Shown one piece after another: positions 1-64,000 of a stretch of DNA of 64,000 nt (position 1 is its first letter; every line of letters starts with the position of its first letter). The translations under genes were made by a program, and so were the position numbers. Source of the stretch: a virus (taxonomy: Duplodnaviria > Caudoviricetes); IMG/VR virus record IMGVR_UViG_3300017933_000003, positions 1-64,000 of that record. The stretch is one strand, 5' to 3'. The notes under the pieces were generated by a model, which did not search any database, was not told the DNA's origin, and was given only the letters and a program-made list of their open reading frames with translations.

Positions 1-129
1 ATCCTGCAATAGACAACATAACTATTCCATTAGTGCAATGGAACTATGCTTCCAAAGATCTTTTAATAAAGAAGTTGAAAATTTTAATACTCTTTTCGTA
101 AAGTAATTTACTACTATAATTAATCTAAA

Positions 130-540
130 ATGATAGACCCTAATTTGAAATGGCAAGTGCTACGAGCATATAAAGATGCAGCCACCCCACTTACAGCCTC
201 GCAAGTCAGTTCCATAATTGGATATCCTATTGCATCCGAAGTGCAAAAAGTAATTCACGCTCTTGCTCAAGAAGGTAGATTAAAACTCCACTATCCTGGT
301 GGTATTAAATATATGAAAAATGTAAGAGGCGGTTCAGCTAAATATGAGTATGTATCTCCCCAACCCATAACACCCGCGCAAGAATTACTTGACAAAGCTA
401 AAGTCTATCCTCCTCGTCCCATTGAAGATGTGCTTAAAGAAATCATGTCCGACGACGAGAAAGAGAATGCCTTAAAAACATCCCAAGATGGAACTCTTGA
501 AAACGGTTTAAGATTGATTGCCAGCATTCCTAATAAGTAA
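130..540 (+). CDS. hypothetical protein (possible winged-helix N-terminus)
   Basis: 136-aa ORF; no clear family motif. Confidence 0.55.
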   Translation: MIDPNLKWQVLRAYKDAATPLTASQVSSIIGYPIASEVQKVIHALAQEGRLKLHYPGGIKYMKNVRGGSAKYEYVSPQPITPAQELLDKAKVYPPRPIEDVLKEIMSDDEKENALKTSQDGTLENGLRLIASIPNK

Positions 541-541
541 A

Positions 542-1099
542 ATGATCCAACCTCCCCAAACTCTTTTTCATAAAGATACCTACTGTGGATGGTGCGGCAC
601 GCGCTATGCTGAACAGCAGTTGTATCCTCGCCGCTGTTTCCACTGCGGAAACGATACTTACCGTAATCCTATTCCGGTCGTGGTGCCCATCGTTCCTGTT
701 CCTTATCCTGGGTTCAGCATCTATAATCGCAAGCACCCCACCCAATGGTTGATCCAACGACGCAATATTGATCCTCAAAAGGGCGGATGGTCTCTTCCAT
801 CAGGTTATGTCAATTATGCAGAGACTTGGCAGCAAGCGGTTGTCCGGGAACTGCAAGAAGAAATGGGCTTGCTGACCAAACCAGAAGACTTTGAAGTCTT
901 GGAAGTAGTTAATGCGACCAATAATAATATGCTGATCTTCTGCTTTCACAAGGACGGAGTCAAGGAAGAAGATATTCACTTCACCTCAAACGAAGAGGTA
1001 AGTGAGATTCAACTCATTACTAACCCATATAAGATTGAGTTATGCTTTCCTTCCCACAACGAGCAGCTGCGCAAGTTTTATGATTCGCTGGATTGGTGA
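542..1099 (+). CDS. Nudix hydrolase with N-terminal zinc ribbon
   Basis: CGWC...CFHC ribbon; Nudix box GYVNYAETWQQAVVRELQEEMGL; start placed at ATG 542. Confidence 0.85.
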   Translation: MIQPPQTLFHKDTYCGWCGTRYAEQQLYPRRCFHCGNDTYRNPIPVVVPIVPVPYPGFSIYNRKHPTQWLIQRRNIDPQKGGWSLPSGYVNYAETWQQAVVRELQEEMGLLTKPEDFEVLEVVNATNNNMLIFCFHKDGVKEEDIHFTSNEEVSEIQLITNPYKIELCFPSHNEQLRKFYDSLDW

Positions 1100-1200
1100 G
1101 CTTATTCCTGTTATAGAAATTACCCCGCCCCTTCTGACCAAGTCTCCTGTGCCCGCCAGGCAATAACTTCTACAATTCAATTATTAGAATTACACTACCC

Positions 1201-1228
1201 TTGACACATCAAGTGTAAAAATTATATT
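1201..1228 (+). promoter_or_regulatory. sigma70-like promoter
   Basis: TTGACA-16 nt-TATATT upstream of the ORF at 1238; the same pattern recurs at several other sites. Confidence 0.6.
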
Positions 1229-1237
1229 GGAGCAGTT

Positions 1238-1510
1238 ATGACTTTCAAAGAAAATATGGTTCGAGAATTGAACGAAAAAAGATTACAGTCATTAGAACAG
1301 CTGATTAGCGATGCTAATGCTCGTGGTCATCGCTATCTCAAAATCGAGATGGAAGAGGGCGCGGATGTAGTGCATAAATGGCTCTTTAGCTATAGACTAC
1401 TTCCTACTGGACAAGCAGTGTGGGATAAATTGGTCAGCCTGGGATTTCAACCCGAATTTACTTGGGGTGGTGATTGGGCGGGTCCTCCTGGCATTCATAT
1501 TGGGTGGTGA
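1238..1510 (+). CDS. hypothetical protein
   Basis: 90-aa ORF with GGAG RBS. Confidence 0.6.
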   Translation: MTFKENMVRELNEKRLQSLEQLISDANARGHRYLKIEMEEGADVVHKWLFSYRLLPTGQAVWDKLVSLGFQPEFTWGGDWAGPPGIHIGW

Positions 1511-1513
1511 GAT

Positions 1514-2599
1514 ATGTCCTGGCAAGATAAGCTAAAAGAAGCTAACATTAATATCCATTATGTTGCCACAGGAGGTGGAGCTAATTTTCAAGGTGAGCTT
1601 TGGAGCGAACCGGGTAGTTCTGCCTATTTTTCTGGTGCTTCCTTCCCTTATTCTCCCGAAGAACAAGCAGAGTTTCTGGGATTTATGCCGGAACACTTCT
1701 GTTCTGAAGGGGCAGCAGTGGATTTAGCCTCCGCGGCTTATATGAAAGCCTATCAGTTCGGTGGTAAAAACCCAGTGGGATTAGCTCTCACCGCTTCGGT
1801 GGCTTCCGAAAAAGAACATCGAGGCGATCATCGTATTTATAGCGCTATCATGACCAATGATAGAATGATAACGGCTCATCATACTCTAACCAAAGGGATA
1901 GGTGCCCGGCGGCGAAGCCAAGATAATATCGAGTGTGATACTTTGGCTTTCTATACTCTAATAGATGGCTTGAATGGTCCCAAAGGTCGTGAATACAAGG
2001 ATGCCACTTCCCTGGCTACCGAGAGGTTTTTCAAGAGACCTTTCTTTACTGCCAACGGCAAGAGGTTGCAAGAATACGATATTGGATATCATACCGCTTT
2101 GATGCCGGGCGCTTTTAACCCTCCGCATGATGGACATTTTGGCACCGCCGATTATATGTGGCGCGACTATCGTTATGATGTGGTGTTTGAGATTACTGCT
2201 AAACCGCCCCACAAGGAAGCTCTAACCGTGCAGCAATGTTTGCAGCGTGCCAAACTGTTGCAGGGTCATGATCGACTCTTTACGGTAGCCGATCCTTATT
2301 ATTTGGATAAGGCACGCGCCCATCCCGGCGTGCCTTTGGTGTTGGGCGCCGATGCCATGCTACGTTTGTTGGATCCCAAGTGGGGAAAGTCAGCCACTCC
2401 GACTCTGCAAGAATTTAATCGTCTGGGAACTGAACTCTTTATCGTGGGCAGGGAAATAGATGGCAAGTTTATCGAGGTGGGTGATATTACCAATAGCTTG
2501 GTCTTCCCAAACGAGCGAAGCATGTTCGAGCGTATTGCCCATCCCGTGCGAGGGGAGTGGCATGTTAGTTCTACCGAGATTAGGAATAAGACGATATAA
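1514..2599 (+). CDS. CinA/PncC-like domain fused to an HxGH nucleotidyltransferase (NadD-like)
   Basis: N-terminal VATGGG...PGSSAYF...ALTAS resembles the CinA C-terminal fold; C-terminal PGAFNPPHDGH and VSSTEIR motifs. Confidence 0.7.
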   Translation: MSWQDKLKEANINIHYVATGGGANFQGELWSEPGSSAYFSGASFPYSPEEQAEFLGFMPEHFCSEGAAVDLASAAYMKAYQFGGKNPVGLALTASVASEKEHRGDHRIYSAIMTNDRMITAHHTLTKGIGARRRSQDNIECDTLAFYTLIDGLNGPKGREYKDATSLATERFFKRPFFTANGKRLQEYDIGYHTALMPGAFNPPHDGHFGTADYMWRDYRYDVVFEITAKPPHKEALTVQQCLQRAKLLQGHDRLFTVADPYYLDKARAHPGVPLVLGADAMLRLLDPKWGKSATPTLQEFNRLGTELFIVGREIDGKFIEVGDITNSLVFPNERSMFERIAHPVRGEWHVSSTEIRNKTI

Positions 2600-2610
2600 T
2601 ATTTAATTAT

Positions 2611-2727
2611 GTGAGGGTGGTGGAAGGGCGTACACGAGCAGAACCCATAGTGTGTTTATGCGTTCTGCTTATGTTAGATAATCACACTATCTAAACATTG
2701 CTGGTTCGATTCCAGCCCCTCACACCA
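2611..2727 (+). tRNA. atypical 117-nt tRNA-like RNA (Leu-type body, anticodon undetermined)
   Basis: GTGAGGG/CCCTCAC acceptor + ACCA; Leu-like D arm; GCTGG-TTCGATT-CCAGC T arm; extended anticodon arm and 30-nt variable arm. Confidence 0.75.
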
Positions 2728-3498
2728 ATTATCGTATATTTTCTTTTTACGATTCAAATAAATTGTAGCATTGTGATAAATAAAATCACAGATATTTTTT
2801 ACATCTGTCTTTTTGCTTATGCGAAATGCTGTAGTTCCCTTATGATTAAGATTTATTATTTTTGGTTTGAAGCTGGTTAAACAATTTATTTCTAATATTT
2901 TTTTATATGTTGCAATGAATGCAGATGAACCGATTATATCAAATGTAATTCCACCGTTTTTATTAGTAAATAATGAACCATCGCCGTCAAAATATCCTCG
3001 CATAAAATGATTAACCAAAGGATGCTGTATAAGCCAATATGGAAAAGTGTAAATTAAACTTTTACGAGGGACAATATTGAAGCGAGACAATTCATCACAT
3101 ATTTTATTACTTGTGATGACGATTCCATATGTATGATATTTGCCGTTCGCATTTCTGTTAATATTTCCAGTAAAATTAAGTAAATTTTTCATTTTTTCTA
3201 AATGTAAAATGTCCTTTTCGGATAGAAAAAGTCTCACTTCTAATGATGATCGAAGATCATTAATACATCCATCAGCGGCAATAAATCCAGCAATATAAAA
3301 AGAGTTTTCAGTTTCCGTAGAAAAGAAGCCTTCATCAACTTTATGGAACTTTCTTTTATTATACTTAATATTAAGTGAATGTATCTTACTATGAATAGTT
3401 GCCCCTGAAACATTATATTTTAATGCAATTTTTTGCATGCTCTGTAATTCGTCATAGTCTCTTTGTAAGTCAGCCGGAGATATAGTAAAAGTTTTCAT
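2674..3498 (-). CDS. LAGLIDADG homing endonuclease with N-terminal HTH
   Basis: YIAGFIAADGCI and FMRGYFDGDGS motifs. Confidence 0.85.
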   Translation of the reverse strand: MKTFTISPADLQRDYDELQSMQKIALKYNVSGATIHSKIHSLNIKYNKRKFHKVDEGFFSTETENSFYIAGFIAADGCINDLRSSLEVRLFLSEKDILHLEKMKNLLNFTGNINRNANGKYHTYGIVITSNKICDELSRFNIVPRKSLIYTFPYWLIQHPLVNHFMRGYFDGDGSLFTNKNGGITFDIIGSSAFIATYKKILEINCLTSFKPKIINLNHKGTTAFRISKKTDVKNICDFIYHNATIYLNRKKKIYDNWCEGLESNQQCLDSVII

Positions 3499-3522
3499 AC
3501 TATGAATATATCAAGAGTTTAT

Positions 3523-3906
3523 ATGTTTTGTGTATCTAATTTAGTGCATCCACAATACGGTAAAGTAGTTTTCATCCAACGTGCTGAAGAGGGCAATATC
3601 GAAACCCCTTTCTTTGCCATGCAGGCAGCTCTCAAAAATAAACGTTTATGGAAAGCAGAAGGAGCTAAAAACGTTAGGTTCCTGGTGATAGACCAGATTA
3701 TGACGCTTTCTCAAATCAATCGGTGGATACATGAAGAGTATCAAGGTCTTCCAAAATGTGCTAACTGCGCCAAAATACTTCATGGAGACGTGCATACGCA
3801 TCAGCTTGGTGGCGATAGTTTATTCTGCTCACCAGATTGCTCGGGTCAAGACTATCATACGCAGATGGAAAAGTTAAAGGATGAAGAGGAAATAGATTAC
3901 TTATGA
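3523..3906 (+). CDS. hypothetical protein with C-terminal zinc finger
   Basis: CANC...FCSPDC; start placed at ATG 3523 (track start 3502). Confidence 0.6.
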   Translation: MFCVSNLVHPQYGKVVFIQRAEEGNIETPFFAMQAALKNKRLWKAEGAKNVRFLVIDQIMTLSQINRWIHEEYQGLPKCANCAKILHGDVHTHQLGGDSLFCSPDCSGQDYHTQMEKLKDEEEIDYL

Positions 3907-4157
3907 AAGTATTTGATATTTTAAAGCTCAAAGATGGTATTAAGGTTGTATGCGGAGAAAGCTTGTGGGACGATAATATCACTCATAAAGTAGATGACAT
4001 TTTGGTATGTGGTGAGAAACGATGGCAAGTAGTGTCTGTAGATCATCTCCATCAAGGATGTTTTGGTGTTCCAACTACGCGATGGCATGCTTTGCAATTA
4101 CAGCCAATTGGTCATAGCGATCTTCCAAACATAGATGATATCTTGGTGAAAATATGA
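3903..4157 (+). CDS. hypothetical protein
   Basis: 84-aa ORF, ATGA overlap with the upstream gene. Confidence 0.6.
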   Translation: MKVFDILKLKDGIKVVCGESLWDDNITHKVDDILVCGEKRWQVVSVDHLHQGCFGVPTTRWHALQLQPIGHSDLPNIDDILVKI

Positions 4158-4459
4158 TTACTTCTGAAGATCCCAGTCTCGGAATGGGAGCCACCATCCA
4201 TATTGGATCGGATCGAGTGGCTGCCACCATAATTCAAATTACCCACAACTATAAAAGGATAGTGCTACAAGAAGATATGGCTACTCGAACTGACCAAAAT
4301 GGTATGTCGGAATCGCAAACATATACATATCAACCTGATTTTAATGGAAAGTTATGGTATGCTTCCAAACGTAAAGATGGTCGATGGCGTGTTTCGGGCG
4401 GTAATTACTTACTTGTTTCTTTGGGAGTGAGAAACTCTTACTACGATTACTCTTTCTAA
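4154..4459 (+). CDS. hypothetical phage protein
   Basis: 101-aa ORF, ATGA overlap. Confidence 0.6.
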   Translation: MITSEDPSLGMGATIHIGSDRVAATIIQITHNYKRIVLQEDMATRTDQNGMSESQTYTYQPDFNGKLWYASKRKDGRWRVSGGNYLLVSLGVRNSYYDYSF

Positions 4460-4511
4460 TTTGCCGGATATATGATACTGTAGCATTAATTGTGCCACGT
4501 AGGAGAAAAAG

Positions 4512-4739
4512 ATGTCCAAGAAAGTTGCCAAGAAGCCAGCCAAGAAGGCTGTTTCCACCAAGAAACAAACCAAGAAGCCTGTCAAGAAGACGGCTGCTGC
4601 CAAGAAACCAACCACTCGTAAGCCGCGCAAGACGGCGGTTGCTGCGGCTCCCGTTCAGGATGTAGCGGTGAAACCGGTAGTGGATCCTTCTGGTGTCGTG
4701 ATGATTACACCAGTAGTGCCTGACGTAGTTAATTCCTGA
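4512..4739 (+). CDS. Lys/Ala-rich histone H1-like basic protein
   Basis: repeated AKK/KKP units; AGGAG RBS. Confidence 0.65.
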   Translation: MSKKVAKKPAKKAVSTKKQTKKPVKKTAAAKKPTTRKPRKTAVAAAPVQDVAVKPVVDPSGVVMITPVVPDVVNS

Positions 4740-4744
4740 GTTTT

Positions 4745-5398
4745 ATGTTTGTGTTATCTTTGGTGCGACAGCTGTGTGCTGATAAGCTGCCTGTCCAGCC
4801 TGATGTGCGCCAAGGGTCGGGCGCGGATGGAGAAGTGTTCTCTATTAAGGATGATCCACATAAGGTTCTCAAATTGAGCGTATTGTATGGACGACCGGGT
4901 CAAAGTGCTGACCGACCCTTTCGGGTAATACAAAAAGTATTGGAGACTATTCAAGCGGAACGCCCCAGCGCTTATGTGCAGCTGTATCAACATGGATACC
5001 TAGGCACTTATTCACGTCAGATGCATGTACGCCCCCGTGGTCGTGTTAAGCAGGATTTTATTCTTTACTATTATCTGATGGATAAATTATACCCTATTAC
5101 CGAAGACGAAGGGAAAGTATTTCATTCCATTTTGTCGCATGAGGATAGGAATATTAAGAAAGATTTTTCTCCCGACAAAATTCGAGAAATGTTGCAAGGG
5201 ATGAGTCGCGGACTTGATTTTGATACAGAAAAGGTTATCTTATTCTGTCGGAATATTAAGCGGGCGGAACAAGAGATAGGAGTGTTGCACGGAGATATTT
5301 CTCCGCGTAATATTATGAGAAATATGGAAGGACAATTCAAATTAATTGACGTGGATAGATGTGAAATTGTCGCCCCTCGTCGCAGCTCTTCAAATTAA
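4745..5398 (+). CDS. protein kinase-like enzyme
   Basis: GSGADGEV Gly loop, VLK lysine, HGDISPRN catalytic loop, LIDVD in place of DFG. Confidence 0.75.
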   Translation: MFVLSLVRQLCADKLPVQPDVRQGSGADGEVFSIKDDPHKVLKLSVLYGRPGQSADRPFRVIQKVLETIQAERPSAYVQLYQHGYLGTYSRQMHVRPRGRVKQDFILYYYLMDKLYPITEDEGKVFHSILSHEDRNIKKDFSPDKIREMLQGMSRGLDFDTEKVILFCRNIKRAEQEIGVLHGDISPRNIMRNMEGQFKLIDVDRCEIVAPRRSSSN

Positions 5399-5481
5399 AA
5401 ACTTTCGAAGGGGCTTGCGCCCCTAATTTACTTGATTATATTATTCTGGATTCCTTTTACTTCCCATAGGAGATTTATATT

Positions 5482-5778
5482 ATGCAAAGCACCAAGACTC
5501 GCAACGAGATCAAACAACTAGCTCAGACGATGGAGACCCTCGCACATGAGGTGCAAGTTCGTTTGGATGCCGGTTCCGATATTCTTACACTGGCCAACGA
5601 ACTGGTTCGCAACAGCAGCACTTTCGTTTTTACTTTGGGCGAGATGTATGCCTTAGAGCAAGCGGGTTCCACCAGGACCCGTACGGCTCGTAAGGTCAGC
5701 AGTGGCAGCACCACTTCCACCTCTCGCAACTACCACAACCTCCGCGACAACCTGGGACGCTTTACGCGTAAGGTTTGA
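5482..5778 (+). CDS. hypothetical protein ending in an RDxxGRF motif
   Basis: AGGAG RBS downstream of a TTGCGC-16-TATATT promoter-like site. Confidence 0.65.
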   Translation: MQSTKTRNEIKQLAQTMETLAHEVQVRLDAGSDILTLANELVRNSSTFVFTLGEMYALEQAGSTRTRTARKVSSGSTTSTSRNYHNLRDNLGRFTRKV

Positions 5779-6017
5779 TGCCGTTATCAGATCACTTTCA
5801 CCGTGGTTTGCAAGCCATCGCAGCAGCTTGCTTGCTGATTCTTGGCAACGTCTTCATTTGCTTTACTGTCGCGTTTGTAGTGGAGATCGAGCTAATTGCC
5901 AGCGGTTGTAATCGATATGTAGCTTTACTTTTAGCCATCCTGACAGGCATTGTTTGCAACACATATGTCGTGTTCAATCATAAAATCAGGAACTTTATCA
6001 AAAACCAGAGGAGCTAG
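5775..6017 (+). CDS. small membrane protein
   Basis: two hydrophobic segments. Confidence 0.55.
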   Translation: MMPLSDHFHRGLQAIAAACLLILGNVFICFTVAFVVEIELIASGCNRYVALLLAILTGIVCNTYVVFNHKIRNFIKNQRS

Positions 6018-6022
6018 AATCC

Positions 6023-6412
6023 ATGACTGATCCAGTAGAATCTTTCTTAGATAATCAAAGACCGTTACTTAAATTAGTAGATGAAATGCTTGATGAGTGG
6101 AAGAGTGAAACCTGCTATCAGGTGCCTCAACTACTTTTGAATATGGGAGCGCGTTTGAACTGGAACTCGGAACAGCTCCGCAAATTCGACCCCATCGTTC
6201 GAGCTTATCTTAAAGACCATCCAGTGTGGTATGTCACTCGTGGCGCCCACGGTGGTATTATGAAGAGGGCAGAACATAACAAGAAAGAAGCTGATAAAGC
6301 TGCCAAGGAAGCTGCTAAGCAAGCGCTGAAAGCCCAGTTGGAAGCTAAAGCTACTGCCGTTATTTCTGTCTCTTCTGTCCCAGCTAACGGACAAGACAAT
6401 ACCAATACGTAA
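6023..6412 (+). CDS. hypothetical protein, YVTRGxxGG family (paralog of 36459)
   Basis: WYVTRGAHGGI followed by a Lys/Ala-rich tail. Confidence 0.65.
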   Translation: MTDPVESFLDNQRPLLKLVDEMLDEWKSETCYQVPQLLLNMGARLNWNSEQLRKFDPIVRAYLKDHPVWYVTRGAHGGIMKRAEHNKKEADKAAKEAAKQALKAQLEAKATAVISVSSVPANGQDNTNT

Positions 6413-6459
6413 CATCATCAAGCTGGTAAGTTGAATCGTGCCAGCTTGACTATTTAGGA

Positions 6460-7032
6460 GTGATCATGAAAAGGCTATTGTTTTTGTCTGTGGTGCTGAT
6501 GACAGGCGTGATGGCATGTTCTTCTTGCGCCAAGAAAAGTCAAACGAGTGCCCAACCAGATGTTGCTACTTGTACTGATGCCAGCTGTCCTATCAAGCTT
6601 CCGGAAGCTGGCACAGAGACAGTTAATGATGTCATCCAAGAGGATAATTGGCAATTCACTTTGCCCGGCTCTGGATGGGTTTCGGTCAAGCCACCCGATG
6701 ATACTATCAAGGTGATCTTTGCCAACCAGGAGACCAACACCATCGTCTTCTTGGCTAAAGACCCTACCACACAAACTTCCAGCGAGTACATCATCAATGC
6801 TCTACGCTCTTTCAAGGCAGCTGGCACTCTGATACAATCAGCCCAGCAAGTGTCCATTACTGACACCAACTTCATTATGGTGACGGCGCAAGGAGAGACT
6901 CGAAAAATCTGGACTTGGATTTCGGTGCAGAAAGGTTTTGGATACATTTTTACCTGTGCCGCAGATAACTCGAATGCCGATACCGGTGCCCAGCGTTGCC
7001 AGGATATCGCCAACACCCTACAAATTCGATGA
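6460..7032 (+). CDS. putative lipoprotein (PsbP/DcrB-like fold possible)
   Basis: hydrophobic signal peptide ending VMAC; WQFTLPGSGW segment. Confidence 0.55.
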   Translation: MIMKRLLFLSVVLMTGVMACSSCAKKSQTSAQPDVATCTDASCPIKLPEAGTETVNDVIQEDNWQFTLPGSGWVSVKPPDDTIKVIFANQETNTIVFLAKDPTTQTSSEYIINALRSFKAAGTLIQSAQQVSITDTNFIMVTAQGETRKIWTWISVQKGFGYIFTCAADNSNADTGAQRCQDIANTLQIR

Positions 7033-7035
7033 AGC

Positions 7036-7920
7036 ATGGATAAAGTTCTCTTCATCGATGGTCATAATTTCATTTGGCGTGCTAATACTACTTTCGGTGG
7101 TCCAGTTAAGCATGAACTAATGAATGATAGGTGTTCGTGCAAGTCTCCGTGGAACATGGAGAATAACTTCTGTTATGGTGAGACCTACAATGTCATCTTT
7201 AACTTCTTTCGTAATCTACGCCCTATTATCGAACAATTCTCGCCAGAAAAATGTTTTTTCATTTTAGAGGGGCGACCACAGTTTAGATATGATCTATATG
7301 CCGATTACAAAGCCAATCGTTTGATCAAGACGGCTTCACGTCAAGATGATCAAGATAGATTTATGACTAATCTTCCAGTTATTGTGGATATGCTCAAACA
7401 TCTTCCCATCACTCAGGCACGCGCGCAGGCGTATGAGTGTGATGATACAATTGCCTCGATGTGTGAAAACCTGAAGACGGAAGACCTAACTATCATCAGT
7501 TCGGATACTGATTATATTCAACTTATTCAAAAGGGTTATCCTTCCATTCAGATTTACAACCCCATCAAGAAGACTTATATGCAAGCGCCCACCTATCCAT
7601 ACGTGGTGTGGAAAAGTATAGCAGGTGATAAATCAGACAATATTCCCGCGCTCCTCAAACCCAAGAAAGCGGTCGAGACCGCCAGTAGTCCAATACTATT
7701 CCAAAAGTTTTTGGAAACAGAAGAGAATAGGGCTAATTTTAGCATCAACCGTCAGTTGATAGAGTTTAGAGCGGTTCCGGCAGAAGAAATTGAGATACAA
7801 GAAGGGGAAAGGAACTTTCAATTCTTGTATGATGTATTCTCTCAAATGAAGTTCGAAAGTATTATTCGTCCCGATGCTTGGAAAAGATACGTCAAAACTT
7901 TTGATTGCATCAAGTATTAG
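7036..7920 (+). CDS. 5'-3' exonuclease / flap endonuclease (T4 RNase H, PolI N-terminal family)
   Basis: LFIDGHN, YKANR, ECDD, ISSDTDYIQL and GDKSDNIP motifs. Confidence 0.9.
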   Translation: MDKVLFIDGHNFIWRANTTFGGPVKHELMNDRCSCKSPWNMENNFCYGETYNVIFNFFRNLRPIIEQFSPEKCFFILEGRPQFRYDLYADYKANRLIKTASRQDDQDRFMTNLPVIVDMLKHLPITQARAQAYECDDTIASMCENLKTEDLTIISSDTDYIQLIQKGYPSIQIYNPIKKTYMQAPTYPYVVWKSIAGDKSDNIPALLKPKKAVETASSPILFQKFLETEENRANFSINRQLIEFRAVPAEEIEIQEGERNFQFLYDVFSQMKFESIIRPDAWKRYVKTFDCIKY

Positions 7921-7928
7921 GTGAGGAC

Positions 7929-8330
7929 ATGCGTAAGTTTATTGTTTATACTCGACCCCTTCCTGCTGGCTGCTGTCAGATTAGCACTGATGCTCCCGCT
8001 ATCGTAGAAGTTGAGGGAGAGATGATTACTCAATTGGAGGATCCTTCGGTGGGCTGGCTGCCTGAAAAGGCATTTAGATTTCGTATTACCAAACCCGATT
8101 TTCTCTACGAGCCGCAAGAAATTAAAAAGGCAGACGGTTCTAGAGAGAAAGTGATGGTTCCGCCAGTCTATCATAGTCATGCAGTTTATTACAACATCTA
8201 TCAAGCACAGGTAGCCGCAGAACGTGTGGTGCGGGAGGGTTTTGCCTTTGCCAAGCGCAAGACTGGAGCTGAATTTACTGAGGAAGACGTCAGAGCGAAA
8301 TTCTCCGAAATTCAAGAAGTTCTGCTGTGA
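7929..8330 (+). CDS. hypothetical protein
   Basis: GAGGA RBS before ATG 7929. Confidence 0.6.
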   Translation: MRKFIVYTRPLPAGCCQISTDAPAIVEVEGEMITQLEDPSVGWLPEKAFRFRITKPDFLYEPQEIKKADGSREKVMVPPVYHSHAVYYNIYQAQVAAERVVREGFAFAKRKTGAEFTEEDVRAKFSEIQEVLL

Positions 8331-8346
8331 TATATGAGATGATATA

Positions 8347-8940
8347 ATGAAAATATTTATCATCGGTTTGCCCAAAAGCGGACGTTCCACAGTAGCCAAA
8401 GCCATTACTGAACAGCTGCAAGCTTGCTATATTGATGCTATGTCGTGGGTTAAAACTACCTTTCGCCAAAAGAAGGGAGGAGAACATCCTCATCGATATG
8501 ATGATGATTATGAACATTTCCTTTCTATTAGGAGAATGGTTAATCCATATTTTGTCATTAATCATGTGCAAGATTTGCTGAAGTCTAATGAGTCGGAAAA
8601 GATTTTTGTTATTGATGGAATTGCCAGTCCCAAAGATTTTTCCGATTTATTTGATTACCGACAAGACGTAGTAGTCTTTTTGAATCGGACTGATGGCACT
8701 GCCGAGTTTAAGGATCATGAAAACATCGGCGTCTCTGTTATTAGAGATTATTGTTTTTGGCTATCCGCTGCCAACTTATTGCCCAGGCCTAAATGGTTAG
8801 AATACAACTTTAAGATTCCTGGTGAAGAATCAGATTTTGTTAAAGAACTAGGCTCTAAAAACAGTGTATTCATTGTGAGATCTATTACTAAGGTGATAGA
8901 TCATACCATGGTTCAGTTGAAAGATATATTAGGAGAATAA
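8347..8940 (+). CDS. P-loop nucleotide kinase-like protein
   Basis: IIGLPKSGRST Walker A variant; FVIDG Walker B. Confidence 0.6.
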   Translation: MKIFIIGLPKSGRSTVAKAITEQLQACYIDAMSWVKTTFRQKKGGEHPHRYDDDYEHFLSIRRMVNPYFVINHVQDLLKSNESEKIFVIDGIASPKDFSDLFDYRQDVVVFLNRTDGTAEFKDHENIGVSVIRDYCFWLSAANLLPRPKWLEYNFKIPGEESDFVKELGSKNSVFIVRSITKVIDHTMVQLKDILGE

Positions 8941-10118
8941 TGGACATTATATACACTGGAGAGGAAATGCCTCAATCCTTTACCAAGTCTATCTTTTTAG
9001 CTGGCCCAACTAGCAGGAACAAAGAAGTTCCATCGTGGCGCCCCGATGCTCTCAAATTGTTAGAAGACATGGGTTTTGATGGAACTGTTTTCGTGCCGGA
9101 AGATGCTAATGGTGAAGTGCATTTAGATTACGATCACCAAATAGAATGGGAAGAAAAACACCTCAACGCTGCCGATTGCATCGTCTTTTGGATTCCTCGC
9201 GATCTCTCACCAGATAGTGAAGGTTTTCCTAAGCGAGCTGCCTTCACTACCAATATTGAATGGGGAACTTGGGCAGATTCAGGTAAAGTAGTTCTCGGCG
9301 CCCCAGAAGATGCTGAGAAGATGGCGTATATCAAACATTATGCCGAGGAATATAGAGTTCCTTTTGCTGAAACTTTGACCGAGACGTTGAAAAACGCTAT
9401 GGATAAATTGGGTGAGGGTGAAGAACGCAGTGGAGGAGAGCGCTATGTTCCCCTGTTTATTTGGAAGTTAGACTCTTTTCAAAACTGGTATCAGGGGCAA
9501 AAAGGGGCAGGTAATGTATTAGAAACGGCTCGTCTTCTCTATACTTTCCGTCCTCGATTCAAGGATTTTGTATTTCTTTGGACGCTTAAAATTAAGATAT
9601 ATGTTTCATCTGAAGATCGTTTTAAAGAAAATGAGATAGTTATTTCTCGTCCTGATATTTCTTGTGTTATGCTTTATCATAAAGCTAGCTATTACAGAGA
9701 CACAGAGGTAGTTCTCATCAAGGAATTTCGCTCTCCCGCCTCTACATTCGATGGGTTCGTTCATGAGCTGCCCAGCGGTTCTGTCAGAAATTCAAAGGCA
9801 GACGAGGCGGCTGCGGTAGAAGAGCTGCTAGAGGAGACGGGATTTTATCTGGATCCCTCTCGTCTGAGAGTTGTCAATGTCAGGCAATTAGCCGGAACTT
9901 TCTCGGCGCATAAGGCACATGCGTATTGCGCGGATTTAACTGATGAGGAGTTGGAGTGGTTCAAATCTCAGAAGGATATTCCACATGGTGTAGAGAAAGA
10001 TTCTGAAAGAACCTTTGTGGAAGTCAAGACCATTCGAGAACTATTGAATACTAACTTAGTGGACTGGTCGACGCTTGGTATAATATTTTCTACTCTTTCC
10101 TCCCAAGGTTATCTGTAA
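8940..10118 (+). CDS. nucleoside 2-deoxyribosyltransferase-like domain fused to a Nudix domain
   Basis: IFLAGP...WR...EWE...ADCIVFW...TNIEWG N-terminal signature; ELPSG...EELLEETGF degenerate Nudix box. Confidence 0.75.
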   Translation: MDIIYTGEEMPQSFTKSIFLAGPTSRNKEVPSWRPDALKLLEDMGFDGTVFVPEDANGEVHLDYDHQIEWEEKHLNAADCIVFWIPRDLSPDSEGFPKRAAFTTNIEWGTWADSGKVVLGAPEDAEKMAYIKHYAEEYRVPFAETLTETLKNAMDKLGEGEERSGGERYVPLFIWKLDSFQNWYQGQKGAGNVLETARLLYTFRPRFKDFVFLWTLKIKIYVSSEDRFKENEIVISRPDISCVMLYHKASYYRDTEVVLIKEFRSPASTFDGFVHELPSGSVRNSKADEAAAVEELLEETGFYLDPSRLRVVNVRQLAGTFSAHKAHAYCADLTDEELEWFKSQKDIPHGVEKDSERTFVEVKTIRELLNTNLVDWSTLGIIFSTLSSQGYL

Positions 10119-10147
10119 GTGATCTGCTAACTGTTTCGCATACAGTT

Positions 10148-10312
10148 ATGTTCGACACTAATGATAAACAGACATTTCTTTTTAAATGTGATGAATGCCA
10201 AATGATAGTAAGCGTGGATTTAGAAGACGAAGCAGATATCACCGAGGCTCATGATGATAAAATGGTGCTGGCGTGCCCATGTGGCGGTAAATCTAAGGTG
10301 CTTCGTAATTAA
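10148..10312 (+). CDS. small zinc-ribbon protein (54 aa, not in the ORF track)
   Basis: manual translation MFDTNDKQTFLFKCDECQ...LACPCGGKSKVLRN*. Confidence 0.55.
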   Translation: MFDTNDKQTFLFKCDECQMIVSVDLEDEADITEAHDDKMVLACPCGGKSKVLRN

Positions 10313-10336
10313 AACATTTATATTTATAGGTAAGTT

Positions 10337-10900
10337 ATGAACAAAGATCAATTTATTGAGGCGTTATCTGCTTTGCGCCCAGCTTCTACCTTTCTCACTT
10401 TAAAAGGCTATCGCAATAGTGCAGATGAAGTAGCAGATTATAGTATAGCGTTCCACATTAGCTACAAGCGAGCCCTGGAAAAGAGCCTTGATTTTTTGGA
10501 GTCAGTGATACTACAAACCGCATTAGAAAGATTAGCTCGTGACGAGCTGGTAGAGTCTTTCCGTAAGTCTCTAATTAAAATAGAGGAAACTCTCATCGAA
10601 GATATTGAGGATGGTTACACGCGTTTCTTTGATGAAAATAATTTTCCTATTAAGGGTGTTAAATTGCATAATGCCACCGCCACTCTTCACTTATATGGTA
10701 ATGTGGTGCGTAAGCGTATTATTCAACCTGGCACCTATCCTCATGTCAATAGCAAGCCTTTAACCATCGCTAAGGAAAAATTGCGTTATTTGACATCGGT
10801 GGGTAAATTTCGTCAGTTCCGCGTCACTCCTCAGCAAGTGGAGAGGATTGCGGTTCAAAACCTTTCCCTCCTTCCGCCGAATGATAATTTGTTAATTTAA
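10337..10900 (+). CDS. hypothetical protein
   Basis: 187-aa ORF. Confidence 0.65.
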   Translation: MNKDQFIEALSALRPASTFLTLKGYRNSADEVADYSIAFHISYKRALEKSLDFLESVILQTALERLARDELVESFRKSLIKIEETLIEDIEDGYTRFFDENNFPIKGVKLHNATATLHLYGNVVRKRIIQPGTYPHVNSKPLTIAKEKLRYLTSVGKFRQFRVTPQQVERIAVQNLSLLPPNDNLLI

Positions 10901-10970
10901 TTAAATTGAACACCTATCAATAACGATATATACTCTCACGCAAGAGGGGAAAATATATTTTGGCACCAAT

Positions 10971-11071
10971 TGCCTCGACAATGGTTGAGCGTAATTCCTT
11001 ATCATTCGTATAAATTACACGCTCTTGACGTTGTAGCTACCGTGATTATAATGCGGTGCTTGACGAAGGCA
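10971..11071 (+). promoter_or_regulatory. structured 5' leader of the Ro60 gene
   Basis: TGCCT/AGGCA closing helix, GAGCGT-AATT/AATT-AC-ACGCTC and ACCGT/GCGGT hairpins; lies between a CGATATAT motif (10924) and the ATG at 11117. Confidence 0.45.
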
Positions 11072-11116
11072 TCGTCATTTTGTTGGAACTTTCTTCCAAA
11101 TAAAAGGAGTATTCAC

Positions 11117-12694
11117 ATGTCAAACAAGAATCTATTTTCGAACAAGAAGGCAACTGTGTCTCGTAAGGTGACTCGTGCAACTGACACGACTAATGAAGCA
11201 GGTGGAACTGCCTATAAGCTATCCGACAAGGCTGCTTTGGCGCAATACGCTCTGACTGGCACTTTCAACGGCACCTACTATGCTTCGGATGCAGAGCAGT
11301 TGAAGAAGACGCTCGAATTGGCTAACAAGGTCGATGTTAAGTTCGTTGCCAAGCTTGCCGTGTACGCACGTGAACAAGGCTTAATGAAAGATATGCCCGC
11401 CGTGTTAGCTGCAGTAGTGGCTAGCCGAGATACCGAATTGTTAGCTCAGATTTTTGATCGAGTGATTGATAACCCGAAGATGCTCCGCAACTTCGTGCAG
11501 ATCATTCGTTCAAGTGCGGTGGGTCGCAAGTCCTTTGGCACTCGTATCAAGCGATTGATTCAGAACTATTTGGAAAACTTGACCGACGAACAATTGTTTA
11601 AGGCTGACGTGGGTAACGATCCCAGCTTGCAGGACATTATTAAACTGGTTCACCCCAAGCCTTCTAACAAGAAACGTTCCGCCATGTATGGATATTTGCT
11701 GGACAAAGAATATAATGCTCGCGATTTAGCGCCTTTGGCTAAGGAGTTTGAGCGTTTCAAGAAGGAACTGTCTGGAGAGATTCCTGACGTTCCGTTTCAA
11801 ATGTTAACGGCATTACCGTTGACGGATAAGCACTGGAAGCAGATTGCTGATAATGCCACCTGGAATCAGACACGTATGAATTTGAATACGTTTGCACGTC
11901 ACAATGTATTGGTTGATCGTGATATGACGGTTAAGCTTGCCAAGCGTCTCTCTAACCCAGAGTCAGTGCGTAAGGCGAAGGTGTTTCCTTATCAGTTGTT
12001 TACTTCATATCTCAACATGGATACTACTATTCCTGCCAATTTGACCAATGCGTTGCAAGATGCTGCGGACTCAGCTTTGGATAATATTCCTGAGTTCTCG
12101 GGTAAGGTCTATGTCATGGTAGACACTTCCGGTTCTATGAGTTCTCCAGCCACGGGAAACCGTGGTTCAGTGACCACCAAAACTCGTTGTGTAGATGTAG
12201 CAGGACTCTTTGCTGCCGCTATCTTGCGTAAGAACCCTGATACGGAAATCGTTCCTTTCGATACACGTGTGCACGTGGACTTTCGTTTGAATACTCGTGA
12301 CTCTATTATGACCAACGCTCAAAAGTTGGCTTCTTTCGGTGGCGGTGGTACCGATTGTTCCGCTGCTTTGAAGTATGTCAACAGTCAGCTTAAGAAGGGC
12401 GACCTGGTTATCTATATTAGTGATAACCAAAGTTGGTTAGATTCGGGTTCCTCCTATTATCATGATGCTACGGCAACTATGAATGAGTGGAATAAGTTCA
12501 AAGCTCGCAACCCGAAGGCAAAGTTGGTGTGTATTGATATTCAGCCGTATGCTTCAACCCAGGCACACGATCGTGAAGATATACTAAATATTGGGGGATT
12601 TTCTGATACTTGCTTCGAAGTAATCAATAATTTTATGGAGATGGGATCCAACAAGGATCTTTGGATCAAAACCATCGAGTCCGTCACGCTCTGA
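11117..12694 (+). CDS. Ro60 / TROVE-domain RNA-binding protein with C-terminal vWA domain
   Basis: TNEAGGTAY, GTFNGTYY, MKDMP, LRNFVQIIRS, TRMNLNTF, VFPYQLF and VDTSGSMS (MIDAS) motifs; AAGGAG RBS before ATG 11117. Confidence 0.92.
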   Translation: MSNKNLFSNKKATVSRKVTRATDTTNEAGGTAYKLSDKAALAQYALTGTFNGTYYASDAEQLKKTLELANKVDVKFVAKLAVYAREQGLMKDMPAVLAAVVASRDTELLAQIFDRVIDNPKMLRNFVQIIRSSAVGRKSFGTRIKRLIQNYLENLTDEQLFKADVGNDPSLQDIIKLVHPKPSNKKRSAMYGYLLDKEYNARDLAPLAKEFERFKKELSGEIPDVPFQMLTALPLTDKHWKQIADNATWNQTRMNLNTFARHNVLVDRDMTVKLAKRLSNPESVRKAKVFPYQLFTSYLNMDTTIPANLTNALQDAADSALDNIPEFSGKVYVMVDTSGSMSSPATGNRGSVTTKTRCVDVAGLFAAAILRKNPDTEIVPFDTRVHVDFRLNTRDSIMTNAQKLASFGGGGTDCSAALKYVNSQLKKGDLVIYISDNQSWLDSGSSYYHDATATMNEWNKFKARNPKAKLVCIDIQPYASTQAHDREDILNIGGFSDTCFEVINNFMEMGSNKDLWIKTIESVTL

Positions 12695-12728
12695 AAAGAA
12701 TTGAACTTTAGACCAAAGCAAAAATACG

Positions 12729-12926
12729 ATGATCAGACAACTTCTCAAGCACATATTTTCTCTTTCCGAAAATAAAACCGATTCTACTTGGTGGGTTGGA
12801 CTTATCTGCTCTTCATGTGGAGAATCTTTAACGCAGGCACCAAATAGCTACTGTGGTCATTGTAAAAGAACTATCTGCGAGAAGTGTGGCTACATTCCAG
12901 GCGGATGTGGCTGGTGTGGAGGATGA
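12729..12926 (+). CDS. small Cys-rich zinc-finger protein
   Basis: four CxxC pairs in 65 aa. Confidence 0.55.
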   Translation: MIRQLLKHIFSLSENKTDSTWWVGLICSSCGESLTQAPNSYCGHCKRTICEKCGYIPGGCGWCGG

Positions 12927-13526
12927 ATGATTACCTTAGATAAACTTATTTTAGAAGCTAAACGAGCCGCCGAACTATCTTATTCCCCATACTCACACTT
13001 CCGTGTGGGTGCGTGTGTGGAAGTGGATGGAGACCTCTACTATAGCGGCACCAACATCGAAAACGCCTCTTATGGCTTGACCATTTGTGCGGAACGCGTA
13101 GCCATCTGCAAAGCCGTTTCTCACGGGCATACTAAGCTCAAGAGAGTGATTGTCTATGGTCCTTCTGAACAAGTTCGTACTGCACCTTGTGGTGCTTGCC
13201 GACAGTTCATTAAGGAGTTTGCCGACGAAGAAACTCGAATTCACTGCGTGTGTAACACTGACTCTACTATGGTTTTTACCATGGAAGAATTGCTGCCTAA
13301 GGCATTTGGACCCGAAAATTTGCTGAGGAGAAAGACGGAAGCTACTGCTATCTTGGACGCCCAAAGCACCCGAGATCCAGTTAGAGATTGTCGCTTCTGT
13401 GGGCAGTTTCCATGTCCCGATCATGCGCCATATTATGAAGAAATAGAAAGAAAACTTCAGGAAAGATTAAGGGAAATTCAAGCAGAAAAAGATTTTTTAG
13501 AGAAACCTGGCACGTCTACCTCTTAA
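12927..13526 (+). CDS. cdd: cytidine deaminase with C-terminal extension
   Basis: YSPYSHFRVGA, NIENASY, CAERVA and PCGACRQ motifs. Confidence 0.9.
   Translation: MITLDKLILEAKRAAELSYSPYSHFRVGACVEVDGDLYYSGTNIENASYGLTICAERVAICKAVSHGHTKLKRVIVYGPSEQVRTAPCGACRQFIKEFADEETRIHCVCNTDSTMVFTMEELLPKAFGPENLLRRKTEATAILDAQSTRDPVRDCRFCGQFPCPDHAPYYEEIERKLQERLREIQAEKDFLEKPGTSTS
13493..13499 (+). promoter_or_regulatory. candidate -1 ribosomal frameshift slippery site T TTT TTA
   Basis: in phase with cdd (GAT TTT TTA); the -1 frame opens the GIY-YIG ORF; CGTCTAC/GTAGACG hairpin downstream. Confidence 0.6.
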
Positions 13527-13747
13527 AATGTGTAGACGGCACTCTGTATACCGGTATCACTAATAATTTAGATAGAAGAATTAAACAACATAACAAGGGT
13601 CGCGGCGCAAAATATACACGTGGTCGTGGTCCCGTTACCCTGGTTAAGTCCTTCCAATGCCTCAATAAAAGTGATGCTCTCAAATTAGAATACAAAATCA
13701 AGAAACTATCAAAAGATGAGAAATTGAGTTATATAGACTCAATATGA
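13499..13747 (+). CDS. GIY-YIG nuclease, UPF0213/YhbQ-like; no ATG/GTG/TTG start (not in the ORF track)
   Basis: manual translation WHVYLLKCVDGTLYTGITNNLDRRIKQHNKGRGAKYTRGRGP...ALKLEYKIK; its TGA overlaps the next ATG (ATGA). Confidence 0.85.
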   Translation, partial: RETWHVYLLKCVDGTLYTGITNNLDRRIKQHNKGRGAKYTRGRGPVTLVKSFQCLNKSDALKLEYKIKKLSKDEKLSYIDSI

Positions 13748-14208
13748 GTAAAGATATCGATAATCTTCTTAGATGGCTTCAAATTCGTGAAGAAAATGGT
13801 ATTGCTTTTCCTTCTGGTTTATCCCAATTTAATGCCGACATTGGACACTCAGCCTTATTGAACCGCTTAATGGAAGGTAAAGAGCCATTACCCATTGCCC
13901 CTCCGCGAGCCTATTCTTATCCTTGGTATCATCTCATTGAGGATGGATATGGTTACCCTTACGAAGTATGGGAGGCGCCTAAAGAATTTAGCACCGAATA
14001 TAATGCTCTCATTATTGAACAGTGCCTTTGTTGGAAAGTTTTAGAAAAAATTTCCGATAACGAATGGATTGTTACCTATTCCTATCAAAATAGAAAAGAA
14101 ACAAAATGGCACCCTGATAGGTGGCACGTATATCAAATAGGCTCTCGTATCCCACAGCATCCCGACCAAAGATCTTCCAATAAATTATGGAAAATAGAGA
14201 AGCTATGA
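13744..14208 (+). CDS. hypothetical protein
   Basis: 154-aa ORF. Confidence 0.6.
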   Translation: MSKDIDNLLRWLQIREENGIAFPSGLSQFNADIGHSALLNRLMEGKEPLPIAPPRAYSYPWYHLIEDGYGYPYEVWEAPKEFSTEYNALIIEQCLCWKVLEKISDNEWIVTYSYQNRKETKWHPDRWHVYQIGSRIPQHPDQRSSNKLWKIEKL

Positions 14209-14260
14209 GATGAGGATATATTTAGGGTTGACTAAAACTTTTACCTTAGGATTTTATAAA

Positions 14261-14968
14261 ATGACCAAACCCAATTTTACATCTATCAACGTCGTGATCG
14301 ATCGCTCTGGCTCTATGTCCAGTTTGCGGCAAGACACCATCGGCTCTTTTAATAGCTTTCTTCAAGAACAAAAGGTAGTACCAGGTGAGTGTGTTTTTAC
14401 TCTCTGCACTTTTAGTGACGACTATCATTTGGTGCATGATTTCGAAAAGATTGCCAACGTCCCCGAACTTACAAAGGCTACTTATCGTCCAGGTGGAAAT
14501 ACCGCTCTTTTGGACGCTTTTGGTGCCACTATTGATGAAGTAGGTCGTAAGCTTGCCGCTATGCCCGAAGGAGAGAGACCCGACAAGGTGCTCTTCTTGG
14601 TCATCACTGACGGACAGGAGAACAGCAGCAGCCGTTATACTCGCGATCAAATCAAGAGCATGGTGGAACATCAACGCTCTGTTTATTCGTGGGAATTTGT
14701 CTTTGTTGGCGCGAACATCGATGCCTTTACTGTGGGCACTAGTCTTGGTTTTACCGGACAAAATTCGGTAGGTTATGTTCCAACAGCGGCTGGCACCAAT
14801 AGTTTGTACGGCAGTATTTCCAGCAATACTACTGCTTACCGTTCCAGCAAATCTTCTTTGTCTCCTGATTTCTTTAGTCAGACTGGAATTACTCCTACTA
14901 CTCCGGCTCCTGCCGCTCCGGTTGTCCCCACGACTCCGGACACTAGTGGCAGCACCCCATCTAAGTAA
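14261..14968 (+). CDS. vWA domain protein
   Basis: VIDRSGSMS MIDAS, GNTALLDA and VITDGQEN motifs; Pro/Thr-rich tail. Confidence 0.85.
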   Translation: MTKPNFTSINVVIDRSGSMSSLRQDTIGSFNSFLQEQKVVPGECVFTLCTFSDDYHLVHDFEKIANVPELTKATYRPGGNTALLDAFGATIDEVGRKLAAMPEGERPDKVLFLVITDGQENSSSRYTRDQIKSMVEHQRSVYSWEFVFVGANIDAFTVGTSLGFTGQNSVGYVPTAAGTNSLYGSISSNTTAYRSSKSSLSPDFFSQTGITPTTPAPAAPVVPTTPDTSGSTPSK

Positions 14969-15178
14969 ATGTGCGCCGTCTCTGTTATCTACGATATGTT
15001 CGCTAAACAACCAGATACTTGGTTCAATAAGGAGCGTATTGAGTTGTTCTATGATATGATAATTGCTGCTCGAACCTTTGATGTTGAATCGGGACAGCCG
15101 GATTGTGAAGATCTGGAAAAGGCTAAATTAGAAGAGCGCATTGCTGAGTTAGAGGCGCAATTAACCAATAAAGAGTAA
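14969..15178 (+). CDS. hypothetical protein
   Basis: 69-aa ORF with coiled-coil end. Confidence 0.5.
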   Translation: MCAVSVIYDMFAKQPDTWFNKERIELFYDMIIAARTFDVESGQPDCEDLEKAKLEERIAELEAQLTNKE

Positions 15179-15179
15179 A

Positions 15180-15650
15180 ATGACGAAATTTAAAATTCGA
15201 GGACCCGAAAAAGTGGTTCTCGATAAGGTAAGTGACGAAACTTGGCAACAAGTTTCCCGACTAAGGAATGATTATATCTCCTGTCTTAAATTGGCTACAG
15301 AGACTGATTCCAAAAAAGAAGATACTTATCTAAGAGCAGAAGCTACCAAAGCTTTAACAGAGTTACGACAAATTTGTCCGCATCAGCACTGTGTATGCTT
15401 ATGCTCTGAATATAATGGTTCATATAGTATGGATTATGATGATAAGCACAGGGAACATAGAATATGTTTATGTTGTGGGGTTGAGGAATATGCGTGGAAT
15501 CCTGATTGGACAATATTAAAGGTGGAACCCTTTTCGAGATTTGAAGGTAAGTTTCCAGATCAAATTAAATATCCACTATCATATCTACTGTCAGAGGCTA
15601 CAGATATAGCAGAGTCACAAGGATATAATTATTTTGGATACAGAAGGTAA
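15180..15650 (+). CDS. hypothetical protein
   Basis: 156-aa ORF with CPH...CLCC motif. Confidence 0.6.
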   Translation: MTKFKIRGPEKVVLDKVSDETWQQVSRLRNDYISCLKLATETDSKKEDTYLRAEATKALTELRQICPHQHCVCLCSEYNGSYSMDYDDKHREHRICLCCGVEEYAWNPDWTILKVEPFSRFEGKFPDQIKYPLSYLLSEATDIAESQGYNYFGYRR

Positions 15651-15654
15651 AAAG

Positions 15655-16200
15655 ATGATAAAGGCAATTTACCCAGGTTGTTTTGATCCTATAACTTGGG
15701 GACATTTGGATATTATCCGGCGTAGCATGCAGTTCTGTGATCAATTAGTGATCGCGGTGGGCGTTAATTCTGCCAAGAAACCTTTCTTCTCCACAGAAGA
15801 GCGTATGAAGCAAATTGATACGGTAGTTAATAATCATATGGACTTCTTGGTTTCTACCAACATTACGGTCACTTCTTTTGAAGGTCTTTTAACTGATTAT
15901 GCCAAACTAATTAGTGCCAAGATTCTTATTCGTGGCATTAGATCTGTTTCTGACTTCGAATACGAAATCACTATTGCTAATGCTAACAAGATCTTGGCGC
16001 CCAATATCGAAACGGTTTTTCTACCCACCAGCCCTAACCTGGCGGTGGTTTCTTCCTCGGCAGTCAAAGAAATCGGCAAATATGGCGGACCTTTGTCCCA
16101 TTTTGTTCCGCCCGAAATTGAGAAGGCGGTGAAGACAAAGTTTGGTTTTGCTGAATCTCCCGCCACTGGATTTATAAAATACGGCGACCCACAAAAGTAA
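15655..16200 (+). CDS. coaD: phosphopantetheine adenylyltransferase
   Basis: AIYPGCFDPITWGHLDII, IRGIRSVSDFEYE, VSSSAVKEI. Confidence 0.92.
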   Translation: MIKAIYPGCFDPITWGHLDIIRRSMQFCDQLVIAVGVNSAKKPFFSTEERMKQIDTVVNNHMDFLVSTNITVTSFEGLLTDYAKLISAKILIRGIRSVSDFEYEITIANANKILAPNIETVFLPTSPNLAVVSSSAVKEIGKYGGPLSHFVPPEIEKAVKTKFGFAESPATGFIKYGDPQK

Positions 16201-16215
16201 AAATTAGCCAGGGTG

Positions 16216-16244
16216 TTGACAGGGCGGTCAAGTGGGATTATATT
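16216..16244 (+). promoter_or_regulatory. sigma70-like promoter
   Basis: TTGACA-17 nt-TATATT ahead of the HNH gene and RNA array. Confidence 0.65.
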
Positions 16245-16291
16245 GCTTTGATATTCGAGGGGAAAGTTAGGCATAAATCGATAATTTTGTT

Positions 16292-16798
16292 ATGAAGTGT
16301 TCTCGATGTGATAGGAACGATCTTACTGAAGAAGATTTTTATAAAACTTCAAGTGGATATCTTTATTCTTTCTGTAAAGTTTGTCATAATAAACAGAGCG
16401 CTAAGGCAAAGAAAGCCAGGTATCAGCTTCCTGAAAATAAAATTAAGATGTCTCAAAAAGCTAAGCGGGCGAGACAAAATCCTGAAAAACGAGCAAATGT
16501 AATTTTTACAGATTCAAAAAGTTCTGACAAAAAACATAATAGAGAGTTCGATCTAACAGTAGATTTTATTAAGGAAATTATTAGCGCAGAATGTTCTTAT
16601 TGTGGTGAAACTGAATTGCAAATGACAGTGGATAGAATAGATAATAATATTGGTCATTTACAAAACAATGTTGTGGCTTCCTGTATTAGATGTAATTTAA
16701 TAAGAAAAGCGATGCCATACGAAGCTTGGCTGTGTCTATTGCCGGGTTTGAGAGAAGCGAGGGAGAAAAAATTATTTGTCGATTGGTTGGGTAAATAG
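16292..16798 (+). CDS. HNH-type homing endonuclease
   Basis: CSYCG...TVDRIDNNIGH...NVVASCIRCN. Confidence 0.8.
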   Translation: MKCSRCDRNDLTEEDFYKTSSGYLYSFCKVCHNKQSAKAKKARYQLPENKIKMSQKAKRARQNPEKRANVIFTDSKSSDKKHNREFDLTVDFIKEIISAECSYCGETELQMTVDRIDNNIGHLQNNVVASCIRCNLIRKAMPYEAWLCLLPGLREAREKKLFVDWLGK

Positions 16799-16821
16799 GT
16801 GATATAATAATATTTATACAT

Positions 16822-16904
16822 GGGAAGGTAGCTCAGTGTCAGAGCGCAAGGCGTCCGCAAGGAAAACCTTGAGGTCGGTGGTTTGATTCCATCCCTTCCC
16901 ACCA
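16822..16904 (+). tRNA. tRNA-like gene with a GNRA hairpin inserted in the anticodon loop (Phe-like)
   Basis: GGGAAGG/CCTTCCC+ACCA; GCTC/GAGC D arm; CAAGG/CCTTG stem encloses the 15-nt loop CG-TCC-GCAA-GGA-AAA. Confidence 0.75.
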
Positions 16905-16964
16905 AGCTGAATGCAGATGTGATTACATCGGAAAAATGCAAAATCTCATCAACTCTTGTCAGCT
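16905..16964 (+). ncRNA. Y-like stem-loop RNA, copy 1
   Basis: AGCTGA-ATGC-A-GATGTGAT-TACAT...ATCTCATC-AAC-TCTTG-TCAGCT. Confidence 0.6.
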
Positions 16965-16969
16965 TTTAT

Positions 16970-17064
16970 GCACCGATAGCTCAGTGTTAGAGCAGCTGGT
17001 CAATGTCCGAATAAAAACGGATAAACTTGCAGGTCGTGTGGTTCAACTCCCGCTCGGTGCCCCA
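16970..17064 (+). tRNA. tRNA-like gene with a hairpin inserted in the anticodon loop (identity undetermined)
   Basis: GCACCGA/TCGGTGC+C+CCA; D and T arms present; TGTCCG/CGGATA hairpin inside the anticodon loop. Confidence 0.7.
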
Positions 17065-17104
17065 CTTATGGCTTGATTCATGTAAAAGTGAATTGTGCCA
17101 CCAC

Positions 17105-17162
17105 ACCGAATGCCAGTAGGATTACATACCATAAAAAACAAATCTTACTAACTATTGTCGGT
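17105..17162 (+). ncRNA. Y-like stem-loop RNA, copy 2
   Basis: ACCGA-ATGC-C-AGTAGGAT-TACAT...ATCTTACT-AAC-TATTG-TCGGT. Confidence 0.55.
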
Positions 17163-17164
17163 AT

Positions 17165-17250
17165 GGAGTAGACGAGTCATCGGTAGACTCACCAGTCTGT
17201 AAAACTGGCGCCTTTGTGCACTGTGGGTTCGAATCCCTCCTGCTCCACCA
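17165..17250 (+). tRNA. tRNA-Tyr(GUA)
   Basis: cloverleaf; CCAGT-CTGTAAA-ACTGG; long variable arm; CCA. Confidence 0.92.
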
Positions 17251-17298
17251 TCCAGTTCTAAACTGGTTTGTTCGATGACAACTTAATAACTTTTCGTT

Positions 17299-17420
17299 CG
17301 GCGATTAGTACAGTCTGGTAGTACGCTTGTTTTGGCTTGTTAATCATAAATAGTGATGGAATATTCGCTACTTATGACAAGTACAAGAGGTCAGAGGTTC
17401 GAATCCTCTATCGCCGACCA
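17299..17420 (+). tRNA. tRNA-Pro(UGG) with a 45-nt hairpin insertion 3' of the anticodon
   Basis: CGGCGAT/ATCGCCG+ACCA; CTTGT-TTTGG-[17336-17380]-GT-ACAAG. Confidence 0.8.
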
Positions 17421-17559
17421 ACTAGTTTAGCTTCTTTATAGTTTACCTATAAACGTGAGATTACTGAACCTCACCACTTTGTGATGCTTAGCATGATAAA
17501 AGCCAAATTATAATTGTGGTACTGGTCAACACGCCAGTGAGCTGAATGAATGTGTTAAT

Positions 17560-17634
17560 CAGAGTGTGGTGTAAGGATAGCATGAGCCGCTTGGAACGGT
17601 TCGGAATTCCGTTTGACTCGGATCACTCTGACCA
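17560..17634 (+). tRNA. tRNA-Pro(UGG)
   Basis: CAGAGTG/CACTCTG; AGCCG-CTTGGAA-CGGTT; CCA. Confidence 0.85.
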
Positions 17635-17921
17635 CTCTATTTCGAAAAGGTACGTAGTAATTAAGTTTACCGGGGTAGAGCGTTTGCTAAGTATCAATTT
17701 ATGCAAGTTAGTAAACTTGTGGTGTAGTTCCATTTCTACTCCCTAATATGCAATGGACCAATTAGAGGCTGAACTCTAATAGCGTAATCGGATGCGCTTG
17801 ATATTCCGATTGGCGGCGGGAAGATAGTATAATAGCTATCCCTCCTGAGATTGTTAATTGCTCATTAACTAATTAACTTGCAGCCCAGAGCTTCGAGGCG
17901 CAGAATATCGAAGCTGCTTAT

Positions 17922-17998
17922 TCCTGCTTAGCTCAGTGTTAGAGCATCATCCGTTATGGGGTGAAGGTCGGTCGGTTCAATTCCACCAGTGGGAGCCA
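17922..17998 (+). tRNA. Asn-like tRNA with an aberrant 8-nt anticodon loop
   Basis: TCCTGCT/AGTGGGA+G+CCA; TCATC-CGTTATGG-GGTGA. Confidence 0.6.
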
Positions 17999-18001
17999 TA
18001 T

Positions 18002-18121
18002 GTTTCAATAGCTTAAGAGTTAAGTAGGCAAGATGATTATTCGCGCGAAACAAGTCTTGCCGAAGGTAGAGCGCCCTTATTCAATAGGGAGATGGAGGTT
18101 CGAATCCTTCTTGAGACACCA
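18002..18121 (+). tRNA. tRNA with a hairpin inserted in the D loop; best-fit anticodon UCA (possible opal suppressor)
   Basis: GTTTCAA/TTGAGAC+ACCA; GGCAAGA/TCTTGCC hairpin within the D loop; CCCTT-ATTCAAT-AGGGA. Confidence 0.65.
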
Positions 18122-18199
18122 GGAAACAAATGCCCGAAAGGGATTACATTTTTATTAGTAAAGCGACATGTTTTCCGAATCGATGATATATGTCATAGT

Positions 18200-18745
18200 A
18201 TGAGCACGAAGAAATGCACTCAATGCGGTATTGAAAAAGAATTTTCGGAATTTAGCCCGAAAGGTAATGGTAAATACGCCAGTCGATGTAAAATTTGTAT
18301 CGCCGCTAATAAACGCGTAAAATATGTTAGGCACCCAGGGGCGACCCGTCCTCCTGTTTTAGAAGGAGATACTAAGCGGTGTCGAATCTGTTTAGAAGTG
18401 AAAGATATAAGTGAGTTTTATTCTAATAATGGATGTGGCACCCATAGAAATGAATGCAAATCTTGCCTAATAGACAAAAGAAAAAAGAAATACGATCAAA
18501 CGCGCCAAATTTTATGGAACTATCTAAAAGAGCATCCGTGTGTAGATTGTAGTGAAGACGATCCGCTCGTTTTGGAATTTGACCATATTTCGAATAAATT
18601 TCAAGAAATTAGTGATCTAATAAGAAATGGATATAATGTAGAAACGATTTTCAAAGAGATTGAAAAGTGTGAAGTAAGATGTGCCAATTGTCATCGCAGA
18701 AAAACTGCGATTCAACTCAATTGGTATAAAGATGTGCAAAAGTAA
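18200..18745 (+). CDS. HNH homing endonuclease with zinc-ribbon repeats
   Basis: CVDC...LEFDHI...CEVRCANCH; start ATG 18200. Confidence 0.82.
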   Translation: MSTKKCTQCGIEKEFSEFSPKGNGKYASRCKICIAANKRVKYVRHPGATRPPVLEGDTKRCRICLEVKDISEFYSNNGCGTHRNECKSCLIDKRKKKYDQTRQILWNYLKEHPCVDCSEDDPLVLEFDHISNKFQEISDLIRNGYNVETIFKEIEKCEVRCANCHRRKTAIQLNWYKDVQK

Positions 18746-18750
18746 TTAAC

Positions 18751-18820
18751 GTCGTTGTAGCATAACCTTCAATGCAGGGGACGCCTAATATGTGTGGTGT
18801 AAATCCCACCAACGGCGCCA
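18751..18820 (+). tRNA. tRNA-like RNA lacking a normal anticodon arm
   Basis: GTCGTTG/CAACGGC+G+CCA; GCAT/ATGC D stem; GTGG-TGTAAAT-CCCAC T arm; only AGG-GGACG-CCT between them. Confidence 0.6.
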
Positions 18821-18821
18821 A

Positions 18822-18879
18822 AGATTCCGGTTCTGGTGAAAGTGCGCACAAGGTTGGTTCGATTCCAACACGGATATCT
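18822..18879 (+). ncRNA. minihelix-like element (acceptor-like stem plus T arm)
   Basis: AGATTCCG/CGGATATCT and GTTGG-TTCGATT-CCAAC. Confidence 0.4.
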
Positions 18880-18910
18880 AGGCAATATGATGCATAGTAT
18901 TGCCGCCTAT

Positions 18911-18985
18911 TCCTAAGTACCATAAGAGCAATGGACCTCGCTGTTAACGAGTTATATGTGGGTGCAACCCCTACCTTAGGAGCCA
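18911..18985 (+). tRNA. tRNA-Asn(GUU)
   Basis: TCCTAAG/CTTAGGA+GCCA; loop CTGTTAA; T-loop TGCAACC. Confidence 0.88.
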
Positions 18986-19687
18986 TTATATGAGCGATAA
19001 TGCTAATTGATTTTTTCTTGGCATAGATAGTTTATGTTCAGGGTAGTATAGCCAAGTTAATAATTTTTGGGCATTTGAATCATTAAATTGTAGTCGATAT
19101 TGATTGCAAGTCGCAATGACCTCTTTACCTCTAATGATTGAGTTTTTTGGACTCAATGTAATTATGTGGCAGCTAATATTACTTGGTATTAGTGATGATA
19201 TTTGTTCAATAAATATTTTTGAGGCAGAACACAAATATATTGTTCTTTTAGTATACCAGTATTCTTTATTGTTTTTAACTTTCTTATATGGGCACGAGGT
19301 AATTGATCCGTCCCCATCAATTAGTCCTCGGATAAAGTCTCGATGATATTTTTCTGGTATCGTTTTTTCTAATAATAAAGTTTTAGATTTGCGTGGAGTG
19401 CACCCATAAGATATGAGCCAACTCATAGCATCAATATCCGAAACTTCTATTGCGCAGCAATTAAGTCGGTCGTATAATGGCTTGTTAGGACAAATAATAT
19501 CTCGGATATTTTCAATCCAATCTCTATCTTTAGATATTATACTAAAGGAGACGTGATGCTTGGTATCGTTGATATTACCGTCCGTCATATACGCGCCCAA
19601 TAAATAAAATGAGACATCGTCTTCACGAAGAAACACATCAGAGTTAACGATATATTTTCTGACAGTAGCTTTTTTCATAAGTTCCAT
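18986..19687 (-). CDS. LAGLIDADG homing endonuclease
   Basis: YLLGAYMTDGNI and FIRGLIDGDGS; start placed at ATG 19687 with AGGAG RBS (track start 19708). Confidence 0.85.
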   Translation of the reverse strand: MELMKKATVRKYIVNSDVFLREDDVSFYLLGAYMTDGNINDTKHHVSFSIISKDRDWIENIRDIICPNKPLYDRLNCCAIEVSDIDAMSWLISYGCTPRKSKTLLLEKTIPEKYHRDFIRGLIDGDGSITSCPYKKVKNNKEYWYTKRTIYLCSASKIFIEQISSLIPSNISCHIITLSPKNSIIRGKEVIATCNQYRLQFNDSNAQKLLTWLYYPEHKLSMPRKNQLALSLI

Positions 19688-19766
19688 AGTGGCTCCTAAA
19701 ACATACACTCGAACTAATATATCAGGCTATGCATAGATTTTCTACCCCAAGAAAGGTAAAATTAAC

Positions 19767-19931
19767 ATGAGCGCACGTAATGATGCTAATTGGATTATCA
19801 GCGCCTCGACTGGTGTGCCAGATCCCCGCACTAGTCAAATTCTTAGGAAAGCTGGTGAAGCTATTTTAAATCTTGTTAGAGATTTGGAAGATGCTCAAAA
19901 TGAAATTGAGTCTCTCAAACGAAAAGTGTAA
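19767..19931 (+). CDS. small hypothetical protein (54 aa, not in the ORF track)
   Basis: MSARNDANWIISAS...EIESLKRKV*; AAGGT RBS. Confidence 0.5.
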   Translation: MSARNDANWIISASTGVPDPRTSQILRKAGEAILNLVRDLEDAQNEIESLKRKV

Positions 19932-19945
19932 GCTTAACTTAGGTT

Positions 19946-20118
19946 CCCAATAACCTTTTAATATTGGGTGGTGCCCCTCTAACGAGGGCGGGTTTCCAAT
20001 AACCTTAATGTTGGATGGTGGAGGCGAACAATCGTTCGCCCTTTTATTATCTCCTCTGCCCAATCTGATTGGGCTATCTTCGGATAGAAAACAGGCTGAA
20101 ATAATGCTTGAGAGGAGA
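19946..20118 (+). ncRNA. structured intergenic RNA with a repeated hairpin and a multi-branch junction
   Basis: four hairpins followed by a TCTCCTCT/AGAGGAGA-closed junction containing a UUCG loop. Confidence 0.5.
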
Positions 20119-20137
20119 CTATTTTTATGGTGGAACA

Positions 20138-20326
20138 ATGACTATCAGTGATGGAAGTCGTGAGTTAAAGCCTGGCAATGTGTTCTATGTGGGAACCGAT
20201 GAAGGAGAAACGGTTAAGTTTCAATTCCTCCGATATCTCAACGAAGAACAAACTAAAGCCGAAGTGGAGTTCCTGTCTGGTCCTAATAAGGGTTTGACTA
20301 CTATCATGGAAAAAGAGCTTAATTGA
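20138..20326 (+). CDS. hypothetical protein
   Basis: ATG 20138 with GGTGGA RBS. Confidence 0.55.
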   Translation: MTISDGSRELKPGNVFYVGTDEGETVKFQFLRYLNEEQTKAEVEFLSGPNKGLTTIMEKELN

Positions 20327-20333
20327 AAAATAT

Positions 20334-20405
20334 CTCCTCCTCGTATAACCAATACGCTGCCCTCTAAAAGCAGAAATCAAGGTTAAAATCCCTGGGAGGG
20401 GACCA
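20334..20405 (+). tRNA. tRNA with CUA anticodon (amber suppressor)
   Basis: CTCCTCC/GGAGGGG+ACCA; CTGCC-CTCTAAA-AGCAG; T-loop TTAAAAT. Confidence 0.7.
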
Positions 20406-20492
20406 GTCTGTGTATGGTGTAATTAGCACTCTAAATAAGGTTCGATTCCTCTTTCACGCGCAATTTGATGAAGTCGTGATATATAATATTAT

Positions 20493-21386
20493 ATGAAACC
20501 AGATTTCGAGACAAATTGTGGATTTTGTGGAAAACTTTTTATCGTCAAAAGAAAAAGTTATCTCGATCAAATTAGACGAAACAGTAATCATACTTTTTAT
20601 TGTAGCGACGAATGTCGTCGTGAAAAAGCTAAGACAGGACAATATATAAATTGTCTTATTTGTGGCAAAGAAGTTTATAAAAAACTAAATGAAATAGAAG
20701 CGGGCGCCCGCTTTTGTTCCTCATCTTGCGCAGCCCAATATAATAATCAAATCAGATTAACTACAAAAGGCAAACTTAAAAACTTAATTTGTGCCAAATG
20801 TGGTTGTGAGTATATAGGCTCAATTCATACTCCTACATCAACAGGGTTATGTGATTTGTGTGGTAGTGAGTCTAATTGTATTGATTGTGGTGCAATAATT
20901 CACGGGAGTTCTGGCATAAAATATTGTGATTTTTGTAGAACAAAAATAGTTTCTACTAAAATTAAAAACAGAATTAATAATGGAACTTTATTTTCTAAAG
21001 CAATTAAATGTGAATATATGTTCAATGATAAAAAGATAAGGTGCGATTCCAAATTAGAGTATGTCTGTCTGACTTATTTTCAATCCACATATGATGTGTT
21101 AGATATGAAAAGGGCGGATATGGTAATTGCATATATCTTTGATGAAAAAATATGTCATTACTATCCTGATTTTGAGATCTCTTTAAAAGATGGAACCAAA
21201 TATCTCATAGAATGTAAGGGCGTGGTGGGCAAAAAATTATCAGATAAGTGGCACGATTATAATAAAAAAGCAGTAGAGAAGAAAAAAGTTTTAGAAAAAT
21301 GGTGCCAAGAAAACGGATATATACCGTTTTGGTTCGATCAACAACGGCATAATAAGATATATAAAAACACGAAAATAGATGCGTAG
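20493..21386 (+). CDS. zinc-finger repeat protein with a TnsA-like PD-(D/E)xK endonuclease domain
   Basis: multiple CxxC/CSxxC; DSKLEY...YYPDF...LIECKG. Confidence 0.75.
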   Translation: MKPDFETNCGFCGKLFIVKRKSYLDQIRRNSNHTFYCSDECRREKAKTGQYINCLICGKEVYKKLNEIEAGARFCSSSCAAQYNNQIRLTTKGKLKNLICAKCGCEYIGSIHTPTSTGLCDLCGSESNCIDCGAIIHGSSGIKYCDFCRTKIVSTKIKNRINNGTLFSKAIKCEYMFNDKKIRCDSKLEYVCLTYFQSTYDVLDMKRADMVIAYIFDEKICHYYPDFEISLKDGTKYLIECKGVVGKKLSDKWHDYNKKAVEKKKVLEKWCQENGYIPFWFDQQRHNKIYKNTKIDA

Positions 21387-21452
21387 GACTTCAGCAAATC
21401 CATCACATTGTCAATGTGAACCAAGCGGGGGCAGCACCCGTCGCATCTGCCA
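21377..21452 (+). tRNA. tRNA-Asp(GUC)
   Basis: AGATGCG/CGCATCT+GCCA; TCACA-TTGTCAA-TGTGA; T-loop GGCAGCA; overlaps the upstream stop codon. Confidence 0.85.
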
Positions 21453-21458
21453 AATTAT

Positions 21459-21533
21459 CCGCCATAACGAGCCGGTAGCTCTGTCGGGTCTTATAAATCT
21501 GACGGTCAGGTTCAACTCCTGAATGGCGGACCA
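21459..21533 (+). tRNA. tRNA-Ile(UAU)
   Basis: CCGCCAT/ATGGCGG+ACCA; loop CTTATAA. Confidence 0.8.
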
Positions 21534-21598
21534 GACGAATGCTCGATTGGGATTACATTACTTCAATGAACAAACATCTCAGTCAAAATCTTGTCGTC
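21534..21598 (+). ncRNA. Y-like stem-loop RNA, copy 3
   Basis: GACGA-ATGC-TC-GATTGGGAT-TACAT...ATCTCAGTC-AAAA-TCTTG-TCGTC. Confidence 0.62.
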
Positions 21599-21601
21599 AA
21601 T

Positions 21602-21675
21602 GGCACTTTAGTTCAATGATAGAACAGACCGCTGAAGACGGTCGGACAACAGTTTGATTCTGTTAGGTGCCACCA
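21602..21675 (+). tRNA. tRNA-Phe(GAA)
   Basis: GGCACTT/AGGTGCC; GACCG-CTGAAGA-CGGTC; CCA. Confidence 0.9.
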
Positions 21676-21690
21676 TAAGGTAATATTAAG

Positions 21691-21912
21691 ATGGCGATCG
21701 ATATCGGAAGAATAGCATACCAAAAATATTTCCAATCAATGGATGGGATGACGGAAGATGTTCGCGGTCTTATAAGTTGGGAAGATTTATCTCGAAGAGA
21801 GAAGGATGCTTGGAGACACGCTGCCGTAGCAGTTGCCCAATATTTAGACGAAGAGAGAAAAAGATACGAATCAGAAAAAGACGAAGATAGCGCAGGTTTT
21901 GAAATAGGATAA
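21691..21912 (+). CDS. hypothetical protein
   Basis: 73-aa ORF between tRNAs. Confidence 0.55.
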   Translation: MAIDIGRIAYQKYFQSMDGMTEDVRGLISWEDLSRREKDAWRHAAVAVAQYLDEERKRYESEKDEDSAGFEIG

Positions 21913-21928
21913 TATCGCATAATATAAT

Positions 21929-22004
21929 CGACCATTCGTCCAACGGTCTAAGACGCGGCTCTGATAAAGCCGAGACACAAGTTCAACTCTTGTATGGTCG
22001 ACCA
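21929..22004 (+). tRNA. tRNA-Ile(GAU)
   Basis: CGACCAT/ATGGTCG; CGGCT-CTGATAA-AGCCG; CCA. Confidence 0.9.
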
Positions 22005-22005
22005 C

Positions 22006-22209
22006 ATGAAATATAGTGTATGGCACAAACAATATCGCTCATACGTAGAGTACGATGATGAGACGGGAACGTTCTTCGATCCTTTTTTGAAAAAGAATTT
22101 AAAAGTTTCTTTCAAGCCCATCAGTTATCAATTAACAATTGATAAAAGAAATTGGATTGTGCAATATAATCCTTTAACAGGTAAAGAGTTCAGAAGAATT
22201 GCCCTATGA
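22006..22209 (+). CDS. hypothetical protein
   Basis: ATG immediately after the tRNA; ATGA overlap with the next gene. Confidence 0.5.
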   Translation: MKYSVWHKQYRSYVEYDDETGTFFDPFLKKNLKVSFKPISYQLTIDKRNWIVQYNPLTGKEFRRIAL

Positions 22210-22769
22210 AATTTTGTTATAAATGCAATTCTGAAAAAGATGAAAGTGCTTTTAGCAAAGATAAAAATAGTCCAGACGGATTACAATCTCAATGCAAAGA
22301 ATGTTTCAAGTTATACAAAAAGCAATATCATAAAAGTAATAAAGATAAAGCGGGTCAATATAAGAAATCATATTACGCTAATAACAAGCGTTCAGTATTA
22401 GATTACAATAATCAATATTACAAGGACAAAAGAAAAAATGATCCATCTTTTAGATTGCGAGATATAATTTCTTCGGCAGTCAATAGGGCTTTACGCGGCA
22501 AAAAGGGTGGCAAATCATTTTTACAGCATGTTCCTTATTCTATGGATGAATTGAAGGCTCATCTCGAAAAGCAATTTGAACCCTGGATGAATTGGAACAA
22601 TCATGGAAAGTTTTCGCCAATTAAGAGAACTTGGCAGATAGATCATATCATTCCGCAAAGTAAATTGCCTTATTTTAATATGACTGATGATAATTTTCAA
22701 AAGTGCTGGGCTTTGAGTAATTTACGACCTTTAGAATCTTTCATTAATCTTAAAAAGAGTAATAAATAA
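22206..22769 (+). CDS. HNH homing endonuclease
   Basis: CYKC...CKEC; WQIDHIIP...CWALSNLRPL. Confidence 0.82.
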   Translation: MKFCYKCNSEKDESAFSKDKNSPDGLQSQCKECFKLYKKQYHKSNKDKAGQYKKSYYANNKRSVLDYNNQYYKDKRKNDPSFRLRDIISSAVNRALRGKKGGKSFLQHVPYSMDELKAHLEKQFEPWMNWNNHGKFSPIKRTWQIDHIIPQSKLPYFNMTDDNFQKCWALSNLRPLESFINLKKSNK

Positions 22770-22799
22770 AAATTACATTAACTATTTGGATATTAAATT

Positions 22800-23066
22800 A
22801 TGAGAAAGTTCAAACCCTATTTAGAAATTATTATCAATTACGAAGGTGGTCAAGATTCCAATTTAGACTATCGTTTGACAGAATACGCCTGGAAGTTTGA
22901 TGGAGAACAGGGTGGTTCTGGTTTTTCTTTTGTGAATGGAATGCGCGACATTAGTTTCGAATTCTCTACTATCAAAAATGCTGTTGCTTTCGTTAAAGCT
23001 GCCAAGAGATTCAAGAGGGTCATCTCTGTCACTTCTCGATCGGTGCTGACTCGAGATGATGGATAA
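22800..23066 (+). CDS. hypothetical protein
   Basis: 88-aa ORF. Confidence 0.55.
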   Translation: MRKFKPYLEIIINYEGGQDSNLDYRLTEYAWKFDGEQGGSGFSFVNGMRDISFEFSTIKNAVAFVKAAKRFKRVISVTSRSVLTRDDG

Positions 23067-23089
23067 TTAGAGATTTAGGAGATAAAAAT

Positions 23090-23548
23090 ATGGGTTGGTT
23101 TGGGTATAGTCTTTATGATGGTGATGATACACAATCGCTGCATATAGATTTTATTAAGTGGGCTATTCCTCAAGTATCCGAAGATACAATTTTTGGGTGG
23201 CTACATTACCGAAAAACAAAAATACCAGCAGGATATTTTTTACAATTCAGAAAAGGCGTTCCTAACCTTTTAAAGAAAATAAAAGCCCCTAAAAACAAAC
23301 TTAATTGGAATGAAGATAAAGCTATTGAATGGCAGATGTTATTGGCGTTATTTGTCGATAATAACTTAATAGTTCCTCATAAAGTTCTGGTATATGGTAT
23401 GTTAGCCTGTTATTATCTATTGGGAGAACATTCTGCTGACTTTCGTGAGCCAAGTAAACGAAGAGCAGTCATTAGAAGATTTATGAAAAAAGTAGATAGT
23501 CTATTTTGTTCTGTTAAGGCTCGTAGAGAAATATCTAAATATATTTGA
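23090..23548 (+). CDS. hypothetical protein
   Basis: AGGAG RBS; 152 aa. Confidence 0.6.
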   Translation: MGWFGYSLYDGDDTQSLHIDFIKWAIPQVSEDTIFGWLHYRKTKIPAGYFLQFRKGVPNLLKKIKAPKNKLNWNEDKAIEWQMLLALFVDNNLIVPHKVLVYGMLACYYLLGEHSADFREPSKRRAVIRRFMKKVDSLFCSVKARREISKYI

Positions 23549-23664
23549 AAACGTTGGGGATAAAACCAACCGGCTGCAATCTGGGAAGTTTTGATAAAGA
23601 TTCTATGCAGAGAATGGCATAAAGTTGAGAGAGATTTGAAACCTCGTTCTCGTACCCAATATAT

Positions 23665-23738
23665 GGGTTCATAGCTTAATGGTAAAGCAACCGGCTCTTA
23701 CCCGGTCGATTAGGGTTCGATTCCCTGTGGACCTACCA
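23665..23738 (+). tRNA. tRNA-Lys(CUU)
   Basis: cloverleaf; ACCGG-CTCTTAC-CCGGT; CCA. Confidence 0.9.
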
Positions 23739-23749
23739 AATTATTAAAA

Positions 23750-24007
23750 GTGAAAGTCAATATGAAAAAAGATAAACCCAACAAAAAGCAACAGGCTATG
23801 ATGGATTTTCTAGCTCTAATTGAGACAGAAGGTCTTCATTATGGTTTGGTTCATCATGGATGTAAAGATGAATTAAAGGCTCTTAAGGACGATGATTTGA
23901 CAGAATTGGTCACTCAACTTAAAACTGTCACGCGTAAGATTGAGGCTAAAATTGAAAAATATGAAGAAGAGGTGGCTCCTTTCTTAAATGATGATTCAGA
24001 TTTTTAA
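23750..24007 (+). CDS. hypothetical protein
   Basis: 85-aa ORF. Confidence 0.55.
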   Translation: MKVNMKKDKPNKKQQAMMDFLALIETEGLHYGLVHHGCKDELKALKDDDLTELVTQLKTVTRKIEAKIEKYEEEVAPFLNDDSDF

Positions 24008-24029
24008 AATCTAATTGTATAGGGAGAGT

Positions 24030-25706
24030 ATGGATACGGTTGCTAAATTCTTAATCGAATATCTTTATTCTAAAAATATAGATACGTATTTTGGAATACC
24101 GGGCGGACCTATTGGTTATTTATTTGATGCTCTATATAGAACTTCCGGCACGACTTTAATAGAGTCTAGACACGAAACGGCAGCCTTGTTTGAAGCTATT
24201 GGATATTATAAAACTACTGGAAAAATTCCTGTTGTATTAGTGACAGCGGGTCCAGGCATTACCAATTCATTAACGGGTATGGCTTCCGCTAAAGCTTTGC
24301 GTGTCCCAGTGTTACTTCTTTGTGGTGATACGGCTTGGGAAAAACAAAATCATATTCTTTTGCAGACGGGCGGTCCCGAAGGGATTGATATTGAAAGAAC
24401 TTTTGCGCCCCATACCGATCACATTATTAGACATCATAACCCGATCGATGTGGTGCAAGAGATAGCTAATCTCCTAAATACTAGAAACAATCTATCTCCT
24501 TCTATTTGCGTTTTGCCACATAATATTAGTAGTGCAAGAGTAAAGAAACCTATTGTGAGTGATGTAATTTGTAAATCAAATTACAAAGGCAGCCACTCCC
24601 GAATAGATAAAAAAATTCTGCAACACATCGCTTCTTTTTTGCAAGAAGCTACGCATCCGTTAGTGGTGGTGGGATATGGTGCTCGCACCTCCGTAAAAGA
24701 AGTTACTCAATTCATTAGTAATGTTGAGGTGCCGTTCGTTACCACACCGCAAGCTAAAGGATTAATTTCTGAAACTCATAAATTATCTTTGCGCCATGCT
24801 GGGATTGGAGCTTCACAGTGGGCACGAAAGTATATTAAAAATACGCCTGATGTGGTGATAGCTCTGGGCACCGACCTAGATGATTGTGCTGTTGGCACTA
24901 CAGAGTTTATTGGTAAAAAGACCAAATTAATTCATATTGACATTAATAGCCGAGTTTTTAATCGTAAATATAAAACCGAAATTGCCATCCAGTCTAGTAT
25001 TAAAAACTTTTGCCAAGAATGGAAAAAATTAAAGTATAAAAATTCCACTAATCAATGTATTGATTTGGAACATTTGAAAAATGGTTCCGCTTTTGATGTT
25101 CCCTATTTTAAAAAAGATAATAGTTTACCTATAGCGCCGCATCGTGTTTTAGGAGATTTAGAAGATTCATGTCCTCCCAATGTTAGATTTGTTACTGATA
25201 TTGGAGAACATATGTTATTTAGTGTACATTACCTAACTATTAAAGAAGAAAATCAATTTTCTATCGATTTAGGATTAGGTTCTATGGGATCGGGCATTTG
25301 CCAATCTATTGGTATGTGTTTAGGAGATAGAAGACCTACTATTTGTATTTGTGGTGACGGTTGTTTCCAAATGCATGGTATGGAAATCTTAACTGCTATT
25401 AAGCACAAACTTCCTATTATTTTTGTCATTTTTAATGATGCTCGCTATAATATGGTGAGTTATGGTTTTCAGTTTTCCTTTGGATTAAAGCGATCACCGG
25501 GGCAAACCGATATTATTGATTTTGTTAAGATAGGCGAAGCTTTAGGAATTAAAAGTCTTCGTATTGAAGAGGGTGGTAAAATTAATGCACCCATGATCAA
25601 ATCATTATTTGATAATGCTCCTTGTCTTTTGGATGTTCGCATAAATAAAGATATTCATATTAAAGGTGCCGGTCGTAATGAAGTGTTAAAACAGATGGGG
25701 GAATAA
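24030..25706 (+). CDS. thiamine pyrophosphate-dependent enzyme (acetolactate/acyloin synthase family)
   Basis: FGIPGG, RHETAA, VTAGPGITN, DIGEHM, GSMG and GDGCFQM...NDARYNMV motifs; AGGGAG RBS. Confidence 0.9.
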   Translation: MDTVAKFLIEYLYSKNIDTYFGIPGGPIGYLFDALYRTSGTTLIESRHETAALFEAIGYYKTTGKIPVVLVTAGPGITNSLTGMASAKALRVPVLLLCGDTAWEKQNHILLQTGGPEGIDIERTFAPHTDHIIRHHNPIDVVQEIANLLNTRNNLSPSICVLPHNISSARVKKPIVSDVICKSNYKGSHSRIDKKILQHIASFLQEATHPLVVVGYGARTSVKEVTQFISNVEVPFVTTPQAKGLISETHKLSLRHAGIGASQWARKYIKNTPDVVIALGTDLDDCAVGTTEFIGKKTKLIHIDINSRVFNRKYKTEIAIQSSIKNFCQEWKKLKYKNSTNQCIDLEHLKNGSAFDVPYFKKDNSLPIAPHRVLGDLEDSCPPNVRFVTDIGEHMLFSVHYLTIKEENQFSIDLGLGSMGSGICQSIGMCLGDRRPTICICGDGCFQMHGMEILTAIKHKLPIIFVIFNDARYNMVSYGFQFSFGLKRSPGQTDIIDFVKIGEALGIKSLRIEEGGKINAPMIKSLFDNAPCLLDVRINKDIHIKGAGRNEVLKQMGE

Positions 25707-25708
25707 AG

Positions 25709-26773
25709 ATGGCTAAAATAATAGGATTAGGAAGATTCTTTCCAGAAAAAGTAAGAAAAAATTCGGATTGGAGTCCTGAATTGATTAAATCGTTTCAAGA
25801 TCATCTCAAGAGGGATTTATTAGATATTGTTGATCACGGTCTTCACAAAGATATAGATCAATTTTCTCTAGATAATATCCAAAGAGAAAAATCGGATCCG
25901 TTTCTTGGAGCTAGTGAAAGAAGAGTAGTTTCAGATCATATGACTTCTTATGATTTAGATTTTGAAGTAAGTAAAATTGCTATTCAAGGTTTTGATCCCG
26001 AAAATATAGGTGCCGCCTTTTCTTACTCATTTATGCCTGATCGAATTGGTTTACCTTCGGCGGGTGTAGTTGCCAACCTCTTAGGAATGAAAAATGCCTT
26101 CGGTTGTCATATTGAAACTGCCTGTTCATCGCAAATACTTCAAATTAAATTAGCTACCGCTTTAGTGGATTCTGGGGTAGTATCCGGAGTGCTCTTAATG
26201 GCTTCCAACCTTATGACTCGTGGTTTACTGATGGGACACCCCGCCTCTCCTGGTATTGGCGATGCCGCCACAGCAATTCTAATTGGACCAGATACTAACG
26301 AAGGACATAAAATCATCAACACTTTTAGCCGCACCCATGGGGAATATAAAGATGCCGTGGTGTGGAGAAGAAAACATGATGAGAATCAAAATTGGTGGAA
26401 ATCTGGGGGAGATTTTTATTTAGGAAGCTATGATAGTGACAAGGCTCGTGAGTTAGTGCAAATCACTGCCAAGTGCGGCGCAGACACTATTTCGTCTGCC
26501 TTGCAAGAGGTAGGAATGTCTGTTAAGGATTTGAATTTTGTTGTATCGGTTCAGCCTCGAAAATGGATCAATACAGCTATCACTCGACTCTTGGGTATGC
26601 CGGATGAAAATTCTATCGAAACCTACGAGCAGTATGCTCACATTGGCTGCTGTGGTCCGGTGGTCAATTTGATTGAAGCCGATCTACAAGGTAAGATTAA
26701 AAAGGGTGATGTAGTTGCTTTGTATGCTCAAGGTGCTGGATTTACTAGAAGCGCTTCGATTATTGAGTGGTAA
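25709..26773 (+). CDS. 3-oxoacyl-ACP synthase III (FabH)-like condensing enzyme
   Basis: IIGLGRFFP...VRKN, ETACSS catalytic Cys, GDAATAILIG and GAGFT motifs. Confidence 0.85.
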   Translation: MAKIIGLGRFFPEKVRKNSDWSPELIKSFQDHLKRDLLDIVDHGLHKDIDQFSLDNIQREKSDPFLGASERRVVSDHMTSYDLDFEVSKIAIQGFDPENIGAAFSYSFMPDRIGLPSAGVVANLLGMKNAFGCHIETACSSQILQIKLATALVDSGVVSGVLLMASNLMTRGLLMGHPASPGIGDAATAILIGPDTNEGHKIINTFSRTHGEYKDAVVWRRKHDENQNWWKSGGDFYLGSYDSDKARELVQITAKCGADTISSALQEVGMSVKDLNFVVSVQPRKWINTAITRLLGMPDENSIETYEQYAHIGCCGPVVNLIEADLQGKIKKGDVVALYAQGAGFTRSASIIEW

Positions 26774-26775
26774 TT

Positions 26776-27585
26776 ATGTTCACTTTTATGCTATTAATAT
26801 TAGCACTTCTTACTCCCTCCCCGCAACCTAAGGTAATACTGGTTACTATTGATGGAGTAATGTGGCAAGATATTTACAGCAGTAATGCTCGGTTAATTGT
26901 TCCTAATTTGTATCTTGATTTTGTGCAGCAGGGAATTGCGGTTGGTAAAATGTCTCCCATGTTTGCCGCTGGTCCCATGCATATTTCTTTGCCTGGTTAT
27001 TTAGAGATTACTCGAGGACATCCTTCCAAAGATTGCCAACGTAACGATTGTCATCCCACTATCGATAGAAGTATTTTTCAGCTTTTTTCAAGCTCCGCGT
27101 TCTTTGCGTCATGGAAAACCATCCAGCGCACCATTCCTGCTAATGTCAACGTTTATACTGACAATGGTCCTCAATATCGTTGGGATGTAAATACCATCAG
27201 TATAGCTGATGAGTATCTTAAGACCAACACCCCAGAGTTTTTGTGGGTGGCTCTTGGAGACACTGATGAATGGGCGCATGCCAATGATCATACACGCTAT
27301 TTGGCGGCTCTCACTGCTGCTGATAAATATATTCGTTCCTTGGTAGTCAGATATCCTAATACCACTATTATCGTGACCACCGATCATGGTCGTAGCAGTA
27401 ATTTTCGAGACCATGGAATAGATTCTGCTTCAGGAAGAGTGTGGTTGATGATGCGTGGTCCCAGTGTTCCACATAAAGGTTTGGTTGCTGCTAACTATTT
27501 GAGTCTTTCTAATATTTATGATACAATGTCAGAGATACAGTCTGGAAATCATTCGAATAATTCTATTCTTACAAGGATTCAATGA
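26776..27585 (+). CDS. alkaline phosphatase superfamily metalloenzyme with N-terminal signal
   Basis: VILVTIDG, SLPGY, DTDEWAH and VTTDHG motifs. Confidence 0.8.
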   Translation: MFTFMLLILALLTPSPQPKVILVTIDGVMWQDIYSSNARLIVPNLYLDFVQQGIAVGKMSPMFAAGPMHISLPGYLEITRGHPSKDCQRNDCHPTIDRSIFQLFSSSAFFASWKTIQRTIPANVNVYTDNGPQYRWDVNTISIADEYLKTNTPEFLWVALGDTDEWAHANDHTRYLAALTAADKYIRSLVVRYPNTTIIVTTDHGRSSNFRDHGIDSASGRVWLMMRGPSVPHKGLVAANYLSLSNIYDTMSEIQSGNHSNNSILTRIQ

Positions 27586-28178
27586 AGACAACAATTATTA
27601 ATTTATATGGTGGTCCGGGTTGTGGTAAAAGTACCTCAGCAGCCTATCTTTTTTATCTATTGAAATGCGCAGGAGAAAATGCCGAATTAGTTAGAGAATA
27701 TGTCAAGGATTGGGCATATGAATCTCGTAAGTTTTCTGCTTATGACGAAATCTATTTTTTGGGTAAACAAGTGCGCCATGAAAGTATGTTGTTCGGTAAA
27801 GTAGATTACATTGTCACCGACGCTCCAGTGTACATGACAGCCTACTATGCTTCCATCTATTGCAGTCCCACTCTGGCTAAAGGTGTTAAGGCTACTGCCC
27901 AAGCTTTCTATCAGCAGGTAGCCGAGGATGGTCATCAGCATCTGCACATCATGTTGAATCGTATTCGACCCTATGCTCAAGAGGGTCGATATCAAAACGA
28001 AAGCCAAGCTCATGCGGTCGACGATGGTGTAGGAGATATGCTGCGCACCCAAGGTATTAGTTTTATTCTTGCCGATCCCAGCGAAGAATCTTTACGGAGA
28101 GCGCTGGAGCATTGTAAAAAAATGCGCCACAACGCCGGCATGTTAGATTCTGCCCGAACCCTTGACACGGAATCGTAG
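27582..28178 (+). CDS. P-loop kinase (NadR-type / thymidylate-kinase-like)
   Basis: INLYGGPGCGKST; VREYVK; IVTDAP. Confidence 0.75.
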   Translation: MKTTIINLYGGPGCGKSTSAAYLFYLLKCAGENAELVREYVKDWAYESRKFSAYDEIYFLGKQVRHESMLFGKVDYIVTDAPVYMTAYYASIYCSPTLAKGVKATAQAFYQQVAEDGHQHLHIMLNRIRPYAQEGRYQNESQAHAVDDGVGDMLRTQGISFILADPSEESLRRALEHCKKMRHNAGMLDSARTLDTES

Positions 28179-28189
28179 AAGATTACCTT
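28162..28189 (+). promoter_or_regulatory. sigma70-like promoter
   Basis: CCCTTGACA-16 nt-TACCTT. Confidence 0.45.
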
Positions 28190-28195
28190 ACTTCC

Positions 28196-28615
28196 ATGAT
28201 CGACTCTCTAAAAGACCTGGGAATTACCGGGGAAGAAGAAATAGAACAGCTTAATCTCATCTTCCAAGAGAAGCTAGGAATTAGCTTTAATCAAATGGTA
28301 GGGATGTTAGAAACCGTTTTGATCCAGCGAGCCGATGAGGTAGCGTCGGATTTTCTGGTGATGACTGCTTTTGGAGATTACGGTAAGCTGTTAGAAGACC
28401 AACCAAAAATGGCGCAATTTTTGCGTCAAGAAGCTTCTCAAAAAGATAATTGGAAGCTAACCTATGTTGGTTCCAGTCGCGACCCTCAGTTGCCCAACAT
28501 GATTGAAGTATTGTTTGGTAACATAGCGGTGGATGAGGGAGAGTCTTTAAAAGGTTATGTTTTCCTAAATTATGCTGGCAAAATTCTTCATGTCTTTGTG
28601 CAAGGTGATCCTTAA
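28196..28615 (+). CDS. hypothetical protein
   Basis: 139-aa ORF. Confidence 0.6.
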   Translation: MIDSLKDLGITGEEEIEQLNLIFQEKLGISFNQMVGMLETVLIQRADEVASDFLVMTAFGDYGKLLEDQPKMAQFLRQEASQKDNWKLTYVGSSRDPQLPNMIEVLFGNIAVDEGESLKGYVFLNYAGKILHVFVQGDP

Positions 28616-28650
28616 ACCTGCGCATTTCTTGATGTAATACATACACTAAT

Positions 28651-28733
28651 GGGTCCGTCGTCTAGTGGCTATGACAGCGGTCTTTTAAACCGTCGCTTCG
28701 GCATCGTGGGTTCGAGTCCCACCGGACCTACCA
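28651..28733 (+). tRNA. tRNA-Lys(UUU) with a class II-type variable arm
   Basis: GGGTCCG/CGGACCT+ACCA; GCGGT-CTTTTAA-ACCGT; variable arm C-GC-TTCG-GC-ATC. Confidence 0.85.
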
Positions 28734-28749
28734 TTTAAAGAAAGTAATT

Positions 28750-28959
28750 ATGAATTGGCTGCAAAAACTATTTCATTTTCATCAATGGGAGAAGACTTAT
28801 AGTTATACTTCTTTGAGGGATGCGTTTGCTAATCCGCCTGGAGTAATAGATCGTTCTGGCATCGTGACCATCGGTGAGAAGTGTTTTTGCGGTGAGACTC
28901 GTAGTAAAATGACGGTTTACGCTAAAGATGGTCGTGTTGAAAAAGAGTCTATTATCTAA
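28750..28959 (+). CDS. hypothetical protein
   Basis: 69-aa ORF. Confidence 0.5.
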   Translation: MNWLQKLFHFHQWEKTYSYTSLRDAFANPPGVIDRSGIVTIGEKCFCGETRSKMTVYAKDGRVEKESII

Positions 28960-29027
28960 AAGAAAACTTTGCCAATAAAGCGGTATATTTGTGTAGGGAT
29001 TTGAAGTCCTTAAAATAGGAGATAATC

Positions 29028-29213
29028 ATGTCTAGTTTTTTGCTCTTTGTAATGGTTGCCGCAATCTTTGTGCATACTTTTCTCAATTTCCTTTTGGGAG
29101 TATATTCCAAGGTAGTCTCTAAGGCTTCCGGAGTGGGCGCTGCTGTTTATTCCGTGGAAGAATTCTTCGCCAAGATTTTTGCTGGAGTGTTCAACTGGTT
29201 TAAACACCTCTAA
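29028..29213 (+). CDS. small membrane protein
   Basis: AGGAG RBS; hydrophobic N-terminus. Confidence 0.55.
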   Translation: MSSFLLFVMVAAIFVHTFLNFLLGVYSKVVSKASGVGAAVYSVEEFFAKIFAGVFNWFKHL

Positions 29214-29274
29214 AATTCCGATTAGGAATTAATCAATAGAGCATGAACTTGAATGGGCAGGCTCTATCTAAGCT

Positions 29275-29712
29275 ATGAAAGTAATTAGCTATTTATTTTT
29301 CTATTTATTATTTTTAGTTATCTTTATTGGGTGGTTGCCCCAAGATAATTTTAATATAATAGCCAATATAATGACCAATTTTATTTCTAGTGGATTTACT
29401 TTGATTAGTGTCTTAACCCTCTTATGTGCTTTTATACCAGTGATAATCAACCTATTTACTTTTCCATCAGCCTGTGATGATGTATTGGATGATCAATTTT
29501 TTTATGGATCATCCCCTCAAACAAATTGGAGTTCCCTTTCTGATAAAAGAATTGATGGCGGTATTCATGTGATAGCTTTTTGGTGGCTCCGTCATAAAAA
29601 GATTATACAGGGTGAGAGGCGCGCTTATTGGGCAGGTCCCAACTATAAAAAATATCGAGATAAACAAAATAAAAAATGGGAGAAATTTAATTCTCCGCCC
29701 AGTGCTCGATAG
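29275..29712 (+). CDS. membrane protein
   Basis: two hydrophobic segments. Confidence 0.5.
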   Translation: MKVISYLFFYLLFLVIFIGWLPQDNFNIIANIMTNFISSGFTLISVLTLLCAFIPVIINLFTFPSACDDVLDDQFFYGSSPQTNWSSLSDKRIDGGIHVIAFWWLRHKKIIQGERRAYWAGPNYKKYRDKQNKKWEKFNSPPSAR

Positions 29713-30187
29713 CATGACAGTTGCAACATAAGACTTCAAGATTATCATCCGCATCGTTCATGCGATTACGATCTTTATGATGAACGATGATAGCCGCTTC
29801 GTGTTTGTCATAGCCGCAACGTTCACATTTTTTAGGACGCCCATCCGTAAAAAATACTTTACGACGATATGTATTATCAGCTCGACCTTTGCCATAATGG
29901 GGTGGCATAATTTCTTGAATACCGCCGACACGTTGAGCGGTGTCTTTGTGTTCGCGACAACAAAAGTAAAGTTTTGATTTAGATGCGGCTTGTCTTGATA
30001 GATTTAAGTAAAACCCTTTATTACAATAAGCGCACTTGACATTTGGTTCTGGTGGTATTATATTTTTGCTCTTGTATTCTCCGGAACATTTTCGAGAACA
30101 AAATTTTCCAAAACCCCTTTTAATTTCCTTGTTTTCGATATAAGTTTCTTTTCCGCAGTTCAAGCAGTTAATCTTTGTTGTAGCCAT
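29687..30187 (-). CDS. HNH endonuclease with zinc fingers
   Basis: CLNC, FCSRKC, CERCG...IVHHKDRNRMN...NLEVLCCNCH; start placed at ATG 30187. Confidence 0.8.
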   Translation of the reverse strand: MATTKINCLNCGKETYIENKEIKRGFGKFCSRKCSGEYKSKNIIPPEPNVKCAYCNKGFYLNLSRQAASKSKLYFCCREHKDTAQRVGGIQEIMPPHYGKGRADNTYRRKVFFTDGRPKKCERCGYDKHEAAIIVHHKDRNRMNDADDNLEVLCCNCHAIEHWAEN

Positions 30188-30268
30188 AGTGGAAATACCT
30201 TTCTTTGGGCAAAGTCGCCCTATTCCACTATAACAATATATGCATAGCTTGTTATAAGTATTAATAAC

Positions 30269-30342
30269 GGGGCGCGAGTAGGATACGAATACGGCACGCT
30301 TGCACCGTGCAAGACGGGGAGGGTAACCCCGGCGCTCCACCA
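30269..30342 (+). tRNA. tRNA-Ala(UGC) with a non-canonical T-loop
   Basis: GGGGCGC/GCGCTCC with G3:U70; GCACG-CTTGCAC-CGTGC; T-loop AGGGTAA. Confidence 0.8.
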
Positions 30343-30352
30343 ACAAAGTTAT

Positions 30353-30426
30353 GGGGTCGTGATATAACGCGATTATGGATCCTCGGCAGGGATCTCACAC
30401 GGGTTGGACTCCCGTCGACTCCACCA
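30353..30426 (+). tRNA. tRNA-Ala(GGC), divergent
   Basis: GGGGTCG/CGACTCC with G3:U70; GATCC-TCGGCAG-GGATC; weak D arm. Confidence 0.72.
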
Positions 30427-30498
30427 TAACTCGCAGTAAGCCATTTCAGTGATCACATTTTGGCTTACTTGATCGAGTAAAATCTTGAGCTGATATAT

Positions 30499-30649
30499 AC
30501 AGCCAGCAAGTCCTAGACATGACTTGAATTCGGAAACTGTCTGGTTATACCCTGCAATTTCGAAATAATCCTTGCTGGCTGTCTTATCGCAGCGCTGAAA
30601 CGAAGAGCTGGCATAGACAAGGAACCAAGTGAAAGTCTTGGGCAGGGTA
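30499..30649 (+). promoter_or_regulatory. structured 5' leader with a potential pseudoknot over the RBS
   Basis: 12-bp ACAGCCAGCAAG/CTTGCTGGCTGT stem; TACCCTGC (30548) complementary to GCAGGGTA (30642). Confidence 0.45.
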
Positions 30650-30653
30650 CCAT

Positions 30654-31046
30654 ATGGATAATAAGAAACCCGTAACAACTACCACGCTCACGCTGGGACA
30701 AAGGTTCGCAGATTGGGTGGCACAAATTGTTCGTTCTTGGTTTTTTGTTGTTTGTCAAATCATCTTCATTGCGGGGTGGATTTGGTGGGTGCACCATTTC
30801 CCATCTACCACTTTAGATAATCATTCTTATGATATATTGAGATTGATTCTCACTATTGAATCCTCTTTCATTGGTTCCATTATCTTGATGAGTCAACATC
30901 GACAATCAGAAAGGGATCGACGTATCATTTATAATGACTATATTCTCGATCATCGCATTTATAAAGAGGTGCGAGAAATTCGCCCGATGGTGGAAGATAT
31001 CCACAAGAAAACAGGAGAATGTCTGAACCAACCTGGCAATAATTAA
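30654..31046 (+). CDS. DUF1003-like membrane protein
   Basis: LGQRFADWVAQIVRSWFF...LILTIES...IILMSQHRQ. Confidence 0.75.
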   Translation: MDNKKPVTTTTLTLGQRFADWVAQIVRSWFFVVCQIIFIAGWIWWVHHFPSTTLDNHSYDILRLILTIESSFIGSIILMSQHRQSERDRRIIYNDYILDHRIYKEVREIRPMVEDIHKKTGECLNQPGNN

Positions 31047-31061
31047 GAATAATGGGTATAT

Positions 31062-31135
31062 TCGGGTGTCGTCCAATGGTAGGACCGCAGACTTTGAATC
31101 TGTTTACGGGAGTTCGATCCTCTCCACCCGAACCA
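31062..31135 (+). tRNA. tRNA-Gln(UUG)
   Basis: cloverleaf; loop CTTTGAA; CCA. Confidence 0.9.
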
Positions 31136-31139
31136 TTAT

Positions 31140-31213
31140 TGGGGACTAACACAATGGTAGTGTGAACGACTCTGACTCGTTTTATGGGAGTTCGATCCTC
31201 TCGTCCCCAACCA
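31140..31213 (+). tRNA. tRNA-Gln(CUG)
   Basis: cloverleaf; loop CTCTGAC; CCA. Confidence 0.9.
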
Positions 31214-31224
31214 TATAAAAATTA

Positions 31225-31301
31225 TGCAGATGAGAGAAACGGTTTCCTCGCGAGGTTCATACCCTTGAGACATCAGGTTCGACTCCTGCTATCTGCTACC
31301 A
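31225..31301 (+). tRNA. tRNA-Met(CAU), possibly initiator-like
   Basis: CGAGG-TTCATAC-CCTTG; unpaired 1:72; CCA. Confidence 0.75.
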
Positions 31302-31335
31302 CGAAGTTCAGTGAATTATTTGGCATCACTGAACC

Positions 31336-31656
31336 ATGTTTCAAGTTTGGTCTAAAGTCAAAGTCATAGCTTCCGATCTTGTTGGTGATTCTAACACCAA
31401 ATATTATGGAAATGCGAAGCTTGCAATAATCAGTTATAGTACTGGAACATTTAGACGCGTCGGATCTTCTGGATTTTCTAGAAAGAGACTTACTTTAAGG
31501 ATGAGAAAATCTGAGTTCAAATTCCATAATAGTCAAGAGGCTAGATTTGAAATTTACACTCCTGATGAGGAATTTCTAATTACTAGGTGGGGCGCAGTTG
31601 TTCAAGCATATAGGAACACTGTGATAGTAGAGTTGGAGCCAGTTAATTTATATTAA
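31336..31656 (+). CDS. hypothetical protein
   Basis: 106-aa ORF. Confidence 0.55.
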   Translation: MFQVWSKVKVIASDLVGDSNTKYYGNAKLAIISYSTGTFRRVGSSGFSRKRLTLRMRKSEFKFHNSQEARFEIYTPDEEFLITRWGAVVQAYRNTVIVELEPVNLY

Positions 31657-32376
31657 ACCAATAGACCGATAACTATAGTATCGAATAATGGACTTTGCTT
31701 TATTTTGCTTCCTGTTAAGAACTATTTTATATTTCCCACCATAAATTTGTTCGGCAAATTTTTTACAATGCTGCCCTCCTATAGACATTTGGTATAGTTG
31801 ATTTTTGGCGGTGATTATATCTCCATTCATCATTTTATGATCTTGCATTTTTACTTCGTAAATATGAGACATGATATCATATGTTTCTAATAATGTTTTT
31901 TGCATCGAATATATAAATGATTTACTGGCAGAATATAATTGTGCCCTTGGTTCTAAATATCCGTTTGATCTATGAGAGAGTGAGATAGAACCATCTCCAT
32001 CCCAGCATCCTCGAATAAAGTCAGACAAATAAATATTAGGTAATTGTGGAAATTGAACAGTTAATGTTTTATTAGGAGTACAATTGTTAGCAACTAACCA
32101 TTCTCCTATTTTAGTGTTATGTAATCTAAGTCGTAAACATTTGCTATTTGTAGCAGGAACTAAAGGTAAATTTTTCCCACATAATTTAGATAGTTTTTTA
32201 ATCCAATTATGATCTGCAGATTTTAGTTCACAGCTATAATAGATTTTATCAATAGAGTGTGATTTTTGATATGAGACATTTCCGTCAGTAATAAAAACAC
32301 CTAGCAAATAATATGAAATGTCATTTTCGTTTGTAAATGATTTTATGTTATAAATAAATTTATTATTATTTGTCAT
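31648..32376 (-). CDS. LAGLIDADG homing endonuclease
   Basis: YLLGVFITDGNV and FIRGCWDGDGS. Confidence 0.85.
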   Translation of the reverse strand: MTNNNKFIYNIKSFTNENDISYYLLGVFITDGNVSYQKSHSIDKIYYSCELKSADHNWIKKLSKLCGKNLPLVPATNSKCLRLRLHNTKIGEWLVANNCTPNKTLTVQFPQLPNIYLSDFIRGCWDGDGSISLSHRSNGYLEPRAQLYSASKSFIYSMQKTLLETYDIMSHIYEVKMQDHKMMNGDIITAKNQLYQMSIGGQHCKKFAEQIYGGKYKIVLNRKQNKAKSIIRYYSYRSIGLI

Positions 32377-32420
32377 ATTCCGTTCTCCTGGACCATATAC
32401 TAATATATCGTCATATTAGC

Positions 32421-32963
32421 ATGACAGGAGAAAATAAATTCAAAGTGTATGGACCGTACCGTCGTCAGTCTGATGGTCGTTCTATTGTTGTCGTAGTTGA
32501 TGATAATGGTGATACGCAAACTATTTCCTACCCAAAATGGTTGTTGGAAATGCAATTGGGACGTAAATTAGATCCCAATACCGAGACCGTGGATCACTGG
32601 GACTCTAATAAAGAGAACAATGATTTATCTAATCTTCGTATTGTTCCTCGTGAAGAGCATTCTGCTAATGATACGCGTCGAGTCAAACCTGTCAAATTTA
32701 ATTGTGCTTGGTGTAAAAAGGAATTTGAAAGGTCTCCTCGTTTAGTGAGAGATAAGGCTCGCAAAAATAAAGCGGGCCCCTTCTGTTCTAGGAAGTGTGC
32801 GGGTCAATATAGCCGCAAGTTACAACTCAAACTGATCGATAAGTTTGATACACAACCAGTTGTAGATAGTGAATATTACAAGAAGAAATATGTTAAAGCT
32901 TACGCTCCGCTGATTAGTAGTGATGATTTGATTGATTATTTGTGCGACGTGTGGGACGAGTAA
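32421..32963 (+). CDS. HNH endonuclease
   Basis: ETVDHWDSNKENNDLSNLRIVPREEH; CAWC, FCSRKC; start ATG 32421. Confidence 0.8.
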   Translation: MTGENKFKVYGPYRRQSDGRSIVVVVDDNGDTQTISYPKWLLEMQLGRKLDPNTETVDHWDSNKENNDLSNLRIVPREEHSANDTRRVKPVKFNCAWCKKEFERSPRLVRDKARKNKAGPFCSRKCAGQYSRKLQLKLIDKFDTQPVVDSEYYKKKYVKAYAPLISSDDLIDYLCDVWDE

Positions 32964-32982
32964 TTTTACAAAATCGTCGCCC

Positions 32983-33010
32983 TTGACTCCGTCCCCGGAA
33001 TGATTATATT
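32983..33010 (+). promoter_or_regulatory. sigma70-like promoter
   Basis: CCCTTGACT-16 nt-TATATT. Confidence 0.55.
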
Positions 33011-33054
33011 TTCGATGTATTTAATTGATTCTCATTTTTCAAAAGGAATAAACC

Positions 33055-33567
33055 ATGTCTGATAAGGTAACTATTGCGCAAGCTTTACGCCGAATTAAGA
33101 AACTCAAGGGGCAAATTGCGGAACATAGCACCCGTGCTCAACAAGGTGTCAGTTATGTTCAGGGTAAGACTCCTGCTTTCCGTTTTGCGGAAGCTGTTAA
33201 TGCTTTGCGTACAGCTCGCCAAGAGATGCTAGATTTGGAAGCTAGGGTTGCCTTAGCTAATGCTAAGAAGACGGTGACTAATGCCCTGGGCAATAAGATT
33301 ACGCTAGCTCAAGCTATTCGTCAGCTTCAAGAGTGGAAAGGAGAAATTGCCTTTCTTCGTAGTTTGAATCTGCGTTCAGAAATAGTTCGTGAGCGCGAGC
33401 AGAATTGGGATGAAGAGCAGATGAAGCACATCACTCGTGTTATGGAAGTGGCTTATGTGTCTGACCTTACTGAACAGGAGCGTGATGTCCAGATCAAATC
33501 TTTTCAAGATGCATTTGAAGATTTGAATAACCTCGTTGAGGAAGCTAACCACACGGTGTTGGTCTAA
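33055..33567 (+). CDS. coiled-coil protein (DIP1984-like)
   Basis: TIAQALRRIKKLKGQI...ITLAQAI...IEEAN-like architecture; AAGGA RBS. Confidence 0.55.
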   Translation: MSDKVTIAQALRRIKKLKGQIAEHSTRAQQGVSYVQGKTPAFRFAEAVNALRTARQEMLDLEARVALANAKKTVTNALGNKITLAQAIRQLQEWKGEIAFLRSLNLRSEIVREREQNWDEEQMKHITRVMEVAYVSDLTEQERDVQIKSFQDAFEDLNNLVEEANHTVLV

Positions 33568-33593
33568 AGATTCGCCCACAAGGGGCAAAGGAC

Positions 33594-33903
33594 TAGGGTA
33601 CGGAACGTAGCACCTAGGTAACTGGGATCCCTCCTCCAAAGGAAATGTCCTCGGACATTTAATTGGAACCGTTGTTATCTTCGGATACCAACAATAAACA
33701 AAGGCGCCCTGAAGGCATTACTTCGCTATCGATGCCGATAAAACCATCCAGCAATAATAAGCTGGTTAGCTGTTAGCAATTATAGCATCTGTAGCACTCA
33801 GCCCTGATAGGCAACCCCGAAAGGGTTGCGATGGGTAAGCAATGAGTTCTAAGCAGGAAGCATTTGTTCACCAGCTTACTAACGTACGAAACTTCGTACC
33901 CTA
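33594..33903 (+). ncRNA. about 310-nt highly structured RNA of unknown class
   Basis: 11-bp closing helix TAGGGTACGGA/TTCGTACCCTA; UUCG and GAAA tetraloop hairpins. Confidence 0.6.
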
Positions 33904-33916
33904 TTATTTTTATACT

Positions 33917-33966
33917 TGAATGAAGTTAGCTGGGCAATCGCTGGATAACTAGAGGAAAGTTCATTG
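33917..33966 (+). repeat. truncated duplicate of the RNase P RNA 5' end
   Basis: AGCTGGGCAATCGCT...AGAGGAAAGTTC versus AGCTCGGGTAATCGCT...AGAGGAAAGTAC at 33985-34022. Confidence 0.6.
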
Positions 33967-33977
33967 AATAATAAAAT

Positions 33978-34339
33978 GTAGAGTAGCTCGGGTAATCGCT
34001 ACATAATATGTAGAGGAAAGTACGGGCTTTATAGGACAAGATGCTGGTTAACGACCAGATACAGTAATGTAATGGAAAGTGCAACAGAAAATACAACGCC
34101 AACTGATAAGACCTAGTCTTATAAAGGGCAAGTGTGAAAAGGCGAGGTAATAGCTCACCGCATTTACAGTGATGTAAATGGCAAGTGCAAACCCCATCTA
34201 AAGCAAGGCAAACAGTAAACGCTTGAGGGCTGTCCGTCCAATGTTTACGGGTTGCTGCTTGAGTCAATAAGTAATTATTGACCTAGATTAATGATTGCCT
34301 GATTTTATACACAGAACCCGTCTTATAGGGCTGCTCTAC
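33978..34339 (+). ncRNA. rnpB: RNase P RNA (bacterial type A-like)
   Basis: GAGGAAAGTACGGGC and ACAGAACCCGTCTTA P4 strands with a compensatory A-U pair; P1 GTAGAGTAGC/GCTGCTCTAC; AACAGAAA, GGTAA and AAACCC...AGCAAG conserved blocks. Confidence 0.92.
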
Positions 34340-34754
34340 TTTTTCTATAATTAATAATGGCTGTTACTGCAATTTTAGTTTCCTCAACTGTAAGAAAATT
34401 ATTTCTTATTGAATTGCATTGTTTACAACAAGGTAAAACGTTATCAACAGTATATCCTTTAGTATTATCTATTCTGTCTAATCCAGATCCATATTTAGAT
34501 TTTGCAGCAAAGAAGTCTTCACAATAATAACAAGGTTTAGAAATCAATTTTGCATATTCATCAATAGTAATTGCCCACTCTTTATGAATTTTAATGCCTC
34601 TTTGTTTAGATTTTGCAAAACGAGATCCAATTTTTTGTTGTTGTTTAGATGCAGCCTCTTTGACTTGTGGTGTTTGTTGGTAACATTTTTTACATATTGG
34701 ACCAGTATACCACTGATAGCTTTCGTGTGTTCCGCATTTAATGCACGCTTTCAT
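34323..34754 (-). CDS. HNH-type homing endonuclease
   Basis: CYYC...GLDRIDNTKGYTVDNVLPCCKQCN. Confidence 0.82.
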   Translation of the reverse strand: MKACIKCGTHESYQWYTGPICKKCYQQTPQVKEAASKQQQKIGSRFAKSKQRGIKIHKEWAITIDEYAKLISKPCYYCEDFFAAKSKYGSGLDRIDNTKGYTVDNVLPCCKQCNSIRNNFLTVEETKIAVTAIINYRKSRAAL

Positions 34755-34817
34755 ATATTGAAATATATCAGCAATATCATCATTTTAAATGAAAAAAGAA
34801 TCGTTATTAGGTGTCAC

Positions 34818-35315
34818 ATGAAAAATAAAAATCCCATCACTAAAGGACCCATCACCAAGGGACTTGTAGTCGATTGGCAAGAAGCTCGCGAGAAAGCCGA
34901 TCAACTTGAAGATAAAATAACTGATCGACTTGATTACGTTATTCAAACTATTTTTGACGCCTTTGGCGTTATATTATACACCTGGTATTTTGGTGATGCA
35001 GCACAAGGAGAATTAGGTTCTCTCACTTGGGATGAACCAGAAATATTTATGGTTTGGGACGCTTCATCTCATGAAGAATTTATCATCCTCGACAGAGATG
35101 GGAACGAATTGATAATGGAAGGATCGGTACCTACCCGTTGGCTCTTCCAATCTTTCGAAGAAGAGCTAAGAGACGGCAAAAGAAAATATGAGGAGCAGGA
35201 GTCAGCTCGATTGGCGAAAGTTCTTTCTGTTAAGGAAGCTACTAAAAAGTTAGCTGCCAGTGCCAAAAAGAAGTTGACCAAAGAAGAGCTAGCAGCCATC
35301 AAGAAAACTTTATGA
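34818..35315 (+). CDS. hypothetical protein
   Basis: start placed at ATG 34818; ATGA overlap with the next gene. Confidence 0.6.
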   Translation: MKNKNPITKGPITKGLVVDWQEAREKADQLEDKITDRLDYVIQTIFDAFGVILYTWYFGDAAQGELGSLTWDEPEIFMVWDASSHEEFIILDRDGNELIMEGSVPTRWLFQSFEEELRDGKRKYEEQESARLAKVLSVKEATKKLAASAKKKLTKEELAAIKKTL

Positions 35316-35950
35316 AAATCAAACTAGCTTACCCTAAAATACCTGATACCTTGCATTGTCCACTTAAAAACTGTATAGCATTTGAGAAGATAGATGGAAC
35401 GTGTTTGCATTTTGTCTGGTCTCCTGAACATGGTTTCCACAGTTTTGGAACTCGAAGGGATCGATTCACTTATATTGATGCTAGCTTTGCTCAGTTTCAT
35501 CAGGATCATCCCGGGCTGAACGGGTTGGAACCAGCCTTCCAGAAAATCGAGCAGCCACTGTCAGATTTTCTGATCAAAAATTACTATAGCACCAAAGAAG
35601 TTATCATCTTCACCGAATTCCACGGACCTCACTCTTTTGCTGGCACCCACAACCTTAAAGAGGAAAAGAAGCTGACCCTCTTCGATGTGCAGGTAGATGG
35701 GGCGATGCTGGCGCCAGATGAATTTATAAAACTGTTTGAGCCCTTTGGCGTCCCCAAGGTGGTCTTTCGGGGAAAGTTCACTGGGCAGCTCTTTATGGAT
35801 GTGCGCAGCGGCAAGTATCCCGTTGCTGAAGGTGTGGTGGTTAAAGGCATGGTAGATGGTCAAGTCTATATGGCTAAGATAAAGACGAACGCTTATTTGG
35901 CAAAATTGAAGAATCAATTTAAGGATAATTGGCGAGAATATTGGGAATAA
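35312..35950 (+). CDS. ATP-dependent RNA ligase-like nucleotidyltransferase (Rnl2-like core)
   Basis: motif I EKIDG, III FTEFHG, IIIa LFDV, IV EGVVVK, V AKIK. Confidence 0.78.
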   Translation: MKIKLAYPKIPDTLHCPLKNCIAFEKIDGTCLHFVWSPEHGFHSFGTRRDRFTYIDASFAQFHQDHPGLNGLEPAFQKIEQPLSDFLIKNYYSTKEVIIFTEFHGPHSFAGTHNLKEEKKLTLFDVQVDGAMLAPDEFIKLFEPFGVPKVVFRGKFTGQLFMDVRSGKYPVAEGVVVKGMVDGQVYMAKIKTNAYLAKLKNQFKDNWREYWE

Positions 35951-35952
35951 TC

Positions 35953-36228
35953 ATGGCGATGGATGAAACACATGCTTTGGCGGCAGCTATCATAACTGGT
36001 AGTAAAATTCAGCTAAAACTGCAAGATAAAACTTTAGTAGCCGAAGTTATTTCTGCTACCATCCATTGCAACCATAGCACCGGCTCTTTTGACGGTTCCG
36101 TCAATTTCTTAATAGAAGGTGAACGGTATGCCAAGATTGAAGCTTTCTACAATATGTGGGTGCAAGGTTGGGAGCCTGTAAAGCCAAATGAGTATTTAGC
36201 TTATTTAGGTGGTTGTAATGCAACATAA
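35953..36228 (+). CDS. hypothetical protein
   Basis: 91-aa ORF from ATG 35953. Confidence 0.5.
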   Translation: MAMDETHALAAAIITGSKIQLKLQDKTLVAEVISATIHCNHSTGSFDGSVNFLIEGERYAKIEAFYNMWVQGWEPVKPNEYLAYLGGCNAT

Positions 36229-36386
36229 TCTTCGTGGATAACGTAGATCAACAGCGACAGTCCCCAACGGTTGTCGTCAGCGATGAAGCTATCTTTTTTG
36301 CTGTTTCTGATGGTAGAGCAACGCCAAGATGTAAGCATCTTGGTCGATGACCTTGGGGCTCCACAATTATTTTTAATTGATTCGCG

Positions 36387-36414
36387 TTGACACTCTCCAA
36401 GCTGTGTATATAAT
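36387..36414 (+). promoter_or_regulatory. sigma70-like promoter
   Basis: TTGACA-16 nt-TATAAT. Confidence 0.6.
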
Positions 36415-36458
36415 TACTAATATACATGAGGCACATCCTCTAATTTTGGAGAATTACT

Positions 36459-36782
36459 ATGAACGCAGATATTGAAACTATGGTTACCAGTGCTAAGGCA
36501 GCTTTTGAAGCAGCCCAACGCATCATTGATGGGATGAAGGATCGCGAACGCATTCAACTTAAAGATTTAGCAAAAGATGTAGGTTTAGCTTTAGCATTAG
36601 ATCCAAAAGAAGTGTTTGGGTTTGTTTATCATTTTGCCCACAATAATGGCAGCGCCTATGTTACTCGTGGCAAGAATGGTGGCGTCATTAAAGGCGTTAA
36701 ACCAGTTAAAGTTGTAAAGGTCAAGAAAGTTAAGGCAGCTCCTGTTATCGTATCTACCGATGACACTGACACTCAGTCATGA
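36459..36782 (+). CDS. hypothetical protein, YVTRGxxGG family (paralog of 6023)
   Basis: AYVTRGKNGGV followed by a Lys-rich tail; GGAG RBS. Confidence 0.65.
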   Translation: MNADIETMVTSAKAAFEAAQRIIDGMKDRERIQLKDLAKDVGLALALDPKEVFGFVYHFAHNNGSAYVTRGKNGGVIKGVKPVKVVKVKKVKAAPVIVSTDDTDTQS

Positions 36783-37105
36783 GTAAAGACCGAGAGCTTC
36801 TGGCTCAATTACTTAAATCATGGGCACAGAATCATACTACTGGATATATTGTGGCGGATACTGCCCTGGGTGACCGAGGCGTTAGTAATACGGGAGCATT
36901 TTTTACTTGGTTAGTTCGAGAGACGGACTGCCACATTGAACTAGTTGACTTGCTCAACCGACTAGAAGAGTACGTGGAGAGTATCCGCCGTCGTAAAGGA
37001 ATGGACGGAATGTTCTGCTGCAAATGCGGTCAATTCTATGATTTTGCGGAAGCCAACCAAGAGGATGGCTCCATGATTTGCTATTCTTGTAGACATAGGA
37101 CTTAA
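36779..37105 (+). CDS. hypothetical protein with C-terminal zinc ribbon
   Basis: CCKC...ICYSC. Confidence 0.6.
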   Translation: MSKDRELLAQLLKSWAQNHTTGYIVADTALGDRGVSNTGAFFTWLVRETDCHIELVDLLNRLEEYVESIRRRKGMDGMFCCKCGQFYDFAEANQEDGSMICYSCRHRT

Positions 37106-37106
37106 A

Positions 37107-37565
37107 ATGAGTAAAGAGCAAGAAAAATTAGAGGCTATCAATTATGAATTGGGTGCTATGATTCAGTGGTTGGAAGATCGTATTTCTTATATTGAAGAGA
37201 GCGTGGGAATTCCTTTTGGTCTGGAATATTATCAAGAGATGCTGTCCAAATTAGTTTTAGTGAGGCGCGGCAACTATCCAAACCTCGAAAATATATTTCG
37301 TTTTCATGACGCCAAAGTATCCAAATTGTTAGACCGTATTGATCGGCTCGAAGAAGAGCCCATAAAAGAGAGTATGAAGTCTGATACTATTAAAGCCGCG
37401 ATTCTTTTAATTCAAGAGGGACGCACCTTAGCTCTTCAAGGAGAATATGGTTCTCGAGATTTAGAATATACAGATGTTCGAGAGCGCTTTGATGCTGCTA
37501 TTAATCTTCTGCAAAAACTGGTAAATGATTCTGATAATAACGCCAGTCCTATTACTAAAGAATAA
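37107..37565 (+). CDS. hypothetical protein
   Basis: 152-aa ORF. Confidence 0.6.
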   Translation: MSKEQEKLEAINYELGAMIQWLEDRISYIEESVGIPFGLEYYQEMLSKLVLVRRGNYPNLENIFRFHDAKVSKLLDRIDRLEEEPIKESMKSDTIKAAILLIQEGRTLALQGEYGSRDLEYTDVRERFDAAINLLQKLVNDSDNNASPITKE

Positions 37566-37575
37566 TAGTATTGAG

Positions 37576-38115
37576 ATGGCAACAAAACTAGAAATTGAAA
37601 AGAAGTTCCTGGTTAAACTTCCACAATCTTGGTCAGATTTGGCGGAGATGTTTGATGACATTGTGGATGTTAAGCGTATCATTCAACAATATCTCACCCC
37701 AAAAAATGGCGAGCCGGCATCCAGGGTTAGGAAGACGGTGGAAGGTTTGGAAGGGCAAACCAAGACTGTATATCATTTCAATCAGAAAAAGCCCACGGGT
37801 GATACTGGCACCCACGAAGAGACAGAACGAGAAATTTCTGAAAAGGAATATCAAAAATATCTCAAAAACGCTAACCCCAGTAAATGCGCCGTGGAAAAGA
37901 CTCGTTTCGTTTTCAATTGGCATGATCAAGTCTTCGAATTAGATTTGTTCAAAGGTCATCTCAAAGGATTGGCTATTCTGGAAATTGAGCTGGACGACAA
38001 GGATGATAAGGTAGAGCTGCCACCTTTCTTGAGGGTTATCAAGGAAGTAACCAAGGATAAGCGTTTTACTAATTTCGCGTTAGCCGATAAAAAGTTGCAA
38101 CAGAGAAACAGCTAA
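37576..38115 (+). CDS. CYTH-domain (triphosphate tunnel metalloenzyme) protein
   Basis: LEIEKKFLV, VEKTRF, FELDLF and LAILEIEL motifs. Confidence 0.88.
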   Translation: MATKLEIEKKFLVKLPQSWSDLAEMFDDIVDVKRIIQQYLTPKNGEPASRVRKTVEGLEGQTKTVYHFNQKKPTGDTGTHEETEREISEKEYQKYLKNANPSKCAVEKTRFVFNWHDQVFELDLFKGHLKGLAILEIELDDKDDKVELPPFLRVIKEVTKDKRFTNFALADKKLQQRNS

Positions 38116-38137
38116 TAACACGATATATAAAGACTAC

Positions 38138-38213
38138 GTCGCAGTACCAAAATGGCTACTGGCTGTGGTTGCAACCCACATGTTTGTCCGTTCGATTCGG
38201 ACCTGCGACTCCA
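38138..38213 (+). tRNA. tRNA-Cys(GCA)
   Basis: GTCGCAG/CTGCGAC+U73+CCA; TGTGG-TTGCAAC-CCACA. Confidence 0.9.
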
Positions 38214-38217
38214 TAAT

Positions 38218-38307
38218 GGAAGGTAAATTGCGTGGGACGCAACCGTGCCTGGAAAGTACGCGGCACCTATAAAAGGGTGTTCGGATCGAGACCGATGCCT
38301 TCCTCCA
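38218..38307 (+). tRNA. tRNA-Ser(GGA)
   Basis: long variable arm; loop CTGGAAA; T-loop ATCGAGA. Confidence 0.85.
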
Positions 38308-38983
38308 ATATAATTTTTACTTGTTCCCATCGTTTATTTTTGAGAACTTTGTTCAAATATTTGTCATTTTGACAGTCTAGCTCGAATAGTTTGATACCTA
38401 GATCAGAACACTTATCTCGTTTTTCTTGATCGAGTTTTTGGATCTGCGCCAACTTCGTCTGCCCATAAATAGGTTGATAATGTAGGACGCCGTTGATTTG
38501 AATAGCTAATTTGAGAGTGGGAAAATAAAAGTCCAGCTCTGACCCGATGATACTTTTTGAATTGCATTCAAATGATAGGTTAGGGAAAACAATTTTGACC
38601 TGATCTTCAATATATTGCTCTATTTTCGAACGACGCGTACCATATTCTTTGTTTCGATTATTGAAGACAGCTGCACATGATTTACTACAAAAATGATTGC
38701 CGCTTTTGCTTTTATTCATTTGGCTAATGAGTTTCTCGAATAGAATTCCGCAATTAGTGCAAGTCAATTTTTGAGATGTAGATTCATAATTGTAAAGGCA
38801 CTTACGAGAGCAGAAAAACTTTTTATTTCGTCGCAGCCCTCGCAAAATTTCGCATTGTGCCTTATAATGTAGCTCACCGCACTGAGCGCATTTTATAAGA
38901 TAGCACAGTCGTTTGCCGTTTGACATCTCCATTTCTTTGGTATCAAATACCTGTAAGTTTTGCATGATATAAGTTGAGTCCAT
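38267..38983 (-). CDS. zinc-finger + PD-(D/E)xK-like endonuclease (paralog of 48642)
   Basis: FCSRKC, FCSKSC; RRSKIE...ELDFYFP...AIQINGVLHY. Confidence 0.75.
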   Translation of the reverse strand: MDSTYIMQNLQVFDTKEMEMSNGKRLCYLIKCAQCGELHYKAQCEILRGLRRNKKFFCSRKCLYNYESTSQKLTCTNCGILFEKLISQMNKSKSGNHFCSKSCAAVFNNRNKEYGTRRSKIEQYIEDQVKIVFPNLSFECNSKSIIGSELDFYFPTLKLAIQINGVLHYQPIYGQTKLAQIQKLDQEKRDKCSDLGIKLFELDCQNDKYLNKVLKNKRWEQVKIILEEGIGLDPNTLL

Positions 38984-39054
38984 CCCAGATATATATCAGC
39001 GAATCACGATCTTTCCGCAAAGAAAAGATCGTCATATTTAGGTATAATATGTAT

Positions 39055-39147
39055 GGAAGGCAAATCCGCCAGGGCTGCGGAGCTAGTCTTGAAAACTAGT
39101 CGTCCCTTTAATCGGGGATGCGTTTCGATTACCGCTACCTTCCTCCA
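39055..39147 (+). tRNA. tRNA-Ser(UGA)
   Basis: CTAGT-CTTGAAA-ACTAG; long variable arm; CCA. Confidence 0.88.
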
Positions 39148-39180
39148 AACGTATCAATAACAGGATATAAGTAGTATTAT

Positions 39181-39264
39181 GGAAGATGAATCGGTCGGGG
39201 ACCGAGCCTCTTTGCTAAAGAGTGCGTACCTTATGGGTATGGGAATCAAGATCTCCGTCTTCCG
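39181..39264 (+). tRNA. tRNA-Ser(GCU)
   Basis: GGAAGAT/GTCTTCC+G; anticodon GCT; T-loop ATCAAGA; no encoded CCA. Confidence 0.8.
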
Positions 39265-39272
39265 TCAGATAC

Positions 39273-39346
39273 AGGGGTATCGTCTAATGGTAAGACTGCC
39301 GCCTCCAAAACGGCTAATGTGGGTTCGATTCCTACTACCCCTGCCA
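39273..39346 (+). tRNA. tRNA-Trp(CCA)
   Basis: AGGGGTA/TACCCCT+GCCA; loop CTCCAAA. Confidence 0.9.
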
Positions 39347-39353
39347 GATTAAG

Positions 39354-39662
39354 ATGACACAGAAAGTTTGTCAGGAAGTCTATAAGCAAGAGGGCTGCCC
39401 TGATCGCCATTGCACATTAGATTACTATCACGTTGGTTGCTGTGAAGACGAAACAGGTTTTATGTTTATCGTCGAGCATCTACCTTTGGGTTTCAAGGTA
39501 TATTGGCCGGACCATCTAGGTAATGGACCAAGTGGGTATCCTATGAACAACCCAGCCTTCGATAAGGCTGCCCAAAAGGTGCTCGACGAACGTAAAGAAG
39601 ATATTGAACAGGCTGAAGATTTTTTGAAAGTGTTAGGTAATAACCTTCGACGATTGAAATAG
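39354..39662 (+). CDS. hypothetical protein
   Basis: 102-aa ORF. Confidence 0.55.
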   Translation: MTQKVCQEVYKQEGCPDRHCTLDYYHVGCCEDETGFMFIVEHLPLGFKVYWPDHLGNGPSGYPMNNPAFDKAAQKVLDERKEDIEQAEDFLKVLGNNLRRLK

Positions 39663-39683
39663 ATCATATTCAGGAAAGAAAAT

Positions 39684-40304
39684 ATGCTACCTCCCAAAGA
39701 TGAAGATCCAACCCTGTGGTCCTTAAAATTTCAATACCAACAGCGAGACTGGTTCTATGATGTTGGGTATGATCAATTTGGTCGTCCCGTGTTATACGTT
39801 AAGTATGAGTGCCCAGAAACTATCTGGGATATCCCAGATCGTTGGGATGGCAAACAGTTGCTGGTGCACTTTGCACCCAGTGCTCCCAATTGGAAGAGCG
39901 ATTATGTTAGCGTAGAGTCTACCTCTCGTCTACCTGTAGCGGTATCGTTCTCTCCCAAGGTTTTTATCGAAGCTGCTAAAACAGCTCAAACCAAAGGTAT
40001 CGATACTGGATTCGTTGGAGCTATGGATGCTGAAGGGATAGCAATATTGGATCGGTTGGCAGAGCAGGAAGAAGCAGAGCGAGAGCGTGAGCTGGAACTG
40101 AGTGTTCGAGCACTGACTGACGAACTGGATCGGTTGGAACGGATCTGCGGTAGTAATATCTTGCAGGACATTTTCTATGAAGTCCAGGATGGTAAGAACG
40201 CTGTCACCAACCTATCTGCCAAATTCCCTGAGGTTCGTCAAAGGATGGAGAAGTTGCATGCCAAGTATGGCTTCGATATTATCTACGAGGAGTTGGATGG
40301 CTGA
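39684..40304 (+). CDS. hypothetical protein
   Basis: 206-aa ORF. Confidence 0.6.
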   Translation: MLPPKDEDPTLWSLKFQYQQRDWFYDVGYDQFGRPVLYVKYECPETIWDIPDRWDGKQLLVHFAPSAPNWKSDYVSVESTSRLPVAVSFSPKVFIEAAKTAQTKGIDTGFVGAMDAEGIAILDRLAEQEEAERERELELSVRALTDELDRLERICGSNILQDIFYEVQDGKNAVTNLSAKFPEVRQRMEKLHAKYGFDIIYEELDG

Positions 40305-40524
40305 TTGCGTTCTACGTCACGATTTTTCCTGTCTCCACGCAGGTAAAGTCTGTGCTTGGGATAGCTATGATTATAGCGATCCAAAAACCAAATTGGTAAC
40401 TCATTTGGAACCAGGCACTTCAGCTAAGATAATCTCCAGGAAGTTTCCTGGAATCTTGGTGAAAATTAGTGACGGAACCCAATATTGGGTATGTGAATGG
40501 GATGTTTATAAAATCGGTGGGTAA
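40297..40524 (+). CDS. small hypothetical protein (SH3-like possible)
   Basis: GAGGAG RBS before ATG 40297. Confidence 0.55.
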   Translation: MADCVLRHDFSCLHAGKVCAWDSYDYSDPKTKLVTHLEPGTSAKIISRKFPGILVKISDGTQYWVCEWDVYKIGG

Positions 40525-40541
40525 GTGCAAAGGAGTTAAAA

Positions 40542-41060
40542 ATGACGAATGTTAAAACGATTTCCAAAAATAGAATAAGCGAACTATTGGAATTATTTTC
40601 CAACGGCGATAATGCTGATTTCAAATTAGAACTATTCGATGGTCTAATGCTATCTAAAAGAAGCTTAGTAGAAGCAAAGGTTCAAATAGACCGATGGAAT
40701 ACGGTTACTACACAATGGATTTTTCATAGCTCAAAAGAGCAAATGGTTATTTCTCTTTTTGAGAAAGATAATGTAGAAAATTTAAATACTAGCGGGATCA
40801 AGGAAGCCTTAAAGGTAGTTGTTAAATATTCCACTGCCTTAGATCTCAATAAGAATGTAGATGACTTAACAGGGGAAGAATTAAAGTCTCTTTTCAAAAT
40901 AAATAATTCTTCGTTCCGAATTTGGGGAGCTGATGTGATTTTTACGGACAATATCGATCCTCATATGGGTATTGGGCTATCCGTAAATAACGATGATACT
41001 TTACGCCCTAATGATAGTGGGAAATTAGCTAATAGCATTGTCGTTTTTGATATACCATAA
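40542..41060 (+). CDS. hypothetical protein
   Basis: AAGGAG RBS; 172 aa. Confidence 0.6.
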   Translation: MTNVKTISKNRISELLELFSNGDNADFKLELFDGLMLSKRSLVEAKVQIDRWNTVTTQWIFHSSKEQMVISLFEKDNVENLNTSGIKEALKVVVKYSTALDLNKNVDDLTGEELKSLFKINNSSFRIWGADVIFTDNIDPHMGIGLSVNNDDTLRPNDSGKLANSIVVFDIP

Positions 41061-41071
41061 TTTGGAGAAAT

Positions 41072-41428
41072 ATGGGAACCGAAAAGAAACTCATCCGCAA
41101 GAATTTTCGAGACGCTGTGTTCAAGCGTGATGGGCATATGTGTGCCATGTGCGGCACGACTTCTGCGATCTGGCAAGCCGCACATAAAATTCCTATTACT
41201 ATTGAGACTTGTCTCGACGCCCATCACATAAGCGATCGAAATTTGCTCCCTAATGGCGGATACGTTCTCGAGAACGGCATTTCTCTCTGCCCCGACTGTC
41301 ATCTAAAAGCCGAAGAGTTTCATTCTACTGGGGCAGCCCATCCTGGTTATGCTCCCGAGGATTTGTATAAAGTAATCAACTCTACATATGAAATAGCGGT
41401 GGAAGCAAGCAAAAAATTGAAATCTTGA
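41072..41428 (+). CDS. HNH endonuclease
   Basis: VFKRDGHMCAMCG...LDAHHI...NGISLCPDCH. Confidence 0.82.
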   Translation: MGTEKKLIRKNFRDAVFKRDGHMCAMCGTTSAIWQAAHKIPITIETCLDAHHISDRNLLPNGGYVLENGISLCPDCHLKAEEFHSTGAAHPGYAPEDLYKVINSTYEIAVEASKKLKS

Positions 41429-41546
41429 TATAGGTTATTATAGGGTTGTCTTCTAATAAAAAGGCATTTCTATATCCCAATTACTATAGGAGGAATTCAC
41501 TACTTTTTCTTTTCACGCTCAACTCTTATCATATTGGAGTAGCATT

Positions 41547-41906
41547 ATGACTATCAACGACTTGAAAGTTCTAACACTAATTGACACAAAAAACTCTAAC
41601 GACCAAGATGAGGAATTTAATATCCCGATCGATATCTCTGACATTATTAGCATTTGCAGAGAATATAATAAGTTAGGATGGCAAATTCAACAACAAGTAG
41701 AGAATATTCTAGAAGTCGGTATGGAAGAGTCCATTAAAACTGGATACGTGAAAAAAGAAGCTTTACCTCTTATCAAGAATTTTTTGCGTCAGCTTTCTAA
41801 CAATCCTTACTTCGGCGATGCAGTAAGCCAGGCACACGATGTCATTAAGTTGATCCAGAAATATGAACAAGAGCATGGCATTATCTATGTTTCTAGTTTT
41901 AATTAA
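41547..41906 (+). CDS. hypothetical protein
   Basis: GGAG RBS; 119 aa. Confidence 0.6.
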   Translation: MTINDLKVLTLIDTKNSNDQDEEFNIPIDISDIISICREYNKLGWQIQQQVENILEVGMEESIKTGYVKKEALPLIKNFLRQLSNNPYFGDAVSQAHDVIKLIQKYEQEHGIIYVSSFN

Positions 41907-41939
41907 AGCCGATTAAAGAAATTTCCGATATATGGGAGA

Positions 41940-42386
41940 GTGAACACTCACTCTCCCATTTTTGGTATCATGAACGATTTATTTGACAAAGAAGAACACG
42001 CTAAGAACCTGTATGTCATCAAGCATAAGCTGGGCGACCTAAAAAAGGTGCCCTATGGGAATCATTTTGAGTGGCAGATCGGGCACTACGTGGTTAAGAT
42101 ATTCTGTGCCAAGCATGGCGATCCCTCCCCACTATTTATTACACAGTGTGAAAAGGTGGACGTTCATGTCTATGAAGTGTCACGTCGTGAGGGCAAAGAG
42201 CAAGAAAAGTTGCTCGACCTACTAAATGAGCCCCTGTTCAAAAACTACAAACCCATTCAATACAACACCATCCAAACCCCTAATGGAACCATCAATTTGA
42301 GTGATGGTTCTGAAATTCCCATTACTTATCTTTGTGAATTAATTCGTTATCTACATCGTTTAGCTAATTTGTCTGTTTTTATGTGA
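41940..42386 (+). CDS. hypothetical protein
   Basis: GGGAG RBS; GTG start. Confidence 0.6.
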   Translation: MNTHSPIFGIMNDLFDKEEHAKNLYVIKHKLGDLKKVPYGNHFEWQIGHYVVKIFCAKHGDPSPLFITQCEKVDVHVYEVSRREGKEQEKLLDLLNEPLFKNYKPIQYNTIQTPNGTINLSDGSEIPITYLCELIRYLHRLANLSVFM

Positions 42387-42580
42387 GGTATATCATGTTG
42401 AAGGAAGATATTTATAGCCTACAAACCATCGTCCGTGAATACGGAACCAAAGGAGCGGTAGCTGGGCTGATGGTAGCCTTGCAACGGTATGCGGATGAAA
42501 TGTCTGATTTGGGACTGAAGGAGAAGGCGATTCAGGCTGCCAATATGGCAGATGTGTTACGTGATATCAACGACGAGTAA
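42383..42580 (+). CDS. hypothetical protein
   Basis: 65-aa ORF. Confidence 0.5.
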   Translation: MRYIMLKEDIYSLQTIVREYGTKGAVAGLMVALQRYADEMSDLGLKEKAIQAANMADVLRDINDE

Positions 42581-42601
42581 AACAGAGATATAGGTAGTAG
42601 T

Positions 42602-43102
42602 ATGCTTGCAATTCTCATCACCGTCATCATCACCTTTTTTGTTGGCAGTTTGTTTGGTTATGTCGTCCATTATTCTTTGCATCAGTCTTGGATGGGCAGG
42701 TTTAATGATGCTCATATGACACATCACCTGAAGTTATATCCACCCAGTGATTATGTCTCGGATAAGTATCGAAATGCTGGTAAGGACAATACTGTTATTA
42801 TTTTTGGATTGGCTGCGGTGCCCATCTTTGCGGTCCCTGTCGTTTTAGGAATATTACATATGTTACCATTAACACTAGTGATTACCTCACTAATTGTTAT
42901 GTCAATTATGAGTTTGCTACATAGCTATCTACATGACTCCTTTCACATTAGGAACCATTGGCTACATCGTGTGCCAGGAATAGGTAAGCTGTTTTCCCAT
43001 TGGGTTCATATTCATTGGCTACATCATGTCGATATGGACACTAACTATGGGATATTCATTTTCTTTTTGGATAGATTGTTTGGAACCTATTGGTCTGATT
43101 AA
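42602..43102 (+). CDS. fatty acid hydroxylase / sterol desaturase family membrane enzyme
   Basis: His boxes HYSLH, HMTHH, HSYLHDSFH and HWLHH; ends NYGI...DRLFGT. Confidence 0.82.
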   Translation: MLAILITVIITFFVGSLFGYVVHYSLHQSWMGRFNDAHMTHHLKLYPPSDYVSDKYRNAGKDNTVIIFGLAAVPIFAVPVVLGILHMLPLTLVITSLIVMSIMSLLHSYLHDSFHIRNHWLHRVPGIGKLFSHWVHIHWLHHVDMDTNYGIFIFFLDRLFGTYWSD

Positions 43103-43113
43103 CGGAGATTACT

Positions 43114-43620
43114 ATGAATGACCGAATCGACCCTAGTGGCGGACTTTTTACCGTTGACTGTGAGTGTGGCACCACCTTTGTAGTAGAGGATATTGTATGC
43201 CCCTCTTGTCATAAGATGAAGGGAACACTCAAGTTGCATATTCCCAAGTTCCTAACCAGAGTCTATACGTTCTCGGAGGAAGATCAAGACGATGATGCCT
43301 TGGATGTTATCTTTGATGTCTTCTGGAACTTACACAACAAGTTCGATATCATGAATGATATCCTGGGTCAGCTTGACTTCAATAAACTTAATGAGAATTT
43401 GATGGTAGGCTTGATGACGCAAACCTTCAAATATGCTCAACAAGTTCCGAACCATAAAATATTGTGCGACAAGTCGGAAGCTCGTATGAGAGAGCAGGGA
43501 GCCGACGATAAGTTAATTCATGACCTAGTGGATCCTTATCGTGTTGATGCTGAGAAATACTGGAAGGATATGGAAGCTTTCGGCGCCCCCGAATGGCTAA
43601 CCGGTCCCAAACCACAATGA
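43114..43620 (+). CDS. hypothetical protein
   Basis: N-terminal CEC...CPSC; 168 aa. Confidence 0.6.
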   Translation: MNDRIDPSGGLFTVDCECGTTFVVEDIVCPSCHKMKGTLKLHIPKFLTRVYTFSEEDQDDDALDVIFDVFWNLHNKFDIMNDILGQLDFNKLNENLMVGLMTQTFKYAQQVPNHKILCDKSEARMREQGADDKLIHDLVDPYRVDAEKYWKDMEAFGAPEWLTGPKPQ

Positions 43621-43647
43621 AGTTAGGAATACTTCTACATCCTAATT

Positions 43648-44067
43648 ATGAATAGCAATATGCTACTTCTGTTGTGCGTCTTATTGTGGGGCACCACGAC
43701 CTTTCTGCAAAGGTTATCTGCGGACCACATGTCGCCTATTGTAATACAGACAGTAGTAGCGTTAGGGTTCGTTATATTTGTTCCAATTGCCTTTCATATG
43801 GAAGGTGGATTCTCCAATATTAGATGGTCTCCTTTAAGTATTGGTCTCAGTTTGACCGCAACGGCTTTATCTATTTGTGGTAACGTAGTCTTTTATTCTG
43901 TTCTAAAAGGCAGTAACCATACCGGTTCGATGGCTATGTTTCTGTGCCTTTATCCGATTTGGACATTAGTATTATCAGTTATATTTTTGCACGAAGCTTT
44001 TACTGTGTCCAAAATTATTGGCATCGTAGCCATGATAATAGGAACAATTTTCTTGAGTTTGGGGTAA
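43648..44067 (+). CDS. EamA/DMT-family transporter domain protein
   Basis: five hydrophobic helices; LWG...LYPIWTLVLSVIFLHE...KIIGI. Confidence 0.8.
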   Translation: MNSNMLLLLCVLLWGTTTFLQRLSADHMSPIVIQTVVALGFVIFVPIAFHMEGGFSNIRWSPLSIGLSLTATALSICGNVVFYSVLKGSNHTGSMAMFLCLYPIWTLVLSVIFLHEAFTVSKIIGIVAMIIGTIFLSLG

Positions 44068-44070
44068 TTT

Positions 44071-44574
44071 GTGCTAACTATTATCTTCTCCGAAGGACAG
44101 ACTAATAACCTGTTTCTCAAGTTTTTTCGACCCTTTGTCCATAAATATCGCTCTACTCATGTCTCTTTCGGCATCGAAGTAGGAGACAAGCCATACATTT
44201 TCCACATGTCTTATAAGGGTGCTATTAGGACGCCTCGTGACCGATTTTTAATTAAAAATGACATCGTGAAGGAGTATCGTATCCTGCCTGACCTTTCGGA
44301 AGAGTTGCAAGAGCACCTCAAATATTTGGGTAAAGCCAAGTATAATCATTTCTCTGCCATAGTGCATTTCGCTACTTTGCTCTTTCATCCACTCAAATTA
44401 TTACTGATGTTCTTTAAGATTAGAAATGGGTTTTATTGTAGTAATTTTGCTCGTCAATTAGATAAAAATAATAAAATTAAATCTTGGAGAAATATTAATA
44501 TACACTGGGCATCAGTCGATGAATTACAAGTAATTTGTGAAAGCAGCCCAGAATTCATGGATATTACTAACTAA
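44071..44574 (+). CDS. permuted papain-like (NlpC/P60, YiiX-like) protein
   Basis: STHVSF His precedes KYN...FYCSNF Cys. Confidence 0.55.
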   Translation: MLTIIFSEGQTNNLFLKFFRPFVHKYRSTHVSFGIEVGDKPYIFHMSYKGAIRTPRDRFLIKNDIVKEYRILPDLSEELQEHLKYLGKAKYNHFSAIVHFATLLFHPLKLLLMFFKIRNGFYCSNFARQLDKNNKIKSWRNINIHWASVDELQVICESSPEFMDITN

Positions 44575-45124
44575 TTGTAGTACATCTTTCTTTAATTAGC
44601 ACTTGTGCTACAAGATGCATTTCTTTGACTGATAGATTATTACTTCTAACGGAATTACAAAAACTTCCACATGGTTGTACATTATCAGGAGTGTATCCTT
44701 TAGTATTATCAATACGATCTAAATTACAACCAGCGATTGTTTTATCACACAATAAACCATTACAATAAATACAGGGCAAATCACATAGATCAGTAAATTG
44801 TTGGAGTGTTAACGACATTTCTCGCCGTATCTTTTTACAGCGTTTAATTAATGCGCTATATCGACCTTTGATAGATGTGTATCGTTTCTTATTTTGAGTA
44901 GTCATAGAAAACTTGTATGATTCAGTTTCTTTATAAATTTCGTGATATTTCTTTTTGCGCCTGCGTTGTTCGGGCTTCTTTTCGAATGCTCGATGGTATG
45001 CTTTGGCACATTCTTTACAGGCGCCCGCTCGTTTATTTTGATCATACCATAGTGGATTGAAATCTTCTATTGGAAGATCTTTCTTGCATTTAATACAAAT
45101 TTTTGTGATGTCCATGTTTATCAT
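44567..45124 (-). CDS. HNH-type homing endonuclease
   Basis: CIYC...NLDRIDNTKGYTPDNVQPCGSFCN. Confidence 0.82.
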   Translation of the reverse strand: MINMDITKICIKCKKDLPIEDFNPLWYDQNKRAGACKECAKAYHRAFEKKPEQRRRKKKYHEIYKETESYKFSMTTQNKKRYTSIKGRYSALIKRCKKIRREMSLTLQQFTDLCDLPCIYCNGLLCDKTIAGCNLDRIDNTKGYTPDNVQPCGSFCNSVRSNNLSVKEMHLVAQVLIKERCTTIS

Positions 45125-45181
45125 GCGTTATTATTAGCACAGTGGTTATTAATAATTGCGCTAACTCTTAACCGACTTATA

Positions 45182-45511
45182 TCACTGTTTTTTAGATTTT
45201 TTCTTGGGTTTCCCGCCCATATTTTTATAAACCGAATAAACGACCGCCCATGGTTCCTCATACTTCTTCCAGTATTTCTTGACCGCTTTCTTCGCCTTGT
45301 CCCAAGTCTTTTCGCTAGCAATAGAACCGGGTGGATTATGGGGTTTGAAGGTGGGAGCGGTGCCGTTCTCTTTGATTAGGCGGCGTTCTTCCTCCGTGAT
45401 CCATTTGATGTCTTTAGCCTTCTTATCCTCGGGAGCGTGTTCCTCGTAGTGATGTTCAGCTAATTTGATAGCGAATTGTTCTGCTAGTTCGGCTACTTTT
45501 GCAAAGCTCAT
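45182..45511 (-). CDS. hypothetical basic protein (ChaB-like C-terminus possible)
   Basis: WDKAKKAV...WAVVYSVYKNMGG. Confidence 0.5.
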   Translation of the reverse strand: MSFAKVAELAEQFAIKLAEHHYEEHAPEDKKAKDIKWITEEERRLIKENGTAPTFKPHNPPGSIASEKTWDKAKKAVKKYWKKYEEPWAVVYSVYKNMGGKPKKKSKKQ

Positions 45512-45534
45512 ACTTGTAATGTAAGGATAGTAAT

Positions 45535-46167
45535 ATGTTAGATAAACCCGCTATTATAGGCTGTGACGAAGTAGGTTATGGGTGTTTAGCTGGTCCTTTG
45601 GTGGTAGTAGGTATTAGGGCGCCCAAGGACTGGCACCTGGAGGGACTTAATGATTCCAAGAAATTATCAGCCAAGAAACGCGAAGCTATGGCTGACAAGA
45701 TGAATGACTTAATCGTGGATGGTTCTATTACCTGGGCATTAGCGGAGCGTTCCAATGTTGTTATCGATAAGTTTGGAGTGGCAGTAGCTCTCAAAGATGC
45801 TTATGTGGAGGTATTTCACCAACTCTATCAGTCGGACAGTTTAATAATTAGCGACGGAATCTTAAAATTTGACGAGCTGGGCGTGGATGGTTATGATATT
45901 CAGTCTCTAATAAAAGCCGACACCAAGATCCCGCAGGTGATGGCTGCCAGTATTTTGGCGAAGGTGTATCGTGATGGTAAGATGAAAATTTTACATGAAC
46001 TTCATCCTATGTACGGATGGAATAAAAATGTGGGGTATGGCTCTGCTACTCACTTGCAAGCTATTGAAAAGTATGGACCTTCTCCTTTACATAGGTTTTC
46101 TTACGCTCCGATGCGTAATATGAAACTGACTGATCCCCGCCAATGCTTACTACCTTTCAGTAAATGA
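45535..46167 (+). CDS. rnhB: ribonuclease HII
   Basis: GCDEVGYGCLAGP, LNDSKKLS, IKAD, AASILAKVYRD, YGWNKNVGYG and HRFSY motifs. Confidence 0.92.
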   Translation: MLDKPAIIGCDEVGYGCLAGPLVVVGIRAPKDWHLEGLNDSKKLSAKKREAMADKMNDLIVDGSITWALAERSNVVIDKFGVAVALKDAYVEVFHQLYQSDSLIISDGILKFDELGVDGYDIQSLIKADTKIPQVMAASILAKVYRDGKMKILHELHPMYGWNKNVGYGSATHLQAIEKYGPSPLHRFSYAPMRNMKLTDPRQCLLPFSK

Positions 46168-46262
46168 TGTTATATAGGAAATAACAATGTACGTCCCTAT
46201 CTGGCTAATTATTATCTTTTTGTTACTAGCTTTTTGCTAATATTTTCGTATGGAAATATTGT

Positions 46263-46334
46263 GGCGGTGCCTATTGGATAGGCGGTCGTTTCATACGCGA
46301 CCTATTGTGAGTTCGATTCTCACCTCCGCTACCA
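46263..46334 (+). tRNA. tRNA-Met/Ile2(CAU)
   Basis: GGTCGT-TTCATAC-GCGACC; canonical T arm; CCA. Confidence 0.78.
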
Positions 46335-46339
46335 ACCAT

Positions 46340-46413
46340 GGGCGGTTAGTTAAATGGTATAACATATCCTTTACACGGATAATTCAGGGGTTCGATTCCC
46401 TTACTGCCTACCA
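46340..46413 (+). tRNA. tRNA-Val(UAC)
   Basis: cloverleaf; loop TTTACAC; CCA. Confidence 0.9.
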
Positions 46414-46414
46414 G

Positions 46415-46519
46415 GTTTAATGATAGTTAGGGGAGCGCCCCGTTGTATAGCTGGGACTTGGTAAAGCTATCTGAACACGAAAGCCTGTCGCCGAGCCAAT
46501 TAAGTGCAGGTCATTAAAC
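46415..46519 (+). ncRNA. structured RNA between two tRNA-Val genes
   Basis: GTTTAATGA/TCATTAAAC closing stem with internal ATAGCT/AGCTAT and CCTG/CAGG helices. Confidence 0.5.
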
Positions 46520-46522
46520 TAT

Positions 46523-46596
46523 GGGCGATTAACTCAATGGTAGAGTGCTAGCATGACTCGCTAGTTACAGGGGTTCGATTCCCTTATCGCCTACCA
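46523..46596 (+). tRNA. tRNA-Val(GAC)
   Basis: cloverleaf; CTAGC-ATGACTC-GCTAG (unusual A32 and U37); CCA. Confidence 0.85.
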
Positions 46597-46736
46597 AATG
46601 AAATGGTATAAGTTTTGTGCCTTTTGTGATTTCATGGGCAACCAGCATCAATCTCATTGCGTTTTCTATAAAGCCATGAGAGCAGCCTTATGGTCTCCTA
46701 ATGGAGTCTATGTCGCCTTGGATGCAAGGAGAGCTA

Positions 46737-46952
46737 ATGAGCACGGTTGAAAACTACGATGGTCTCTGCGGCATCATTCATCTCGCTGCTTCTTCTAGCA
46801 AGCAGGTTAGGTGCAATTATGAGTTAGGTCATCATGGTCCTCACTCTTGGGCGAACAAGAAGGTAGCTTACCACATCTGTGGTTGTACCGAGGATAGATG
46901 GTACGAAGAGAAACAATTCATCGCTTCTGTTATGGCTAGTATCAAAAAGTAA
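46737..46952 (+). CDS. small hypothetical protein
   Basis: AGGAGAG RBS before ATG 46737; Cys/His-rich. Confidence 0.5.
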   Translation: MSTVENYDGLCGIIHLAASSSKQVRCNYELGHHGPHSWANKKVAYHICGCTEDRWYEEKQFIASVMASIKK

Positions 46953-46971
46953 TCCTTTATTGGAGATTTTA

Positions 46972-47313
46972 ATGACTAAAGAAGAGTTTTATGAACTGAT
47001 TAAGCAGTGGTCTCATGATACCTGCTTTTTGTCGTATCATGACACCCAGCATGAAGCTTATCTCAAAGCCCTACAGGCTGGGGAAGAAATTATTCCTTGG
47101 GCACTAGAGAGATTGAAGGACAGTATTGGTCATGATAGTGGGAACACCATGGATCGTGACAACTCTCCGTGGTTTACCGTCTGCCTATTGGGCGATCTGA
47201 GCAAAGGTGAATGTTTGGCTACTATGCCTCGCGAGTATGCCGGTAGGCTGGTCAAGATTAGAGAACACATCCTCCAGTGGGGCGAGTCTAAAGGCTTCAT
47301 TAAGCTATCATAA
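46972..47313 (+). CDS. hypothetical protein
   Basis: GGAG RBS before ATG 46972. Confidence 0.55.
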   Translation: MTKEEFYELIKQWSHDTCFLSYHDTQHEAYLKALQAGEEIIPWALERLKDSIGHDSGNTMDRDNSPWFTVCLLGDLSKGECLATMPREYAGRLVKIREHILQWGESKGFIKLS

Positions 47314-47319
47314 ACAAAA

Positions 47320-47345
47320 ATGCCAGATGATTGTTCACCTGGCAT
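47320..47345. terminator. hairpin between convergent genes
   Basis: ATGCCAG/CTGGCAT stem preceded by an A-run. Confidence 0.5.
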
Positions 47346-47392
47346 TCCCGTATTGATTGACTCCGAAACACTATATCACGCGTTTTCTGGAC

Positions 47393-48331
47393 TCACAAGA
47401 TTGACCATGTAAGTGCAAGAGCATTGAATGCCCAAGTATCATTGGCTGCTTGTCCCGTGGTAGCATCAATACCGCCGAACAGAATAGTTCTGCTAGATTG
47501 AGAATCATAAGCTAATTGAGCACCAATACGACCAGATGGTCCGGCGCCAATAGCCGCCTGAGTCCAAGTAGTTCCGTTGTAAACCCAAGTCTCTGGCAAG
47601 TAATTGTATTCGTTCTCACCGCCAAACATGACGTATAGACCACCGTGAGAGTCATAAGTCATAGCAGCATTGCTTCTAACAGAAGGAGAGGCGGTCGGAG
47701 TTTGCTGAGCCCACGTGGTTCCGTTAAAGATCCAGGTGTCATTGAATTGGCTGTTGGATCCTTGACCACCAAAGAGAACGATACCTAAAGGACCGGTAGA
47801 CATAGCATGATAGACACGAGCGTTGGGACCTGCTCCATTAGCTACGCTCACTTGAGACCAATTAAGACCACTGCCGTCCCAGATCCAGGTTTCATTTAAG
47901 TAAACGCCGTTACCAGCTCCACCAAAACCACCGAACATGACGGTGCCAATACCAGCAATAAAGCCAGCTTTAGCGCCGAAACGACCAAATGGGGTAACGG
48001 TTGGGGATCTCTTGGTCCAAGCCGTTCCGCTCCAAGTCCAGGTATCTTGAAAGATTTGACCAGAAGCACCACCCGCACCACCGTACAACATAACGTTATA
48101 ACCATCATATACGAAGGTCATTTGGGTGCGACCGGGTAGTGGTCCATTAGCATCAATTAGGGTAGTGCCAGTGTTAGTCCAGTCATTTACGTTTCCGTTA
48201 AACGTCCAGGTTTCATTTAGAAAGTTGGAGAAGGCAGGATAGTTGCCGGTATCCATTAGAACGAGATAGCCGTCAGCATCCGGACCAGCCATACCAGAGA
48301 AAGAGCAACGAAGTGGGGAGTGTGCAGTCAT
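47393..48331 (-). CDS. Kelch-repeat beta-propeller protein
   Basis: five repeats of (ML/VL)(Y/F)GG...(D/E)TW(x)(W/F/Y)(D/N/S)G...W. Confidence 0.85.
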   Translation of the reverse strand: MTAHSPLRCSFSGMAGPDADGYLVLMDTGNYPAFSNFLNETWTFNGNVNDWTNTGTTLIDANGPLPGRTQMTFVYDGYNVMLYGGAGGASGQIFQDTWTWSGTAWTKRSPTVTPFGRFGAKAGFIAGIGTVMFGGFGGAGNGVYLNETWIWDGSGLNWSQVSVANGAGPNARVYHAMSTGPLGIVLFGGQGSNSQFNDTWIFNGTTWAQQTPTASPSVRSNAAMTYDSHGGLYVMFGGENEYNYLPETWVYNGTTWTQAAIGAGPSGRIGAQLAYDSQSSRTILFGGIDATTGQAANDTWAFNALALTWSIL

Positions 48332-48465
48332 ATTATCCTCTTATTAAAAGTCAATCAAAACTTCAATACTTAAACCTATGGCATAAAAGTGATAGAATAT
48401 TTTCAAGGATTTTGTTAATAATTTCCTTTTTAATATCGGGGCATAAGCTGATATAAATGATACAC

Positions 48466-48540
48466 GCTTCTGTAATTCAGTGGTAGAATGCTGCGCTTCC
48501 AACGCAGACGTCGCTGGTTCGAATCCAGTCGGAAGCTCCA
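48466..48540 (+). tRNA. tRNA-Gly(UCC)
   Basis: canonical cloverleaf; U73; CCA. Confidence 0.93.
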
Positions 48541-48541
48541 G

Positions 48542-48656
48542 GACGAATGCAGATAGAATTACATTGGATAAAGTTGGGCGCAAGCCTGGCGAGATAGTTC
48601 AAGCCTATCAACAGTTCCGTGAGGAATTGAAAACAATTTTATCAATTCTTGTCGTC
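48542..48656 (+). ncRNA. Y-like RNA, copy 4 (long form with T-arm-like module)
   Basis: GACGA-ATGC-A-GATAGAAT-TACAT...ATTTTATC-AAT-TCTTG-TCGTC enclosing GGC-GCAA-GCC, GATAG-TTCAAGC-CTATC and AGTTCC-GTGA-GGAATT. Confidence 0.65.
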
Positions 48657-49409
48657 TATAAGCGGAATTAGTTCAGCAGTAGAATGCAACATTGCCAATG
48701 TTGATGTGATGGGGGCAGCACCCATATTCCGCTCCAATTTTTCAGAGATAATGCTCTTAATTATATCGAAATACTTTTTTGAAGATTTTTCCTTGAAGTA
48801 ATTTTCACGAGACACATCAATAATAACAAGTTCAATTCCTCTTTCGATGCAGGCTTGAAACTTTCTGTTGTCATTGTTTTGAATAGATGCTAACTTTTCT
48901 ACACCATATATTGGTTCATAATGGAAGATACCGTTCAATTCAAAAGCAAGATTAAGAGAGGGAACATAAATATCGAGTTCGGCATTGATAACTTCTTTGC
49001 TGTTAAAAAGTATTTTAAGATTGGGTAATTGACTAGTTAGTTGTATTTCTAACCAAGCCTCCAATTTAGAACGCCTATTTCCTTTTATTTTATGTGTATT
49101 ATTATATTTTGCCGCGCAGCTTCGTGAGCAAAAATGATTTGGAGAGTTTTTAATTTGATTAGGAAGTTTTTCAAACATTATTTTACACTGTAAACACTCT
49201 ACTTTTTGTTTAGTAATTGCTGCCTGCGCAGCACATTTATGAGAACAATAAATTATCTTCTCGTGATTATGTTCACCAAACTTACTTTGTATTACATTCT
49301 TGGGGCGAGTAAAAGAAATGTGGCATTGTGGGCATTCTAAAGTGACGATAGTGCCAGATTGTAGTGAGTTGATATAAGTCATGAACTCGGGAGTATTGAT
49401 GGGTAGCAT
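48642..49409 (-). CDS. zinc-finger + PD-(D/E)xK-like endonuclease (paralog of 38267)
   Basis: YCSHKC, FCSRSC; RRSKLE...ELDIYVP...AFELNGIFHY. Confidence 0.75.
   Translation of the reverse strand: MLPINTPEFMTYINSLQSGTIVTLECPQCHISFTRPKNVIQSKFGEHNHEKIIYCSHKCAAQAAITKQKVECLQCKIMFEKLPNQIKNSPNHFCSRSCAAKYNNTHKIKGNRRSKLEAWLEIQLTSQLPNLKILFNSKEVINAELDIYVPSLNLAFELNGIFHYEPIYGVEKLASIQNNDNRKFQACIERGIELVIIDVSRENYFKEKSSKKYFDIIKSIISEKLERNMGAAPITSTLAMLHSTAELIPLIDDKN
48662..48736 (+). tRNA. tRNA-Gly(GCC)
   Basis: GCGGAAT/ATTCCGC+TCCA; loop TTGCCAA; T-loop GGCAGCA. Confidence 0.88.
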
Positions 49410-49482
49410 AATAGAGATATATCATCATATTAGTAGAAATTAGATTTTCTATTCCTAGTGTCCGCTCCATTTTATATTATAA

Positions 49483-49899
49483 ATGTTTAAGTTAGTTAGA
49501 CAGCAACACAATAATGGTTGTGTGCCGGCTGCCATTGCCACTATTACTGGAATTCCGTATCAGGATGCATTGAAGGCAGTTTATCATGCCAAAAGACCCA
49601 AAGAATGGGATCACCATGGCACTAAACACAAAGACATGCTGCGCGCCTTAGATCGTCTTGGTTTGAAATATCGAGAACGATATTATTTAGTTCCTTTCTC
49701 TCAATTACGTAGTAACGCCATTATTATAGTAGAACACTCCATTTATGGACCGCCAGGTCATCGCTCTCATGTGGTGGTATGGGATTATGAACAGCAACGT
49801 ATTTTAGATCCTTATCCTTCACCCACGCGCCATATGAAGCGCCACTTGCCACAAACTTCTTATCAAAAGGCAGCCCAATTTATTATAGATGTGAAATAA
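49483..49899 (+). CDS. C39-like cysteine peptidase domain protein
   Basis: RQQHNNGCVPAAIA...SHVVVWD...ILDP. Confidence 0.7.
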   Translation: MFKLVRQQHNNGCVPAAIATITGIPYQDALKAVYHAKRPKEWDHHGTKHKDMLRALDRLGLKYRERYYLVPFSQLRSNAIIIVEHSIYGPPGHRSHVVVWDYEQQRILDPYPSPTRHMKRHLPQTSYQKAAQFIIDVK

Positions 49900-49900
49900 A

Positions 49901-49930
49901 AACCTCGACCTCCATAAGAAAGTCGAGGTT
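49901..49930. terminator. hairpin between convergent genes
   Basis: AACCTCGAC/GTCGAGGTT 9-bp stem. Confidence 0.55.
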
Positions 49931-49950
49931 AATATTTTTAGTTTCTATTA

Positions 49951-50676
49951 TTATTTGGAAGTTCGACTACCGCGTGAAAAATCTTTTTTCTTGGTGTCGC
50001 GTCTCCACTGGGGCATTGCTTCTCCAAAGATTTGTGTTTCTGTTCCAGGACCACCAGTTCGTTGAATAGCATATCCTCCAGGAAGAATGGTGAATGGAGC
50101 CTTCAAGCTATTGAGATAGTTAAGTGGAGCATTTTGAGGCAAAGAAGCATAAGGATTAAAGAAGTTTGGGAAAACGAAATCGCTGACCGAAACATTCACT
50201 CCATTGACCATAATACCATATCCAACTTGTTCCACCGGATCGCACATTTCTTGACACCAAGAAGTTGTTCCATTATCACAAAATACATTGGTAAATCGAT
50301 CCATGAAGGTTTCTAATACCTCATGACTCAAAGTGGCAGACACAGTATACTGTCCGGGATTAGCGGGATTGAAGTTTAGGACTGCTCCACCGTTAGTCAA
50401 AATGGGTTGACACATGATGTATCCGTCAATTTTGCCACTAGTTTCTTCTTGATGGAAACCTAAAGCACCGGCTACTTGAGCATCGCTATCTATGATATGA
50501 ATCAACCAAGCATATCCAGGAACTGTGTTTTTGTTTGGATAGAATTTAATTGGTATGGATTTCTGATTCCATGCGGGCGCGAAATGAAGATCTAACTGAA
50601 TCTGAATGGCTTGACACATAGTATTAACTTGATCATTAGTTACCATAGTAGATTCGTTGATAACGGCAATTAACAT
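49951..50676 (-). CDS. putative zincin-like metallopeptidase
   Basis: GALGFH...TLSHEVLE...EMCDPVE motif. Confidence 0.55.
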   Translation of the reverse strand: MLIAVINESTMVTNDQVNTMCQAIQIQLDLHFAPAWNQKSIPIKFYPNKNTVPGYAWLIHIIDSDAQVAGALGFHQEETSGKIDGYIMCQPILTNGGAVLNFNPANPGQYTVSATLSHEVLETFMDRFTNVFCDNGTTSWCQEMCDPVEQVGYGIMVNGVNVSVSDFVFPNFFNPYASLPQNAPLNYLNSLKAPFTILPGGYAIQRTGGPGTETQIFGEAMPQWRRDTKKKDFSRGSRTSK

Positions 50677-50825
50677 ATTGTCCTCCTAGCAATTATTTCT
50701 TAAACATATGATCTATTATGAGTAGTAGTGGATAAATACTTTTCTCGAACGAGATGTGGTCGGGAGAGTTATATGAGAGAGGGTTGCGCAAGTGTCGGGA
50801 GCCTTTATGAAAAATTGGACACCCC

Positions 50826-50854
50826 TTGACATTCAATTTTCTAAGATTTACCTT
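50826..50854 (+). promoter_or_regulatory. sigma70-like promoter of tsf
   Basis: CCCTTGACA-17 nt-TACCTT; AGGAGG RBS follows. Confidence 0.5.
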
Positions 50855-50876
50855 ATACTACTAGGAGGAAACTATT

Positions 50877-51788
50877 ATGAGCAACACCGATCTGATCAAA
50901 GAGCTGCGTGCGTTGACCCAAGCTGGTATGAAGGACTGCAAAGAAGCTTTAGAGGAAGCCGGATGGGACCTACAGAAAGCTGTAGATATCGTCAAGGTCA
51001 AGGGACTCAATATTGCAGATGGTCGTAGTGGTCGTGTTGCTTCTGAAGGTCGTGTAGTCATTGTAGATAATGGTAAGGGTAAATGGGCTACTATGGTAGA
51101 AGTTAATTGCCAAACCGACTTCGTAGCTAATAGCGAAGGTTTCATTGCTTTTGCTAATGATGTTGCTGTTGGCGTAGCTCAAGTAATGTTTGCATGTTCG
51201 GATCCTAGCAAATTTGATGTAGGAGCTTTTGAAGACGCTCGTAAGGCTGTTGTTGCCTCTACTAAAGAGAATGTGGTGGTTCGTCGATGGTGGGGAGAAG
51301 AATCTTTGGACCCTTCTGTGAGGGTATTCTCTTACACTCACTCCAATAATAAACTAGGAGTTTTGTTGAGTCTAAAAGCTCCAAGTGAAATGGCAGCGCA
51401 TCATGAAGATTTCATTAAGTTGGGCGAGGAACTAGCGATGCAGGTTGCTGCTATGAACCCGCTAGCCGTTTCTGTGGATCGTTTGGCTCCAGAGGAAGTC
51501 GCTCGTCAGAAGACTATTTTCGAGACACAGCTTCAAGAAATGAACAAGCCACAAGCTGCTTGGCCCAAGATTATGGAAGGCAAAATGCGCAAGTGGAACA
51601 CTGAGGTATGCCTTTTGGAACAGGAGTCGGTGGTTGTTCCTAAGACTACCGTTGAACAAGTTATAAAGAGTGTTAGTGCCAAAGTTGGTGGCGAAATTAC
51701 CATTGTGAATTTCGTGCGCTGCCAAGTCGGTGAAGGTATCGACAAGAAACAAGACAACCTCGCTGAGGAAGTCGCTAAGATGATGTAA
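50877..51788 (+). CDS. tsf: translation elongation factor Ts
   Basis: IKELRALTQAGMKDCKEAL, EVNCQTDFVA, AMQVAAMNP, CLLEQ, FVRCQVGEGI. Confidence 0.95.
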   Translation: MSNTDLIKELRALTQAGMKDCKEALEEAGWDLQKAVDIVKVKGLNIADGRSGRVASEGRVVIVDNGKGKWATMVEVNCQTDFVANSEGFIAFANDVAVGVAQVMFACSDPSKFDVGAFEDARKAVVASTKENVVVRRWWGEESLDPSVRVFSYTHSNNKLGVLLSLKAPSEMAAHHEDFIKLGEELAMQVAAMNPLAVSVDRLAPEEVARQKTIFETQLQEMNKPQAAWPKIMEGKMRKWNTEVCLLEQESVVVPKTTVEQVIKSVSAKVGGEITIVNFVRCQVGEGIDKKQDNLAEEVAKMM

Positions 51789-51796
51789 GGTGTAAA

Positions 51797-52081
51797 ATGG
51801 ATACTCAAATTTTATTAGACAAGTTAACAAAGGCTGTATCTTTTCAGTTCAAAGATGATAAGACTTCTCCTGGCGTGACCGTCTCCGCCCTCAAAAAGGG
51901 TTATTACTGCTCCGTGGTTCGCTATACTGGCGCTATCGCTAAGGGCAAAATAGTAGTGTGTTCAGCTCGTGGCGATACTCTTGACCAAGCTTTACAGGGC
52001 GCGGCTAAGGAGTTTCTAACTAAGATTAATATGCAGCCCGATCCTGTTCAGCAGTTGGATACCTTGGTGCGGAGCTCCTAA
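51797..52081 (+). CDS. hypothetical protein
   Basis: 94-aa ORF. Confidence 0.6.
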   Translation: MDTQILLDKLTKAVSFQFKDDKTSPGVTVSALKKGYYCSVVRYTGAIAKGKIVVCSARGDTLDQALQGAAKEFLTKINMQPDPVQQLDTLVRSS

Positions 52082-52449
52082 TGAATCGTGAAGACCTTCT
52101 TAGAGAGATGCGAACCAGTATTGGAACCCAGGCACCCCTCGTCTTTTTCGAGAAAATGACAGATCTATTAGGGCTATTGTTTGATCGTATTGATGAGTTG
52201 GAAGAAACCGTGAGTCAGCTTAAAACCCGCAGTGCTTTATCCATTCAGTGGGAGCCTAAGGTGGCGTCTGATATGCTCGCTAAAGAAATTGAGAAGCTTA
52301 AAACAGCCGATCGAGACACCTATGCTCTTGAGATTGCCACTCTTCGTCGAGCCTATGCTGAAAATATAATAACCCAAGAATATGTCGATTTCTGTCGTTT
52401 CTGGCAAGACAATTTAGGCTATCATCCTTTCTTGGATTACGACCGATGA
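52081..52449 (+). CDS. hypothetical protein
   Basis: 122-aa ORF, translationally coupled. Confidence 0.6.
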   Translation: MNREDLLREMRTSIGTQAPLVFFEKMTDLLGLLFDRIDELEETVSQLKTRSALSIQWEPKVASDMLAKEIEKLKTADRDTYALEIATLRRAYAENIITQEYVDFCRFWQDNLGYHPFLDYDR

Positions 52450-52733
52450 ATGCGTTGGCAGCTTTCAAACGAGCCCTCTTCTACATATCGAGTGTGTGTT
52501 CTTCACGAACGCTCAACAAACCTGGTGCAATTATCGAAAGACTATCTGACAATGACCGTCTGGAATTGAGAAAGCTCAAATCATCCGATATCGATGGTAG
52601 CGTCGAAAGAATAGACGACTTGAAGTATTTTGTTGGTTCAGACGAGTATTATCGGAATAAAGAGTTTGAGAAGGATTGTTTAGAGTTCGATAAAAAAATC
52701 GCAAAAGGGATTCCTACACCAAAGAAATACTAA
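52446..52733 (+). CDS. hypothetical protein
   Basis: ATGA overlap. Confidence 0.55.
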   Translation: MNALAAFKRALFYISSVCSSRTLNKPGAIIERLSDNDRLELRKLKSSDIDGSVERIDDLKYFVGSDEYYRNKEFEKDCLEFDKKIAKGIPTPKKY

Positions 52734-52898
52734 TGAACTTATTTGGACGTGTTAAGGTTAAAGAAACTCTTAGAATCTCTAAAAAAGATTTGTATAAGCT
52801 ATTGGATGAGAATCGACACATGCAAAGACAAATTGCAGAATTACAAGCCGATAACACCAGGCTACTTTTGGAAAATCGAGAACTAAGGAATGTAACTC

Positions 52899-53132
52899 AT
52901 GGATAATGATTTGGAGGCGATGACTCTCGAAGAGCTCAAGGTAGAAATCAAAAAACTTCGAGCCGGAATTAGACAGCATCGTGACGCCTCGATGCACGAT
53001 CTTTGTTGGTATGTCCCTGAATTGTGGAACTTATTGCCCGAGAAGGTCGAGCCGCAGCCCCAAGTTCCGCCGACTGAAGAGTTCTTACAGTGCTGTCAGA
53101 TTTATCGTAAATCTTTGGACAAAAAAGTATAG
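52899..53132 (+). CDS. hypothetical protein
   Basis: AAGGA RBS; 77 aa. Confidence 0.6.
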   Translation: MDNDLEAMTLEELKVEIKKLRAGIRQHRDASMHDLCWYVPELWNLLPEKVEPQPQVPPTEEFLQCCQIYRKSLDKKV

Positions 53133-53158
53133 CAATCCTAGGTATATAGTTAGTATAC

Positions 53159-53230
53159 TCAGGGTTCGACTAATGGTAGGTCGTCATTTTCCGAAGATGC
53201 AAAATGTGGGTTCGAATCCCACACCCTGAA
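53159..53230 (+). tRNA. tRNA with CCG anticodon (Arg) on a Gln-like body
   Basis: TCAGGGT/ACCCTGA+A; loop TTCCGAA; canonical T arm; no encoded CCA. Confidence 0.7.
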
Positions 53231-53273
53231 CAAAATTAACTTTTAATGTATATGGATAACGAAGCATTAATGT

Positions 53274-54185
53274 ATGGCTAAGAAAATTATAATTTTAGAT
53301 GAAGAAAAATTTGAAATTAAAAGTTTGTATCAACAAGGTTTAACGATTAAAGAAATTGCCTCTCAATTTGGAATTGAAAAGAGGAATATTTCTAAAATTC
53401 TTAAAGGGTTAACGAAAACTGGTCGATTCGTAGGAATGACTGTAAATGATATTTTTACAGAAAACTCTACCTACAATAGAACCAATCTAAGAACAAGAGT
53501 TTTAAAAGAAAAATTAATTGATTATGTGTGCGCTATTTGTAATATTAATGGATATTGGAATAATAAAGAACTTAAACTTCAAATTGATCATATCAATGGT
53601 ATCGCCACAGATAATAGAATCAACAATTTAAGATTTTTGTGTCCAAATTGTCATTCACAGACTGAAACTTTTGGTACTAAAAATAGTGCCACAAATAAAA
53701 AGAATAAAATATTTGAGTTTCCTCTTGCCGAATTAAAACTAATTATTAGATCCTCAAAGAGTTTTAGCGAAATAGTTAAAAATATAGGTATGCCAGTTCA
53801 TGGGGATTGTTTTAGATATCTTAAACAAGTTATAGTAGAAAATAACATAGATATTTCTCATATAACTATGCGATATCAAACGCAAAGAAATAAAAATTAT
53901 GATATCCCAACAGATCAATTGTTAGTAGCAGATTCAACATATCATTCAAAAACAGTTAAAGATAGAATAATCAAAGAACATTTATTATTTAATAAATGTT
54001 CTTTATGTGGTCTTGTCCCATGGTGGAATAATAAAGAATTAATTTTGCAGCTTGATCATATAAACGGCAAAAACAATGATCATAGGTTGGAGAACTTACG
54101 ATTGTTATGTTATAATTGTCATTCTCAAACCGATACATTTATGCTTGGAGCGCGTCGTTTGGCAGCCAAAAAAAATGATATTTAA
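53274..54185 (+). CDS. tandem double-HNH endonuclease with N-terminal HTH
   Basis: LQIDHING...NLRFLCPNCHSQT and LQLDHING...NLRLLCYNCHSQT. Confidence 0.85.
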   Translation: MAKKIIILDEEKFEIKSLYQQGLTIKEIASQFGIEKRNISKILKGLTKTGRFVGMTVNDIFTENSTYNRTNLRTRVLKEKLIDYVCAICNINGYWNNKELKLQIDHINGIATDNRINNLRFLCPNCHSQTETFGTKNSATNKKNKIFEFPLAELKLIIRSSKSFSEIVKNIGMPVHGDCFRYLKQVIVENNIDISHITMRYQTQRNKNYDIPTDQLLVADSTYHSKTVKDRIIKEHLLFNKCSLCGLVPWWNNKELILQLDHINGKNNDHRLENLRLLCYNCHSQTDTFMLGARRLAAKKNDI

Positions 54186-54585
54186 ATCAATTGGTAAAGT
54201 TGTTTATTCGCCAAGAACTCATCTTGCCTCAAGTGAGAATTGGGCGGCAGTTTTATGTGATGACAATATGTCTGCCTATTACAGGCATTTATATGAGATG
54301 GAATATCCATATCTTAATGGTGGACGAAGCATTAAATTAACACGTCCGATCTGGGGCGCTCATATCAGTTTTATTCGAGGATTTGAGAAATATAATCCCA
54401 AACTATGGCGTATGGATGAAGGCAAACTAATTGAGTTTGAGTACGAAGGCGGCGTTATAGACAACGGCGAATACTACTGGCTTAAGGTTCATTGCTCCTA
54501 TTTAGGAGATCTTCGGGAGAAGCTAGGACTTCGTCGTGAACCTAGGTTTGGATTTCATCTTACTATCGGAAGAACCACAGAATAA
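54175..54585 (+). CDS. 2H phosphoesterase family protein
   Basis: two Hx(S/T) motifs, AHISF and FHLTI; start placed at ATG 54175. Confidence 0.75.
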   Translation: MIFKSIGKVVYSPRTHLASSENWAAVLCDDNMSAYYRHLYEMEYPYLNGGRSIKLTRPIWGAHISFIRGFEKYNPKLWRMDEGKLIEFEYEGGVIDNGEYYWLKVHCSYLGDLREKLGLRREPRFGFHLTIGRTTE

Positions 54586-54587
54586 CA

Positions 54588-55256
54588 ATGTTAGACTACA
54601 ACGCATTCAATCTTTATTTAATTCGTCATGGACAATCCGTCGTAAATGTTCTTCCTGATCAAATGGGTCAATCTCCTGATGTTCCTCTCACTGATCGTGG
54701 CAGAGAACAAGCTAATTTATTGAAGCAGCGATTTATGAAAGAGGGTACCGCTTTTCTTCATGTCTTTTCTTCTCATTACACGCGCGCCTTAGACACCGCC
54801 AAGATCGTGACTCATCCTCATGAAGACATAATTCAAATTCATCAAGACTTGCGAGAATATAGCGCGGGTAATTGGGAAGGATCCAAGCGTAGCGAAATTC
54901 TAACGCCTCAAACCGTAATGCGTATGGGCTATATGACCAATGCGTTTCAACCGTCTGGTGGCGAATCTATGAACCAAGTAGAGCGCCGCGTATCTCAATG
55001 GATGGAAGAGGAAATCCTTTACAATCCATTAATTCAACATGAGGCTACTGTCCTTCGTGACCGCGGTTTTTCTAAAATGAACATCGCTATCTTTAGTCAC
55101 GGTATGACTATCAAGTGCTTACTACATCACATTATGGGCTTCGATAAGAGTTTTACGTGGAAGCTTACCTTAGAGAATACTTCGATTAGTAAGTTAGTCT
55201 TTGGAGAGGAAGGGTGGAGATTGATTACGATTAATGACCATGCTCATTTACTATAG
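54588..55256 (+). CDS. histidine phosphatase (phosphoglycerate mutase family)
   Basis: LIRHGQS, LTDRG, RALDTA, LRE, GGES and FSHG motifs. Confidence 0.9.
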   Translation: MLDYNAFNLYLIRHGQSVVNVLPDQMGQSPDVPLTDRGREQANLLKQRFMKEGTAFLHVFSSHYTRALDTAKIVTHPHEDIIQIHQDLREYSAGNWEGSKRSEILTPQTVMRMGYMTNAFQPSGGESMNQVERRVSQWMEEEILYNPLIQHEATVLRDRGFSKMNIAIFSHGMTIKCLLHHIMGFDKSFTWKLTLENTSISKLVFGEEGWRLITINDHAHLL

Positions 55257-55264
55257 GAGTTTGA

Positions 55265-55783
55265 ATGGGTGCTCAAGAGAGAAAAAGGCAGAAACGCATT
55301 CGAGAATATGTCATCAATCGAGATGGTTCATTATGCTGTTACTGTGATAAAGTTCTTACTGATGAAACAGTGACTTTAGAACATATCGTACCTGATAGTA
55401 AGAGGGGAACATTTAACACTACTAATTTAACTATAGCTTGCGCAGAATGCAACAATCGTCGAGGTAACAAACCATTCTTTGAGTATTGTAAGCAATTTAG
55501 TTGGGGTGAAGAAAAATTAGGTAAGTACAAAAGATTGTACTTCAATAATTTAAGAATCAAAGTTCTTAATATAGCTAAAGAAGAATGTCTGCAAGATGAT
55601 GAAGTGGTTCCATATATCATCATCAAAAAGGCTTGTCATGTTTTAAAAATCAAAAGCATGGACTTTTCGGACTATGAAAAGATGTATCAGTTCGAGATTA
55701 GGTTTGACGAGGCGTGTGATCGTAAAAAGATCAAGTATTGCTTTGAGCAATTAATTCGAATTATCGAAGCAGATAGCGAGTGA
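55265..55783 (+). CDS. HNH endonuclease
   Basis: RDGSLCCYC...TLEHIVP...NLTIACAECNNRRG. Confidence 0.82.
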   Translation: MGAQERKRQKRIREYVINRDGSLCCYCDKVLTDETVTLEHIVPDSKRGTFNTTNLTIACAECNNRRGNKPFFEYCKQFSWGEEKLGKYKRLYFNNLRIKVLNIAKEECLQDDEVVPYIIIKKACHVLKIKSMDFSDYEKMYQFEIRFDEACDRKKIKYCFEQLIRIIEADSE

Positions 55784-55807
55784 TATATCTACTGCAAGGA
55801 GTTTATT

Positions 55808-56098
55808 ATGAAAATATTTCCAATTAGAGATCAAGTGGTTGTGACGAAAGAAAAGGATGAAGAAAAGAAGTCTCCTGGTGGTATTATTCAGGTTATTGTT
55901 AGTAGTCCTAAACATGTGTCTGGTACGGTAGTTGCGGTCGGTTCAGGACGTGTTACTATGAGTGGTAATATTGTCCCTTTGGAGTTACAGCTCGGCGACC
56001 AGGTGTTGTTCAATCCCAACATGGCAACTGAGGTAACTGATGATACCGGCACTTTCTTTGTGATTAGGGAAGATGCTGTTCTTTCTACATTACGATAA
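55808..56098 (+). CDS. groES: co-chaperonin GroES-like protein
   Basis: PIRDQVVV...SPGGII...GTVVAVGSG...GDQVLF...IREDAVL. Confidence 0.88.
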   Translation: MKIFPIRDQVVVTKEKDEEKKSPGGIIQVIVSSPKHVSGTVVAVGSGRVTMSGNIVPLELQLGDQVLFNPNMATEVTDDTGTFFVIREDAVLSTLR

Positions 56099-56146
56099 TG
56101 GCAAGAACAGTAGTCAATAAGTATTATATTCTACGCATAATCTAGT

Positions 56147-56917
56147 ATGACTTTAGAGGGATATAATATGCAAAGAATTAAATGTGCAGACTGCAAAACA
56201 ACATCCGCTAAAAAATATGTAAGAGGATATTGTATTATTTGCTATAACAGGCTGTTAAAAAACGGTGCCTTATCTAAAATAGACAAGAATATACCAAAAA
56301 TTATTACTAACCATCAATTACAGATTATAAATGGTTTAATGTTGGGCGATGGTCATCTTGAAAGAAGATCGCCTACTCATAATACTATATTGCGAGTGGA
56401 ACGCTCAATTAAAGATGAGGATTATTTACGAGATAATTATAAATCATTTGAGGATTTCTGTGCATCCTCGCCGCGATTCCGAAAGAAAAATGGTGTACTG
56501 AGATTTATTAATTTTGCCACTCGAAGTGTTCCTGTATTTAACCATTTACATGATAAATGGTATAACAAAAAAACAAAGATTGTTCCTAGTGATATTAATT
56601 TAACTCCACTAACCTGTGCTATTTGGTTTTGTGATGATGGTTTCTTTCACAGGGCACGAGGTTATCTGCTAATGAAACTATGCACACACTCTTTCACTTT
56701 TGATGAAGTAGAAAGATTGGCAAATATTTTATCCAATAAATTATGTTGTCATTTTAGTCCGATTGCAATGCATAAGGATGAATCCACATATTACACTATA
56801 AATGGTGCAGGTCCGGCAGCTCGTAATTTTTATGATTACATACAAGAATGTTTTCCACTATCAATGTCAAGAAAAATAGATAATTTTAACATTCATAAGA
56901 TATGCGTCAAATATTGA
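56147..56917 (+). CDS. LAGLIDADG (type 2) homing endonuclease
   Basis: INGLMLGDGHL and AIWFCDDG...LCTHSFT. Confidence 0.85.
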   Translation: MTLEGYNMQRIKCADCKTTSAKKYVRGYCIICYNRLLKNGALSKIDKNIPKIITNHQLQIINGLMLGDGHLERRSPTHNTILRVERSIKDEDYLRDNYKSFEDFCASSPRFRKKNGVLRFINFATRSVPVFNHLHDKWYNKKTKIVPSDINLTPLTCAIWFCDDGFFHRARGYLLMKLCTHSFTFDEVERLANILSNKLCCHFSPIAMHKDESTYYTINGAGPAARNFYDYIQECFPLSMSRKIDNFNIHKICVKY

Positions 56918-57023
56918 TATGCCCGTCATGTTTAAAATCAAGTCAAGAGCTTGGTTGGAGAAGTTGAGAGAATATTGTAAGGGCGATGAAAGATTGTTTG
57001 AAAGGCTATCTTAAAAGGATACT

Positions 57024-58196
57024 ATGAGTAAGAAAATTAATTGGTCAGAGTTGACGCGACAATATTATACCAAGGTAGGAGAGCATTTTGACTTCTCACC
57101 TATGCGTATTGGTGGCGCTACGCTGACAGAAAATATCCTTCAAGAAGCTAAAGGAAATCTTTCCGAAATGGAAATATCCGGCTCCATTGAAGAAGATGAA
57201 AAGGATGAAGACGGTTTACGCTATTTACAAAAAATAGAAAAATTAGGTGGGCGTTTGCTTCATAAGTGGATGGGCAATAATTTTTCTACGGCAACCTTTT
57301 TGTTCGATCATGGCATTGTTCGAATTGAAGTCAGTATTAATTTTCTTAAGGCTCATGCCATCTCGACTGATGAAAAGTTTGTCACCAAGTTACAAAAAGA
57401 GATTTCTTCTGAGTTTTTGCCAGACATACAAGAAGGGCATATTTTTGCTATTGTACGCCAAGGTCAAAATCTTAACATTAGTTCTATTGGTAATGCTTCA
57501 GTTCCTTTGGTAGTTGGCAATTATACTAAAACAGTATTAACAGACTACAAGTATGCGATTAAAGACTTAAAGACGGCAAATCCATCGGGTCGTATTGTCA
57601 TTATGGAAGGGGAGCCGGGAACGGGTAAAACTCATTTAATTCGTGCTTTATTGACCGAAGTGCTAGATGCAATGTTTGTGTTAATTTCACCAGAAATGGT
57701 ACCTTCTTTAGCGGGTCCAGATCTTCTACCGTTACTGTTACAAAATAAACAAGCTTATGCTTTGAATGGTCCCATCGTTTTGGTATTGGAAGATGCAGAT
57801 CGTTGTCTAATAACTCGCGGAGGTGACAATATTAACTCTATTCAATCATTACTGAACTTAGGAGATGGTATTGTAGGTTCTCTATTAGATCTTCGTATCG
57901 TAGCCACTACCAACGCTAAAAAATTGGAAATGGAAGCCGCTATCTTGCGTCCGGGTCGCCTTAGTAAACGTATGGAAGTTGGTCCTTTGGACTTTAACAC
58001 GGCTCGCGGTGTCTTCAAGAGGCTACTACCAGAAACAGCTTATCCTGATAAATTACTAGTAGAACCGCACCTGGATGTTTTCAAAATGACTTTAGCGGAA
58101 GTGTATTCCTTAGCTCGTACTCACGGTTGGGAACCAGCAGTACGTGTAGCCAAAAAGAAAAACCTTCAGAAAAATTCAGCGTATTGGGATGATTGA
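57024..58196 (+). CDS. AAA+ ATPase
   Basis: GEPGTGKT Walker A; VLEDAD Walker B; ATTN; AILRPGRL. Confidence 0.9.
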   Translation: MSKKINWSELTRQYYTKVGEHFDFSPMRIGGATLTENILQEAKGNLSEMEISGSIEEDEKDEDGLRYLQKIEKLGGRLLHKWMGNNFSTATFLFDHGIVRIEVSINFLKAHAISTDEKFVTKLQKEISSEFLPDIQEGHIFAIVRQGQNLNISSIGNASVPLVVGNYTKTVLTDYKYAIKDLKTANPSGRIVIMEGEPGTGKTHLIRALLTEVLDAMFVLISPEMVPSLAGPDLLPLLLQNKQAYALNGPIVLVLEDADRCLITRGGDNINSIQSLLNLGDGIVGSLLDLRIVATTNAKKLEMEAAILRPGRLSKRMEVGPLDFNTARGVFKRLLPETAYPDKLLVEPHLDVFKMTLAEVYSLARTHGWEPAVRVAKKKNLQKNSAYWDD

Positions 58197-58240
58197 TTAG
58201 GGCATAAATCGACAGTTTAGTAATAACTGTCGGAGGACTA

Positions 58241-58486
58241 ATGCAACAGGGTGAATTAATCGTAACCGGTACTAATAGTATTGAAATCCCGCTACATCGT
58301 TTGATATATCCTGGTGAAGTGCATGTTCATTTCAAGGATAATGGTCTGGAACCAGTTCCTTGTGACCCGGGTAATGTTGATACGTTAGAATATGAAATCA
58401 GGAATAATTCTCTTGGCATCTTTATTCTTGTAATTAATTGGTCTGTTTCCAGTGTCCGAGAAATTAAGTGGCACGTTTCATATTGA
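58241..58486 (+). CDS. small beta-rich protein (tandem paralog 1)
   Basis: MQQGELIVTG...PVPC...INWSVSSVREIKW. Confidence 0.65.
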   Translation: MQQGELIVTGTNSIEIPLHRLIYPGEVHVHFKDNGLEPVPCDPGNVDTLEYEIRNNSLGIFILVINWSVSSVREIKWHVSY

Positions 58487-58495
58487 GGTAATATC

Positions 58496-58786
58496 ATGCA
58501 ACATGGGCAATTAACAGTAACTGGAAAGGATTCAACCAGTATCTTATTATTAGGTTTTCCTCGTGATGTGAATGTTCGTTTTGTTGAAATCGATCCTGTT
58601 CCATGTAACCCTCATCATCACCACCACCACGATCATTTGCATTACAGGATAGAAAAGGTAGATGAGGATTCTAGGCATCATCATGAGCCTGGACACCACC
58701 ATCATGATCGTCAATTTTACCTCTTTATTGAGTGGGAGGTGTCTGGTGTACGCGAAATTCGTTGGTCCGTCCATTTTAATAGGTAA
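58496..58786 (+). CDS. small beta-rich His-rich protein (tandem paralog 2)
   Basis: MQHGQLTVTG...PVPC-poly-His...IEWEVSGVREIRW. Confidence 0.65.
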   Translation: MQHGQLTVTGKDSTSILLLGFPRDVNVRFVEIDPVPCNPHHHHHHDHLHYRIEKVDEDSRHHHEPGHHHHDRQFYLFIEWEVSGVREIRWSVHFNR

Positions 58787-58788
58787 CA

Positions 58789-59754
58789 GTGAAAGTCCTT
58801 GTATATGGTTTTTATCACCAAGGAAATTTGGGGGATGATTTTTTTATTGAAGTTTTTAAGTTTTTGTTTCCTAATTACGAATTAATTTTCACAGAAATTA
58901 TTGATTCAGACAAATTAAAAGATGTAGATGCCGTTTTCTTTGGGGGCGGCTCTTTTCTTTTGGATCGTCCGAACATAACTTCAGATGCATTAAAGGCGCT
59001 CAAATACAAAAAGATATTATATATTGGTGTAGGGGTTGAAGCTGAAATCCATCCTATTCATGTGGAATTAATGTCACGTGCATTATTGATTGCTACACGT
59101 TCTATAGATAAAGTAGAATGTCTAAAACTCATTAATCCAAATATCAAATATATTCCAGATTTAGTGTATTCTTTACAGAATAAAGTAATACTATCTCAGA
59201 AAACTAATCATTCAGTTCTAATTATGCCTAATATGGTGGTTGTTCCGCAACGATCTAATCCGCATTGGCAACATGCGGCATGGGCTTACTTCAAATCAGA
59301 ATTTACTCAATTTTTAGATTGGTTGGTTGAGAACAATTATCACCCACACCTCTTTCCGATGTGTCGTGCAGCCGAGATAGACGATGAGTGGGCAGCTTCT
59401 GAACTCATCGGTCACATGGAACACCGTCACCAAGCACACTCTAACCCCATTCTTCCTGTTGGGTTTGCAGCTGCTACAGCTTTGGTTTCTCGCTATAAAA
59501 TTGTGGTGACCCAACGTTTTCATGGTATAGTTCTATCTGAAATGACCCGCACACCTTACTTAGCCATTCATCATCACGATAAGTTAAAACTATGTCAGCC
59601 TAATGAAGGAAAATTTTTATCTTATTATAATAGCTCCAAACATAGTCTTATCGATGCTTTTAATCAAGCACTTGTGATGAATTATAGAGACATTCTGCCA
59701 ATAAAAACCTCTATCTTTAAAGAGTTAGTTGACGAGGTAACAAATCTTTTATGA
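58789..59754 (+). CDS. polysaccharide pyruvyl transferase family protein
   Basis: YGFYHQGNLGDD, FGGGSFL, PDLV and TQRFHG motifs. Confidence 0.85.
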   Translation: MKVLVYGFYHQGNLGDDFFIEVFKFLFPNYELIFTEIIDSDKLKDVDAVFFGGGSFLLDRPNITSDALKALKYKKILYIGVGVEAEIHPIHVELMSRALLIATRSIDKVECLKLINPNIKYIPDLVYSLQNKVILSQKTNHSVLIMPNMVVVPQRSNPHWQHAAWAYFKSEFTQFLDWLVENNYHPHLFPMCRAAEIDDEWAASELIGHMEHRHQAHSNPILPVGFAAATALVSRYKIVVTQRFHGIVLSEMTRTPYLAIHHHDKLKLCQPNEGKFLSYYNSSKHSLIDAFNQALVMNYRDILPIKTSIFKELVDEVTNLL

Positions 59755-59770
59755 TATGGGTTGGTAGAGC

Positions 59771-61051
59771 ATGGCACGCTTTGTCGGAGTCAAAAATAAT
59801 CGTATTTGCATAGTATCAGATAAACCGTTCAGCAATGATGGTTTGCAGGTGTTAGAAATACCACCCGAGTTATCTGACGTGAATGCTGCTGACCTAATCA
59901 TTAGATGTAAAGTGAAAGATGGTATAATCAAGTGTAAAACTTTCAAGAAGGCTGCCAAACAAATGAAGGTTGCTTTAGTGGGTAATTGGAAGATGCGCTG
60001 TGGAATCGCTACTTACTCCGAAAACTTATGGAGCGAAGTCGTTAAACATGTAGGCGGTTTCAAACTTTTTATCGAGAAAAATGATCTGCCAACCGGCGAT
60101 GTTCATCAAATTGGCACACAATTGATACCAGATAGTCAAGTTTCCGCGTGCTGGAAACGCGGTGAGTCACTCAAGCAACTCATTGCTGAATTAAAAGAAT
60201 ATGATCCCGATATCATTTGGATCCAACATGAATTTGGGCTGTGGCCTAATGCCGCATATTGGTTGTCAATGATGTCTCAGCTGTCTGACTATCGTGTTAT
60301 TGTTACTATGCACTCAGTTTTTCATCATCGAGATAAGACTATTGTTGAAGCGGCTATGCCAGAAATTGTAACTCATTTGGAAGGTGGTAAGAGACTTTTA
60401 CAAGAAGAGAAGGGTATTACTTCTAAAGTGCACGTTATCCCTCATGGTTGCCAGCCATTTAATAACGAGAGGTTATGGAATTTCTATAAGTCTGATAAAA
60501 CTTTCCTGCAATTTGGTTTCGGTTTTCGTTACAAAGGTTGGGAGAATGCGGTTATGGCTACCGCTATCCTGGCTAAAAAATATCCCGAGGTTTTTTTCAC
60601 GGGACTATTTTCCGATTCTCCTTATGCTAAAACGGAACATCAGATTTACTTTAGCGAGTTGATGCAGTTGGCAGATCGGCTCGATATACGGAATAATATC
60701 GCTATTTTACGTGGTTATCAATCAGATGCCTCTTTAGATAGTTTCTTGCGTACTAATCAAGCTACCATCTTTCCGTACGTCTCTTCTCCCGAACATGAGG
60801 TTTTTGGTGCTTCTGGTGCCGCACGCATGGCAATGTCCAAAGGATTACCAGTAGTTACTTCTTCAGTCAATCACTTTTCTGATTTGCCCACCTTACAAGC
60901 CGATACGCCTGAACAATTAGCTAATGCACTGGAATATATCTTTACTGTACCAGGTGCTAAAGAAGCACAGGTAAAAAAGCAAATTGCCTATCTTGATGAT
61001 AACACTTGGGAAAAGTGCGCTTTGCGCTATATTAAGATCTTCGAGGAATGA
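59771..61051 (+). CDS. glycosyltransferase family 4 (GT-B)
   Basis: CGIATYS, IQHEFG, TMHSV, FGFGFRYKG and SGAARMAMSKGLPVVTS. Confidence 0.85.
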   Translation: MARFVGVKNNRICIVSDKPFSNDGLQVLEIPPELSDVNAADLIIRCKVKDGIIKCKTFKKAAKQMKVALVGNWKMRCGIATYSENLWSEVVKHVGGFKLFIEKNDLPTGDVHQIGTQLIPDSQVSACWKRGESLKQLIAELKEYDPDIIWIQHEFGLWPNAAYWLSMMSQLSDYRVIVTMHSVFHHRDKTIVEAAMPEIVTHLEGGKRLLQEEKGITSKVHVIPHGCQPFNNERLWNFYKSDKTFLQFGFGFRYKGWENAVMATAILAKKYPEVFFTGLFSDSPYAKTEHQIYFSELMQLADRLDIRNNIAILRGYQSDASLDSFLRTNQATIFPYVSSPEHEVFGASGAARMAMSKGLPVVTSSVNHFSDLPTLQADTPEQLANALEYIFTVPGAKEAQVKKQIAYLDDNTWEKCALRYIKIFEE

Positions 61052-61129
61052 AATTAACGATAAAAAACGATATGACCTATGAAATTAATGATATATAGAG
61101 GTTAGGACCCAAATTAACCTCGGTAAAAC

Positions 61130-61768
61130 ATGTTCTGTATCATTTATAAAATTGTTAACCTTCGGAACAAGAAACTCTATATAGGGCAGACTTGGTCATC
61201 CTTATCTCATCGATGGGGACAGCATATCTCGTCTAAAAGATGCCTCAAATTAGCTAACGCTATCGACAAATATGGCGTTTCTAATTTTAGCATAGAACTT
61301 ATCACCATAGCTCATACACAAGAGATGGCTGATTGGCTTGAAGATTATTTTATCAATAAATTTGATACTATTAAATTAGGGTACAATATTCGAGGTGGTG
61401 GCAGTCGTGGAAAACTTTCACAAGCAACCCGACAGAAAATATCTATTGCTAATACTGGTAAAAAATTTACAGAAGCAACAAAGATGAAATGTTCTTTAGC
61501 TCGTAAAGGCAAGTTAGGTCCAAATAAAGGAAAGATGATACCATTAAGTCCTGGTGCGGGCACACCCAAAGGAACAAAACCGTGGAATACGGGCACTAAA
61601 GGTGTTGTAGTTGCTTGGAACAAAGGTAGAAATAGTAATGATCGTTTGTTTACTGAAGAACAGGAACTTGTGATAGCGAAGGATGAAAGATCATCCAGAG
61701 TTTTAGCTAAGGAATATGGCGTATCTCGCTCTCACATTCTAAATATAAGGAAGCGCCATAAGGAGTAA
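61130..61768 (+). CDS. GIY-YIG homing endonuclease with NUMOD3-like repeats
   Basis: IIYKIVN...LYIGQT; GYN; TRQKISIANTGKK. Confidence 0.88.
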   Translation: MFCIIYKIVNLRNKKLYIGQTWSSLSHRWGQHISSKRCLKLANAIDKYGVSNFSIELITIAHTQEMADWLEDYFINKFDTIKLGYNIRGGGSRGKLSQATRQKISIANTGKKFTEATKMKCSLARKGKLGPNKGKMIPLSPGAGTPKGTKPWNTGTKGVVVAWNKGRNSNDRLFTEEQELVIAKDERSSRVLAKEYGVSRSHILNIRKRHKE

Positions 61769-61770
61769 TA

Positions 61771-62748
61771 ATGAGTAATTACGAATTAAATGTGATAAGC
61801 CACCATCAAGATTTTAATGGCAAATCACTTAGAAAATATTATGTGAATGGTATTGACACGGTGGGAGCTTACGGTAATGAGCCGTTTTCTATCGTATTTA
61901 AAAACAATACTTGGCAGAAGGTACAAGTAGTTATTAGTGTTGATGGGACTGATGTTTTTACTGGTAAACGTGCCAGCACCGAACCAAATAATAAAATGTG
62001 GGTAGTTAATCCATGTTCTAAATTGGAACTTTCTGCCTGGTGTGAAAATGATTTTGGTGGCGCTTCTTTCGTATTTACCAGCGCTGATAATAGTGTTGCC
62101 ATCCATACTCATGGCGATCTCTCCAGTCGTGGTATCATCGCTGCTGCCGTTTTCGTGGAAGGACATGTTGAGCCACAGAGATTAGATCGGCACTATCATT
62201 ATCACTACGATTATACTTGGCCCAATTTCTGGATCAACTATCCATATACTACTATCGGCACTCTCAGCTCTCAGTATACTGGCTCTATTACCTCCCCAAC
62301 CTGGACTATCTATAATAATACCAATACTACTGGCGTTGTCAGTCAAAATAATGCTATCAATTTAGGTAATATCGGTCACAACTCTGCTACTTTTGATTCT
62401 TGCGAAGTCGGTGAGGCAATGCCCGCTGCTTCTGAGATGAGTGGAACCAGAGCTAGACAATCACTAGAAAGTTTAGTAGCCGTAGGCGCTGGACAACATG
62501 TGGATCAAAAAATCTCTTATGTTCAGGGTTTGATTAAACCAGTCTTTACTGAGACGGTTAGAGTTAAATATGTTTGGTGGGATACATTAGTGGAAATGTT
62601 AAGACAAAATAATGTGCCGACTGCTCATCCATCGGGTTTCCCAGCAGATGGTGATAAACATCATCATATCAACTTGTGTAGTACTCCCAGATTGCCAAAG
62701 CATGGAAGTTTTACTCGTTCGGTGCAGCCCGTTTATCAAAGAGTATAA
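61771..62748 (+). CDS. conserved hypothetical protein
   Basis: 325-aa ORF; VVISVDGTDV...GIIAAAVFVE block. Confidence 0.65.
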   Translation: MSNYELNVISHHQDFNGKSLRKYYVNGIDTVGAYGNEPFSIVFKNNTWQKVQVVISVDGTDVFTGKRASTEPNNKMWVVNPCSKLELSAWCENDFGGASFVFTSADNSVAIHTHGDLSSRGIIAAAVFVEGHVEPQRLDRHYHYHYDYTWPNFWINYPYTTIGTLSSQYTGSITSPTWTIYNNTNTTGVVSQNNAINLGNIGHNSATFDSCEVGEAMPAASEMSGTRARQSLESLVAVGAGQHVDQKISYVQGLIKPVFTETVRVKYVWWDTLVEMLRQNNVPTAHPSGFPADGDKHHHINLCSTPRLPKHGSFTRSVQPVYQRV

Positions 62749-62773
62749 ATTCACTTATTCCTAATCATTTACG

Positions 62774-62803
62774 AAGGCAGCGTCGTTCGGGCGCTGCCTT
62801 TTT
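62774..62803 (+). terminator. rho-independent terminator
   Basis: AAGGCAGCG/CGCTGCCTT stem followed by a T-run. Confidence 0.75.
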
Positions 62804-62819
62804 ATTATTACCGTCTCCC

Positions 62820-62847
62820 TTGACAGGTGAGTTGTAGAAATTAACTT
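62820..62847 (+). promoter_or_regulatory. sigma70-like promoter
   Basis: CCCTTGACA-16 nt-TAACTT. Confidence 0.45.
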
Positions 62848-62867
62848 GAAGCTGTAGGAGAAATACC

Positions 62868-63005
62868 GTGCTTGTTTGGATCGTAATACTGGTCTTCAAC
62901 TTATATTTCGCTTTTATTCTGGCAGGAAGCTGGGAAGCAATCGTTAGTTTGATGTTTGTTGCCCTGGCGACGTATTACATCATCCAAAATGTTCGACGAA
63001 AATAG
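62868..63005 (+). CDS. small membrane protein (45 aa, not in the ORF track)
   Basis: AGGAG RBS, GTG start, two hydrophobic stretches. Confidence 0.5.
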   Translation: MLVWIVILVFNLYFAFILAGSWEAIVSLMFVALATYYIIQNVRRK

Positions 63006-63077
63006 CGTGGGCATAACGATATATATTCTTTGAACCCAGAGAGGGTTCACGAAAACTGAATTCACGGAGAGTGAAAA

Positions 63078-64000
63078 ATGGAAAGTACATTTCAATACGA
63101 ATTTTCGATCTTTATCGGTCGCTTCCAGCCATTCCACCTAGCTCATTACGAGTTAGTTAAAGAGGCGCTGAAGTTAGCCAGGACAGCCATCGTGGTGATT
63201 GGTAGCTACAAGAGAGCGCCATCACCCAAACATCCCTTCTCGGGTGAGGAACGCGAAGCTATGATGCGCGCTGCCCTGACATCAGAAGAGAATGGGCGTG
63301 TCAAAGTTATCTTTATGCACGACTATCTATACAACGACAATATGTGGTTGGCAGATGCTGCGCAGAAGGTGTTGGAACTAACCGACGACTCTGAGAGTAT
63401 TGTGCTGGTGGGTCATGATCATGACGACACCTCCTACTATTTAGAGCAGTTTCCACAGTGGCAGAAGCATTTGGTCCCCAACTTGGATCACTTTCCACAT
63501 GCCACAGAAATTCGATATCTGTATTTTACGCATGACGTTCAATACAAGAAGCTACTTCATTCTAAAACCATGGAGTACTTGGAAGCCTTCAAAAGAACAG
63601 ATAAATTCAAAGGACTCAAAGCTTATTTCGATGCGGTGCGAGCCAGCAAGGCGGAATGGTCAGGGGCACCTTATCCTCCCATTTTTCACACTGTAGACGC
63701 TGTGGTTATCAAGTCGGGACATATTTTATGTGTTCGTCGCGGCAAGGCTTACGGTGGCGGGCAAATCGCTCTGCCCGGAGGCTTCCTTAATGAGAGAGAG
63801 TACATCAAAGTGGGAGCACTGCGAGAGTTGAAGGAAGAAACTGCTATCGCTCTAGATAAGAAGGTTTTGTCTGCCGCTGTCAAAGCAGAGCATGTCTTCG
63901 ACCATCCCGACCGTTCGGAGCGTGGTCGCACCATTACTACCGCCTACTTCATCGACTTGGGGAATGGTCCACTGCCTAAGGTGAAGGGTAGTGATGATGC
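63078..64000 (+). CDS. bifunctional NMN adenylyltransferase / ADP-ribose Nudix hydrolase (NadM-Nudix), truncated by the window end
   Basis: manual translation FIGRFQPFHLAH, HPFSGEER, TVDAVV, ALPGGF...ALRELKEET. Confidence 0.9.
   Translation, partial: MESTFQYEFSIFIGRFQPFHLAHYELVKEALKLARTAIVVIGSYKRAPSPKHPFSGEEREAMMRAALTSEENGRVKVIFMHDYLYNDNMWLADAAQKVLELTDDSESIVLVGHDHDDTSYYLEQFPQWQKHLVPNLDHFPHATEIRYLYFTHDVQYKKLLHSKTMEYLEAFKRTDKFKGLKAYFDAVRASKAEWSGAPYPPIFHTVDAVVIKSGHILCVRRGKAYGGGQIALPGGFLNEREYIKVGALRELKEETAIALDKKVLSAAVKAEHVFDHPDRSERGRTITTAYFIDLGNGPLPKVKGSDD

What the first reader, a model, noticed from the sequence alone, without database searches (positions are those of the whole stretch)
48542..48656. 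Long Y-like copy carries a tRNA T-arm mimic and two GNRA hairpins
Seen in sequence: this copy keeps the conserved bipartite stem but replaces the short loop with three hairpins: GGC-GCAA-GCC (48577-48586), GATAG-TTCAAGC-CTATC (48593-48609; 5-bp stem and 7-nt TTC loop, as in a T arm) and AGTTCC-GTGA-GGAATT (48613-48628). Established: bacterial Y RNAs (Yrn1, YrlA) are modular, with a Ro-binding stem plus a tRNA-like effector domain containing a T-arm. Inference: this is the full effector form, and the three 58-65-nt copies are binding-module-only variants.
Basis: partly seen in the sequence, partly recalled or inferred. Interest (0 to 1): 0.75.

Follow-up and report, generated by a model that had tools for sequence, protein, structure and literature searches.

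The report
Phage Y RNA with T-arm domain
This is a small RNA gene of a huge phage, wedged between two glycine tRNA genes. It joins the docking stem for the phage's own Ro60 ring protein to a conserved three-hairpin head, one hairpin of which copies a tRNA T arm. It is a new variant of the known Ro60/Y-RNA particles, not a new kind of system.

Summary
All three hairpins are at the stated coordinates. A strict T-arm motif is expected about 1e-4 times by chance in this 74-nt insert.

- **Setting:** the window is a fragment of a huge phage that encodes a Ro60/Rsr ortholog (10970-12694). It holds four RNAs with one covarying "handle" that matches the Ro-binding module of YrlA. Only 48541-48657 has a structured head.
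- **Orthologs:** three other contigs carry an ortholog, each between two tRNA-Gly genes. All keep the three hairpins through compensatory changes, both GNRA loops and the UUCRA T loop.
this is not a full YrlA-type tRNA mimic. There is no D arm, a 2-nt linker breaks T/acceptor-like stacking, and the Rfam YrlA score is 24 bits against a cut-off of 69. Complete T-AS-D heads, and whole tRNAs inside the same handle, occur in related phages but not in this record.
- **Not tested:** Ro binding, processing, modification and any tethered nuclease. No RNA data were available.
- **Earlier in this scan:** similar phage Ro60 / handle-RNA sets inside tRNA arrays were noted on other genomes (e1-272486, e1-5326859).

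Verdict: a real, conserved, D-arm-less variant of a known kind, of moderate interest.

The parts
48541..48657 (+). Long Y-RNA-like gene (copy 4): Ro-binding handle plus a three-hairpin head. It starts right after the encoded CCA of the upstream tRNA and ends 4 nt before the downstream tRNA.
   Evidence: Sequence. Rfam YrlA scores 24 bits over model positions 1-114. Own covariance models score 73 and 63 bits. Orthologs.
48542..48549 (+). GNCGAAN(0-1)G motif. It comprises the 5' strand of stem 1 (48542-48546) and the start of the AUGCA internal loop (48547-48551).
   Evidence: Matches the motif that defines YrlA/YrlB in PMC4201824 and the Rfam consensus.
48552..48560 (+). Stem 2, 5' strand (9 nt). 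It pairs with 48635-48643 and is followed by YUAY (48559-48562) and ACAU.
   Evidence: Covariation over 35 family members: 8 of 9 pairs change on both sides. Orthologs fold this way unconstrained.
48573..48590 (+). Hairpin 1 (V-arm position): 7-bp stem with a GCAA tetraloop. The core is 48577-48586.
   Evidence: The orthologs have entirely different stems and GNRA loops.
48593..48609 (+). T-arm mimic: 5-bp stem and a 7-nt loop. The U55 equivalent is 48599.
   Evidence: Motif scan. In the orthologs, two stem pairs change on both sides and the loop stays UUCRA.
48612..48629 (+). Hairpin 3 (acceptor-stem-like position): 7-bp stem with a GUGA tetraloop, 2 nt after the T arm.
   Evidence: Pair probability 0.98-1.0. 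Orthologs keep a GNRA-capped hairpin here.
48635..48656 (+). Stem 2 3' strand (48635-48643), 8-nt internal loop ending CUUG (48644-48651), and stem 1 3' strand (48652-48656).
   Evidence: Aligned to the YrlA consensus 3' strand. Family alignment.
48466..48540 (+). tRNA-Gly(UCC) with encoded CCA, directly upstream.
   Evidence: ARAGORN. Rfam tRNA 67.4 bits.
48662..48733 (+). tRNA-Gly(GCC)-like gene directly downstream, with a non-canonical T loop. Its 5' processing by RNase P would set the 3' end of the Y RNA.
   Evidence: Rfam tRNA 45.9 bits. Not called by ARAGORN.
16904..16966 (+). Short handle-only copy 1, between two tRNA genes.
   Evidence: Rfam YrlA 29 bits. Own model 81.6 bits.
17103..17165 (+). 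Short handle-only copy 2, flush with tRNA-Tyr.
21532..21601 (+). Short handle-only copy 3, between tRNA-Ile and tRNA-Phe.
   Evidence: Rfam YrlB 22 bits. Own model 60 bits.
10970..12694 (+). Ro60/Rsr ortholog (574 aa; TROVE ring plus Ro60-type vWA domain), the presumed protein partner.
   Evidence: Pfam PF25045 at 8e-16 and PF05731 at 4e-8. NCBIfam Rsr 3e-19. Full-length match to D. radiodurans Rsr 2NVO and to phage phiLo Ro60 9KOP.
33980..34341 (+). Phage-encoded RNase P RNA (class A), a possible processing enzyme for the tRNA / Y RNA transcripts.
   Evidence: Rfam RF00010, 281 bits. The link to this RNA is inference.

Best explanation
48541-48657 encodes a phage Y RNA of the YrlA lineage.

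1. **Transcription and release.** It is transcribed as part of a tRNA-Gly / Y / tRNA-Gly precursor and released by the tRNA-processing machinery. RNase P cutting at the 5' end of the downstream tRNA would set its 3' end. Maturation at the CCA of the upstream tRNA would set its 5' end.
2. **Docking.** Its handle consists of stem 1, the asymmetric AUGCA / ..CUUG internal loop and stem 2. It docks on the phage-encoded Ro60 ring in the way YrlA and other Y RNAs bind Rsr/Ro60.
3. **The head.** The apical domain sits in the YrlA order V - T - AS but without a D arm. It has a GNRA-capped hairpin, a consensus T arm and a second GNRA-capped 7-bp hairpin. This head is the effector module. It displays an isolated T stem-loop to a protein that reads T arms: TruB/TrmA-type modifiers certainly fit, and a tethered RNA-processing or repair enzyme is possible.
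4. **The short copies.** The three short paralogs carry only the handle and would occupy or gate Ro without recruiting that partner.

**Shown:** the sequence and structure motifs, their conservation and covariation, and the genomic association with Ro60 and tRNA genes.
**Inferred:** transcription, processing sites, Ro binding, T-loop folding, and the identity of any partner.
For: 1. **Rfam match.** The only Rfam match is YrlA, spanning the whole element through both strands of the Ro-binding module (24 bits, E = 0.002 locally). The published defining motifs GNCGAAN0-1G and YUAY are both present.
2. **Protein partner.** A Ro60/Rsr ortholog lies on the same strand.
3. **Handle family.** Covariance models of the handle find 2-7 copies in each of 7 distinct related Ro-encoding phage contigs. 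All are on the Ro strand and many lie just downstream of Ro. In the family alignment, 94.5% of cells are paired, 13 of 14 pairs change on both sides, and 0 of 500 shuffles reach this.
4. **Independent association with Ro.** Six contigs found by an RNA pattern alone carried true handle hits. Three of them encode Ro orthologs. Three pattern-only contigs without handle hits encode none.
5. **Orthologs.** L039, L071 and L073 were found through the 5' handle only. They keep hairpin 1, the T arm and hairpin 3 with compensatory changes. They also keep the GNRA loops, the UUCRA loop and the 2-nt RA linker, and they fold that way unconstrained.
6. **T arm beyond chance.**
7. **Link to YrlA.** Long forms in relatives have full T-AS-D heads that score 50 and 38 bits against YrlA (E = 2e-8).
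8. **tRNA flanks.** All four copies start 0-1 nt after an encoded CCA and end 1-5 nt before a tRNA. By ARAGORN alone, 26 of 52 family members are flush with a tRNA.
9. **Precedent.** Phage Ro60 binding phage-encoded Y-like RNAs is experimentally shown for Thermus phage phiLo (PMC12135203).
Against: - Rfam YrlA stays far below its gathering score (24 against 69 bits), and the model's tRNA-like core is not aligned.
- There is no D arm, so the T-loop/D-loop elbow that defines YrlA cannot form as in the crystal structure.
- This copy lies 36 kb from the Ro gene. Published YrlA genes lie within 4 kb of it.
- Predicted thermodynamics do not favour the proposed fold for this copy: ViennaRNA prefers an alternative fold without the T arm by 1.9 kcal/mol.
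- One complete 70-kb phage (G010) has handle RNAs but no detectable TROVE gene. The handle therefore need not always work with a phage Ro.
- The closest large relative (G001) has the two tRNA-Gly genes adjacent without this RNA.
Confidence: 0.65

Rival explanations
1. It is a tRNA-operon spacer or processing element. On this reading it is a structured inter-tRNA spacer that guides or punctuates precursor cleavage, like the stable species 1 and 2 RNAs of the T4 tRNA cluster (recalled from memory). It would have no role with Ro60.
For: All copies are flush with tRNA genes. This copy is 36 kb from Ro. A complete phage has the RNAs without a TROVE gene. The phage encodes its own RNase P RNA.
Against: The handle reproduces the sequence motifs of the Ro-binding module of YrlA, not just a hairpin. 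In L007, L047 and L048 the RNAs form tandem arrays with no tRNA nearby, and in L007 and L047 those arrays sit next to the Ro gene. Processing and Ro binding are not mutually exclusive.
Confidence: 0.12
2. The head is a decaying remnant of a tRNA (or of a full YrlA-type head) that lost its D arm. On this reading the T-arm look is historical and only the handle is functional.
For: There is no D arm. The 2-nt linker breaks T/AS stacking. More distant D-less forms (L003:17676, L062:377) have weaker T stems or shorter third hairpins and no GNRA loops. Related phages carry complete heads and even whole tRNAs in the same handle.
Against: Four orthologs diverge at nearly every stem position of hairpin 1, and at two T-stem pairs, yet always keep pairing. 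All T-loop consensus bases and both GNRA loops are kept. That is the signature of purifying selection on structure, not of decay.
Confidence: 0.12
3. It is a conformational switch. On this reading the copy toggles between the Ro-binding fold (stem 2 plus T arm) and the alternative helix 48567-48576 / 48634-48643, which hides the T arm.
For: The alternative is the minimum-energy fold here and dominates the ensemble (probability 0.88-0.96).
Against: The alternative helix shrinks to 5 bp or fewer in the orthologs, is broken in L073, and is not chosen by their unconstrained folds. It is specific to this copy.
Confidence: 0.05
4. It is a decoy. On this reading the exposed T arm soaks up a host tRNA-directed defence nuclease or a tRNA-binding sensor during infection, with Ro serving only to stabilise the RNA.
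For: The phage invests heavily in tRNAs and RNA repair: more than 20 tRNA genes, RNase P RNA, RNA ligase, a CYTH domain protein and a histidine phosphatase. A T-arm mimic without anticodon or acceptor ends is useless for decoding.
Against: There is no direct evidence. Known anticodon nucleases read the anticodon loop, which is absent here.
Confidence: 0.06

Closest known systems
YrlA (Rfam RF02553; S. Typhimurium, M. smegmatis, mycobacteriophages; Chen et al. 2014, PMC4201824; Wang et al. 2018, 10.1101/312249)
   Same: - A closing stem carrying GNCGAAN0-1G, then an internal loop, a second stem and YUAY.
- A head in the order V, T arm, acceptor-like hairpin.
- Encoded on the Ro60 strand in a Ro60-encoding genome.
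- T loop with the full tRNA consensus.
- A 7-bp acceptor-like hairpin, as in M. smegmatis YrlA.
   Different: - No D stem-loop, so no canonical elbow.
- A 2-nt linker between the T arm and the acceptor-like hairpin.
- Both side hairpins capped by conserved GNRA loops.
- 36 kb from the Ro gene.
- Embedded between two tRNA genes.
- Scores 24 bits against a gathering score of 69.
YrlB / handle-only Y RNAs (Rfam RF02565)
   Same: They share the Ro-binding motif. The three short copies in this window resemble this class.
   Different: The long copy has a 74-nt structured head. Scores are far below the gathering score (22-32 against 97 bits).
Thermus phage phiLo Yrl1/Yrl2 with phiRo60 (PMC12135203; PDB 9KOP, 9L5Y)
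   Same: Phage-encoded Ro60 with phage-encoded Y-like RNAs of stem-bulge-stem design with a CGAA motif. The window's Ro matches 9KOP over its full length.
   Different: The phiLo RNAs lie next to the Ro gene and are not described as carrying a T arm or as lying inside tRNA operons. In phiLo, binding and PNPase recruitment were measured. Here nothing was measured.
D. radiodurans Yrn1
   Same: A Y RNA with a T-arm-like stem-loop and no complete D arm. It tethers Rsr to PNPase.
   Different: Yrn1 has native-order topology with an anticodon-like arm. Both strands of its Ro helix are metazoan-like.
Stable species 1 and 2 RNAs of the phage T4 tRNA gene cluster (recalled from memory, not checked here)
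   Same: Small stable non-tRNA RNAs encoded among phage tRNA genes and released from tRNA precursors.
   Different: T4 has no Ro60. No sequence relation was tested.

Membership tests
YrlA (RF02553) | GNCGAAN0-1G motif near the 5' end, in the Ro-binding helix | tested here: met
   48542-48549 fits the motif (definition). It aligns to the model consensus.
YrlA (RF02553) | Conserved YUAY after the second stem | tested here: met
   UUAC at 48559-48562. UAC is invariant in the window's four copies.
YrlA (RF02553) | T stem-loop with tRNA consensus | tested here: met
   48593-48609. Beyond chance and conserved with compensatory changes. In-vivo folding and modification were not tested.
YrlA (RF02553) | Acceptor-like stem-loop directly after the T arm | tested here: inconclusive
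   A 7-bp hairpin follows at 48612-48629, but after a conserved 2-nt linker. In YrlA the two are contiguous (nt 33-49 and 50-64).
YrlA (RF02553) | D stem-loop with GG that forms the elbow with the T loop | tested here: not met
   Only 5 nt (48630-48634) lie between hairpin 3 and stem 2. The orthologs have no such hairpin either.
YrlA (RF02553) | Score at or above the Rfam gathering threshold (69 bits) | tested here: not met
   24 bits. The best relatives reach 50 bits.
YrlA (RF02553) | Encoded within about 4 kb of Ro60 on the same strand | tested here: inconclusive
   Same strand, but 36 kb away. The paralogous copies lie 4.2-9 kb from Ro. In relatives most copies lie 0.05-10 kb downstream of Ro.
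Y RNA (functional class) | Bound by Ro60/Rsr | not testable with these tools
   No RNA-protein docking or RNA data were available. This is inferred from motifs and gene association.
tRNA (RF00005) | Cloverleaf with acceptor, D, anticodon and T arms | tested here: not met
   No tRNA hit inside 48541-48661 at E up to 10. ARAGORN finds none. Only the T arm is present.

The most novel reading that the evidence does not exclude
The Ro-binding handle of huge-phage Y RNAs is a plug-in scaffold born in tRNA operons. The same handle carries no head, a D-less V-T-AS head (this copy), a full permuted T-AS-D head, or a whole native-order tRNA. The D-less head, with its two selected GNRA loops, would be a distinct effector module. 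It would fold by GNRA/T-loop tertiary contacts in place of a D loop, and recruit a different partner from YrlA. The series would also be living evidence for the proposed origin of YrlA from dimeric tRNA precursors.
Probability: 0.15. Interest if true: 0.7.

Novelty: new variant of a known kind. Interest (0 to 1): 0.45.

Why it matters
Ro60/Y-RNA particles are conserved from bacteria to humans. What the tRNA-like head of bacterial Y RNAs recruits is still unknown.

A phage lineage offers a natural dissection series. It keeps one Ro handle but swaps heads: none, T arm without D arm, full tRNA mimic, or whole tRNA. It also releases these RNAs from tRNA precursors.

The D-less form tests whether an isolated T arm is enough for the effector function. 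The setting in tRNA operons bears on the proposed origin of YrlA from dimeric tRNA transcripts. For phage biology, it adds to the picture of huge phages carrying their own tRNA-maturation and RNA quality-control kit.

Tried and rejected
- **Expression data.** No RNA holder was listed for this stretch. The laid wetland DNA contigs were identical to the window and showed no variants, ends or joints. There is therefore no expression or natural-variation information.
- **Named relatives.** Megablast against GenBank phages found no match.
- **Positional orthologs in the closest large relatives.** G001 has tRNA-Gly(UCC) and tRNA-Gly(GCC) adjacent with no insert. The G002 fragment has none at the tRNA match.
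- **Promoters and terminators.**
  - The consensus scan gave nothing on the + strand.
  - TGATATAAW lies 8-13 nt upstream of two tRNA/Y clusters but is not enriched in the window, with 4 found against 3 expected.
- **DUF2828** as an alternative ring protein in the Ro-less phage G010: no match, and the control genomes did not ring either.
- **Formal pair counting on the head.** MAFFT alignments of the orthologs (A4, A5) put hairpins 1 and 3 out of register. I did not run formal pair counting on them. Pairs were read from each loop outward instead.
- **D-loop substitute.** The GG at 48566-48567 is kept in the orthologs. The same GG also occurs in headless short copies and is absent from the distant D-less forms, so this reading is not supported.
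- **Most pattern hits** were chance. Only 6 of 32 contigs held true handle matches.

Full report
**What is there.** The stretch lies between tRNA-Gly(UCC), 48466-48540 with an encoded CCA, and a tRNA-Gly(GCC)-like gene at 48662-48733.
- a 3-bp hairpin with a GCAA loop (48577-48586, extendable to 7 bp at 48573-48590);
- a 5-bp / 7-nt-loop hairpin (48593-48609) with the full T-arm consensus: closing G:C, UUC, purine, A;
- a hairpin with a GUGA loop (48613-48628, 7 bp at 48612-48629).

A strict T-arm pattern is found 18 times on the + strand of the window and never on the - strand. Most of the others lie in tRNA or tRNA-like genes; the one at 18853 does not. Shuffles give 0.19 per window, about 1e-4 for this insert. 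The whole element folds with z = -4.0.

**What it belongs to.** The window is part of a 79.7-kb IMG/VR virus record that CheckV rates as 18% complete, so this is a huge phage. It carries more than 20 tRNA genes and an RNase P RNA.

At 10970-12694, on the same strand, it encodes a 574-aa Ro60/Rsr ortholog:
- Pfam Ro60-type vWA and TROVE domains;
- the NCBIfam Rsr model;
- full-length matches to D. radiodurans Rsr and to the Ro60 of Thermus phage phiLo.

The only Rfam family that matches the element is YrlA. The match runs end to end and rests on the two strands of the Ro-binding module (24 bits, below the cut-off of 69). The two published YrlA signatures, GNCGAAN0-1G and YUAY (PMC4201824), are both present, at 48542-48549 and 48559-48562.

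Three shorter paralogs (16904-16966, 17103-17165, 21532-21601) share the layout: stem 1, AUGC, stem 2, UACAU, an A-rich loop, stem 2', an internal loop ending in UUG, and stem 1'.

**Family evidence.** I built covariance models of this handle.
- They find no further copy in the record.
- They find 2-7 copies in each of 7 distinct related contigs that were retrieved through the Ro protein. All are on the Ro strand, and many lie directly downstream of Ro.
- On 35 copies, 94.5% of cells pair and 13 of 14 pairs change on both sides. No shuffle or slid register comes close. The alignment was fitted to the model, so this leans in its favour.
- A scan with an RNA pattern alone recovered six more contigs with true handles. 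Three of them encode Ro orthologs, while three pattern-only contigs without handles encode none.
- One complete 70-kb phage has the RNAs but no TROVE match.

**Are the three hairpins conserved?** An exact 20-mer from the 5' handle, which says nothing about the head, found three orthologs: L039:12375-12494, L071:3235-3351 (-) and L073:457-576. Each sits between two tRNA-Gly genes. L071 is syntenic with the window from tRNA-Met to tRNA-Arg.

Reading pairs from each loop outward:
- Hairpin 1 has a different stem in every ortholog but always pairs. It is always capped by GNRA (GCAA, GAAA, GCAA, GCAA).
- The T stem changes on both sides at two of its five pairs. It keeps the closing G:C and the UUCRA loop.
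- A 2-nt RA linker is kept between the T arm and hairpin 3.
- Hairpin 3 keeps a GNRA cap (GUGA, GAAA, GUAA, GUAA).

All three orthologs fold without constraint into stem 1, stem 2 and three hairpins.

In the window's copy alone, ViennaRNA prefers an alternative helix by 1.9 kcal/mol. That helix is not conserved.

**Where the interpretation overreaches.** YrlA's effector domain is a permuted tRNA: V, T, acceptor-like and D stem-loops form an L shape through the T-loop/D-loop elbow. This copy follows the order V, T, AS and then stops. Five nucleotides lead back to stem 2, so there is no D arm. The 2-nt linker also interrupts T/AS stacking.

It is therefore a D-arm-less head, not the full form. 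Two more distant D-less relatives exist (L003:17676-17784, L062:377-485).

Complete T-AS-D heads on the same handle occur in other phages:
- L048:11818-11938 and L048:11959-12087, which score 38 and 50 bits against YrlA (E down to 2e-8);
- L012:20902-21046;
- L062:151-292.

Two copies enclose a whole native-order tRNA body (L039:12166-12296, L044:10940-11045; Rfam tRNA 43 and 40 bits). The family is thus modular, and this record holds only the headless type and the D-less type.

**Likely mechanism (inference).**
1. The RNA is co-transcribed with the flanking tRNAs.
2. Its 3' end is set by RNase P at the downstream tRNA. Its 5' end is set by maturation at the upstream CCA.
3. The handle binds the phage Ro ring.
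4. The head presents an isolated T stem-loop. An isolated T stem-loop is the minimal substrate of TruB and TrmA (from my own knowledge, not checked here).

No PNPase gene was seen among the roughly 43 ORFs I scanned. RNA ligase, CYTH, histidine phosphatase, RNase HII and EF-Ts genes are present. No RNA data exist for this phage.

**Novelty.** Y RNAs next to phage Ro60 genes have been published since 2014 and were biochemically confirmed in 2025. Jumbo-phage TROVE proteins are noted in PMC7824862. New here are three things:
- the D-less, GNRA-capped head, conserved in at least four phages;
- the handle family's systematic placement inside tRNA operons;
- the range of heads on one handle.

Earlier notes of this scan describe similar handle families in other phages.

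Noticed in passing
window 33980-34341 (+): Full-length bacterial class A RNase P RNA (281 bits) encoded by a phage record.
   Followed up: no
window 48662-48733 (+): tRNA-Gly(GCC)-like gene (Rfam 45.9 bits) whose T loop lacks the UUC consensus. ARAGORN misses it. The minus-strand ORF 48642-49409 overlaps it and the last 15 nt of the Y RNA.
   Followed up: partly
window 17299-17417 (+): tRNA with an insert of about 45 nt (Rfam tRNA 55.6 bits over 119 nt).
   Followed up: no
window about 17066-17102 (+): An 11-bp hairpin that ends in ACCA, directly before short copy 2. It looks like a minihelix-type tRNA mimic.
   Followed up: no
window 18853-18869 (+): A strict T-arm motif outside any called tRNA, in the spacer upstream of tRNA-Asn. 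It may belong to a truncated tRNA-like element.
   Followed up: partly
window 30353-30426 (+): Sub-threshold tmRNA match (33 bits against 47) to the tRNA-like ends of the model.
   Followed up: no
window 35312-35950, 37525-38115, 45535-46167, 50877-51788, 54588-55256: RNA ligase, CYTH domain protein, RNase HII, a full EF-Ts homolog and a histidine phosphatase. Together they form a translation and RNA-repair gene set in the phage.
   Followed up: partly
L048 11728-12089 (record G010, 69,948 bp, direct terminal repeats): A complete phage with three tandem handle RNAs, two of them with full T-AS-D heads. It has no TROVE or DUF2828 match, so it may rely on a host Ro.
   Followed up: partly
G011:C1:12907-14535 (-) (contig of L062): The Ro ortholog (66% identity) is read through two in-frame TGA codons. 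Possible causes are recoding, an alternative code, or a broken gene.
   Followed up: no
L039 12166-12296; L044 10940-11045: The same handle encloses a whole tRNA-like body in native order (Rfam tRNA 43 and 40 bits). ARAGORN calls the first one tRNA-Ile.
   Followed up: partly
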